Below, one piece after another: positions 1-64,000 of a stretch of DNA of 64,000 nucleotides. A program made the translations under genes and the position numbers. Origin of the DNA: Heptranchias perlo (Eukaryota); contig NC_090325.1 of NCBI RefSeq assembly GCF_035084215.1, forward strand, positions 117,738,001-117,802,000. The letters run 5' to 3'. The notes beneath the pieces are model-generated. The model was given only the letters and a program-made list of their open reading frames with translations. It ran no database searches and was not told the DNA's origin. The first letter of the stretch is position 1. Each line of letters starts with the position of its first letter.

Positions 1-57
1 GTGTTGTAAAATTGTTTACAATTGTCAACCCCAGTCCATCACCGGCATCTCCACATC
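1..57 (+). mobile_element. 3' terminus of a Penelope-like element, cut by the window edge
   Basis: GTGTTGTAAAATTGTTTACAATTGTCAACCCCAGTCCATCACCGGCATCTCCACATC nearly matches 35352-35408 and the end of the GIY-YIG element at 30303-30359. Confidence 0.8.
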
Positions 58-189
58 TTGATATAGCAAGCTAGTGTTTTGTGTGTGTATTCTAAGGCGC
101 TGTTCCCAAAGGCTATGACCAAAAATGAGTTATCTGCTCTGTGGGGCTAATTGCACATGCCAAAGGCATGTTGTTCTCATTCTTCCTGC

Positions 190-855
190 AAGGCAGGTTA
201 ATAAAGCTATAAAAAGGCCAATCAAGCACTAGGGTTCATTTCTAGAGGGATAGAATTGAAAAGCAGAGAAGTTATGATAAACTTGTGCAGAACCTTGGTT
301 AGACCACACTTGGAATACTGTGTACAGTTCTGGTCTCCATATTGTAGAAAGGATGTAGAGACAATGGAGAGGGTGCAAAAAAGAAACACAAGGATGATAC
401 TAGAACTGAGAGGATATCCTCATCAGGAAAGGCTGAACAGGCTGGGGGTCTTTTCTCTAGAAAAGAGAAGGCTGAGGGTTGACCTAATAGAGATCTTTAA
501 GATAATAGGGTTTTATAGGGTAGCCATAGAGAAAATGTTTCCACTTGTGGGGGAGTCCAAAACTAGAGGTCATAAATATAAAATAGTCGCTAATAAAACC
601 AATAGGGAATTCAGGAGAAACTTCTTTACCAAAAGAGTGATAAGAATGTGGAAGGTGCTACCACAAGGAGTAGTTGAGGCAAATAGTATAAATGAATTTA
701 AGGGGAAGCTAGATAAGCACATGGGGGAGAAAGGAATAGAAGGATATCCTGATAGGGTTAGATGAAGTATGGGGGAGGAGGCTCGAGTGGAGCATAAATG
801 CCAGCATAGACCATTTGGGCCGAATAACCAGTTTCTGTGCAGTAGTTTAGATGTA
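190..855 (+). mobile_element. CR1 LINE 3' fragment (ORF2 C-terminus and 3'UTR)
   Basis: ORF 256-765 has LVRPHLEYCVQFWSP, TRGH and RRNFFTKRV..W, typical of the CR1 ORF2 C-terminus. Confidence 0.9.
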
Positions 856-874
856 ACTCGATTCCTACTGTTCC

Positions 875-1031
875 TAGGGTTGACAACTCTGGTTGGAGGC
901 ATTCCCCGAGGTTTGACATCTGATCACGATCTGCTATGATGAAAAATTTAAAGGGCAAAGTTCTCCTGGGCTGCCAACAACAGTGCCTAGGAGATTCATG
1001 CCCCATTCCAGGAGACTGCCAGACAACCATA
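875..1031. mobile_element. hAT-type non-autonomous DNA transposon (MITE)
   Basis: Ends TAGGGTTGAC...GACAACCATA are imperfect inverted repeats. Flanks ACTGTTCC (867-874) and ACTGTTTC (1032-1039) match 7/8, fitting the 8-bp TSD of hAT elements. Confidence 0.65.
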
Positions 1032-3799
1032 ACTGTTTCTCCCCCTCGTCTCTCACCACCCACGCCGAGAACGTATCTGACCTCTTTCACTAGACCTGTC
1101 CTCACAGTACAGCTGAGTTTAGAATACAACATCTTACTGGAAATCCCCTATGTCCAGATGAAGCAGGCTATTTTCAGTTTGAAGGTTCACATTCTTGCAG
1201 GACCTACTTTTATTTTAAAATCTTTCTGAAACATTTTTTCTACCAAACTTTTTTTTCTTTTAGGCCATAGAAAAAACGAGGTAGTAAAGAAAAGTGTTAT
1301 TCCATATAGAGGGTTTTTTTTTAGGGTGTAGTTATATTGGCACTGTTTTGTTGCAAAACGGGTCCTAACTTGATTCAGGAGTGCTGTGAAACCCTCTGGG
1401 TAGGCTGTGTTAAATCACTTTGGTTTGACTGCATGGAGTGCTGCTTTGAGCTAATTTTTAAAAAAAATGTTCAGGTTTTTAAAGAACCTGCAGGATGCTT
1501 TATTAACTTGCGCAGAGCTTAGTTAAATATTTTGAGAAGGTGGACGGCACTCCCATCCATGCTCCCATTATATTTAAAATTTATCAGCAAAGAATGGAGT
1601 TCTGCACATGCTTGTAAGTACTCATGCTCAGAGCTCTGTCCTGGCTAGGAAACCTGTATTTATAGTCTAGTAGTACAAGCTAGGTACTGCAAAGCATGAC
1701 TCAGTGTTGTAGCTACTGATCTGAGATTGGTGCACATAATTGTAAATGCAGTTTTATATTGTTTGTTAGTGAAGGATGCTATACACAATGTGTTAGACAT
1801 TTTAGCATATTTGGATTTTAGTGAGAGCACTGCTAAGATCAGATTTGATATTTGATTTGTGATTTTTTTTGTTACAAGTTTGTGTACAGTAAACTATTTT
1901 GTATGATTTAAGTAAAATATCTTTGTAGTCATTCACTGTTTTGCTACAAAAATACAATGAAGTCATCAGCTTTACTTGAAAGGTACACTAATGTTAGTTT
2001 CTTGTCTGGTACACAATTAACCTTCTGATTGCAGAGAATTGGGGTGTTTTAGTTTATGCTTTTCTGGTTTATTGTAAATCATAGTACTTAAACTTTCCAT
2101 TTTTTTTTACTCACACGTAACTCAGTAGAGCCTAAGCTTATATGTCAGAGAATTATAATGGTTTTGGAAAACTTCATGTGTATACTACACAATCTGCAGT
2201 TTTGCCCACAAAAAAAATAGACTGTAAACACTACAGTAAGCACTGGCATAATTTATCAGTGATGGGGAACTGGAAGTCAGCATGGTGGAACAGCAACATA
2301 CTATGCCACAGAGCATGCTGATTCATGCTCATGATTTCCTTCACAATGACTTCTGGCTGCGGCTTTATTGTCATGGGGCAATGCTGAATCGTGCTTTCCA
2401 TTGGGAGGGAAAATCAAAAGGAAACCTCTCTCCCAGGCTATATTCTTGCAGTATCTAGTACCAAATATAGAGCAGCATTGGCAGTGGTTGTAAAGAAAGT
2501 CACCTGCCTGTCCCCTCAGCTGGGGACAGTGTATGGTACAGGGAACCAAAAGGGATTTTTAAAAAAATGTTTTTTTAGTGTTTTTGTGGGATATATGACA
2601 AGTCTAGTGGGAAGTCAGCCCAGTTTACCACTCGTATTACAGTTCCTGGGATGCAGTGGTGCAATATTATAAAATGCTATTTTAATTTTGATCCCATTTT
2701 CCTGTTAATTGGAATACTGTCTCTCAGGAGCAGGAAGGATTGTCTGACAAAAAAAAATGCTTGTATTGTAACACATCTGAGGATTCCCTCTTTCCGTTAT
2801 TCTTTTTCATTCCAAGAATTGATAGATTGCAAAAGCATGAATTGTCCATAATAGGATATTCCTCTTCTCAATGACCTCTTATTTGGAGGAAACTGTTGTC
2901 TCCTGAGAAGTGCTGTCATGTACTCTATATAACCTTTGTGATTATATTGGTCATAATGGGATTTTGAGAAAGAAAACTCTTAATTCCAGAATTGATTCTA
3001 CTGTGCATATTCTGATCAAGTTCCCAGTTTCAACATTAGTGCTGACTTAAGATGTGTACTTTCCCAAAGATCACCATTCTTTCCTTTGGAACCTTTAAAT
3101 GAAAACTGTTGTACTCTTGCACACTATAACTACATCAAGCGCAGTGTGCACATATCTTGATTTCAGGGTTGTCTTTGAAGTTAAATATAGGTGGTGACAC
3201 CATTATTTAAGTTCAAAACTTCACAAAGAACTTTAGTCTTAAAATGTTATGTGCAACATTGAGCAATTGTGTGACAGGGTTGTTCAGCAACTTTTATTGG
3301 GATTGGAGGGGGGGAGGAACGGATGGACAACAGTGACTAGTGTTGTGCCAGATTGTGAATGTTACACGATCAAATAACATGATTTGAATTGAAATTCTAT
3401 TGTGCCACATCATTTGCACTGCGGCGGTGCAGTATTTTGTATCGTAGCATTGTTCTATGCTCTGTATGCATTTTAACCTGGTAACTTGGAATGCTAGAGC
3501 TTTCAAAGTTGTGGTACATTGTAGTGTTGACTCTGGTTATCTGATCACATGATCCGAAAACTGCAAAAACATTTTGTGTTGTGGTATTCCCCTGTGCCAG
3601 TTAATAGGAAATATGAGAGTCGCGCAAGAGTAGTTTGAAAGACTTGCTATTTGCCTGTGTCTAGGATCTTATTTATTGATCAATAAATCAATGTTGATTC
3701 AAATAACCAATTGTTCGATAAATTCTATTAAAAAGGAGAGAACGTTGTGAATAGAGGGAGTACAAACTGGCATACTTTTAAAAAAAACTGCAGAAAAGG

Positions 3800-3900
3800 T
3801 CTGACAAAAGGTTATCGACCTGAAACGTTAACTCTGTTCTCTCTCCACAGATGCTGCCTCACCTGCTGAGTATTTCCAGCATTTTCTGATTTTATTTCAG
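3800..3900 (+). mobile_element. Short Penelope-derived terminal repeat fragment (second family) with decayed hammerhead core
   Basis: CTGACAA-AAGGTTATCGACCT-GAAACGTT followed by CAGATGCTGCC..CCTGCTGAGTATTTCCAGCATTTTCTG. Related reverse copies lie at ~8325-8430, ~14480-14555, ~15810-15865 and ~60755-60925. Confidence 0.6.
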
Positions 3901-4989
3901 ACTTAAAAATGTCATGCCTTCAGGGACTGGCAGTGGTTGTTTCTGAATTGATTGGGTATTTCAGAACGCGACTTAGTTTATGTTAGATATTTATGAGCAT
4001 CACAGAAATAAAATGGTAGGGTAAGTTTTAAATCCCTCAAATCTTCATATTACTGGAAGATTTGGTCCAGTTTGTATTCTTGTGATTTCAAAAACTCACT
4101 GCCAAAGCAAAGTCAGGAGCACAAGAGAAAATGCAGTGGAGTAAATCTGTATGCAGGAGGTCAGTTTAGACCCAAGGATTGCAAGAAAAAAGCTTGTGCA
4201 GAATAAGATCTGTAAGATTACTTGGTCCTTGCTACAAGCAAAAAAAATCTGTAACCAGGTAACCATATTATTTGACAGTAGCATGGACATGAATTATGTG
4301 TGGATTTGAATGTGCTGTAGTCTGGCAATGTCTATGGTTCAAAATAGCAGAAGTGCCAATTTTTGCGGATGTGGGGGTTGTATGTCATTCATTGCTGAGT
4401 TTTGATTTAAGAATTGTTGCATAACTTGCGAAAGATGAGGTTTAGTCCATTTCTAGAGTACACAAACTTTTAAAATGAATCTTCTTTGAAAAATGTATCA
4501 TGTTATCATTTAATCTTCTTACAATTAACACATTAGCTCTGCAGCATGTACAAGAATCAATCAATTTTGGTGGCGTTTACATTGTTCTGTTTTCTAATTA
4601 CAGTTTTATGATTGCTGTTCGCCTTTTATAAATGTAAAATAGCCTTAAAGAGAGTCTCACTATCAAGACCTCTTTAAAAGTGAAACTTCTGCAAAGCATT
4701 ATGACTAATACTAGCGCTCTTTTTCTTTGTTTCACCCATTTGCTTTAACATACAACATGACTTTGACGGTATTGGTTTCGAGAATTTATTGAGCTAACCA
4801 TGCAAGGAAGATAAATTAACACATTTTAGTTGGCGTTGATGCACTTTTAAGTTAATGACCATCTTTACTAATGTTAACTCAGTTCCCAAGTACTAATACA
4901 GGCTCGTGACCTGAGGTTAGCATTCACTATTTAAAGAAAAATATCTTTATAAAAAACACAGCATAAACTGATGGGATAAAATGGGTATT

Positions 4990-5061
4990 TCAGCCATGAT
5001 GTTATTGAATGGCGAAGCAGGCTCGAGGGGCCGATTGGCCTACTCCTGCTCCTATTTCTTA
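4990..5061 (+). mobile_element. CR1 3'UTR terminal fragment
   Basis: Nearly identical to 33554-33624, the 3' end of the young CR1. Confidence 0.8.
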
Positions 5062-5946
5062 TTAGTGGTACCATCATTCAACCAGTACCAGGATGTTATG
5101 ACCATACAATGTAGACTTCACTGTCACACTAAAAATTAATCATGCCTGGTATGAATCATGTGAAATCATGACCTACTTTTGCTTCAGCTGAAACATCATT
5201 ACACTCTCATGACCAATCTGCTGCCAGGCTGCCAACCTTTGCTGTCTACACTTTCCGATCTCCTAACTCATCAGCTCCATAGCTATGTTGTGCACCACTA
5301 AAATTTCAGTAATGAAATCTTGTACAGATTACAGAAAACTAGCAAATCTGCTGCGGTACTGTTAATAATCTTTTTTTAGAAATTGAATTGAATGCACATC
5401 TACAGCTAATGACCTTGTGCGTTCATAAGGTTGCTTTTGAAATCAACTGGCAGGGTTTTCTAGACATAGGCCTTTCGGATACCTCAAAGGTCAGACATGA
5501 ACCTGCAATTTGAGCAGTAATTTTACTTTAAAATGTCACTGACCTCAATAATAGGGATTTGATGACTGCTTCTTGAAGTTTAATAATGGATTGTAATGGT
5601 GCCTATACCTGCACCACCCATTGCTATTAGTCGATACTCTGCCAGATCTCCAATTTCATTGATTCACAGCATTATCACTAAAACATATTGTTCCAGTAAG
5701 GAAGCTGAGATGAGTTCAATGGTCAACAGTATTGTCAATGAAATGCATTGGACTAATCAGTAAGTGCATAATTGATGCATGGCCACAAAAAATTGTATGT
5801 GTGTATAATATGTATATAATATGAGAGAGAGAATAATGGGCAACTGTGAGTGATTGCAAACAAATGTGTTCTCAAGGGGTTTGGGTAACATCATAAACCA
5901 GGAGAGTGAAGCTTAAGCAGTTGGTCATCAGGCTCCCAAGGGACTT

Positions 5947-6002
5947 TAAAAAAAAATTCATTCATGGGATGTGGGCATCGCTGGCAAAGCCAGCATTTAT
6001 TC
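5947..6002 (-). mobile_element. 3' terminal fragment of the tRNA-headed LINE family or of a SINE sharing its tail
   Basis: Reverse complement matches AATAAATGCTGGC...CCAGCGATGCCCACATCCCATGAA at 38549-38590. Confidence 0.75.
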
Positions 6003-6929
6003 CACATATCCACTATAATATTCTTGAGACTTGCTGCTTTTTTCCCTCACCAATCCTGGATTTTAACCTTTCCTCCCAATGGAGAAGCTAGCATTTTATT
6101 GAAGTGCACTCCACTACCACCATCTCTTAGAGACCAACACGGAAAGCAATTTTTAAAAAAAAGAAAATCACCGCAATTTTAAAAAATTCTCACTGTTGTG
6201 GTTTATATAATCAATTGACACCTCTGTTGTATTATATGCTTGTAGTATGCTCCTTGTTTATATGTAAAAACAAAGCAAAAATGAGGAAATTCAATGGACT
6301 ACTTTAGGGAACTTTTTAAATTAACAAATACTTACTTGCTCAGGAGAAAAAGTTCAAGTATTATATGCCCAAGGTCCTGTTTTTAATATTTGTGCAAAAC
6401 TATAGCAATAAAATTCTAAGAGCGCCCCAGATAAAGCCATGTGATTTAAGTGTAGAGTTCAATGTATCAAACCAGTTTCTGTTCTGAAAGGTGAAAATCC
6501 TCTGCAGGAGTTGATGGAGAGGGAGTTTGGAGGGATTAGACTCCCTTCAACAATTGCTGTAGGGCTGAATCTGAATCCTCCTTTCCTAGTCAGGGACAAT
6601 GTTGTGGCATCTAAGGCTGCCCAGGAAAAGAGTGCAGTAATTTTTATTATTGGGTTTCATGGAAAGGTGGAGTTGCAGGGGTGAAGTTGGAATTATATTA
6701 AAAGTTCGCCTCGCATTTTATATCATTGAAGTACTTTTGGGCTGAATGTCAGCTTCTATTTATAATGTTGATTTTATAAATAGTGGCTGGTTTTAAAATC
6801 TAACATTTTATTCACAAAAAAATTGTGTTCTGACTGTAATCTGTATATTGTCAGATTCCATCTAAATACAACATAATGTTTCAGAAGCCTGACCACACTT
6901 TGTGGGCAGTGTGTTACTGTTTAATCTTG

Positions 6930-7003
6930 CTTTTTGATTATGCCTCTGAAGCGCTCTGGGACATTTTTCAACATTAAAGATGCTATGTAAATGAAGTTGT
7001 TGC
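6930..7003 (+). mobile_element. L2/SINE 3' tail fragment
   Basis: TGAAGCGCTCTGGGACATTTT...AAAGATGCTATGTAAATGAAGTTGTTG resembles the L2 end at 49490-49552. Confidence 0.6.
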
Positions 7004-8324
7004 AGTACTGTAGCAATTCAATGGTATTTTCAAATCATTCATCTGTTTGGCTACATAGAAGAATAATCTTACTAGCTTATCTCTGAAAACACAGCCATTA
7101 GGTGTAGCTCAGAATGATCATTGTTACCAGTATGAAGAATGCATTTTTACGATTCCCCCAGCCAATAAGATATGCCAAAATGCATGCTGTGATGGGGGAC
7201 TGTTTTAGCTATAGGATTTTGTTTACTGCCTTGTTCACAAGTATATAATGAGCACAGATGTACTTTTTAGTTGAGTTGATCACAGTGGTTACTGAGTTGC
7301 TGTCTTGACTGCAACGTCACTTGTTGGTCTGGCTTAAAAGACATCAGGTATTGATGATCCTTTGCAGAAATATGAATCCTGCACATTGCAGAGTTAGGTA
7401 CAAGTTTTTATCTAAATATATCCAGGATAAGTAGCTTATGTAGACCTGTGCACTCAAACATTAGATGAAAATTGTATTTCTTTCTATCCTGTGAAATATG
7501 CTAGAGTATTAAATCCTTCCCCGTGAATTATACATTCTGTTGTATTCATTATCTTTTTAAAGATAAAATTGAACCAGATTCTTTTTTGTATACTGCAGCG
7601 TGTGTTTTAAGGTTATTTTGTACATCCCACATATTTGAAAGATAATCAGCATTGCAGATTGCAAGCTATCTGCTGAAAAACTTTGCAGCCGAAACACTTG
7701 ATTAAATTAGTACAGCAGGTGATTTTTTCAAAAGAAGATGCTACTTGTTTGTTCATGAGAAATGAAGGTTCTGCTGAAAATCAACTTTAAGTTAACTGAG
7801 CAGTCTCAATATTTTCTGAAGTAGAGCAGTAATCATATGTTTTTACAGCAGTGAATCAAACTATGGAATAATGCTGGACTTGATCCAGTAGTTCAGGATC
7901 TTCCTAACACTAATCACTTACTATTGATTATGAGAAAGCTTTCAATGTGCATTTCTGTGCTTTGTTGCTCAATTATTTATTATGTTTCATCAAAGTCAAA
8001 AATATCTGCCACTTTATTACATACTCCCAGATGCAAAGTGTTCTGTGCTTTATTGGAGGGTGTTGCTGAGCACATTTGATCCTTGGAACATTTTTTTCCA
8101 TTAATTTCTATGGCATTAAATTTTGTTAAGGAAACTTATGGGAAGCAACATAGTGCACCCAAGTGAGCTTGTTCCTTTTTATCTTGCACCAGTAATCACC
8201 TGTTAACGACCCAGTATAGCAAAAACACCTGAAAATAGTTATACGGTAGTGTAGTCTTGTAGGTGGGGGAAAAAGTTAGTGTCATCCAGTAGTTGGGACA
8301 GTAATGGCTGGCAGTCATCTATTC

Positions 8325-9030
8325 AATAAATCTAAACACAGAAAATGCTGGAAATATACAGCAGTTTCGTCAGCATCTGAAGAGAGAAAAGACAGGATAA
8401 AGTTTCAGCTGGAAAACTTTCATCGGAACTGAAAAAGGAAGCCCTATTATAAGAGTGGCCAAAACAAAGCTGGGAGGGAAGAATGGGTAAAGGTCACTAA
8501 TACAAAAATGATAATTTGTCTTATCTGCTCTGATCACTTCACTTTCTGCACCAAAAGTTCTGAAACATCCTTTTTTTTCCTCTACAAATATTTTCCTTCT
8601 TGACCGAGAGGGCCCATGATTGCTTCTGCCCTGGTTCCTGTCTTTCTGATTTCATTCCTTCACCATTCTTTCACAATGAAGTGACCCTCTTGTCCTCACC
8701 TTTCATTTCACTAGCATCTGCCAGATCGTCTTCCAACATTTTTGTCATCGACAAAGCACATCTACTCCTCTCCTCGCTTTCTGGAGGGACTATTGGCTCG
8801 GTGACAATCTTGTCCATTTTTCCATCACCTCCCATTATCTGCTGCTCTTCTCCAGACACTTTGCGACTTTAGCAGGTGGAACACCTATCCACCATTTGCT
8901 TCTTCCCACACCATTGTCTGGGACCCCAGAAACACTTGTATGAAACAGCAATTTATATTAATTTTTCTTTAATCTTGTATGCTGTGTTTTCTGTTTAGGG
9001 TGCAGTTTCCTCTATATTGGTCAGTCCTTG
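8325..9030. mobile_element. Old Penelope-like remnant: inverted terminal fragment plus decayed GIY-YIG coding sequence
   Basis: 8971-9024 (+) translates NLVCCVFCLGCSFLYIGQ, compared with NVVYLIRCRKGCPGSWYIGE in the 28-30 kb element. 8325-8430 is a reverse copy of the 3800-3900 repeat. Confidence 0.55.
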
Positions 9031-9355
9031 GTATCTTTGCCACGTGACCATTTTCCTACTATAAGCATACACCATGAGTGTTGGTAGGCTATTTAACCAT
9101 GCCAGACATTACCGCACAGTTTCATCTTTTACTCCCTTGATGGCCACACTTCACTCCAGGAGTGGGGTCTCTGTGTTGATCAAAAGTGGGAATTTTTGCC
9201 AGTATTTTCTTTGCTGACCTAGGGATCAATTGTTGTACTGCAAACTACGTAAATGTGGGAGTGAAATGGAAGAAGAAATCTTTAGACAGTTCAAGGATAT
9301 GAGTAGGAATAACAAAATTATTGTTCTGGGAGACTTAGATTATCCATTCATTGAT

Positions 9356-10613
9356 TCATAGAATCATAGAAGTTACAACATGGAAACAGGCCCTTCGGCC
9401 CAACATGTCCATGTCGCCCAGTTTATACCACTAAGCTAGTCCCAATTGCCTGCACTTGGCCCATATCCCTCTATACCCATCTTACCCATGTAACTGTCCA
9501 AATGCTTTTTAAAAGACAAAATTGTACCCGCCTCTACTACTGCCTCTGGCAGCTCGTTCCAGACACTCACCACCCTTTGAGTGAAAAAATTGCCCCTCTG
9601 GACCCTTTTGTATCTCTCCCCTCTCACCTTAAATCTATGCCCCCTCGTTATAGACTTCCTTACCTTTGGGAAAAGATTTTGACTATCTACCTTATCTGTG
9701 CCCCTCATTTATTTTATAGACTTCTGTAAGATCACCCGTTAACCTCCTACTCTCCAGGAAAAAAAGTCCCAGTCTGCCTAACCTCTCCCTATAAGTCAAA
9801 CCATCAAGTCCCGGTAGCATCCTAGTAAATCTTTTCTGCACTCTTTCTAGTTTAATAATATCCTTTCTATAATAGGGTGACCAGAACTGTACACAGTATT
9901 CCAAGTGTGGCCTTACCAATGCCCTGTACAACTTCAACAAGACATCCCAACTCCTGCATTCAATGTTCTGACCAATGAAACCAAGCATGCCGAATGCCTT
10001 CTTCACCACCCTATCCACATGTGACTCCACTTTCAAGGAGCTATGAATCTGTACTCCCAGATCTCTTTGTTCTATAACTCTCCCCAACGCCCTACCATTA
10101 ACGGAGTAGGTCCTGGCCCGATTCGATCTACCAAAATGCATCACCTCACATTTATCTAAATTAAACTCCATCTGCCATTCATCGGCCCACTGGCCCAATT
10201 TATCAAGATCCCGTTGCAATCCTAGATAACCTCCTTCACTGTCCACAATGCCACCAATCTTGGTGTCATGTGCAAACTTACTAACCATGCCTCCTAAATT
10301 CTCATCCAAATCATTAATATAAATAACAAATAACAGCGGACCCAGCACCGATCCCTGAGGCACACCGCTGGACACAGGCCTCCAGTTTGAAAAACAACCC
10401 TCTACAACCACCCTCTGTCTTCTGTCGTCAAGCCAATTTTGTATCCAATTGACTACCTCACCTTGGATCCCATGAGATTTAACCTTATATAACAACCTAC
10501 CATGCGGTACCTTGTCAAATGCTTTGCTGAAGTCCATGTAGACCACGTCTACTGCACAGCCCTCATCTATCTTCTTGGTTACCCCTTCAAAAAACTCAAT
10601 CAAATTCGTGAGA
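9356..10613 (-). mobile_element. CR1 LINE, 5'-truncated, relatively young
   Basis: ORF 9692-10603 has RT motifs [21 protein letters not shown] and FAHD (for FADD). A frameshifted C-terminus lies at 9436-9708, and the short tandem tail reads CATAGAATCATAGAA on +. Confidence 0.95.
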
Positions 10614-11004
10614 TTCGGTCAGAGAGTAAAGGGAAATGGAATTCCTAAAATGTGTGCAGGACTTCTTTCCTGTGCGTTACGTTCATATGCCTACAAGGGT
10701 TGGGCTAAATGGCCTGTTGGAATTTTATGCAATTTTCTAATAGGATTTATAGAGAAGAATGCTTTACACTAAAAATAATCATTCTCTCCTCATCTGAATA
10801 CTGTTTAGTATTTTAAGAACTGTAATTTTATAAAAATGCAAAAAGGCCATTGAGCCTATCACACTCACTCCATTTTGAGATCGTATTTTAGGTCTTGATC
10901 TCCATTTTTCTTTTCATTCTTGCCTCGTCCTGATGCTTCCTGTTGAATTGGCAATTGGTTTTATTCCTTTTTTGAATGCTTCACTTGAGCTGGTATTTAC
11001 TACA

Positions 11005-11771
11005 TCAACAACAACTAGCATTTATATAGTGCCTTTAATGTAGTAAAACGTCTCAAAGCGCTTCACAGGAGCGATTATCAACAAAATTTGACACCGAGCC
11101 ACAAGGAGATACTAGGAGAGGTGACCGAAAGCTCGATAAAGAAATAGGTTTTAAGGAGCATCTTAAAGGAAGATACAAAGGCAGAGGGAATTCCAGAGCT
11201 TAGGGCCTAGACAGCTGAAGACAGAGCTGCCAGTGGCGGAGCGGGTATGCGCAAGAGGCAAGAATTGGAGGAGCGCAGAGATCGCTGAGGTTTGTAGGGC
11301 TGGAGGAGGTTACAGAGATAGGTGGGGCGAGGCCATGGAGGGATTTGAAAACAAGGATGAGAATTTTAAAATCGAATTATTCCCGGACCAGGAGCCAATG
11401 TCGGTCAGCGAGCGCAGGGTTGAGGGGTGAACGGTGCGAGTTAGGATACGGGCAGCATAGTTTTGGATGAGCTCAAGCTTATGGAGGGTAGGAAGCCGAC
11501 CAGGAGACCATTGGAATAATCACGTCTAGAGGTAACAAAAGCAAGGATGAAGGTTTCGGCAGCAGACTAGATGAGACTGGGGCGGAGGCGGAGTAGATAT
11601 GTGGTCGGAAGCTCATCTCGGGGGTCAAATAGGATGCCAAGATTGCGAACGGTCTGGTTCAGCCTCAGACAGTGGCCAGGGAGAGGGATAGAGCTGATGG
11701 CTGGAGAACGAAGACAATGGCTTCGGTCTTACCAATGTTTAATTGGAGGAAATTTTTGCTCATCCAGTATT
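11005..11771 (-). mobile_element. L2 LINE 3' part, interrupted by CR1
   Basis: Reverse complement of the L2 at 48700-49552; tail reads CAACAACAACTAGCATTTATATAG on +. Confidence 0.85.
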
Positions 11772-13017
11772 ACATAGAAACATGGAAAATAGGAGCAAGA
11801 GTAGGCCATTCGGCCCTTTGGGCCTGCTCCGCCATTCAAAATGATCATGGCTGATTATCTAACTCAGTACCCTGTTCCTGCTTTTTCCCATATCCCTTGA
11901 TCCCTTTAGCATTAAGAAATATATCTATCTCCTCCTTGAATACATCTAACGACTTGGCCTCCACTGCCTTGTGTGGTAGAGAATTCCACAGGATCACCAC
12001 CCTCTGAGTGAAGAAATTTCTCCTCATCTCTGTTCTAAATGGCATACCCCTTATCCTGAGACTGTGACCCCTGGTTCTGGACTCCCCAGCCGTCGAGAAC
12101 ATCCTCCCTGCATCTGGTCTGTCTAGTCCTGTTGGAATTTTATATGTTTCGATGAGATCACCTCTCATTCTTCTAAACTGTAGTGAATATAGGCCTGGTC
12201 GACCCAATCTCTCCTCATACGTCAGTCCTGCCATCCCAGGAATCAGTCTGGTAAACCTTTGTTGCACTCCCTCCATGGCAAGGACGTCCTTCCTCAGATA
12301 AGGAGACCAAAACTGTACACAATACTCCAGATGTGGTCTCACCAAGGCCCTGTATAACTGCAGTAAGATATCCCTGCTTCTGTACTCAAATCCTCTTGCA
12401 ATGAAGGCCAACATACCATTCATCTTCCTAACTGCTTGCTGCACCTGAGTGCTTGCTTTCAGCAACTGGTGTACAAGGACACCCAGATCTCATTGCACCT
12501 CCCCTTTTCCCAATCTATCACCATTCAGATAATCTGCCTTTCTGTTTTACAACCAAAGTGGATAACCTCACATTTATCCACGTTATACTGCAACTGCCAT
12601 GTTCTTGCCCACTCACTCAACTTGTCTAAATCATATTGGAGCCTCTTTGCATCCTCCTCACAGCTCACATTCCACCCCAGCTTTGTGTCTTCTGCAAACT
12701 TGGAAATGTTACATTAGTTCCCTCATCCAAATCATTGATATATATTATGACTAGCTGGGGCCCAAGCACTGATCCCTGCGGTACCCCACTAATCACTGCC
12801 TGCCACGCGGAAAAAGACCCATTTATTCCTCTTCTGTTTCCTGTTTGTCAACCAATTCTCAATCCATGCCATTATGTTCCCCCCACCCCCCCCCCCACCA
12901 ATCCCATGTGCTTGAATTTTGCACACTAACCTCTTGTATGGGACCTTATCAAAAGCCTTCTGAAAATCCAAATACACCCACCCCCATTGGTTCTCCTCCA
13001 TCTATTCTACTAGTTAC
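11772..13017 (-). mobile_element. CR1 LINE nested in L2
   Basis: ORFs 11845-12465 (LVRPHLEYCVQFWSP) and 12789-13001 (YLDFQKAFDKVP). L2 sequence resumes on both sides. Confidence 0.92.
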
Positions 13018-13435
13018 GATGTTGAATATTGGATAGTGGATGTTAGACAAGCGGTGTATCAAATCAGAGACACTGGACGGGTCAAGGGAGGTGGTGGTAA
13101 GGTAGAGCTGGGTGTCTTCAGTGTACATGTGGAACCTGATGTGTTTTTGGATGATGTCGCCGAAGGGCAGCATGTAGATGAGAAATAGGAGGGGGCTAAG
13201 TATAGATCCTTGGGGAACTCCAGAGGTAACAGGGCAGAAGCAGGAAGAGAAGCCACTACAGGTGAGTCTTTGGCTGCGACTGGATAGATAAGAATGGAAC
13301 CAGGCGAGCGCATTCCCACCCAGCTGGACAACGGAGGAGAGGCAGTGGAGGAGCCGGCTGCAGACAGGTTGAGAAGGATGAAGAGGGATAGTTTACCATG
13401 GTTAGAGTCACCTAGGATGTCATTTGTGACTTTGG
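13018..13435 (-). mobile_element. L2 LINE RT fragment, continuation of 11005-11771
   Basis: ORF 12949-13173 has MLPFGDII..FHMYTEDTQLY, the L2 YADDTQLY motif; homologous to 48290-48710. Confidence 0.85.
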
Positions 13436-16400
13436 CCGATTGCTTCCTTTCAGAGAGCATACCATTATTGGATCCAGTACTCCAGGCAGTCTTGCTAGTG
13501 CTTGAATTTAATGCATTATATTAAATACTGTGATATTTTATTTGCTTTAATAGCTATAGCCCCTCATTTTAAATGTTTAGTCGGTCAGTTAACACACCTG
13601 GATCCATTTTCTCACTTAGCTTGCTCAACTGTATAAACTTCATTTTGTAATTCTTCTTATTGTTTTTAGTGCTGATATCTGCATTACCTTGCATTTCTCA
13701 ATATTAAATTCAATTTCAAAGTTATCTGCCCAGTTACAAAGTTTTTTTGAACCTGCTTTCACACAAAACTTGGTATAACTTTGATATTCTTAGTTCATTT
13801 AAATATTGTAAACAGCTGGGGTCCTCAGTGATTTCTGGGAAGTTGCACATGCCGCAGCTTTCCAATTAGAATGAATATCATTGATTACTACTCTGTTTCT
13901 GACTATTCAGCTAACTGCCTTTAGGGGAAGGACACCAGTGTGAAAAAGTTGTAAACTTGGGTATTTCATTTCTCTCAAACCAACTCTCTTCCTTCAATGT
14001 TTTAGACTGATCAAAGAAATCTTTTAAAGGAACCCTGACTCTGCCATTTTAAAGCTCATTGTACTTCCTGCATGATCTTAGCTCCTATTTAACTTGACGT
14101 GTGTTACAGGCATCTGCTTTGCAGCTGTTGAGTCTGGTTTACATTTTTGCCTAGACTAGCACTGGTTGTCTACATTTCTTTGACTACAAACTAAGCTGAA
14201 CCTAAAATTTTGTGAAAGCTTCATTTACTAACTAACTTGAAAGTGATTTTTGTAATGATTAGAGTGTCATGTGGGGTAGCAGAATCTAATATTAATAAAA
14301 TGTCCTCTTGTGTTTGTGAATGTAAGGCAAAATCCAGAGATAGGAGCAGGTGAAGGTTACTAAAACAAAAGGTCACAAGTCTTGATCCCTGGAAGTCTAA
14401 AGCTAGATTCCATTTATCTGTAAACCAAAAATAATGAAGAAAAAACAAGCTTAGCCTATGAAAATGAAAAAAGAAAATACTGGGAATACATGACCGTTGC
14501 ATCAGCATTTGAAAGAGAAAGATCAGTGTTTCAGGTGGGTCCCTTCATCAGAATTACAGATCAGATTGAGAGCTACATTTTATTGCATTAAAATAGTGTG
14601 AGATGAATATTGCTTTTTGTATTAGAGGGAAGTCATTTGAGAGGTTTGTTATTCAGTTGAAGTACAGCTCCCTTCGATCTAATGAATGGCACCTCAATAC
14701 ACAGACATCTATCTATTCATAAACATCATATTTTGCTAAGTATGTATAACATTTACACCCATTTAGCTCCAATGTGACCACAACAAAAACAGAACTGGTG
14801 TGGAACCTACCAGTGAACAAGTAGAGAGCAGGTACAAAAACTGTGAATGGAGAAACAGCAGTCAGCAAACTATTACCAATAAAATAGAGAAGGGAAATCA
14901 CTTAATTTTGAAAATAGTTTGTTGTCATCTTGTTTTGACAGCATCCTGAGCACATGGTACTAAATATAAGGTTTACAATTTAGCAAACATAAAAGTTATA
15001 TAATTCACTACAAATCATTAAACCTACTCAGAGGGTTGCTTTTTTTTTGTGTTTGAAATCTCTCCAACAACATTTCTGTCTGGAGGCCTGTTCCTTCATA
15101 AGATGCCTTCGATTTTAGTTTTTGGGATTTCCATAGCTATCACTATGACATCTGTCAACTACACAATGAATAACTTAACCGGATAACAGACTATAATTCC
15201 TAGAATGCATCAGTATCACTTTGTATGTATTCTATAAACCACAATTCCCAGAGGGCAGTTTAAAGGTGTCTCCCTTCTCGGTCAAATGAACACTGTCACT
15301 GCTGCATATCACATTTGGAAGTTAAAAAAATAATTGACAGTAAGTCTGACCATTCACAGAGCCAGGAATTTCTGTTAGCAAGCTTTTTCCTTTCCTCCCC
15401 CCCCCCCCCCCCCCCCACCTCAGGGAAATGAGAAAGGGCTGACAGCACTAAGGCCAAGTAAAAAGGAGCCTACCTGGTTATGTGCCTCAGGCCCCGGAGC
15501 AGCCCCTGCTCCTGTTCCCTATTCCAGTAACTGCTGTTGCCAGATAGTAGGAAATCAATCCTGCTCCATCCCTGCATCAGTTCAAGCTCTGTGTTCCACT
15601 CCATTCACAATCCAGCACTCAATTTGCCAGAATGTTCTGCTCCCAACTCCATGCTCCATTCACTATCCAACTGATCTACTCCAATCGCCGTGCTTCATTC
15701 CTCACCTGAATACTCCACTTGTTGACCCACGTCCCTGACTAATGATGGACAATACCACAGAAAATGTGCTAGTTTAAAAATACTGTAATTGCAGACATTG
15801 GGAATTTGAAAAAAAACAGGAAATACACAGCAGGTCAGTCAGCACTAGAAAAGATAGATTAACATTTGGAGCCTAGAGTTGGCAACTCTGTTTTGAAGCA
15901 TTCATGGAGGCTTGATCACATGATGTTCTGACCATGTGACACGTGATCATACGGCCTCTACAAATGCAGTTACCTTATAAAGGTTGGGACCCCTAGTAGT
16001 TGAGTATTTTTGCTCGTGATTTTGTGCTAGCAGCTGCTGTGCGAGAAGTTCAAAGAAGCAGGAGGCCACCCATGAGCAGGGGAAGAGGGGAAACTGAGGT
16101 CAGGGGAGGAGGGAAACTGAAACTGAGGGCAGGGTGGGGGGTACTGAAACTGAGGGTGGGGGGGTGGTCATTCGCAGAGGGTAAACCAGATGTGGGAGGA
16201 ATTTTGATTCCATCAATAACTAATAGTAATACTGGTAACACTCAGATTTCCCTCATAACCAACAGTAATACAATAACTTACTGATAGGCTATATGTAACT
16301 GGTAGTACTTGTAATGCCCCAATATCCTGCTAGGTAACTAGTAATAATCCTATAACTTGCTGATATTCACCCTGAAATCATAGCCAGAATCCCTCTGTAC

Positions 16401-16716
16401 TGCACAAGGTGTAGTCAGGCTCCCCAGTTGACAACACTTTTAATAGGCCCCATCTCTCTCCCTATCTCCTTGGACTTTAGTTCTATGTGAAGGTGACAAC
16501 TCTGAACTGGGAACCTCAGTCAGAGCTGATCTGTACTTGGACTTCACGTGTCAAAACCGGGCGACACAGACCGACCTGAACCAAACCAAGAGATTGCACA
16601 AAGGGCAGTGGGCTCAGTGTTTGTTCCCTGTGAGAAGTGCCCCATTGTCCTTAAACTGTGCTCAGCACCAACATTTCTAAACCACTCCGAGCTCAGACTC
16701 AATAAAGAAAAGTTTT

Positions 16717-16830
16717 CATAGAATTATAGAAATTACAACACTGGCGGAGGCAATTCGGCCCCTGGTGCTGGCGCTTTCTCCTGTAACCCCTTTCCCCCAG
16801 ATACTTATATATTTCTCCTTTTTAAATATT
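16717..16830 (-). mobile_element. Decayed CR1 3' end
   Basis: CATAGAATTATAGAAATTACAACA...TTCGGCCC resembles 9357-9400. Confidence 0.55.
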
Positions 16831-17159
16831 TATCCCCATCCTTTTTATGTTGAGTTTTCGTCTCCGCCACATGTGGCTATTGAGGTAAACTATGCCATGG
16901 TTTAATAGCCCTAAATTCAAGAACTTACTTCCTCCCTTCCCCCCGGTTCTTCCAATAAGACTCATTGGGTTCCATTCCCTAGTTCCTCATTCGCCCATCA
17001 ATGGAAACAATCTTTCACTGTTTACCCACAGTCACGCCCCAGGTTTCACTTACCTCTTTTTACTGGCAGCTCCTCTCTGCGCCACTCCCATGCACCACGT
17101 TGCTGCTTCTGTTGCTCCCAGCTCTGCAGGAAACGCTGCCCCCTTGCTTACCCCCACTC

Positions 17160-17425
17160 TATTCTCCCCTCCTGCTTGAGCCCCCATCTCCCCTCCTGCT
17201 TGAGCCCCCATCTCCCAAGTCCCCATCTCCCAAGTCCCCATCTCCCAGTCCCGTCCTCTCCCCCGACCACTCATCCCAGTCTCCCAAGCCTCCATTTCCC
17301 AGTCCCGTCCTCTCCCCGGCCCTCCCATCCCTGTCTCCATCCCCCAGTTTCCCTGAGCGCCCTTCCCTCTCCGAGTGCCTTCCCTCCCCGTCTCCCTGAG
17401 CCCCCATTCCCCAGTCTCCACCTCC
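17160..17425. repeat. C-rich degenerate minisatellite (G-rich on the minus strand)
   Basis: Contains a 24-mer TCTCCCCTCCTGCTTGAGCCCCCA x2, a 15-mer TCTCCCAAGTCCCCA x2 and repeated CCCAGTCCCGTCCTCTCCCC. Confidence 0.8.
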
Positions 17426-17659
17426 ACACCAATAGAGAGGAAAGGTGACCTATTTTAAAGCCTCTCTTGAGCTGGTAATTAGAAATACAATAGAAAGCGA
17501 TAATAATTGGATTTCAAATGCTCCTAAGCTATAATATTGAAGTATGGGGAAACTCTGAATAGTCCATAATAAGAATTAGAAGAAGCACTTGATGACTGCA
17601 AAACCCTCCTTCCTCTGAAGCCTCAGTTACCCCAGTTGCCTGAACATTTAATTCTCAGA

Positions 17660-18000
17660 TGAGAAGACGCAATTCCCGAATCTCCCTCCCACCTCGCCTC
17701 GAACCCCTCCCGCCCGAGTCTCTCTTTCTGCCCCCTAATTCCAAACTCTTCAGCTCCCTCTCGACTGTTCCTGTTCCCGGCACACCAGCTGGTCGCGGCT
17801 CCCTGCGATGGTGGTCAGGTGACGTCACCGAGCCGGAGGCTCGTCTGAGCAGCAGCCAGTGACATCGCGCAGCGGGGGGTGGCACTGCGGTGGGAAATTT
17901 AAATCGCTGATCTCCCGGGCTGCTGCAGGCAGCGTTCGGGGGAGGAATCCCCAATTCTGAGAAATCCCTGCCGAAAGCGGGAGGGTTCGCAACCCTAGCG
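17660..18000. promoter_or_regulatory. CpG-rich island-like segment with a full CRE palindrome; candidate promoter or enhancer
   Basis: Dense CpGs in an otherwise CpG-poor background. GGTGACGTCACC at 17818-17829 contains the consensus CRE TGACGTCA, ~6.7 kb upstream of the WDFY3 ATG exon. Function is inferred. Confidence 0.4.
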
Positions 18001-19390
18001 TAGACTGGTGTTTATTTTGTTACACTGCTTGTAGTACAGTTTTCCCGATTTGCTCCATAATGAAAGCAAATGCTCCATGGTACCTTGTATCCCTTTCCTC
18101 CTATTGTAAAATACACGGAGATGTATGTCTTCCTGAAAGTACGGAGCGCCAAATAGTTGCAATTAGTTGAGACATCTGTCTTCGACAACTTTTTGAACAA
18201 AGTATGTGGGAAAGTAATTTTACCTAAAACGAAAAGAAATGGCCTTCAAGCCAGCCTTAACTGAAATCAACATATCATTTACCTTGGCTGTGGTTAAAAG
18301 CATTTGTGGTGTATTTGAATTTTTTTTCGTGGTTGTGGTTGTGCATGTGGGCCGTGACTGTTCTTCAGCCCTGACAGCCACAAGAGCACCCTCTGCTGTG
18401 TCAATGGGATGTTTGTTTTTTCCACCATCCACTGTTGGGTACTTAAGCCTGTGAAATCCTTCACTTTGTGTCCAGTAGAACATGGATTTGTGGTCACCCA
18501 TCAGACTGTGCTTTGTTAGTACCCCATGATACAGAAGTGAGGGGAAGGTGTTGAGACTAACTGTGATACCAAGCCCAGCTGCTGAGATGCTCTTTTATTG
18601 CCCAAGTCACTTTAGGATTTATTTCAAACTGCAGAGCCAAAAGCTAATTCTGTTGGGTTGGTGGATGGGGGAAACAAAAACTCTTTGGGATGTATAAAAT
18701 AAATCCCTTTCTGAAAGTGAACTGGTTTAGGTCTGGTTATATATTTCCTCAAGATTTTGAAATTGTTCTGGTGTGGTGACATTCTTTGTCAAGCTACAGT
18801 ATACACTGGTACAATTTTTTTTAAAAAGCTTTTTAAGCACTGTTCATACTGTTTGAGCATCTTAGAAATGTTAGTTCAGGTGCTGTTTGATTTTTAAGGT
18901 GATCTGCCAGTTAATACAGTAGATCAAAAAGCAAATTTGAGTTTTTTTTCCTTTTATGAATTTTTTTTGTATTCAGTTAGGTGAAACTGAGAGTGCTAGG
19001 GAATGGGGAACTTCCCATTTCAGGCACCAAGTGAAAGCATTAAGCACTCCCAGGTCAATTATAGCATGGTCAGATACAGAGTGAAGCTCCTTCTACTCTG
19101 CAGGAGCAATGTGCCTCAGCTCCAATTTCAGAAGTTTACCCCCCCCCCCCCCCCCCCGGCTGCACTTGGGAGACAGTTTCCGTTTCCATTTCCCTTGCCA
19201 GCGATCATGTGCTCTGTCATGGGTGAGATGGTCAATTTTGAGATATATCCACTAGGAACTGGACTGAACCTGGGCAAACTCATTTCACATACAATCAGCT
19301 GACACAGGAAAAGTTAATCTCATCAGTCTGCCAGAGATGAAAAACCAGTGTCTAACACAGTGTGCCACCTAATAGTCTCTCTCACTACAT

Positions 19391-19465
19391 AGTGGTTATG
19401 TTACTGGACTAGTAATCCAGAGGCCTGGACTAAAAATCCAGGGTCATGAGTTCAAATCCCGCCAC
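19391..19465 (+). promoter_or_regulatory. tRNA-derived internal Pol III promoter (partial A box and B box)
   Basis: AGTGGTTA (19391) resembles the 3' half of an A box/D-loop. GAGTTCAAATCCC (19448-19460) fits the B box consensus GWTCRANNC. Confidence 0.7.
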
Positions 19466-22400
19466 GGCAGCTGGGAAATTTAAATTCAATTAATTAAATA
19501 AAATCTGGAATTAAAATACTAGTATCAGTAATGGCCATGAAACTACCAGATTGTCGTAAAAACCCATCTGGTTCACTAATGCCCTTTAGGGAAGGAAACC
19601 TGCCGTCCTTACCCGGTCTGGCCTATATGTGACTCCAGACCCACAGCAATGTGGTTGATTTTTAATTGCCCTCTGAAATGGCCTAGCAAGCCACTCAGTT
19701 GTAAAATCTCGCTTAAAAAAAAAAGTCATAATAGGAATAAAATCAGACGGACCACTCGGCATCGGAACACGGCACCAGACACGACAAAGGCAAACCAAGC
19801 CCAGTCGACCCTGCAAAGTCCTTCTCACTAACATCTGGGGACTTGTGCCAAAATTGGGAGAGCTGTCCCACAGACCAGTCAAGCAACAGCCTGACATAGC
19901 CATACTCACAGAATCATACCTTTCAGCCAACGTCCCAGACTCTTCCATCACCATCCCTGGGTATGTCCTGTCCCACTGGCAGGACAGACCGACCAGTGGT
20001 GGCGGTACAGTGATATACAGTCAGGAGGGAGTGGCCCTGGGAGTCCTCAACATTGACTCTGGACCCCATGAAATCTCATGGCATCAGGTCAAACATGGGC
20101 AAGGCAACCTCCTGCTAATTACCATTTACTGCCCTCCCTCAGTTGATGAATCAGTCCTCCTCCATGTTGAACACCACTTGGAGGAAGCACTGAGGGTAGC
20201 AAGGGCACAGAACGTACTCTGGGTGGGGGACTTCAATGTCCATCACCAAGAGTGGCTCGGTAGCACCACTACTGACTGAGCTGGCCGAGTCCTGAAGGAC
20301 ATAGCTGCCAGTCTGGGCCTGAGGCAGGTGGTGAGCGAACCAACACAAGGGAAAAACTTACTTGCCCTCGTCCTCACCAATCTACCTGTCGCAAATGCAT
20401 CTGTCCATGACAGCATTGGTAGGAGTGACCACCGCACAGTCCTCGTGGAGACGAAGTCCTGTCTTCGCACTGAGGACACCATCCAACGTGTTGTGTGGCA
20501 CTACCACCGTGCTAAATGGGATAGATTCAGAACAGATCTAGCAGCTCAAAACTGGGCATCCATGAGGCGCTGTGGGCCATCAGGAGCAGCAGAATTGTAT
20601 TCCAGCACAATCTGTAACCTCATGGCCCGGCATATTCCTCACTCTACCATTACCAACAAGCCAGGGATCAACTCTGGTTCAATGAGGAATGTGGAAGAGC
20701 ATGCCAGGAGCAGCACCAGGCATACCTAAAAATGAGGTGCCAACCTGGTGAAGTTACAACTCAGGACTACATGCAGGTGGAAGCAACATGCTATAGACAG
20801 CGCTAAGCGATTCCACAACCAACGGAACAGATCAAAGCTCTGCAGTCCTGCCACATCCAGTCGTGAATGGTGGTGGACAATTAAACAAGTAACAGGAGGG
20901 TCTGTAAACATCCCCATCCTCAATAATGGCGGAGTCCAGCACGTGAGTGCAAAAGACAAGGCTGAAGCATTTGCAACCTTCAGCCAGAAGTGCCGAGTGG
21001 ATGATCCATCTCGGCCTCCTCCCGATATCACCACCATCACAGAAGCCAGTCTTCAGCCAATTCAATTCACTCCATATGATATCAAGAAACTGCTGAGTGC
21101 ATTGGATACAGCAAAGGCTATGGGCCCCGACAACTTCCCGGCTATAGTGCTGAAGACTTGTGCTCCAGAACTAGCTGCGCCTCTAGCCAAGCTGTTCCAG
21201 TACAGCTACGACACTGGCATCTACCCGACAATGTGGAAAATTGCTCAGGTATGTCCTGTCCACAGAAAGCAGGACAAATCCAATCCAGCCAATTACCGCC
21301 CCATCAGTCTACTCTCAATCATCAGCAAAGTGATGGAAGGTGTCGTCGACAGTGCTATCAAGCGGCACTTACTCACCAATAACCTGACCCCCGATGCTCA
21401 GTTTGGGTTCCGCCGGGACCACTTGGCTCCAGACCTCATTACAGTCTTGGTCCAAACATGGACAAAAGAGCTGAATTCCAGAGGTGTGGTGAGAGTGACT
21501 GCCCTTGACATCAAGGCAGCATTTGACCGAGTGTGGCACCAAGGAGCCCTAGTAAAATTGAAGTCAATGGGAATCAGGGGAATAACACTCCAGTGGCTGG
21601 AGTCGTACCTAGCACAAAGGAAGATTGTAGTGGTTGTTGGAGGTTAATCATCTCAGCTCCAGGGCATTGCTGCAGGAGTTCCTCAGGGCAGTGTCCTAGG
21701 CCCAACCATCTTCAGCTGCTTCATCAATGACCTTCCTTCCAACATAAGGTCAGAAATGGGGATGTTTGCTGATGATTGCACAGTGTTCCGTTCCATTCGC
21801 AACCCCTCAAATAATGAAGCAGTCCGAGCCCGCATGCAACAAGACCTGGACAACATCCAGGCTTGGGCTGATAAGTGGCAAGTAACATTCACGCCAGACA
21901 AGTGCCAGGCAATGACCATCTCCAACAAGAGTGTCTAACCACCTCCCCTTGATATTCAATGGCATTACCATCGCCGAATCCCCCACCATCAACATCCTGG
22001 GGGCCGCCATTGACCAGAAACTTAACTGGACCAGCCATATAAATACTGTGGCTACAAGAGTAGTTCAGAGGCTGTGTATTCTGCGGCGAGTGACTCACCT
22101 CCTGACTCCCCAAAACCTTTCCACCATCTACAAGTCACAAGTCAGGAGTATGATTGAATACTCTGCACTTGCTTGACAACACTCAAGAAACTCGACAACA
22201 TCCAGGACAAAGCATCCCGCTTGATTGGCACCCCATCCACCACCCTAAACATTCACTCCCTTCACCACCGGCGCACAGTGGCTGCAGTGTGTACCATCCA
22301 CAGGATGCACTGCAGCAACTCACCAATGCTTCTTCGCCAGCACCTCCCAAACCCGCGACCTCTACCGCCTGGAAGGCCAAGAGCAGCAGGCACATGGGAA

Positions 22401-22652
22401 CAACACCACCTGCACGTTCCCCTCCAAGTCTCACACCATCCCGACTTGGAAATATATCGCCGTTCCTTCATCATTGCTGGGTCAAAATCCTGGAACTCCC
22501 CTCCTAACAGCACTGTTGGAGAACCTTCACCACACGGACTGCAGCAGTTCAAGAAGGCGGCTCATCACCACCTTCTCAAGGGCAATTAGGGATGGGCAAT
22601 AAATGCCGGCCTCGCCAGGGATGCCCACATCCCATCAACGAATTTTTTTTTT
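19391..22652 (+). mobile_element. Near full-length non-LTR retrotransposon (CR1/L2-group APE + RT) with tRNA-like 5' head and no ORF1; decayed by stops and frameshifts
   Basis: APE motifs LTNIWGL, PDIAILTES, VGDFN and SDH (19815-20440). RT motifs [29 protein letters not shown] and MFADD. A 3' hairpin GGGATGGGCA...TGCCCACATCCC is followed by a T run. Confidence 0.9.
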
Positions 22653-23375
22653 AAATTGGCTCACCATCATCTTCGAAGCCTGTTCTGGATGAACTCTTAA
22701 ATCTTCTCTCCAGTTCTTAGGTATCATGGCATGTTTGAAAACTTCTTGCTCATTCCAGATTTTTCCAGAGTTTGATTTTTGAAAAGTTAATTGCAATTTT
22801 CCCAATTGCGATTGAAAAGCTATGGTATTACATCTATTTTAAAAATGAACATACCAACTCTAACCATTTTTAGCACCAAATCCTCACACCAGTTTATTAA
22901 ATTGACGTTGGCTTAATAACTACAGTCCTTTTACTTGAGAAGATGCTTTGTTGGTGTTTAAAAAGAAATGATCATTGTTTTTTGCAGAATTGTTAAATTT
23001 TAATTTCCTTTCCTAAAATAAAAGTTGCAAGTTGCAAAGCAACGGAGCAAAGTGTATAAGAAAGAAGATCTGCTACGAGCACTTTTACAAACTTAATGTT
23101 GCTTTAAAAAGGATCATAAAACACTGCATAAAATTAAATTTGGTTTTTAAATACAGATTATTTAGTTCCATCTCTGAAAGTTATATCATCTTTGTAATTA
23201 ATTCTATGTAATTCTATGAAAGCTTCGTGATCAAAAATGTAATGGTTAGTTATTTAGACTACCTAAATTAGACACGTGCATTTTTAAAATTTTGTTTTTA
23301 TTATATCACACATTTTAAGTTATGAATTGTTGCTTTTTTCAGTTTCCATTGACTTACTTTCTGTTCTCATTCCAG

Positions 23376-23439
23376 AAAATACAACATTTTTTCATAAGTA
23401 AAGACAGTGGACAACAATCAGGAGGAAGAAGGGAAATTG
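23376..23439 (+). other. Candidate non-coding 5'UTR exon of WDFY3
   Basis: Strong acceptor TTGAC-TTACTTTCTGTTCTCATTCCAG| ending at 23375, with possible donors GTAAAG (23398) or GTGAGG (23440). Splice signals are the only support. Confidence 0.25.
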
Positions 23440-24701
23440 GTGAGGGTTAGGGTGGGAAAGCTGAAGAGAAGGGTTTTGTGGAGGATTTTGAATTCAATGA
23501 GGGAGGTAATGAGGTTGAGGGATTTAGAGAGAGGTCGGTTAGAAGAACATTAGAGAAATCGAACCTTAAGGTGCTAAAAGATAAGGGCTATGTTTTGACG
23601 AGCATTTGGGGAAATATAAGGGTGGAGGTGAAGGAAAGTATTCTTCACAACTGATAGCATATAAGATAGGAAGCTCAGCTTGAAGTTTTGCAATATGCCA
23701 TGGTTTTGCACCCCCTAACTTAAATGAGGTGGCAGCTAGGAAGATTTATAAGAGTGAAGTCCAGAGGCTTCTCTTCACAAAACCAGCTATAGTTCATTCC
23801 ATTGTAATTAAATGAAGTTGGCAGATTTGCTGCAGTGTCCTGTTGAGTAACATATTTTAAATTGATTATTTTGATTGCACTTTGTGTGGTGTGGGTGGGG
23901 AGGGGGGGGTCTCGTGAATGTGTTGCAAGGTAATTTTTAAAATTAGAACAACTTAAAACTTGAATTTTTGATTAAGCTTTCTCAAACTTCTGGTGTCTTC
24001 ACAGCTGTATACATGCAAGTTGTAAAAACGAATATAGTAAAACTGTGAAAATGTTGTGCATTTTCTTACCCAAGCCAATCTCAAATCTATGAAGTATTCA
24101 TACTTCTTAAATAGGTAGAAATGTACAGTTGAGTTCCTCTTGGGCTGGGGAAGTCCCTTTTTATTTAATATTTTGAAATGAGCTATGTTTATTTGGTGCC
24201 ATGTGATGAAAAAACCTCCAAGGAAATGTCATAACGAACTGCATACACCCAACTAAAATGTCCTATAACCTTGAATCAAAATGTTTCTAGACACATTTTC
24301 TACCACCTGCCCCTACCCTTTTGCAATCCAATACTCAGGCCTTAATGATCCTTGGAATGTATTGATCCTGAAGTGATTATTTTGACCCTCCTAAGAATGC
24401 TGTAACATTCTTGCACCAAAATGAAAAATGCAATCAGTTGTGTTTTATTATTTAAATAATGCTGTAAATTCAGAAACCACCTGAAATCCCTTTAAAGAAA
24501 AATCGACATCAGAAATTTCTGAAAATAATTATGTAGAGGTTTTGTGAGGGAAAACCGAAGGTGAAATCTTTAAGTATTCTGTGGATAAACTGAATTTATT
24601 ATGTAAGTAGAGTTATATGTAAAAATGTCTGACCTCAATTAGCTGCGTTAACGTTAAAACTATTCAACAGGATTGGCCGTGTTTTCAGGAAGTGGGGAAA
24701 A

Positions 24702-24881
24702 ATGAACATGGTGAAGAGGATCATGGGTCGTCCACGGCAGGAGGAATGTAGTCCTCAGGATAATGCACTTGGCCTTATGCACTTGCGTCGCCTCTTCATG
24801 GAACTTTGTCATTCACCACGGCACATGACGCAGAAGGAACAGGAGGAAAAGCTCTACATGATGCTGCCAGTTTTCAACAGG
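24702..24881 (+). CDS. WDFY3: WD repeat and FYVE domain-containing protein 3 (ALFY), first coding exon (exon begins at 24671 with 31 nt of 5'UTR)
   Basis: MNMVKRIMGRPRQEECSPQDNALGLMHLRRLFMELCHSPRHMTQKEQEEKLYMMLPVFNR is the recognisable WDFY3 N-terminus. Acceptor CAACAG| at 24670, donor AGG|GTGAGT at 24881/24882, phase 0. Confidence 0.95.
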
Positions 24882-25529
24882 GTGAGTACAGGCATCCAGG
24901 TAGCACTGGTGGAGGAAGGTCTGTCAGATAAGAAAGCATTGATCTTTAGGCAAGGACAATTTTGTTGTCACCAATTATAACCTAGGACAGAAATGAAAGA
25001 AAGACGAATAGCAATGGAAGCTAATTTTATATTGTTGACTGTTTATACCCACGGAAGTAATGAGTTCCTCCAGTCTTGAGTTTGATTTTCTTAGGCATGC
25101 CTATACACTATTAAAATAGCTGTAATCTATCAGTTTGTTTCGGTGCAGTGTGGGATGAGAAGTCGCATGTTTCTATGCACAGGGTGTGTTGAGGTTAGGG
25201 TTGCGTTTAGGGTTATTTATCCTTCCTAGGCAGTACTAGTTTGGTTAACATTACTGTAGGGAGTACTATTCTAATGTTGATGAGGACTGCCTCACAAATG
25301 GATTGCATTTGTAAATGAAGCTGAATTGAGTTAGTACTCTCTTGTGTACTATCTGTTTCGTTTTCTGTTTCCTATAATACCAGATGGAAGTGAGATTTGT
25401 AACAACAGTATTTGTACATCACAATTTATTTTTTTGGATGTCAAAGGCCTTTTGGTATGTTGCATGTTTTGTAGATTTTTCTTTTATTGTAGAATTTTGC
25501 TGTTCAAAGTCTTGAGATATCAAGAATAA

Positions 25530-26225
25530 AAAGAAAGAACTTGCATTTATATAGTGTGTTTCATGTTTTCAGGATATCCAAAAGCACTTCCAGCCAATTA
25601 ATTACTTTTGAAATGTTGCCTCTGTTATGTAAGCTAATGCGGCAGTCAATTTGTGTACAGCAAGGTCCCATAAACAGCAATAAGATGAATGACCAGTTAA
25701 TCCATTTTTTTAATGTTTCTTGAGGGATAAATGTTGGCTCGGACACAAGAAAGGGATTTCTCTTTGAATAGTGCTATGGGATCTTTTATGTCCACTAGAG
25801 AGGGTAGACATGACCTTGATTTAACCTCTCATTGAAAGGACAGCATCTTTGACAATGCAGTACCCCTTGGTACCGTACTGAAGTGTTAGCCTAGATTAAA
25901 GGCGACATGAGGAAAAACTTTTTTACGCAGCGAGTAGTTATGATCTGGAATGCACTGCCTGAAAAGATAGTGGAAGCAGATTCAATCGTGGCTTTCAAAA
26001 AGGCATTGGATAAATACTTTAAGGTAAAAAATTTATGGGGAAAGAGCGAGGGAATGGAACTAACTGGATTGCATTTACAAAGAGCTGGCACGGGCTCGAT
26101 GGGGCCGAGTGGCCGCCTCCTGTGCTGTAACCATTCTATGATTATGTTATCAAGTTCTGGAGCAGTCCTTGAATCCATGATTTTTGTCTGAGGTGAGGGT
26201 GCTACCATTGAACCAAGGCTGACAT
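25530..26225 (-). mobile_element. tRNA-derived SINE of DeuSINE type (SacSINE1-like) split by a CR1 fragment
   Basis: The minus strand has a tRNA-like head at 26143-26225, a central AAAAGATCCCATAGCACTATTC domain resembling the Deu domain, and an L2-like tail (AAGAACTTGCATTTATATAG on +). Confidence 0.65.
25898..26142 (+). mobile_element. CR1 3' fragment inserted in the SINE
   Basis: Encodes MRKNFFTQRVVMIWNALP; GATTA is present at both junctions. Confidence 0.85.
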
Positions 26226-26309
26226 ACAAATGAAAAACATCTTTAATTTGATCATCAAAACAGTTAGATATGAGAGGGGACTCTTGCCGATATCTTTCAG
26301 ATGTAATCT

Positions 26310-26650
26310 TGTCTCTGAGCACAAAACCAAGGAAGATCCCAGGTATGATCATCCGTATGTGCCGAGTTCGCTGATCTCAGCCAGGGCAACAATAGGGCTG
26401 CTACAATGAGCTACAGCATGCCTGGGTTGCAAAAGTAAAAACTGTCCAGGGTTCCCACTGCTGATTGTTATCCAGCCACCTGCAAATGTGAATATGTGGA
26501 TGTTGGCTGATCCCAGGATTTGCTGTGATGATTCACTGTCAAATATTCTGCCAGCACTAATTGCCAAGGCTCACATATAAATGATGGCCACTTAGGTGAG
26601 GTATTGGAAGCTGACAGCTACCCATGGAATTGTAACCCCAGCAAGGGAGC
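26310..26650 (+). mobile_element. Probable old SINE-like repeat, family not determined
   Basis: A related stretch occurs at ~51165-51225 (CTGCTGGCACT..CTCATACATGAAGA..GGCACTTCGGTGAG versus 26548-26601). Confidence 0.35.
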
Positions 26651-27384
26651 CAAAGTCAATGTTAGGATAAATTGTTGCCCTTGAAATCCATAGAGTAATT
26701 ACTCCATATGAAAGTTTGTACATATGAGTCACATGACTCTCTGCCTCAGTTAGAGCGTCCCAAGTCAGTGACATTTCTCTATTCTCATATGGTTAATGCT
26801 ATGGATACTGCTGACCCTTCCTACAGCCAGTTCCCACTCACTATTATCCAGGCTCCCTGGCAATGGGTATCAATAACTGAAGCAACAATCCTACTTTGAT
26901 AAGATATATCATACACCTAATTTGGTTTATTAGGTGTGTGACATATCTTAATGATCACAAAGAAGGGAAGAAACTGTATAAATAATGCTGGAGGTCATGA
27001 TATGTTTCAGGACTGCTCCAGAACTTGATAGTGTTTTGTACTATATGTAGTACAAAGCAATACATAAATGTTGCAAAATTGACTCTGCAGTTTTTAAAGG
27101 GAATACATTTGTTTCGATGTGATTTGTTTAGCTGACATGAGTATTTGGCATAACCGTGCTTATTGCGGTAACGGTACTGTAGCTGAAAATTATTGTGGTT
27201 TACTTGTATAATGTATACTGGTATATTACAATACCCAGATGTATCTCTAATTTAATTAGTTTGGAAATATTGCTGGAAAACAGAATGAGATTCTATATAA
27301 TGGAATGAGGCTCACTATGCCTTGTAGATATTTAGGAAGTATAGCGTCAGTGTTCACTTGGTAACATATATGCTAAAATTGGAA

Positions 27385-27497
27385 AAAAGAAAGACTTCCA
27401 TTTATATAGCGCTTTTAATGACTCCAGGACGTCCCAAAGCGCTTTACAGCTAATGAAGTACCTTTGAAGTGTAGTCACTGTTGTAACATAGGAAACA
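27385..27497 (-). mobile_element. SINE 3' tail fragment, same family as 25530
   Basis: AAAGACTTCCATTTATATAGCGC...CAGGACGTCCCAAAGCGCTTTACAGC matches 25535-25600. Confidence 0.7.
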
Positions 27498-28147
27498 AAA
27501 GAGATGTCCAAGAAAAATACATTCAACATGAGTTCCAGGAAGTGTGAGAATTTAAAAGGAATACTGGTTGTTTAAAGTCAATAAACGTGTTAACTATTTC
27601 TCTGTCAGTCAAGTAAGCAGAATTTTTGTTGGGTTACTGAAATGAATTTGATGTCCCGTTCAGTCATTAGATGAAAGTAGAGGAGAAACCTAAGCCATTA
27701 AATGAGGTGACTAAGAGGGAACCTTGTAGAAGTAAATCAGATGGCAAATGGTGTAGAAAGGATAATCCAAAAAATTACCAGTTAAATTGTGGCTGGAGGA
27801 CAATGATGATCAAATTCGCAAAAGACCAATTTAGGGTCGATGTCAGTGAGTTGTTCTTGTAAGCAGTAATCAACACTGGTTTAGTAGAGGCAAAAAAAAT
27901 CTGGCAATCATTTAATAAATATGAGGGGGGGACTAGATTTTTTTTTTTCTGGATGGGTAAACTATGATGGACTGCGTGACCTTTCTCATCCATATCTGTC
28001 TTGTGAACCCTGGAAGTTTGAAATGTTAGGAATGTTTTGAATTTATTGTTAATGTTTTCTTTCCGTGGTTATGTATTTGTAGTTCTTGAAATATAAAATA
28101 GGCCTTTTGATCTACTGATAAAGAACAAAAAAGCCAGTAAAAATTAG

Positions 28148-30360
28148 GGAGTCGCACAACACCAGGTTATAGTCCAACAGATTTATTTGAAATCACAAGC
28201 TTTCGGAGCTTTGCTCCTTCGTCAGGTGAAGTGAAGAGTTGCATAAAGGCACAGCATATATAGTCAGAAAACAATGCCTGGTGATTACAGATAATCTTTC
28301 TAACTGCCCTTTATCACACCTCGGCAGAGAGATAATCACAGCAATCAAAGGAGTGTTCAAACAGGTTAGTCAGGGAAACATTACATCCAAGAATACTGAG
28401 GTGGGGTCACCAGGGGTCAAATGTAGCAGATTCTGGGGTTTGTATTAAAAACAGATAACTTTCTTTTGCTGGAAATCGCAGTAGGTCCGGCCGCTTCTGT
28501 GTATGGAGAACAAGCCAACTACGACTCGAGTCTGGATGACTCTACGTCAGGTGGGGTTACATGTAGCGTGACATGAACCCAAGATCCCGGTTGAGGCCGT
28601 CCTCATGGGTGTCCGGAACTTGGCTGTCAATTTCTGCTCGACGATTTTGTGTTGTCTTGTGTCTCGAAGGCCGCCTTAGAGAACGCTTACCCGAAGATCG
28701 GAGGCTGAATGTCCTTGACTGCTGAAGTGTTCCCCGACTGGGAGGGAACCCTCCTGTCTGGCGATTGTTGTGCGGTGTCCATTCATCCGTTGTCGCAGTG
28801 TCTGCATGGTCTCGCCGATGTACCATGATCCGGGGCATCCTTTCCTGCAACGTATGAGGTAGACAACGTTGGCCGAGTCACAGGAGTATGAACCATGTAC
28901 CTGGTGGGTGGTGTCCTCTCGTGTGATGGTGGTATCTGTGTCGATGATCTGGCATGTCTTGCAGAGGTTGCCGTGGCAGGGTTGTGTGGTGTCGTGGACG
29001 CTGTTCTCCTGAAAGCTGGGTAATTTGCTGCAAACGATGGTCTGTTTGAGGTTAGGTGGCTGTTTAAAGGCGAGTAGTGGAGGCGTGGGGATGGCCTTCG
29101 TGAGGTGCTCGTCGTCATCGATGACATGTTGAAGGCTGCGGAGAACATGGCGTAGTTTCTCCGCTCCGGGGAAGTACTGGACGACGAAGGGTACTTTGTT
29201 GGAATGACGGGCCACAGCGAAAAATCGCATAGACCTCCTCAGAAGACAGACACTGGACACAATCAACAAAGTACCCTTCGCCGTCCAGTACTTCCCCGGA
29301 GCGGAGAAACTACGCCATGTTCTTCGCAGCCTTCAACATGTCATCGATGACGACAAACACCTCGCTAAGGCCATCCCCACGCCTCCTCTACTCGCCTTCA
29401 AACAGCCACCTAAGCTCAAACAGACCATCGTTCGCAGCAAATTACCCAGCTTTCAGGAGAACAGCATCCACGACACCACACAACCCTGCCACGGCAACCT
29501 CTGCAAGACATGCCAGATCATCGACACAGATACCACCATCACACGAGAGGACACCACCCACCAGGTACATGGTTCATACTCCTGTGACTCGGCCAACGTT
29601 GTCTACCTCATACTTTGCAGGAAAGGATGCCCCGGATCATGGTACATCGGCAAGACCATGCAGACACTGCGACAACGGATGAACGGACACCACACAACAA
29701 TCGCCAGACAGGAGGGTTCCCTCCCAGTCGGGGAACACTTCAGCAGTCAAAGACATTCAGCCTCCGATCTTCGGATAAGCGTTCTCTAAGGCGGCCTTCG
29801 AGACACACGACAACGCAAAATCGTCGAGTTGAAATTGATAGCCAAGTTCCGCACCCATGAGGACGGCCTCAACCGGGATCTTGGGTTCATGTCACGCTAC
29901 ATGTAACCCCACCTGACGTCGAGTCATCCAGACTCGAGTCGTAGTTGGCTTGTTCTCCATACACAGATGCGGCCGGACCTGCTGCGATTTCCAGCAAAAG
30001 AAAGTTATCTGTTTTTAATACAAACCCCAGCATCTGCTACATTTGAACCCTGGTGACCCCACCTCAGTATTCTTGGATGTAATGTTTCCCTGACTAACCT
30101 GTTTGAACACTCCTTTGATTGCTGTGATTATCTCTCTCTGCCGAGGTGTGATAAAGGGCAGTTAGAAAGATTATCTGTAATCACCAGGCATTGTTTTCTG
30201 ACTATATATGCTGTGCCTTTATGCAACTCTTCACTTCACCTGACGAAGGAGCAAAGCTCCGAAAGCTTGTGATTTCAAATAAATCTGTTGGACTATAACC
30301 TGGTGTTGTGCGACTCCTTACATTTGTCCACCTCAGTCCATCATCGGCATCTCCACATCA
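28148..30360. mobile_element. Penelope-like element (probably Neptune type): 5'-truncated sense copy preceded by a ~1.05 kb inverted copy
   Basis: Arms 28148-29201 and 29264-30317 are reverse complements. Both encode a Cys linker (CHGNLCKTC) and a GIY-YIG nuclease (VVYLI.C..C...YIG.T...LRQRMNGH...GLNRD). Candidate TSD is CAGTAAAAATTA / CAGTAAAAAAATTA. Confidence 0.92.
30236..30272 (+). ncRNA. Minimal type I hammerhead ribozyme motif in the Penelope terminal repeat (antisense twin at ~28193-28229)
   Basis: UCAC-CUGACGA-A-GGAGC(AAA)GCUCC-GAAA-GC-UU-GUGA gives both core boxes, a 5-bp stem II, a palindromic AGCU stem III and a 4-bp stem I. AATAAA follows at 30278. Confidence 0.8.
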
Positions 30361-31235
30361 CAGTAAAAAAATTAAGAGTTTTAATAAATTTTATATTACC
30401 AAAATGGAAGGATTACTTTCATTTATATAGCCCATCATTATGTCATCAAAGCGTGTCACATAATGACGTACCTTTGCATTGCAATACAGTCTATTTCCGA
30501 TGATTGAAAGTTGTCTTTTTGCTAAAACAAAAAATCCAGATTTGAATTTATCAGGAGTGGACTAACTATTTTGCCAACAAAAAAAACTTTTAATTTTAGA
30601 ATGGTGAGTTTATAAATAAAAGGTACACTTTGAATCCTCCAACTGAGTCTATTTTATATCTATAATATATTAAAAATGGTGAGTGTCTGCAACAAGGCCT
30701 TGTGCCTGTAGTTGGCACTATTAGGGTCATGCTTTGTGACTCATGAAGTACAGTGAAGCTCAACTATGTGAAAGACCCACTGTATTGTCCTTGAGCTTCC
30801 TATCTCATAGGTTTAAGGGGAGGTGTGAAGTAAAAAAGCTAATAGTTGGAGAACTCATCTTCTCCCGTAGCATCCTCTTTTCCTTGGACAAACATGATCA
30901 AAGCTTTACTGATGATCACGAAAATTTTATCCTTCACCCCTCCTGCGAGCATCTCAAAACTTGCAACATCTCGATTGCCATTTTGATAGCTCACTTGAGC
31001 TAATGCTAATGAGGATACACCAGTGAACCCCTTTGAAAGGAGAATATGTATTAATTTTAAAAGTTGGCACGACTGTTATCAACTCTGAAGTCCGGACTGC
31101 GGTCTTCAACTTAATGTGAAACTTCACCCACACAGCTTGCACCCTGAAGTAATAGTAGCAACATTGGAAACCCTACATCCAATTGATCAGTGAAATTTGA
31201 ACAATTCAACTCCCACCCCATCACTGAGCAACAAA

Positions 31236-33660
31236 CTTGGAACGAGCGACCACAACATGGTTGAATTCCATATCCAATTAGAGGGTGAGAAGGTTGATTC
31301 TCAAACAAGCGTACTGAGCTTGAATAAAGGAGACTATGATGGTATGAGAGCGGAATTGATTAAAGTGGACTGGGAAAATAGATTAAAGGGTAAGACGGTA
31401 CATGAGCAGTGGTGTTCATTTAGGGAGTTATTTTACAACTTTCAAAATAAATATATTCCACTGAGGAAAAAAGGGTGTAAAAGAAATGACAGCCATCCGT
31501 GGCTAAGTAAAGAAATCAAGGATAGTATCCGACTAAAAACAAGGACATATAAGGTAGCCAAACTTAGTGGGAGGATAGAAGATTGGGAATTCTTCAAAAG
31601 ACAGCAAAAAGTAACTAAAGGATTGATTAAGAAAGGGAAGTTAGATGATGAAAAGAAATTAGCAAAAAATATAAAAACAGATAGCAAGAGTTTCTACAGT
31701 TATATAAAAAGAAAAAGGGTGGCTAAGGCAAACATAGGTCCCTTAGAGGATGAGACCGGGAAATTAATGGTGGGAAACATGGAGATGGCAAAAATGCTGA
31801 ACAAATATTTTGTTTCAGTCTTTACAGTAGAGGACACTAAGAATATCCCAACACTGGACAAACAGGGGACTCTCGGGGGGGAGGAGCTAAATACGATTAA
31901 AATCACTCAGGAGATGGTACTCAGTAAAATAATGGGACTCAAGGCGGATAAATCCCCTGGACCTGATGGCTTCCATCCTAGGGTCTTGAGGGAAGTGGCA
32001 GTAGGGATTGTGGATGCTTTGGTGATAGTTTTCCAAAATTCCCTGGACTCAGGAGAGGTCCCGGCAGATTGGAAAACTGCTAATGTAACACCGTTATTTA
32101 AAAAGGGTAGTAGGCAGAAGGCTGGAAATTATAGGCCAGTTAGCTTAACATCTGTGGTGGGTAAAATTTTGGAGTCTATTATTAAGGAGACAGTAACGGA
32201 ACATTTAGATAAGCATAATTTAATAGGACAAAGTCAGCATGGCTTTATGAAGGGGAAGTCATGTCTGACAAATTTGCTTGAGTTCTTCGAGGATATAACG
32301 TATAGGGTGGATAAAGGGGAACCAGTGGACATAGTGTATTTAGACTTCCAGAAGGCATTCGACAAGGTGCCACATAAAAGATTATTACTTAAGATAAAAA
32401 ATCACGGGATTGGGGGTAATATTCTGGCATGGGTGGAGGATTGGTTATCGAACAGGAAGCAGAGAGTTGGGATAAATGGTTCATTTTCGGACTGGCAACC
32501 AGTAACCAGTGGTGTTCCACAGGGGTCGGTGCTGGGTCCCCAACTCTTTACAATCTATATTAACGATTTGGAGGAGGGGACCGAGTGCAACATATCAAAA
32601 TTTGCAGATGATACAAAGATGGGAGGGAAAGTAGAGAGTGAGGAGGACATAAAAAACCTGCAAGGGGATATAGACAGGCTGGGTGAGTGGGCGGAGATTT
32701 GGCAGATGCAATATAATATTGGAAAATGTGAGGTTATGCACTTTGGCAGGAAAAAATCAGAGAGCAAGTTATTTTCTTAATGGCGAGAGACTGGAAAGTA
32801 CTGCAGTACAAAGGGATCTGGGGGTCCTAGTGCAAGAAAATCAAAAAGTTGGTATGCAGGTGCAGCAGGTGATCAAGAAAGCCAACGGAATGTTGGCTTT
32901 TATTGCTAGGGGGATAGAATATAAAAACAAGGAGGTATTGCTGCAGTTATATAAGGTATTGGTGAGACCGCACCTGGAATACTGCATACAGTTTTGGTCT
33001 CCATACTTAAGAAAAGACATACTTGCTCTCGAGGCAGTACAAAGAAGGTTCACTCGGTTAATCCCGGGGATGAGGGGGCGGACATATGAGGAGAGGTTGA
33101 GTAGATTGGGACTCTACTCATTGGAGTTCAGAAGAATGAGAGGCGATCTTATTGAAACATATAAGATTGTGAAGGGTCTTGATCGGGTGGATGCAGTAAG
33201 GATGTTCCCAAAGATGGGTGAAACTAGAACTAGGGGGCATAATCTTGGAATAAGGGGCTGCTCTTTCAAAACTGAGATGAGGAGAAACTTCTTCACTCAG
33301 AGGGTGGTCGGTCTGTGGAATTTGCTGCCCCAGGAAGCTGTGGAAGCTACATCATTAGATAAATTTAAAACAGAAATAGACAGTTTCCTAGAAGTAAAGG
33401 GAATTAGGGGTTATGGGGAGCGGGCAGGAAATTGGACATGAAGCTGAGTTCGGATCGGTCAATGCCCTGTGGGTGGCGGAGAGGGCCCAGGGGCTATGTG
33501 GCCGGGTCCTGCTCCGACTTCTTGTGTTCTTTAGATTTGTGGTTGGGATCAGATCAGCCATGATCTTATTGAATGGCGGAGCAGGCTCGAGGGGCCGATT
33601 GGCCTACTCCTGCTCCAATTTCTTATGTTCTTATGTTCTTATGTTCTTATGTTCTTATGT
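31236..33660 (+). mobile_element. Young CR1 LINE, 5'-truncated, ORF2 nearly intact
   Basis: ORF 31197-32780 ([37 protein letters not shown]) joins 32683-33441 through one frameshift near the A run at ~32751. The tail is (TTATGTTC)n. Confidence 0.97.
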
Positions 33661-35274
33661 ACTGGCCTTGATCTGGCACAGCTAACCTCAGCTTCTCCCA
33701 CTGAGGAATAAAATGGGACCTGGTACATCGCAGCCATCCTCCACTGAGCAACAAAATGTCACCCAGCATAGGAATCACTCCCCATCGTCCCACCCCATAT
33801 GCTCACACACTGAGTATTAAAATAGGACCTTGCGCAATTCAAACCCTCTCCCTGCACAAAGCAGTAAAAAAAGGACCTAATACAGTGTCCCATCTCCATC
33901 TCCCTAATCCCACTGAACAGTTAAATGGAACCTGGTATAGTTAACCTGCCGACCTCTTTCTCCGTCCGCCGCCGCCACCCCCCCAGTAGTAATATGTGAC
34001 CTGGCATAGTTGCACCCCCACCTCCTGCTCCCTCTGAGATTGTTCCCTCTAACTCTAATTCACCCAAAGATTACATTTTGTCACGATTGCCCATATGTCA
34101 TGGGCAGGAAATATAAAAATATCACTTCAAAACTCAAACATATGCATTTTAGAGGTGCAGTATTATGGATTAAAAATATTCAACTGCTCTAAAACTTAGG
34201 ATGGAAATAATATGTACAGTTTGTAAGAAGTGAAGGATACAGATTAGGCCACTCTAAGTAAGGAAGGCTTTTGCAGGATATAGTTTTTCCCCAAAGGATG
34301 TTTTCAAGTCTGTTGTACACTTTGCTTGTATGACTGCATTTATAGATGTGGCATGCAACCTCACCCTAGAGCACATTCAGTGTATGGGTGCACGGAACAG
34401 AAAATTACAGTGGCATTTCATATCACTCTTGGACAGGAAGTTATTACTTGGACTTTCCAAAATATGGAAAATAGTTGTAGTTCTCTAATACTTTGTGCAG
34501 ATATTTCCAGTTTTTAAACCACCAAAATAGTTTTTTTTTTAAATGCTAAAAGTGAGCACTGCTTCAGACTACCTAGTGAGGCTGGCTCTAAGGTTAGAAC
34601 ACTCATGGTTCTCCTGTGATTCAAGAAGCCATACAGCGTGTGCGGAAGGTTCATCTTCAACCAGGGCTGAGATCTGTGAGTTTGTGTAACGTGCCTACAG
34701 GCAGCCTTTCACACTGAAGCCCAATGCTGTTGGAATTGTTTTTCTTTCACTATCTGTAGTTAAGATTTATGCAATATTGAAATTCTGGGTATTCTCAAAA
34801 ATATACGGTTCCATCATTACATGAGCTGAAATTCTGTTGTTTAAACTTCAATAACTATTATGTAGATTCATTGGAAAAAGTCTTACTTACTAAATTCTCC
34901 ATAATTCATTTTACACCCTCCACGGCAGATCAGTTAATACTTTCTGGGCTATACTCCCTCAGGGGTAGTGAAACAAAGGGGGGGGGCGGGGTGGTGGGAG
35001 GATGGGTGGAATGGAGGGGCTTCCCAAACCAGAACCCAATAAAGTATGTTGAGACAAATGCAGCTTTGTTTTATTAGCCCTTTACTGTGAGTGACAGGTA
35101 AGCTACTTCCACTTGCACAGTTATGATCTCCATCTGCAACATTTTTATTGCATTGCAGATTCTTCCCTATGGTTAGAAGGATTCAAGGAAATGGAGGCTA
35201 ATTTAGCACCCTTCCCTGGACAAAAATGTCATGGAACCAAAGAGTACACTGTATACCTGGTTCACTTCCTGAAC

Positions 35275-35409
35275 GGAGGCTTTCTCCTGACGAAGGAGGA
35301 AGCCTCCGAAAGCTTGTAGATTTCAAATAAAAAATGTTGGACTATAACTTGGTGTTGTAAAACTGTTTACAATTGTCAACCCCAGTCCATCACCGGCATC
35401 TCCACATCA
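35275..35409 (+). mobile_element. Mini Penelope insertion consisting of a hammerhead motif and the 3' terminus
   Basis: CTGACGA-A-GGAGG(AAG)CCTCC-GAAAGCTT (35287-35315), AATAAA and terminal ...CATCTCCACATCA. It is preceded by a short inverted piece GGAGGCTTTCTCC. Flanks are TCCTGAAC / TCATGAAC. Confidence 0.85.
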
Positions 35410-36924
35410 TGAACAAGACTGTGAGTGACTTGGTGGAATCACTCAGGTTCTTCCTCCATCTGAAGTCGAAATCCATGTACTTGCTTTAGAACATCCCCAA
35501 CTACTTAAAAGTGACTAAAAATTGGATTTCCACGAGGAAGAGGAAAGTAATTTTTTGAGGTTGCATTGTTCGACCAAAGCCTCAAATACACAGAAGCTTT
35601 ATAGTAACCTGTAGCCTCAGTGTAATGGCTCTGAGTATCCAGGGTTCACTGAGATTTAATGGAACAGTTATATAGTATACCATTTGCATACTGCAGTTGT
35701 AATTCAGCTCCTCTTCCTCTGTAGATAATGCAAAAGATAAGTTCCAGGATTCCTGGGTACTATAGCTTCACATGTTCTCTAGCTTGATTAACATCTGCAC
35801 TCAGACTCTCTCACCAGCGATCTTCACATTGATCCAGGCCATCTCGGGTTTACTTCATTGACTTGCCAGTTCGTTCCCTTCCACCTTGTGACCAAGGTAG
35901 GGTGCTCCATGTAGAAGTTCAGAGCTGTACAGAGACACATGGGTTCTAGAGCCATCAAAGAAGGTGGCTCTTTCCATTTCATGAGCACCTGTCTGAGATT
36001 CCATGGATTGATGAACCATCACGACTGCAACATTGTCAGCCGAGGTAGAAAAACTACTAACAACTGGAAAAGGATATTTCTGTGATGGGCTAATTTGCTT
36101 TTCCAGTCAATCCTATAATATCGATTAAAGGTTTACCGGCAGGGAGGAGAAGAGAAAGTCTTCTGGGTTGTTTAAAGCTTGGGGTATAATTCCTGTGCCT
36201 TAATATGAGGGTTAGGTAAACACTTAAACCTTTAATTGGCTGTAAATATCAGCCTCTTTTAATTACTGTACTTATAGCATTTTTAATTACTACAGGGATG
36301 ATAAGTAGCATTTATGTAGTACAAAAATAGATAGTACTGTATGCATCCTTCTAATCTTAATTGTGTATATAATTGTTTCTTCCCAAAATAGGGAAAGCAT
36401 GCAGTTTTTGAATTAATGTTCCTTTTTATTGATCTATACACAGCTTTTAATTTCAAAATGTATGTATAAATTTTCTTGCTGTAGTCAAGGTGTGCACGTT
36501 TGGAAACCTGCAGCCAAAAGAAAAACTAGCTGGTCCAGTATCTCACTATTGTGAATGTATTGTGTAGTTTCTAAGTAACATTACATTATCTTAATGTCTT
36601 GTCACTTTGTCCAGGTCATTTTTTTTTTACTGTTTCCTCACGGATCAATTAACAGAAGGTTTTTTTTTCCGAAATACTTTTCTCTCCTGGTTTTCGAGGC
36701 ACTCGCTGCCTGTGGATGTGAGGTTTGGTGATTGACCTGCTCCCAGGATGCAACCAATTCCAGTTGGAAACTAAAAGGGGTGCAAGAATGATGTGGGTTT
36801 AAATTTTGAGCTTAGTGATGTGGGGGAATTAAATCTGTTCCCAATCACTGTCGTGCTGCAAGTTGGTTCTCTAACCTTGTTCAAGTATTATCTATCTATC
36901 CAATCTATCCATCATCAGCCATTA

Positions 36925-38603
36925 TCAACCATCTTCAGCCAGAAGTGCCGAGTGGATGATCCATCTCGGCCTCCTCCCGATATCACCACCATCACAGAAG
37001 TCAGTCTTCAGCCAATTCGATTCACTCCACATGATATCTAGAAACGGCTGAGTGCACTGGATACAGCAAAGGCCATGGGCCCCGACAACATCCCGGCTGT
37101 AGTGCTGAAGACATGTGCTCCAGAACTAGCTGCGCCTCTAGCCAAATTGTTCCAGTACAGCTGCAACACTGGCATCTACCCGATAATGTGGAAAATTGCC
37201 CAGGTATGTTCTGTCCACAAAAAGCAGGACAAATCCAATCCGGCCAATTACCGCCCCATCAGTCTACTCTCAATCATCGGCAAAGTGATGGAAGGTGTCA
37301 TCGACAGTGCTATCGAGCGGCACTTGCTCACCAATAACCTGCTCACCGATGCTCAGTTTGGGTTCCACCAGGACCACTCGGCTCCAGACCTCATTACAGC
37401 CTTGGTCCAAACATGGACAAAAGAGCTGAATTCCAGAGGTGAGGTGAAAGTGACTGCCCTTGACATCAAGGCAGCATTTGACCGAGTGTGGCACCAAGGA
37501 GCCCTAGTAAAATTGAAGTCAATGGGAATCGGGGAAAACTCTCCAGTGGCTGGAGTCGTACCTAGCACAAAGGAAGATGGTAGTGGTTGTTGTAGGCCAA
37601 TCATCTCAGCCCCAGGACATTGCTGCAGGAGTTATTCAGGGCAGTGTCTTAAGCCCAACCATCTTCAGCTGCTTCATCAATGACCTTCCCTCCATCATAA
37701 GATCAGAAATGGGGATGTTCGCGATGATTGCACAGTGTTCAGTTCCATTCGCAACCACTCATATAATGAAGCAGTCCGTGCCCGCATGCAACAAGACCTG
37801 GACAACATCCAGGCTTGGGCTGATAAGTGGCAAGTAACATTCACGCCAGACAGGTGCCAGCAATGACCATCTCCAACAAGAGTGTCTAACCACCTCAACT
37901 TGACATTCAACGGCATTACCATCGCCGAATCCCCCACAATCAACATCCTGGAGGTCACCGTTGACCAGAAACTTAACTGGACCAGCCACATAAATACTGT
38001 GGCTACAAGAGCAGGTCAGAGGCTGGGTATTCTGTGGCGAGTGACTCCCCAAATCCTTTCCACCATCTGCAAGACACAAGTCAGGAGTGTGATGGAATAC
38101 TCTGCACTTGCCTGTATGAGTGCAGCTCCAACAACACTCAAGAAACTCGACACCATCCAGGACAAAGCATCCCGCTTGATTGGCACCCCATCCACCACCC
38201 TAAACATTCACTCCCTTCACCACTGGCGCACAGTGGCTGCAGTGTGTACCATCCACAGGATGCACTACAGCAACTCGCCAAGGCTTCTTCGACAGCACCT
38301 CCCAAACCCGCGACCTCTACCACCTAGAAGGATAAGGGCAGCAGGCACATGGGAACACCACCTGCACGTTCCCCTCCAAGTCACACACCATCCCGACTTG
38401 AAATATATCGCCATTCCTTCATCGTCGCTGGATCAAAATCCTGGAACTCCCTTCCTAACAGCACTGTGGGAGAATCTTCACCACACTGACTGCAGCGGTT
38501 CAAGAAGGTGGCTCACCCCCACCTTCTCGAGGGCAATTAGGGATGGGCAATAAATGCTGGCCTCGCCAGCGATGCCCACATCCCATGAACGAATAAAAAA
38601 AAT
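36925..38603 (+). mobile_element. Second, 5'-truncated copy of the tRNA-headed LINE family
   Basis: Aligns closely to 20975-22643 (SQKCRVDDPSRPPPDITTITE...DIKAAFDRVWHQ...) and ends in an A run. Confidence 0.93.
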
Positions 38604-38699
38604 CCATCTCCCATATGTCATTCTTCAAAGTGTTAAAAGTATCTAAAAATGAAAAAAAAAGTATGATTTTATACTTTTTTTTGACTTGGAGAAGAAATT

Positions 38700-39232
38700 C
38701 TCCCAGACCTTGGTCAGACCACATTTGGCGTACAGTGCTTAGTTTTGGGCACTGCACCTCTGGAAGGATATGTTGGCCTTTGAAGGGATGCAACGCAGAT
38801 TTGCCAAAATGGTACTGGAGCTTAGAGGGTTAAATTATGAGGATGGATTGCACAAATTTGGCTTGTATTCTTTTGAGGTGTTTAACATGTTAAAAGGAAT
38901 TGATTGGGTAGATATGGTGAAACTATTTCCTCTGGTGGGGGAATCAAGAACAAGGGTCATAATCTTTAAATTAGATTTAGGAGCAAAATCAGGAAGCACT
39001 TTTTCACACAAAAGGTAGTTGAAATCTGGAACTTTCTGCCCCCAAAAGGCTGTGGATGCTAGGAGAATTGGAGTTTTCGAGACAGAGATAGACATATTTT
39101 TGTTAGGTAAGGATATCCAGGGATATGGAGCAAAGACAGGTAAATGGAGTTGAGGTGCAGATCAGCCATGATCTTGAATGCCGGAACAGGCTCTGGGGGA
39201 CTGAATGGCTCACTTCTGTTCCTATTTTCCTA
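38700..39232 (+). mobile_element. Decayed CR1 3' fragment
   Basis: Encodes LFPLVGESRTR and has the CR1 3'UTR GATCAGCCATGATC. Confidence 0.85.
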
Positions 39233-41589
39233 TTTATAAGCATCTGCCAATTTCCAAACTTTCTTCAACAGCAGCAATTAACTGCTAACTGATCTGAGGA
39301 TTCGCCTAGTTAGAATTTGTTATCTTCAACGGACAGGCCAAGTTAAACACAGCTGTGCCCAAACAATAGAATATTACATTGTACATTAACATGGTATAAC
39401 GCTTGTGTCATGATAAAACATCTCATCATCCAATTTATCATGAGCAATACCAAGGGAGATCTGGTGCTTTGTTTTTGTTCTTTTGTTACCAGTTGATCTC
39501 CTGTGGTGTTGTATACAGGTAGTGAAGACTAAGTTTAGGTCAAGAAGGGAGGGATAGAGGGTGAGGCTGTAATTGGACCAAAGAAGGAAAGGGGGTTGGA
39601 AGTGGGGGAAAATACCTCATGGGGAGGAAGTAGGAAAAGTGCCTCAGTGAAAAGCAGAAACTACATTGTGGGGAGGGAGGGGGAGTTGGAAGAATAAACT
39701 CAATGGGGAAGAGTTGGAAAAATATCTCAATTTATGGGTGGGGGGCTGGGGTGGAGATGCAACCCAGTTTTCCAGAAAGTAGTGTCTGATTTCTCTGCAT
39801 AGGAGGAGGGTAGAATTTTCTAACACTGGAGGTTCTGATAATATAAAAACTGTACAGGTCCTGCGTTTATTCCGTATAATAGGGCCTAGTTTTTTTTTTT
39901 TTAAATGCCCCAATTTTTCAAATGGTGAAGAGGTTTCTGTATTTCAATGTGCAGAAGCCCTTTTTTTAAATATTAAAAACAAGAGTAATGCCTAACTGTG
40001 CTGGCAAGATTTCTTTATTTCTGAACCGGCACTAATTTCTCCAGGTTTGTTCCTGAGATAAGATGTTATGGTATAAGGGATTATGATGTTAGCTGGGAAG
40101 CTTGAGTCTTGGACTTTTTCCAAACTGATGTCTGTGCAAATGCATGAATGGCAAACAGAAAGTTTGCTTATGCAGGGTAGGACTCTTTTTGTTTCCTTCC
40201 TCGTGTTCACCCTTCTCAAATGATGGCCTGCTCCTTTTCGCAGTCTCTTTCTGCAGTGCCTTGGATACCTTAGAAGCAGGGCATATGTGTTCAAATTTCA
40301 ATTCATTGGGTTTAAAACTCAAATGAGAATCGAGTGCTATATCACTAGCTGCCAACAGCTTAATACAAAGAAAATATCAGTTATTAAAATTTTATTTAGG
40401 CATTTTTCAAATAGATTTTATCAAAAATGCAAAGAAAGTTATATTACTCTAATACTGTTCATTTTGTGTAGATGAGATACAATGACTCGTGTGTCAAGAC
40501 TTATCTACTGACAGGAATATTTTAGTAGAAGGTCAATAATAGTGCTCCCATGTCATGAGTAGAATGGTTTCCTTCACTTCCCCCTCCACTACTTACGTGA
40601 CAGCCTCCACAACCACAGTACCCGACTCATCCAGTGGCCCGGTTAATTGCGCAGTTTCCTTTAACTACACACAAGGGTGTCAGTAACTCATCTAAACGCG
40701 CAATTGCATGTACTTGTGTACCATTGTGTGAGTAGGATTGAACCATGCCTGAATAATCAAATGCATGTAAAAATAACAATGAACTGCCTGTGATACTTGA
40801 ATTTGCTAATTCTACTCTTCGAGAAGATTTTATATTTAAATAATGGAATTTAAGATTAGCATGGACACAAGAGCCTGAAAGTCATAACAGTCTTCTGATG
40901 TCCGTATTTTACTAAACATCAGGCGTAAAATGGGCCCTTTTAAATTTGTGAGGTTTGTTATGAGAGTGACACAATTTTTTAATCTTGCACAATGTAAATA
41001 AAATCATTACTATCCTAAAGTTGTTAAATATTTGCAGTGCAAATTTTTAAATCAGTTTGCAAGTACAGGAATGAGTCAGCAGCTTTGCAGTTCCTATAGT
41101 ATGTTACAGTAGTTACAATGAAACAAGCCACATCAGGTTTTAAAATTTTTAATCATGTTCAGTAGTCAGCTATTAAGACAGAGGGGAGGGCGTCAATTAC
41201 AGTGGAGCCTACCTATTTTAAAGGATGCCATATGCTGTGTTGTATTTGAAACTGTAGTTTTGGAGGGTGATTTACACTCGAGGTTTAAACATGAATAAGT
41301 ATGTACTTCTGTTTGTAAATAGGAAAATTGTCCATTTTAAGCAAAGTGTTTTAAATCTGTGCAGTTCCATATCATTTACTGCTCTTTGCATTTTTATTTT
41401 AAAATCGTTCATTTTCTTCCCCCACTCTATTCCAAAAATCTCTTCTGGATGGTTGTCTTTAACAGTAGTTAGGTATATACGTAGGTGAAATAATAAAGTT
41501 TGAAAAGTAAATTCTTTCCTATTGTGCTGTTAGCAAAAATCATTCATTTTGAAAAGTCACGTGCGTACCGAAAATCGCAGTTCTTGTTT

Positions 41590-42790
41590 AAAAGTAAAAG
41601 GTTAGTCAAAGGAAGGGTTGGGTTGATTAGAGATCAAAAAGGAAATCTTGTGGAGGCTGAGGGCATTGCTGAGGTACTAAATGAGTGCTTTGCATCTATC
41701 TTCACAACAGAAGAGGATGCAACCAATGTCATAGTAAAGGAGAAATGTAAGGAATCTTACAACACCAGGTTATAGTCCAACAGTTTTATTTGAAAATCAC
41801 AAGCTTTCGGAGCTCACCTCCTTTGTCAGGTGAGTGATTCCTTACATTTGTCCACCCCAGTCCATCACCGGCATCTCCACATCATAGTAAAGGAGGAAGG
41901 TGTAGAGGAATTGGATAAAATAAAAATAGATGAAGAGGAGGTACTTAAAAGGTTAGCAGTGCTCAAAGTAGAAAAGTCACCCAGTCTGGATAGGATGCGT
42001 CCTTGGTTGCTGAAAGAAGCAAGGGTGGAAATAGTGGAGGCACTAGCCACAATCTTTCAATTCTCTGGCTTTGGGAGTGGTGCCAGAGGACTGTTACAGC
42101 CCTGTTAAAAAAGGGGAGAAGGATAAACTCAGTAACCACTGGCCCGTTCAGCCTCATGTCGGTGGTGGGGAAACGTCCAGAGACTATAATCTGGGACAAA
42201 ATTAATTGTCACTTGGAAGAACCTGGATTAATAAATGACAGCCAATGCAGATTTGTTAAAGGCAAATCGTGTCTGACAAACTTGATTGAGTTCTTCCATG
42301 AAATAACGGCAAGCGTTGATGATGGTAGTGCACTTGATATTTTGTATATGGCCTTTCAAAGGGGGTTTGATAAAGTGCCGCATAATAGACTCGTTCGCAA
42401 AATCGAAGCGCACGGGATTAAAGGAGCAGTGGCAATGTGGATACGAAATTGGCTAAGAGACAGAATGCATAGACTAGTGGTGAACAATTGTTTATCAGAT
42501 TGGAGGGAAATACACAGTGATGTCCCCCAAGAGGTGGTATTAGGGCCACAGCTCTTTTTGATATATATTAATACTCAGCGAGTTGTTATAATCTGGAATG
42601 CACAGCCTAAAAGGATGGCGGAAGCAGATTAAATAGTAACTTTCAAAAGGGAATTGGATATATACTTGAAAAGGAAAAATGTGAAGGGCTATAGGGAAAG
42701 AGCAGGGGAGTGGGACTAATTGGATAGCTCTTTCAAAAAGCCGGCACAGGCACGAGGGGCTAGATGCCATCCTTCTGTGCTGTAAGATTT
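41590..42790 (+). mobile_element. Decayed CR1 with an internal deletion (~42572) and a nested mini Penelope
   Basis: Has KSCLTNLIEFF and FDKVPH, and the RT region jumps directly to TQRVVIIWNA. Confidence 0.85.
41743..41881. mobile_element. Mini Penelope insertion (inverted terminal fragment plus sense 3' end) with 14-bp TSD
   Basis: TCATAGTAAAGGAG is duplicated at 41729-41742 and 41882-41895. The minus strand has CTGACAA-A-GGAG(GTGAG)CTCC-GAAAGCTTGTGA, and the sense end is ...CCGGCATCTCCACA. Confidence 0.88.
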
Positions 42791-43024
42791 TAAGGTGTTA
42801 ATTTTTCTATCAAAGATTGAGATTTCTCTTCTGACTATTTTTGTTTCCTGGTTGTCATTGATCTTTCAAAATGAATTCCTTCCAATTATGAAATGTGTGT
42901 CTGAAATCATAGTGCTGTAGATTTTTGTCATCAAAGCAACATCAACAGTCTTCAATGACTAAATCAGTGGCCAAATTATTCTTATTAGACACAGTATTCC
43001 TCTTGGTGCTGCCCAATCTGTAAA

Positions 43025-45035
43025 TTACATAGGATTACACAGAATGTGCAGCACAGAAACAGGCCTTTCGGCCCAACAGGTCCATACCGGTGCTTATGCT
43101 CCACACGAGCCTCCTCCCTCCCTACTTCATCCAAACCTAACAGCATGCATTCTTTTCCTTTCTCCATCATGTGTTTATCTAGCTTCTCCTTAAATGTATC
43201 TATGCTAGTCGCCTCAACTACTCCTTGTGGTAGTGAGTTCCACATTCTAACCACTCTCTGGGTAAAGAAGTTTCTCCTGATTTCCCTATTGGATTTATTA
43301 GTGACAATCCTACACTTATCGCTCTTAGTTCAGGTCTCCCCCGAGAGTGGAAACATCTTCTCTACATCTACCCTATCGAACCCTTTCATAATCTTAAAGA
43401 CCTCTATCAGGTCACTTCTCAGCTTTCTTTTTTCTAAAGAAAAGAGCCTCAGCCTGTTCAATCTTTCCTGATAGTTATAACCTCTCAGTTCCTGTATCAT
43501 TCTAGTAAATCCTTTTTGCACCTTCTCCAGTGTCTCTATATCCTTTTTATAATATGGAGTCCAGAACTGTGCACAGTACTCCAAGTGTGGTCTAACCAAG
43601 GTTCTATACAAGTTTAACATAACTTCTCTGCTTTTCAATTCTCTCTCTCTAGGAATGAACCCCAGGGCTTGGTTTGATTTTTTTTTAATGGCCTCAGTAA
43701 CCTGTGTTGCTACTTTTAGTGATTTGTGTATCTGTACCCCCAGATCTCTCTACCCCATTTGGACTCTTCTTATCCCAGCAATATGTGGTCCCCTTATTCT
43801 TCCTACGAAATGTGATACCTCTCACTTACCTACATTGAAATTCATTTACTAATTATGTGCCCACTCTAAGTTTATTAATGTCCTCCTATTTTTTGTCAAC
43901 GTGTTCTTCGGTATTAACTATACCCCCCCCCTCCCCAATTTAGTGTCGTCCACAAATTTTGAAATTGTACTTCCAATTCCCGAGTCCAAATTGTTTAAGT
44001 AAATGGTCCCAGCACCGATCCTTGTGGAACACCACTTCCCACCTTTTGCCAATCTGAGTAATTACCTTTAACCCCTACTTTCTGTTTTCTGTTTTGTAGC
44101 CAGCTTGCTATCCATTCTGCTACTTGTCCCCTGACTCCACATGCTCTTACCTTAGTCATGAGTCTACTAAACGGTACCTTATCTAAGGCCTTTTTGAAAA
44201 TCCAAATATATTACATCTACTGCATTAACCTTGTCTACCCTTTCTGATACTTACTCAAAGAATTCAGTAAGGTTGGTCAAGCATGATCTTCCCTTTTGAA
44301 ATCCATGCTGACTATTCTTTATTATATTTTAGTTTTCTAGATTTTTTTTCTATTACATCTTTGAGTAAAGATTCCATTATCTTTCCTACCACCGACGTTG
44401 TGTTAATTGGTCTATAATTTCCTGGACTGGTTCTATCTCCCTTCTTAAATATAAGAATCACAACAGCTGTCCGCCAGTCCTCTGGCATTATTCCCTTTTC
44501 TAATAAATTTTTATATATATGTAATAGTGCCTCTGCTATCTCCTCCCTAACTTCTTTTAAAATGCACAGATGCAATCCATCTGGACCAGGGGTTTTATCC
44601 TCCCTAAGTTTGATGACTTTATGAATTATCTCCCCCCTTTCTAGCTTAAGTCTTTATACCTTTTCTTCTAATGTCATGCCCACCATGTTAGTGTCTTTGG
44701 TAAATATTGAGGCAAAATAATTATTTAATATTTCTGCCATTTCGCTGGCATAAACTGTGAGTTTATTGTGTCTATCCCTTAGTGGCTCTATCCCTTTCCT
44801 GGTTTTTCTTTTGTTATTGATGTGTCTGTAGAATACTTTACTATTTCTTTTTATATTCTATAATAATTTAATTTTGTAGTTTCTTTTTGCCTTCCTAATT
44901 TTTTAAAAACTTCTTTCCTAACGTTTTCATATTCCCTTTTGTCATCCTCTCCTTTGTTGTCTATGTACTTAGTGTATGCCTTTTTCTTCAGTTTCAATTT
45001 TGCCCTTATTTCTTTATTCATCCATGGTCTATCAT
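43025..45035 (-). mobile_element. Decayed CR1 LINE
   Basis: ORF fragments 42985-43254, 43330-43638 (LVRPHLEYC) and 44312-44575 (GNYRPI). Confidence 0.9.
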
Positions 45036-45040
45036 TAATT

Positions 45041-47370
45041 GTTCAGGGCAGCTTTCTGCAATAATATGTCCTAGAAGCAACAAGGGGGCAGGCCATATTT
45101 GATTTAAGAATGAGTAATGAGCCAGATTTAGTTAACAAACTAACGGTGTGTGAACATTCATCTAATAGCGATCACAATATGATTGAGTTCAACATTGTGT
45201 TTGAAAGGGAGAAACCCATATCAGCTACTAAGATTCTAAATTTAGGTAAGGCCGACTTCAACGGGATGCGACAGAGACTGTTCACAGTAAACTGGGCAAA
45301 TCTGGTTAATGGGTAAAATGACAAGATCAGTGGGAGGTGTTCAAAAAAGAATTTAACATGATACAGAACCGGTCTAAGGGGCAAGAGCTCTACTTGCCAA
45401 AAAAAAAAGCCATGGATGACAAAAGAGGTAAGGGACAACATAAAACTAAAAGAAAAAGCATACAGAAATGCAAAAGATAGCACAAATCCTGGCAACTGGG
45501 AGAGATACAAAAAACAGCAAAGGGTGACAAAACAAATAGCAAGAGCTACAAAAGGAGTATGAAAAGAAATATGCAAGGGATCAAGAAAAAATGTTTACTA
45601 TTATATTAGGAAAAAGAGGGTGGGCAAGAGCAATGCGGGCCCCTTAATAACTAATAATGGTGATACTGTAAATAAAAATAAGTGAATGGTGGACATGTTA
45701 AATAATTATTTTGCATCAGAATTTACAGTAGGGGAAGAGGATAGCATGCCTGACACCCCAAGGAAACTAATTTTGAATCAGGGACGGGGACTCACCATAA
45801 TTAATGTAAGCAAATTAACGGTAATGAAAATAATGGCACTAAAGAGTGACAAATCCCCAGGATCAGATGGTTTCCATCCCAGGATTTTAAAGGAAGTAGA
45901 TGAGAACATTGCAGAAGCCCTAACTATAATCTTTCAAAGTTCTCTTGATTCGGGAACGGTTCCTTTATTTTGGATAATTGCACGTCACTCCGCTATGTAA
46001 GAAAGGTGAGAGAGGGAAACCAGGGAATTATAGACCAGTTCGCCTAACCTCTGTAGTCGGGAAATTACTAGAGCCTGTAATTGAGGATAGAGTGACTTTC
46101 AGCTGATCAGAGAGAGCCAGATTTGTAGAGGGTAAGTCATGCCTGATGAACCTGTTTGAATTTTTTGAAGAGGTGACTAAAGTGGACAGGGGAATGTCAA
46201 TGGATGTTGTTTATATGGACTTCCAGAAGGCATTCCATAAAGACCCTCATAAGAGACTGTTAGTTAAAGTTGAAGCTCGTGGAATTGAGGGCAAATTATT
46301 GACCTGGTTAGGAATTTGGCTGAGCGGCAGGAGAGAGAGAGAGTAGGGATAATGGGCAGGTACTCAAATTGGCAGGATGTGATTAGTGGTATCCCTCAGA
46401 GATCTGTGTTGGGGCCTCAACCATTCACTGTATTTATTAACTACTTAGATGACTGGATAGAGAGCCACATATCCAGGTTTGCCGATGGCACAAAGATAGG
46501 CAAGCATTGTAAGCAGTGTAGATGGAAGCATAAAATTACAGAGATATATTAATAGATTAAGTGAATGGGCAAAACTATGGCAAATGGATTTCAGTGTAGG
46601 CAATTGTGAGGTCATCCACTTTGGACCTAAAAAGGATAGATCAGAGTATTTTCTAAATGGTGACAAGCTCGAAACAGTGGAGGTGCAGAGACTTAGGGGT
46701 CATAGATCCATAAATGTCATGGACAGGTGCAGAAAATAATCAAAAAGACTAGTGGAATGCTGGCCTTTATATCTATAGGACTAGAATACAAGGGGTAGAA
46801 GTTGTGCTACAGCTATAAGCCCTGGTTAGACCACGCCTGGAATATTGTGTTCAGTTCTGGTTACCGGATCTTAGGAAGGATGTATTGACCTTGGAGGGAG
46901 TGCAGCATAGATTTGCTAGAACAATACCTGGACTCCAAGGGTTAAATTACGAGGAGAGATTACACAAACTAGGGTTGTAGTCCCTGGAATTTGGAAGATT
47001 AAGGAGTGATTTTATTGAAGTTTTCAAGGTATTAAGGGGAAATAAGAGGGTTGATAGAAAATATTTCTGCTGGTAGGGGTGTCTAGGACCAGGGGACATA
47101 GCCTAAAAATTAGAGCCAGGACTCTCAGAAGTGAAGTTAGGAAGCACTTCTACAGGCAAAGGGTGGTAGAAGTTTGGATCTCTCTTCCGCAAACGGCAGT
47201 TGATGTTGGCTCAATTGATTTTAAATCTGAGATTGATAGATTTTTGTTAGCCCCGTATCCCTTAATACCTTTGGTTAAGGTGGGTATATGGAGTTAGGTC
47301 ACAGATCAGCCATGATCTCATTGAATGACAGAAGGGGCTAAATGGCTTACACCTATTCCTATGTACCTAT
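45041..47370 (+). mobile_element. Decayed CR1 LINE
   Basis: Fragments with SDHNMIEF, DKSPGSDGFHPRILKE, MDFQKAF, FADG and TRGHSLKI. Confidence 0.9.
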
Positions 47371-48029
47371 TGCTTACTAGTCTTACATGAGGAACTATGT
47401 TGAACCTATTAGTTTTCCAAGATTAGCAGATTCAAATCCCAGATTTGACAAACTTTCAGTACTGTTAGTGGAGAAAGAGACAAATATGGATAAAAAGAAA
47501 ATATTTAGCTAACTAAGGATTTCAATTTCATGCTGGAAACTGTTATAGATTTGTATTTCTTTTTCAAACAAGAACAGTTAATTCTGAGCCATGCAGTGTT
47601 TCATGGGTGAAGGGAGAAAACAGTATTGAGGAAGTTTAGCAGCCTGTTGTGTCCAGATTTTGAGGCATACTATAAGACCATATACACATTGCCCATTATA
47701 GTTTTATACGAAAGTTTTATTTACGATCATGTATTGCTATGAACTCAATGTTTATGTGAACTGAGATTGTGCAAAATTATTCTGCAATTTAGTATTTGAA
47801 ATAGTGACCTGGTAGCCTGTGATGTCTTAATCGAGCATAATACAATATGGAGAAACGTTTCTCGATAGTGGGATGTTTTAAAATATTCAATAGTGTGAGT
47901 AAATTCAACTTTAGAATAGGGACAGACATTACCTGCGAACCACTGTAAAGTGCACTCGATCATACTTTGAAGTAACGGAAAGGGTTGATGAGGGTAGTGC
48001 GGTTAGCCATAGCCCTCATGTTAGCTGAT

Positions 48030-49552
48030 AGTGTTAATGGCTCCCCCTCCTCATGTACTGTCACCCTCCCCTTCGAATCTACCATCACCACTCCCGTCAT
48101 CAAAAAACCCAGTCTTAACCCCTCTGTCCTTGCAAACTATCGCCCCATCTCCGATCTCCTTTTTCTCTTCAAAGTCCTTGAATGTGTTGTCGCCTCACAA
48201 ATCTGTGCCCCTCTTTTCCGCAACTCCGTGTTTGAATTCCTCCAATCAGGTTTCCACCCCTGCCACGGTACTGAAACGGCACTTACCAAAATCACAAATG
48301 ACATCGTATGTGACGTGACCATAGTAAACTATCCCTCATGATCTTCTCGACCTGTCTGCAGCCTTTGACACGGTTGACCACACCATCCTCCTCCAACACC
48401 TCTCCTCCGTTGCCCAGCTGGGTGGGACTGCGCTCGCCTGGTTCCATTCTTATCCATCCAGTCGTAGCCAGAGAGTCACCTGCAGTGGCTTCTCTTCCCG
48501 CTCCCGCACCGTTACCTCGAGTCCCCCAAGGATCTATCATTGGGCCCCTCCTGTTTCTCATCTGCATGCTGCATCTCAGCGATATCATTTGCAAACACGT
48601 CAGGTTACATGTGTATGCTGACGACACCCAGCTCTACCTCACTACCACCTCCATCGACCCCTCCACTGTCTCTGATTTGTCACACTGCTTGTCCAACTTC
48701 CAGTACTGGATGAGCAAACATTTCCTCCAACTAAATATTGGGAAGACCGAAGACAATGACTTCGGTCCCCGCCGCAAACTCCGTTCCCTCTCCCTGGCCA
48801 TTGTCTGAGGCTGACCCAGACCGTTCATAACCGTGGCGTCCTATTTGACCCCGAGATGATCTTCCAACCACATATCTGTTCTATCACCAAGACCGCCTAC
48901 TTCCACCTGCAACATCGCCCATCTCTGCCCCTGCCTCAGTTCATCTACTGCTGAAACCCTCATCCATGCCTTTGTTACCTTTAGACTTGACTATCCAATG
49001 CTCTGCTGGCCAGCCTCCCATCTTCCACCCTCCATAAACTTGAGCTCATCCAAAACTCTGCTGCCCGTATCCTAACTTGCATCAAGTCGCATTCACCCAT
49101 CACCCCTGTGCTCGCTGACCTACATTGGCTTCCGGCCCAGGAACGCCTCGATTTTAAAATTCTCATCCTTGTTTTCAAATCCCTCCATGGCCTCGCCCCT
49201 CCCTATCTCTGTAACCTCCTCCAGCCCTACAACCCTCCGAGATCTCTGCACTCCTCCAATTCTTGCCTCTTGCGCGCCCCTGATTTTAATTGCTCCACCA
49301 TTGGTAGCCATGCCTTCAGCTGCCTAGGCCCTAAGCTCTGGAATTCCCTCCCTAAACCCGTCTGCCTCTCTACCTTTCTCCTCCTTTAACACGCGCCTTA
49401 AATCCTACTTCTTTGATCAAGCTTTTGGTCATCTGTCCATATATCCCCTTATGTGGCTTGGTGTCAAATTTTGTTTGATAATCGCATCTGTGAAGTGCAT
49501 TGGGACATTTTACTAAGTTCAAGGCGCTATATAAATGCAAGTTGTTGTTGTT
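48030..49552 (+). mobile_element. L2 LINE 3' half
   Basis: Has NYRPIS, QSGF...[23 protein letters not shown] and LHWLP. The tail is GCTATATAAATGCAAGTTGTTGTTG. Confidence 0.93.
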
Positions 49553-50675
49553 GTACATGGACTTTCAAAAGGCATTTGATAAAGTACCTCATAACAGACC
49601 TGTAAGCAAAATTGAAGGGACAGTGCCAGCGTGGATACAACATTAGCTATGGGACAGAAAGTAGAGTGTCGTGGTGAACGGTTGTTTTTCAGACTGGAGG
49701 GAAATGTACAGTGGTGTTCCCAAGGGATCATTATTAGGACCATTGCTCTTCTTGATATATATTAATGACCTGGACTTGGGTATACAGAGTACAAGTTTGC
49801 AGATGACATGAAACTCGGGAATGTAATAAACAATATGTGGGATAGTAGTAGACTTCAGGAGGACATAGACAGACAGGTGAAATGGCAGATGAAATTTAAC
49901 GCAGTGAATTGTGAATTGATACATTTTGGTATGAAGAGTGAGGAGAGGCAATATAAACTAAATGGTATAATTTTAAAGGGTGTGCAGGAACAGAGAGACC
50001 TGGGGTATATGTGCACACATGCTGAAGGTGGCAGGGCAGGTTGAGAAAGCGGTTTTAAAAAAAGCATACAGGATCCTGGGCTTTATAAATAGAGGCATAG
50101 GTTTCAAAAGCAAGGAAGTTATGATGAACCTTTACAAAACACTGTGTCCAATTCTGGGCACCGCACTTTAAGAAGGGTGTGAATGCCTAAGGGAGGGTGC
50201 AGAAAAGATTTACTAGAATGGTTCCAGGGATGAGGGACTTCAGTTACATGGATAGACTGGAGAAGCTGGGGTTGTTCTCGTTTGAGTAGAGAAGGTTGAG
50301 AGGAGATTTGATTGAGGTGTTCAAAATAATGAGGGGTCTAGACAGAGAAGATGGAGAGAAACTGTTTCCATTGGCAGAAGGGTCGAGAACCAGAGGGCAC
50401 AGATTTAAGGTAATTGGCAAAAGAATCGAAGGTGACATGAGGAAAAAATTTTTACACAGAGTAGTTATGATCTGGAATGCACTGCCTGTAAGGGTGGTGG
50501 AGGCGGATTCAATTGTGGCTTTCAAAAGGGAATTGGATAAGTACTTAAAGGAAAAAAATTGTAGGGCTAAAGGGAAAGGATGGGGGAGTGGGACTAGCTT
50601 AATTGCTCTTGCAGAGAGCTGGCACGGGCTTGACGTGCCGAATGGCTGCTTTCTGTGCTGTAACCATTCTTTAAT
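49553..50675 (+). mobile_element. Decayed CR1 RT to 3' end
   Basis: Starts at YMDFQKAFDK-like sequence; ORF 50296-50682 has RGDLIEVFKI and TRGH. Confidence 0.9.
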
Positions 50676-50689
50676 TTATTGATTCTATG

Positions 50690-51125
50690 TTACTATGGAG
50701 GAAGGGTTACAATTATGAACAGAAACTTGAGAAGTTGGGACTTGTATCGGAGCTGAGAAGATTAAGCAGTAACCTGATAGTCTGCAAGATTATGAAGAGT
50801 TATGATAACATAAATAGTGATAGATTGTTTTCACTGATTGGAAAGGTAACAGAAGAGCAGACAACTGCATCATCCAGTTCCTGCAGTGAAAACAAATCTC
50901 TAACACAAATCATTATTGAAGCAGAGTCCATAATTTTTTTTAAAAGGGAATTCAATAGTTTTAAAAAGAGGAATGTACAGAGTATGGGACTTGTTTGAAA
51001 ATGGGGAACATTAAAAAAATTACAGACTGTGCAGGAAAGTGAAATTAGACCAGATTTCTGATGTGGAGGAAACACTGCCACCTGATGGGCTTAATGGTCT
51101 GTTTCTGTGCTGTAACATTCTACAG
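50690..51125 (+). mobile_element. Very old CR1 3' fragment
   Basis: Encodes YEQKLEKLGL..LRRL; the 3'UTR is TGATGGGCTTAATGGTCTGTTTCTGTGCTG. Confidence 0.6.
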
Positions 51126-51289
51126 AAAGTGCATGTGTGTTATCAGGATCATAACACCATAGTGAAATAATCTGCTGGCACTTACTAGCTCATACATGAA
51201 GAACAGGCACTTCGGTGAGTTGCCAAGATAATTAGTGAAAATGTAGTTTATTCATCCTATCTTAATTCATCCATCCTCGTGTTTCCTTT

Positions 51290-52440
51290 CCAGGCTGAAA
51301 AGCCTAAGTTTCTCTAGTTTTTCCTCGTAACTCACACTTTTAACACTAGGGATCAGTAGCTCTTTCCTGCACTGTTGCCAGTGCTTTATTGTTTCCCTTA
51401 TGTTTTGGCAACCATTGAACCCCGGGAGGTTTCACAGGCATTATTTGTGATGGAGACTGACCAGAGCATTGTACAGTGAACACAATCTCCTCTTAGTGGT
51501 ATTCTACTATTTTGGGTATGTAGTTCAGCATTCTGTAGACTTTGTTGATTGATGCTCTTTATAAGACTGCGACGAGGTCTCTTTCGGCTTCATCTGAAGC
51601 TACTTCAGCACCATTCACAGAGCATGTATGTTGTCCACTTTTCATTACGATGTGTGGTACTTTGTACTTGTCTACATTAAATTTTAGTTGCAATTGCTCT
51701 GCCTGCATATATATTTTGTTCAACTCATTCTGTATTTTCTGAGCTGCCTCCTCTGATTCAACTGCTGGTCCTAGTTTGGTATCATCTGCAAATTTCCATT
51801 TAGCTTCTGAATCTGTCGTTTATATAAATTACAAACAATAGTGGTCCCAACACAGAGCCCTGAGGTCCTCATTATGTACTTCACTCCCAGCCTGACATAA
51901 CTCCTTTAACCAGTACGTATTGTTTTCTGCTTTTTAGCCAATTTCTTGTCCATTCTCAAAGGTTACCTTGAACCCCAACAACTTTGAGCTTATCCAACAG
52001 CCTTTCATATGGAATTTTTGAAGTCTAGGTACCTCGCGTCGTAGGGCTTCCCACAGTCCACTTGGGCTGTCATCACCTCAAACAAGTTGAGGAATTTGGT
52101 CAGGCAGGATCTACCCTTCTGAATCTGTGTTGACTAATGTTTACTAGGTTATTGTTGTAGAAGTTTACCAGGTTATTATATAGATAATCCTCAAGTTTAC
52201 TCCTGATCAATTCTATTTTACATGGAATTAAAACCAGATTAATGGGTCTGTATTTGCCTGTGAAACCTTCCGGGGTTCAATGACTCCCGTAGAATTATCA
52301 ATGTCGCACAAATCTCCTCCCTAGTTCCCCTCAGTACTCTGGCAGAAATACCATCTATTCCTGAGGATTATTTGTTTTGAGCCTTTTTTGCCTGTCTAGG
52401 GCTTCCATTGATGTTACCTAGGTTAACTCTGGGAATCGCA
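51290..52440 (-). mobile_element. Very old CR1-like RT remnant
   Basis: The minus strand has TTTGCAGATGATACCAAACT (FADDTKL, ~51772-51791) and CCTCAGGGCTCTGTGTTGGGACC (PQGSVLGP, ~51843-51865). Confidence 0.7.
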
Positions 52441-53142
52441 GAGGGCTGTTGTTTGTGGAACTACTGCTGAGGATAAGTCAGAGGAGAGGAGAAAATTACA
52501 GTTGGTGGGAAAGCCAAATTATTAGCTAAACCTGTTGTAAAATTAAGCTAGGGTGTAAATATTTCACTTACTAAGCAACGACTCAAATAAGCGATTTAAA
52601 AGATTGTTCAACTGGAATTCACAGGAAAGAGCATAATGTCTGATTGTCCATCTCTAGGAACACACACACGTGTGGAAATAGTGTGTTTAGTTATGTTTTG
52701 CTTTTATATCTATTCTAACTGCTCCATTGAAATAATTTACTTGCACGTGACCAGGGTTAATGAATAATGAGCTACAGAGAGAAAAAGTTGAAATGCAAGG
52801 AAATGAGGCTATTAAAGGCTATTGGCGTAAGACAATAGTTTGAAATGAGCTAGAAACAGATGCAGTAACTGCTACAAAATAATTTGAAAAGGACTTTAAA
52901 AGTGCAGGTGGTTGAGGTCTTGGGTCTGATAAAGTATTATAGTTTCTAAGTGGGTAAGCCACAGTATAGAGAAATTGTGGTTTTGTCAAGTGGTATCCGA
53001 TGGGTAAAAACTGTAATAAATGTTGAGTGAAACTAAGGAAAGAGACTAATAAACAGGAAAATTAATCCTGCCTTCTCTTGCACATTGTCCAAAAATTTCT
53101 TTGTTTATATCTGTGAAATTTACATTATTCTTGGTCTTTCAG

Positions 53143-53266
53143 GTATTTGGAAATGCTCCTCCTGGCACCATGACGGAGAAATTTTCAGATCTCTTACAGT
53201 TTGCTGCCCAGGTGTCACGCTTGATGGTGACTGAAATCAGAAGAAGAGCCTCAAACAAATCCACAG
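53143..53266 (+). CDS. WDFY3: WDFY3 second coding exon (124 nt)
   Basis: VFGNAPPGTMTEKFSDLLQFAAQVSRLMVTEIRRRASNKST continues the WDFY3 N-terminus in phase 0. Acceptor TCTTTCAG|, donor ACAG|GTATGG (phase 1). Confidence 0.95.
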
Positions 53267-53563
53267 GTATGGGATGTCTGGATTCTGGATGGAAGGTTGC
53301 ATACCTAGATTTCATTGTGTTAGGAACGGAATTCTAATTAGATCATTTTGTAACTGCAAATAACAGAATAAGTAACTTACTTGTCAATAGTTATCTACAA
53401 TGTAATGTCAATGTTTCAACTCTTCTACACTCTGAATTTTACCTGCACTGAATTCTTGTACTGTTTCTTGAATGAATATGATACATATACTAGTTCATTA
53501 CTAGCCCAATTTAAAGTACTGTACAAGATATAAGTACTTTCATTAGAACTATTTTAGTCGCTC

Positions 53564-54068
53564 GGGGGCTGAAAATACACAACCCTTCCAGTGCACTCCC
53601 ACTATAAGTCTGATAGGAGTGTGGCAGAATTAGGCTGGCGACACTGCACCGGTCTCAGCCTTCCCTACCTGTTTCATTGGGGTCCCCGTTTGGGGCTGAA
53701 CCTCCCAGCAAGGCAACCTCCATCACAGGGGGCCCCAGCCAGGAAATCCGCTGCAGACTGGTACGCCAGGTAAGAAGAGATGTACCAGCCTGCCATCTGG
53801 CAGGACTAAAATCCACCTCGCTGTCCAGGCCTGGAACTGAAGATGTTGAAAAGGTTTTTGTTTTTCAGTTACCTCATAAACATATACATGTTTTTGCCCC
53901 CTTCGCCCACCGCGTTTTGTAGCCTCCCTCGACTCGGGCACCCAAGATGCACCTCGATGGTACAGGTGACCATCAGGATTATTTAAATCAGGAAACCTCC
54001 CCCTAGCCCCAGAAAGGCTGGTCCTGGCACTTGGACCAGGATCACAGGCCTGTGGATTTTCAACTCCC
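53564..54068. mobile_element. Probable non-autonomous TIR element (PIF/Harbinger-like ends)
   Basis: Left GGGGGCTGAAAATACACA versus the reverse complement of the right end GGGAGTTGAAAATCCACA (15/18), with a GC-richer interior. No clear TSD. Confidence 0.45.
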
Positions 54069-55544
54069 ATGTTTAAATTTTTGTTTCATCAGGAAACTTT
54101 GTAGATTGGAATGCTCTTATGAGTTTCAGTTTGCAGCTCAGAAGGATTAGAATATTTTCAGATTGTCTTGGATCAGTAGCAAAATTTCAGGTATAGAGTA
54201 TGATGGTAAAAAGTAAAAATTACCCCCCTTGACTCTGGAAAAAATAAAGCTTAAACTTGCTACTAATGCATAATTTGCTTTGTAATCAACTATTGTCCAT
54301 TTTGAATGTCAAGATGATTGTAACTATCAAACTCATCTTGTGGTCATTTCCTAAATGTAAAAAGGCTCTAAAATGCAACAGGAACACATTGGAATGCTGG
54401 ATGCAAAGACAGTGCTTTCTCCCTCCTAGCTTCTGTACTGAGTTGAGCACTGTCTTGAAGCAAAATTCAGATTAGTGATATTCAGGCCTATCAAATAGCA
54501 TTTTTACATTCTGCTTTTCGTGGCAAAATTCTTGTAAGCCCTGCTTGGAGTATTCCATTAATCAATGTTTAGGAAAACATACATTTTTGAATTCTCCTTC
54601 ATTCTTTCTCACTTTTTACCCCCTTCAAGTTTCTTCTCTTTCAATTGGTTCTGACTATCTGATGTAATGCACACAAGGTGCCACAACAAAATGATTTGAC
54701 ATTCTGTGAGGTAAATATAAGACATTGTATATTAGAATTTTGCCAGCCATTTCAGAAATTTACTGGACATGGAACCATTTTGTATTTCATGCTCAGTTCC
54801 TAAAGAATACTGGTAACGGTCAATTATGCAGGTAATGAAAAAAAACATAGTCAGTTTTAATATCTTGTATAATTGCAGTGAGTTGCATACAACAAACAAT
54901 GATTAGGCAGTTGTGTAAATTGAAAAATCATTCTGACTGCAATAGTAAACACTTGAAGTGTGCTCTAAATGGACTAAGATGGGAGTTATCAATCTGTCAG
55001 CCTTAGGCCTCGCTAATCGGATTGACGTATATTTCCATCGAGGGGTTGGGTGGATAGTCTGAGGGTGTAATTGTTTCCCCTAGCCCACTATCTTGTCAGT
55101 GTATAAAGAATATTTTACAGTTGAAGGTAAAATTTTGCTGACTTTAAATGCTACAACAAAAATACTGAAAATAAATATTTTGAAATAAGTGACAAGCGCA
55201 TAAAATATATATGTGGAAATCATGATGGAACATGACAATAAACCAACAAGTTATGGCAAGCTGATGCTCAGCATAACAAACCAGTCTTGAAAGTTTCATC
55301 TGCAGGCAAGATGAAAAGCAAATCATTACCCTTAGATGTGAAAAATTACCCTCCCGTAATAGAGGAAATGTGTGTTGATGACCATGTGCTAGTACTGACT
55401 GCCAACTCAATCTTAAAGGAATACACTTCAGGATGGGACATAAAGTTGTTTTAAAAAAAATACAGCTTGTGTACTTTTAAAAATGGCAACTCAAACCCTG
55501 TAATTGTTAGTGTCTTGATTGGCACTCTTGTAATTTCTCTCCAG

Positions 55545-56310
55545 TGGAGCTGTGTTTAACTTCAAACCCAACATCTGGTCCCTCATCAAGACTCCGGATC
55601 ATCACCTGTCTACACTCATGCCTCACTCCCACCACGTTGGAAATGCTCATTTATACCTCTGTAACCTTGAGGCTCAAATTCTCCAATGCTCTCCCAGACA
55701 GTCTCCCTAGTGTTAATTGTATCCATGTGATTTATATCAATTAGTGTTAATTGTATTCAAGTGATGGGTATCATTTGGGGACTCTCTTGTATCCATTTAT
55801 GGGAGGGAGCTTCTCTCTAGGGTGCATGATGTATAAGGGGCATCTCTGAGAATAAAGGCTTGAAAGCAACTGAAGACTAGGCTCTAATTTTGTATCCTTC
55901 ATCATCTGGCTATCTGACGTTTTACACCCAGCTCCACCCTATACAAATCCCAACTAATCACCCTTGCCCTGACAGACCTCTGGTTCTCAGATCAACTTCA
56001 AAATTGTCATCAATTATATCACGACCTTTCTCTATTTTACCTCTACAATATTCTCCAGCCCTACGTCCTAGCTCATTCCATTTGCACTTTCAACCTTTCC
56101 ACCAACACCTCTACCCCTGCTTCATCATTGGTGACAGAGCATTCAGCCATCATGTCTCTGTGCTGTGGAATTCTCTTTCTAAATTTCTTCTGTTCCCACT
56201 TTCAAAACTCTCCTAAACTGTGATCTGCTTTGGTGACCTTCTAACTAATCATCTGCTTCCAGTTTGGTATCCACTGCTTATTCTGTAAAGCACCTTAAGA
56301 TGCTTTATTA
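55545..56310 (+). mobile_element. Old L2 3' fragment interrupted by a solo LTR
   Basis: Colinear with 48850-49510 (CCAATGCTCT.., TCCACCCT.., GCATTCAGC.., TGTGGAATTCTCT). Confidence 0.65.
55711..55926 (+). mobile_element. Short solo LTR (Gypsy/BEL-like)
   Basis: TG...CA ends, TATAA (~55832) followed by AATAAA (55851), and flanks CCTAG / CCCAG (5-bp TSD, one mismatch). It cleanly splits the L2. Confidence 0.7.
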
Positions 56311-56384
56311 TGTGATGGTCTCAATAACAATTTATTATATAAGTCTGAGTGCTGAGATGTATATTAGCATCCAACCTCAGAAAT

Positions 56385-57120
56385 GGAGAAGTGAGAGTAG
56401 CTATCTTCAACGTCAAGGCAGCATTCAACCAGATATGGTACCAGGGAGCCCTAGCAGAATGGAGCAGAATGGAACTCAATGGGAGTCAAAGGGAAATCCT
56501 CCAAAGGCTGGAGTCATACCTGATAAAAAGGAAGATGGTTGTGAGTGCGGAAGCCTGTCACCACAGCCCTAGGATGTCACTGCAGAAGTTCCTTGGGGAA
56601 ACACCCTTAGCCCCACCATCTTCAATTGCTTCATTAAAGATGTTGCCTCCCATCCATAAGGTTCACTGATGATTTCACAATGTTCAGCTCTATTAACAAC
56701 TCCTTTGATAATCAAGTAGCCCATGCCAACTTACAACAGGACTTGGATAATACCTAGACTTGGGCTGATGAATAGCAGGTAGCTTTCGCACCACTTAAGT
56801 GCCAGGTAATGACCATCTTGATAAAGAGAAAGCTCAGCCACCTCCCTTTGACCTTCAATGACCACCATTGCCAAGTCCCCCACCATCAACATCTTGGGGG
56901 TCACCATTGATCTGATGCTGAACTGGACAAGAATAGGATTAAAGGCAGCTCACACAAACAATTCTGACATTCCACCACGTATACTCTTTCCCTGCCCACA
57001 GCTATATCAACACTGTGGCTACAAGATCAGGACTGAGGCTGGATACTCTGGAACGAATGGCTCACATCCTGAGCCCTCAATTTCTCTCCACTCTCTACAA
57101 GGCTCAGTTCAGGAGTGTCA
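56385..57120 (+). mobile_element. Old decayed relative of the tRNA-headed LINE family (RT region)
   Basis: EVRVAIFNVKAAFNQIWYQGAL and SPTINILGVTID match 21490-21550 and 21975-22015. Confidence 0.8.
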
Positions 57121-57699
57121 GAATTGTTTGTGTGAGCTGCCTTTAATCCTATTCTTGTACTCTGCTAAGGTGCAACCTGAGAGCCAGGGATGCAAAGGTG
57201 CTTGCCTACAAAGTGGAAACATGTAACATTTGAAAAGAGAGCACTCTGGTTCCTTGCAAGTGTGTCTGTGCTCCTGAACCGTGAGATAAGCAAGCTGCAG
57301 GTGGTCCAGACAAACCAGCAGCTGCTACTGCCCTTCCTAATTTTCTGTCTCCAACAGCATTGGCAGTGTGCTTCCCTGGAACACCAGTGCTCCTTCCTCA
57401 TCAGCGGTCAGAGGCTTAATATGGGGACCACCATTTCTGTCCCATGATCCGCAGACATTATGGGCTATATTCTCTTCTGAGGGATGAGAAAAGAGAAGAC
57501 GACATGAGTATAGCTTTAAAGGCTGGGCAGAGAATATTGCAATTTGACACATAAGCTTAGAAGAGGGGCAGAAAGGACAGGTGTTGAGTTAGGGAGGTTT
57601 GCTCATGCATGGTGTACTATGAGGGAAGGTAAATTCGTATGTAGCGTGTGAAACAGGTTGGGGGCAGGGATCAGTGGCCCAGAGTACAGTACTCGGGCA

Positions 57700-58340
57700 A
57701 TGAGGATCATATGGGATCTGTGGCTTTAAAAATAGAGGCATAGCGTACAAAAGCAAGAAAGTTAAACATTCATACGTTTAATAAACATTTATAAATTACT
57801 GGTTAGGCCCCAGCTAGAGTATTGTATCCAATTCTCGGCATCACACTCTAGGAAGGTTGTCATGGCCTTGGAGAGGTTGCAGAGGAGATTTACCAAAATA
57901 GTACCAGGGATGAGGGACTTCAGTTATGTGGAGAGACTGGAAAAACTTGGATTGTTCTCCTTAGAGCAAAGAGGGTTAAGGGGAGATTTAATAGAGGTGC
58001 TCAAGATTATGGGGGATTTTGATAGAGTAGATGGGGAGAAACTGTTTCCACTGGCAGAGGGGTCGGTAAACAGAGGATGCAGATTTAAGGTAATTGGCAA
58101 AAAAGCCAGGGAGGAGATGAGAATTTTTTTTATGTAGCGAGTTGTTACGATCCTGAAATCACTGCCTGAAAGGGTGGTGGAAGCAGTTTAAACAATAACT
58201 TTTTGAAAAGGGAATTAGATGTATACTTGAAAAGGAAAAATTTGCAGGGCTATGAGGAAAAAGCAAAGAGCGTGGGACTGATTGGCTAGCTCTTCAACGA
58301 GCTGGCACAGATGGACCTTTTTACCTGCAAGATTCTATGA
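57700..58340 (+). mobile_element. CR1 3' fragment
   Basis: ORF 57862-58137 reads LERLQRRFTK..RGDLIEV. Confidence 0.88.
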
Positions 58341-61309
58341 TCTGGCTGCCATCTTTCTCTTCAGGTTTGCCTATTTCCTCCAGTGCTGCTACTGCCCCTT
58401 AAGTAGTGGCAGGTTTTATATCCTGTTGCATCAAACAAAATTTGCTCCTCGTCCCCACACCCACCCTAGTCTGGCTCCAAATCGGGGGACTTTTTAGACT
58501 CCTCTCCCATCCCACCACGTATACTCTTTCCCTGCCCACAGCATGACCATTGCTCTCCTGTAATTTCCTGACCATTATCTTTTGAGAAGATTTGAATTAG
58601 GTTTAAGTCCATTTTACATGCCAGGTTCCTGCTGGCATGTATGATAACTAACTCAGTTCTTCAACATTACGCTAAATTTGAGCCTCAGCATAGTTACACC
58701 CATATGCCATGAAGAGTGAATCACAGATAGCTTGTACATCAGTATTTTCAGAAGTTACAACACCAGTAAATGATAACTGGTTGGCCCAAAAGCCACAAAT
58801 GTTTATGTCATATAAATTTATGATTCATGCGTCAAATTGCTCTGGTTTTCTGCAGACCAAAATTGCTATGGTATGCAATGATAAAATATGCAACTTTTGT
58901 AACAAAATGTACTGAGCAAGTGGTTGTTAAAGCTCTTTGTGTATTTATTATTGATATGCTATGTCTGGCTACAATATTATTCACTCTACTCTTAACCAAA
59001 GCATCTTTAAGTTTATGGATTACTAAGAGAAATATTTAGTCGACAGAAATTGAATACACTATTACACATTATCTGGAAGAGTCTCTTATTTACAATTCTT
59101 TCTCTCACTTATATATAAATCAAATATATCAATATGTGTGCCTGTATTATGGTAAGGAGCTTATAACCTTGTTGATTGATGCATGTTAGTCATGTAAGAT
59201 GACAGCCAATCAAATAATTTTCAACCTAACCTGAGCAGTCAACGGTAGTTAAGCTGTAGAAATCCTTAGTATATAGTGACGTGATATACTCAGTGAAAAG
59301 TGTCTCAGTGCATTGTTTTTTAACAGTGCGTAGCCACCATTTGTAGTGCTTGTTTAATCGAGGGTGTTTGAGCTGATATACTTCCCTGTTTGCTCCATCC
59401 TCCATTTATCTCCACCAAAGCATTTTACCCACTCTGCCCAGCATTTGCTCCCTCCCAGATCTGTACTGAGTGTTCTAGCTCCACTCTGTGCCCTTCAGTC
59501 ACTCACACCTGGACGTGCCCTGAGTGCTCCAAATCTGGTGTAGTTGCTCTCTCCTCCCCATCAAGTCCACTCGAACACTCCAGCGCAGCTCCCTCTTAGC
59601 CACCGAAGTGCAACCCTAATTCCCCAGCTCAACTCTGTTCATTCTTCCTTGTAATTTTGGGAGTGGCTTCACAACCCTCCCCATCACGCTCCTGGTGCTA
59701 AGCCATGATGCCAAGTCGGGGAGACAGTGGTTGCTGCTGCAGACTGGGAGTACGAATTTCAGCTTTGTTCAACTTTGGGAATGACAGGTTAATAACTTGC
59801 TGAGTGCTTCTTCTAAAAATGAAAGCAGCAAAGTAGCAGGGTCAGTATTTGGCAAATTATCTAATGATCTAATCCCACTACTGACACAGAGCCTTTGCAG
59901 CCACTTAAAATGTGCACTGCTGTTATACCTTGCTGTGAACTCTAACTTTTAAAAGATGTAAAAGATACAAGTTCAGTAAATTAGTAAAGGAACATGTGCG
60001 AGATGCACACAATAGGAAATGTACATGAGAGAGAGACAAATGGAAGGGCAAGTTTACAGTAAAAGGGAGACTAAGGCCCCGATTTTAACTCTGGGCCAGT
60101 TTTCGGTGGGTGAACAGCAGTATGAGTTAGAAACTGCTCCAGAAATGAGGCCCAGGGTATTTTAACTCCTGGGCTTCATTTAAATCCAGCCAGCCAGTGG
60201 CAGAAAATTGTGCGGCCCGGAAGGTCACTAGTTGACATAATGGTGGGATAGTCTGCCACGCCATTCCCCAAGGTCCCACAATTGGTGGGGGGAAAGTTTG
60301 CGGCAGGGAAGTCCTAATCTTTTCATACTGCTCCTCCTGGGCCCACAACGAGAGTTTAAAAAAAGTTAAATCTTACCTTTTTGGGCAACTTCTGGCCCCA
60401 ATCCTCCTCGCTGCTGAGTTGGCCTGGCGGGAAACTCACTGCTGCTCCCTGCAGTCAGGTCCTGATGATGTCATCGGTACTGATATGCAGATGTCAAAAA
60501 GGACTGACAGTAAAATTGTGTGACAGCCATACAGAGAGAGAAAAAAAGTGGAAAACAAACAAGGAGATGGAGAGGGACACGGATTGAATTAGAGAATGGG
60601 AGATTAACAGCAACAGAGAGAGACCGTTTTAATTTTAATTGTCCGTAAGCAACACCGCAAGCTATCAACTGGTATATTGTGACAAACATTTTCTCTTTCA
60701 CTATTAGAATAAAAATAATGGAAAACAGACTACTTGAATTTTAAAGTTAAGTCAGAGAATGACAAAAATATGCAGCAGGTCCATCAGTATCTGAAAAGAT
60801 AGGTTCGTGTTTTGGGTGGAGACCATACATCAGAACAGTATAGTTTGCACCTAAAATGTTAACCTAAAATGGTTCTTTCCATTTTGAATGCCAGTGGGCC
60901 TGCTATGCATTTCTAGCATCTTCTGTGACCTCTTGCCACTATTTATTGAAACAGTAATGCAAATTTTATCAATATTTGAGGATAAAGCATTTTGATGAGC
61001 TGAATGCTATTTGTCCAACTCGATTTGAGGATGATTGAACCTAAATGAGGGTATCCTCATGAAATGCTCTTTATATCTGATGGGTTGTCAACTAATCGCC
61101 CCTTCAGCATATCTCCCACATTGGAGAGTTTTCTCCTGCTGTTTCAACACTGGGTATCAAGTCTGGACCTGTATAGGACAAAAAGAACAAGTTGGTAGGT
61201 AAAGTAGCCTGTACTGTATCCAAAAAGGCTTATCTCAAGAATGAAATTGTAAGACGAGTTCTCAATCCTTAACTGTAGTGCAGGCAATTGTTCATTCATA
61301 CTTGAGTAT

Positions 61310-61993
61310 TGTTGACCGGAGGTCACCAGTTACGGTTACTGGCTTAGTACAAAGAGAAGAGTCAATTCTCTCTTAACTCTCAATTCACTTTATTCACGCC
61401 GTTAGAACATATACATATTGCTTATACGTCTGGTTAGATATAGGCATGCAGTTTATATATAGTTTTATACCCAAACTAACACCCACTAGGTTTCTCTGAC
61501 ACTCCGAGTGGTCACAATATAAAGGATAATACCCGAAAAGGAGAGCTGACGCTGGCCAGGCGTTCCGTTCTCTCTCTTTCAACGTCGTCTCTACGTCCCT
61601 GACGTAGGGTCTTCCACTTCCGCGATGGTTGGTCTCCGGAGTCTTCGCTCTGGCTCCACGCCCCAGATCCTTCATTCTTATTCCGAATCTTATCTCTTCA
61701 AGCAGTGCTGTCTCTCTATTTCGTTGGTTTAGGCTTTCTGGTTACCCTGTGTCTTCTCCTCATTTGGCTCTGTCCCAAGGACTTAGGTAGCATTACCTCA
61801 TTACTCTTTTTCTAAATAAGGACTTGTGTCTTATCACATTTCCTTTGTCTTTCACAAAACTTGGTTAATTCAAACCGGTTCCAGCCAGCCAAGGCCAGGA
61901 CTGAACTCAGGTTACTTTAGTTCAATAGTCGTTCCTGACTGTGTGTATCAGCAGCTGACATCTCAGGTTACCTTCTGCAGCCCCTGGCCAACA
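61310..61993 (-). mobile_element. Solo LTR, 684 bp (ERV or Gypsy type)
   Basis: Termini TGTTGACC...GGCCAACA (7/8 inverted), perfect 4-bp TSD GTAT (61306-61309 and 61994-61997), minus-strand AATAAA at 61389-61394, and a CpG-rich interior. Confidence 0.8.
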
Positions 61994-63494
61994 GTATGAT
62001 ATTGATGTACTCAATAGTTACACTCTGTCACAAGAATCCGCTACTGTGATGCACAGGAGGTTTTGATTTAACATGACCCTTCAAAGGCAGTTACTGTTAG
62101 CAATCTTTTGTTAACTGGCAGTTAATACAAACAGTACTTTATGGCATTTTGTTTTTAATTAATTGCTGTCTTTGTTAGAAAGGTGATGAACTAATACCAA
62201 GTAGTGCTTTGGTATTTCAGTTAAACCAACCTAATAAATTGAAAACCACAATACACTGTGGAGAAATATTAAAATACACCTGTGGAAAATATTTTCAATA
62301 CAGAGAGAGTCTGAGCGCAAATGCAGTGTAATTATGTTTTAAATGTACTTTTATATTGCTTTAGGACTCATTTAAAACAGAACAAGTTCTGGGAGACTTT
62401 ATCAAAAAAACATATTTTTGGTGTATTTTCTATTAACTGAAGGCCATTGATGTCCTGTTGAATAAATAGCAGCATAAATGGATTGGGATGAAAAGAAGAA
62501 ATTGCAGTCCTGAGTATAAGTTAATGCCAATGGAGGCTTTAAAAAATATAATTCTTTTTTTGTCCCCTTCATGCTACCAACCCTTTCACGACCAAAAGTA
62601 AAGGCTGACTAGCAGCATACTCCCAGGTCCCTGCCAGTGCTGCTGTGTAACCAGCAACGCCAGAGCTACCTTTTGAGATTTTCCTCCCTTTTGCGAACTG
62701 CTTGACATTTACTTAGGTTTTTTCATTTAGGTCTACTAGGGAATTCACCACCTAGGAAATCATGGCCCTAAACCTGTATGCTGTCACCCTGTGACGCAGT
62801 GTAATGTAGATCAAAGTACCATGTCATTTAGCTCTTGACATTTTGTTTAAATTTGTTTATATTGGAATAGGGAAAATAGCTTAAGCTTAAGGTGAACCTT
62901 TTACTTTGTCATAATCTCATACACTAGGTATTCAGACTAACATGTTATTGGACCAGAATTTACTGTAAGCAGTGAACGATCGGCACCCGCCGTTCGTTAG
63001 ACACCTGCACTTGCCCATAGACTTTCCATGAGGTTTTACATGGTGAGTTGCTGTCAGCGAAAGATCGAAACAGCATGGCATCTGAAATCGACCAAAAAAA
63101 GGTCTGTCGCACAGCAGCAGTACTATTACCCGCATTTTAAATTGACTGACCTCGCTTGATTTTGGATGCTTTCGTTCGGCTTCCCGGCGTCTGACAGAGT
63201 TCTTTCTGGTATCATTCGGTGCTCCTTCGCCCAGTCTAGCCCCGGTTGTGCACCAAAGTCGGTCGACCTCGGGCCCGCAGAGATAAAGGACAGAAAGTGG
63301 TCTTCCATTATTCTATTGGAACTCCATTGAACAAAGTCACAGTCCGGGCTCACTGATACTGCCCAACGCGTATTAGCCAGCCCTTTTACCTGCCGTTTAC
63401 TGTGAGGAAATCCGATGTTCCCTCCCAAAGTTATTCCTGGGAATTGGGAACCGCAAACTCCAGCTGGGCCTTGGCGATGCCGTATCTCCAGTTT

Positions 63495-64000
63495 CATAGG
63501 AACACGAATAGGCCATTCAGCGCCTCAAGCCTGTTCCGCCTTTCAATGAGATTGTGGCTGATCTGTATCCTAACTCCATTTACCCGCCTTTACTCCATAT
63601 CCCTTAATATCTTTGGCTAGCAAAAATCTTTCGATCTCAGATTTAAAATTATTAATTGAGCTAGCATCAACTGCTTTTTGTGGGAGAGAGTTCCACACTT
63701 ACTACCATCCTTTGCGTGAAGAAATGTTTCCTAACTTCTCTCCTGAATGGCCTGGCTCTGATTTTAAGGTTATGTCCCCTTGTCCTAGACTCCCCCAACA
63801 GCGGAAAAAGTTTCTCTCTATCTATCCTATCAATTCCTTTCAAAATCCTAAAAGCCTCAATCAATTTACCCCTTATCCTTCCAAGGCCAATATATCCTTT
63901 CTAAGATGCAGTGACCAGAACTGTACACAGTACTCCAGATGTGGTCTAAACGGGGCTTAGTATAGCTGTAGCAAAACTTCTTCCCCTTTATATTTTAGCC
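63495..64000 (-). mobile_element. CR1 3' fragment running off the window end
   Basis: ORF 63667-63864 reads LFPLLGESRTRGHNLKI..RKHFFTQR. Confidence 0.9.

Follow-up and report, generated by a model that had tools for sequence, protein, structure and literature searches.

An abundant 3.3-kb LINE family of the shark Heptranchias perlo begins with a tRNA-Ser-derived head, and head, leader, ORF and A tail have been copied as a single unit thousands of times. RNA polymerase III (Pol III) normally makes just short non-coding RNAs. Because this family has a tRNA-derived promoter, almost no T-runs and no usable AUG, we consider it probable that it is transcribed by Pol III from end to end and that its protein is made from a non-AUG start.

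One decayed copy of the family lies at about 19386-22655 on the forward strand of the window, by which we mean the whole 64,000-nucleotide stretch analyzed (GCF_035084215.1, NC_090325.1, positions 117,738,001 to 117,802,000). An earlier note on this DNA had let the element start at 19391; the start is corrected to about 19386-19388. The head of this copy (19388-19470) is short of the 8 to 11 nt with which the family begins, so that part of the A box is missing, and it comprises the 3' part of the A box (19388-19395), an anticodon-like arm (19404-19420), a second short arm (19425-19441) and the B box (19448-19459). It is followed by an A/T-rich leader spacer common to all full-length copies (19471-19558) and by a conserved leader body (19559-19701), which by eye is nearly the same in seven published elasmobranch Zenon rows. 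The body contains two AUGs, one at 19649 that is out of frame in most copies and one at 19678 that is in frame and then meets stops. The candidate region for a non-AUG start (19679-19713) consists of a predicted small hairpin with a 7-nt loop (19679-19693), an in-frame TAA (19702-19704) and a conserved GCT (19711-19713), at which the reading frame opens.

The ORF encodes a basic N-terminal extension (19714-19823; a slipped A-run and a 2-nt deletion in the window copy), an APE-type endonuclease domain (19824-20450; Pfam PF03372 and PF14529) and a reverse transcriptase (RT) domain with approximate bounds 21270-22030 (PF00078), which contains a FADD motif (21765-21776). Both domains were detected by Pfam in the frame fragments of the window copy, and the nearest solved structures to the RT protein are L1 ORF2p and R2. 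The ORF stop (22587-22589) and a short 3' UTR with an AATAAA at 22598-22603 together occupy 22587-22643, and the copy ends in T10 and A3 (22643-22655), a slipped form of the family's T plus A8-10 tail. The window copy is dead: it carries six frameshifting indels from 19714 onward as well as stops, and its RT is broken by a stop and a frameshift. As the earlier note had pointed out, the B box is so close to the LTNIWG endonuclease motif (19824-19838), with 365 nt in between, that no space is left for an ORF1.

A second, 5'-truncated copy with an A8 tail lies at 36933-38602 (+), and its part from 36933 to 38594 is 91.9% identical to 20978-22643 of the first copy. The window also contains an older RT fragment of this Zenon-type family (56391-57116, +; 69-75% identity) and a lone 3' end of it (5945-6007, -). 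A canonical CR1-type ORF2, close to intact, is split between two frames, of 528 and 255 codons, that overlap (31194-33441, +), and many more CR1-like fragments lie throughout the window.

When the intact head of the family was aligned with five tRNA-Ser genes of the same genome, scores of 52 to 63 were obtained, compared to maxima of 43 to 51 for 500 shuffles each; the scores against a tRNA-Thr gene and a tRNA-Arg gene were 45 and 40, respectively. A box, anticodon arm and B box correspond in the tRNA-Ser alignment. Neither ARAGORN nor Rfam called the head as a tRNA. The leader body presumably resembles the Deu domain of DeuSINEs. Seven loci (L381, L383, L384, L386, L389, L397, L403) have heads in which about 21-23 nt between A and B box have been lost; this recurrent deletion takes out one of the two arms that resemble each other and shortens the spacing of the boxes. 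Separately, at least 89 tRNA-Ser-type anticodon-arm motifs are spread over contig C23 from 1.6 to 20.7 Mb (311 genome-wide), which represent either tRNA genes in a dispersed cluster or copies of a repeat that carries a tRNA.

The head-ORF architecture is an established property of the family. With a 621-nt query covering head and endonuclease, 6,033 candidates were obtained from the same genome; each of the 39 non-self matches that were scored extends across the junction, at 92-95% identity. Of the three outcomes that the earlier note had named as refuting its proposal, none was observed. At 30 of the 39 fetched loci the element is unbroken, 3.2-3.3 kb long and bounded by the same two ends, and these 30 full-length copies differ by about 3% from their own majority sequence. 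Since a junction-spanning query favors joined copies, copies were also picked with the head alone and with the endonuclease alone (locus L042, a duplicate of L043, was left out of most counts). Among 29 endonuclease-only picks, 14 reach the head and 15 end inside the leader; when breakpoints were compared, none of the 29 shared an alternative 5' extension, one duplicated pair excepted. No ORF1 or longer form, which would have spoken against the proposal, was thus found upstream of the leader of about 350 nt in these 29 copies. Exact 21-mers of the head and of the endonuclease start occur 4,790 and 7,985 times genome-wide, and the reversed controls 0 times.

In 21 of the 30 full-length copies, 10 or 11 of the 11 family nucleotides before 19388 are kept, and therefore 5' starts cluster at the tRNA-like +1. 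Target site duplications (TSDs) of at least 6 nt were found for 1 of the 30 copies, so that no duplication brackets the window copy; the suggestion to place the junction inside TSDs failed for this reason, and TSDs are uninformative as a boundary test. Their rarity is the one observation in keeping with chance adjacency or nesting, that is, a SINE that happens to lie beside a 5'-truncated LINE. We regard this explanation as refuted, its probability being vanishingly small: the junction is identical in each examined copy that extends that far, whichever way the copies were picked, and it recurs in the published consensuses of five species.

Short elements that join head and tail directly occur in the same genome. 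Of 29 head-only picks, 24 continue into the endonuclease, four are short head+tail elements and one is rearranged; of 30 exact head motifs, taken from the start of the genome onward, 17 run into the ORF, seven are short head+tail elements and six are truncated or unclear. At one junction shared by short elements the whole ORF is removed at the GCT (252 exact matches), and a second junction, common to L115, L385, L389 and L400, retains the last ORF codons. Older short elements, which are 79-85% identical, show varied junctions, some again with ORF ends. Judging from these junctions, the short forms are repeated internal deletions of the LINE, in line with what the earlier note had proposed for SINEs with the same head and tail, and they have spread carrying the tRNA-like head alone.

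The family has a poly-A tail, nearly all of 83 tails consisting of T(n) plus a short A-run. One T precedes the A-run in 60 tails, two in seven, three in none and four to ten in 13. The idea that variable T-runs before the tail are a footprint of Pol III termination was rejected, since 60 of the 83 tails have a single T. The combined T+A length is near 10 throughout, and TTTTTAAAAA palindromes are common. T-elongation in ageing tails has been described (PMC8466645).

Pol III terminators in the coding strand were counted. Between 19300 and 22700 the forward strand has two runs of at least four T, the T5 at 19659-19663 and the T10 at 22643-22652, compared to 19 runs of at least four A; the earlier reading that the sense strand is free of TTTT from 19664 to 22642 is thus correct. 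The same applies to the second copy, with no T4 between 36808 and 38666. Where the family has TTCTT, a single C-to-T change has produced the T5; it is present in 2 of 30 copies, and hence private and no family trait. No T4 at all was found in 22 of 31 copies, the other nine having one or two, and the majority sequence, which also lacks a T5 at 19659, contains 0 T4 and 7 T3 versus 17 A4 and 51 A3. The sense strand is T-poor overall (19.9% T).

With protein and codon usage fixed by synonymous shuffling, 0 TTTT were observed versus 2.0-2.1 expected (P 0.088-0.098), so TTTT absence by itself is no clear excess over chance. Under the same shuffling 5 TTT were observed versus 12.1 expected (P 0.003). 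TTTT and TVTTT are minimal Pol III terminators (PMC8466645), and their combined count was 0 versus 4.4 expected (P 0.012); with uniform synonymous codons, T4 was 0 versus 5.3 expected (P 0.002), both of these tests having been picked after the first result was seen. Runs of A, C and G are at normal levels under synonymous shuffling, and depletion is confined to T-runs. The neighboring CR1 (31236-33441), which had been cited as a TTTT-rich contrast, does have eight sense-strand T4 runs; this single near-intact window copy matches the 7.7 expected from its codons and shows no depletion.

Among 100 related long ORFs, which were chosen by length from 159 loci with no similarity filter, each contains at least one T4, and the T3 ratio does not fall below 0.72, versus 0.41 in the shark family; their T3 z-scores nevertheless scatter (sd 1.35), and 5 of the 100 are as low as that of the shark family. 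Among T-poor relatives in which no head is visible, the closest, L230, contains one T4 versus 3.8 expected. For such statistics the whole family is one data point, and queries from diverged fragments for a T-run count in older subfamilies returned mostly young copies. T4 gains among the copies (7 versus 11.6 expected) are uninformative on selection, because the copies are dead. The depletion of T-runs is real in direction and moderate in strength, and the ORF may have been purged of terminators, with moderate statistics for TTT and for TTTT or TVTTT together and weak ones for TTTT alone.

Part of this evidence can also be read in terms of Pol II. It is possible, though on the unlikely side, that Pol II makes the coding RNA and that the LINE captured the 5' part of a SINE as a UTR, with the boxes serving the short derivatives or Pol II recruitment and with the T-poorness reflecting avoided splice acceptors and premature polyadenylation. 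The AATAAA, 40 nt ahead of the A tail, also fits Pol II, and Kojima 2018 (PMC5786205) describes LINEs as Pol II units and SINEs as unable to encode protein. The weak TTTT statistic and the low T4 count of the headless L230 point the same way, but the depletion in the shark family is limited to T-runs, its starts cluster at the tRNA-like +1, and the boxes are, by eye, retained in published rows of sharks and rays. Moreover, a capped RNA would have to be scanned across eight upstream AUGs to an AUG-less frame.

The intact copy L066 has 973 open codons after the in-frame TAA, which include PF03372/PF14529 and PF00078. Its first Met is residue 250, beyond the endonuclease (residues 43-246). Over lengths of 87 to 117 nt, the spacing between GCT and endonuclease is divisible by 3 in 49 of 67 copies; the exceptions are mostly pure A-run slips, and in the youngest subfamily 22 of 23 copies are in frame. 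As the frame is kept, the protein likely begins near the GCT, and at the level of sequence this is the pattern of a start that needs no AUG and has a fixed frame. Seen by eye, the GCT stands out as a conserved island; among the five species with published rows it is in frame in four, and in two dogfish rows it is out of frame. The AUG at 19649 is in frame in only 14 of 63 copies. A 1,014-codon frame from 19580 in the majority sequence was rejected as an artefact of a sample enriched for the slipped A-run of the window copy, a form that recurs across the copy tree; the T-run tests from the endonuclease start onward are unaffected by it.

The AUG at 19678 has a good context and is in frame in 96 of 100 copies. 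Codon 3 of its frame is a stop in 61 and codon 9 in 81 of the 100. A mixed mode would have Pol III make the template RNA, the protein being supplied in trans either by less frequent Pol II or read-through transcripts or by those few copies in which an AUG frame is open. Both stops are absent in 6 of 100 copies, and in 1 of 82 the frame is open through to the endonuclease. We consider such a mode very improbable, as losses of the two stops are independent of each other (Fisher p 0.46), no T context in these copies mutates more than the T in CTA, both stops are retained in the youngest intact copy, and the first of them is seen by eye in the published rows of all five species. Across the 30 full-length copies, subfamily sites included, the T in CTA is changed in 8.8% of cells, often to G, the reverse context in 4.3% and most other T contexts in 1-4%.

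For the start near the GCT, two candidate routes to the ORF remain, namely reinitiation after a tiny upstream ORF, as for human L1 ORF2, or direct entry via the hairpin at 19679-19693. The hairpin loop could pair with the GCT as in the PKI of dicistroviruses. The conserved GCT of the published rows speaks for this second route; against it, besides the out-of-frame dogfish rows, only 3 to 4 pairs are possible, a stem-breaking variant occurs in 10 of 100 copies, and no compensatory change was seen. The lack of a usable AUG suits an uncapped RNA.

If Pol III is indeed the polymerase, TFIIIC would bind the A and B boxes of the head, and Pol III would initiate about 9 nt upstream of the A box, traverse the 3.3 kb because a terminator is absent, and stop at a flanking T-run. 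Ribosomes would gain access to this RNA, which would have no cap, close to the GCT at 19711, by means of the leader structure or by reinitiation after the tiny upstream ORF, and ORF2p would prime reverse transcription at the A tail. A stronger version, which we hold to be doubtful, is a wholly Pol III retrotransposon whose uncapped 3.3-kb coding RNA would be translated without an AUG through a tRNA-mimicking structure at the leader end, the conserved "Deu" body found in SINEs then being an element for ribosome entry and the shark DeuSINEs being deletion products of this retrotransposon.

The divide between SINEs and LINEs is one between Pol III and non-coding on one side and Pol II and coding on the other. 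If Pol III transcription holds true, a shark and ray family of thousands of copies that combines a Pol III promoter with its own RT would break this rule and provide a natural example of a long, translated Pol III transcript. The function of a conserved SINE middle domain becomes testable, as such a body directly precedes an AUG-less ORF, and assays of the leader body can ask whether it acts as a promoter and whether it lets ribosomes enter. Should Pol II make the RNA, the family is still a clear case of a LINE that took its 5' end from a SINE.

By its first 400 nt, compared by eye, and its length, the family is almost certainly the elasmobranch Zenon (CR1-Zenon) LINE. The earlier note had left open whether it was catalogued; a consensus is published (Stuart et al. 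2026, PMC13343379), where elasmobranch Zenon is said to lack an ORF1, to have a poly-A tail and to have no entry as yet in a repeat repository. Both lack ORF1, encode APE and RT, end in an A tail and are 3.2-3.3 kb long. Over their first 400 nt, the seven shark and ray rows of that work, compared by eye, closely match our leader, begin with head and body, keep the A and B boxes in 7 of 7 cases with differing spacers, and contain no TTTT. The head is not described in that publication, as "tRNA", "polymerase" and "start codon" do not occur in its main text nor "tRNA" in the searched part of its supplement. A whale shark preprint mentions a CR1-Zenon-like LINE without detail. In the full-text literature searched, a tRNA-headed or Pol III-driven shark LINE was absent; Repbase, Dfam or subscription papers may describe one. 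Thus, the family is known, and its reading as a tRNA-promoter element is undescribed in the literature searched. The cited literature likewise offered no precedent for a Pol III transcript that is 3.3 kb long and coding.

Among named proteins, the best matches are fragments that lie in gene models of a sevengill shark (89%) and a manta ray (80%). Three shark gene models (P0001, P0048 and P0059; aldo-keto reductase, anoctamin-7 and sushi/vWA-like) hold pieces of the ORF at 70-89% identity, either as annotation artefacts or through exonisation. Metagenome and MAG contigs yielded distant relatives (at most about 36% over the protein), most of them AT-rich, and no tRNA-like head was visible in them. 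Many "bacterial" MAG contigs among L230-L308, e.g., of clam symbionts, bear intact animal-type LINE ORFs, which are likely host contamination.

The hagfish and coelacanth Zenon rows (PMC13343379) differ from those of sharks and rays in that their first 400 nt, by eye, have no such head and do contain T4 runs. Both this absence and the tRNA-headed DeuSINEs of elephant shark and coelacanth (PMC5499810) suggest that the common ancestor of sharks and rays likely acquired the head from a tRNA/Deu-type SINE. The DeuSINEs SacSINE1 and LmeSINE1 have, in cartilaginous fishes, a tRNA head, a conserved body and a LINE-type tail and thus the layout of the short shark elements; they are themselves short and non-coding, and their partner is given as L2-2_CM or a CR1-4_DR-like element (PMC5499810, PMC3747384).

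Compared with a SINE2 element, the family has the tRNA head with A and B boxes, its tRNA-Ser alignment scoring above all shuffles with ARAGORN and Rfam negative, and it has no internal Pol III terminator in its majority sequence, at moderate significance; short and non-coding, however, are solely the deletion derivatives and not the 3.3-kb ORF-bearing element. The T+ SINE carries a T-rich terminator between AATAAA and A tail (PMC8466645), whereas the shark family, with its mostly single T, does not. The IGR IRES of dicistroviruses starts AUG-free just after a hairpin, as the shark ORF may, with a loop that could pair with the triplet before the start (PMC3894237, PMC3517527); in contrast to this PKI, the shark hairpin offers only the few pairs given above, lacks compensatory change and tolerates the stem-breaking variant. 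RTE-1_DAn and related elements are, like the shark family, LINEs with a tRNA-like sequence (Kojima 2018, PMC5786205); they differ in belonging to the RTE clade, and that paper leaves position, promoter role and T-runs of the sequence undescribed. Bipartite non-autonomous LINEs, or SIDEs, such as Bov-A, RIME and Persaeus, the latter from lepidopteran Zenon (PMC6740152), became short by internal deletion of a LINE as the short shark elements did. In SIDEs, however, a tRNA head, if there is any, was added after the deletion, whereas in the shark family the head is already present on the coding parent.
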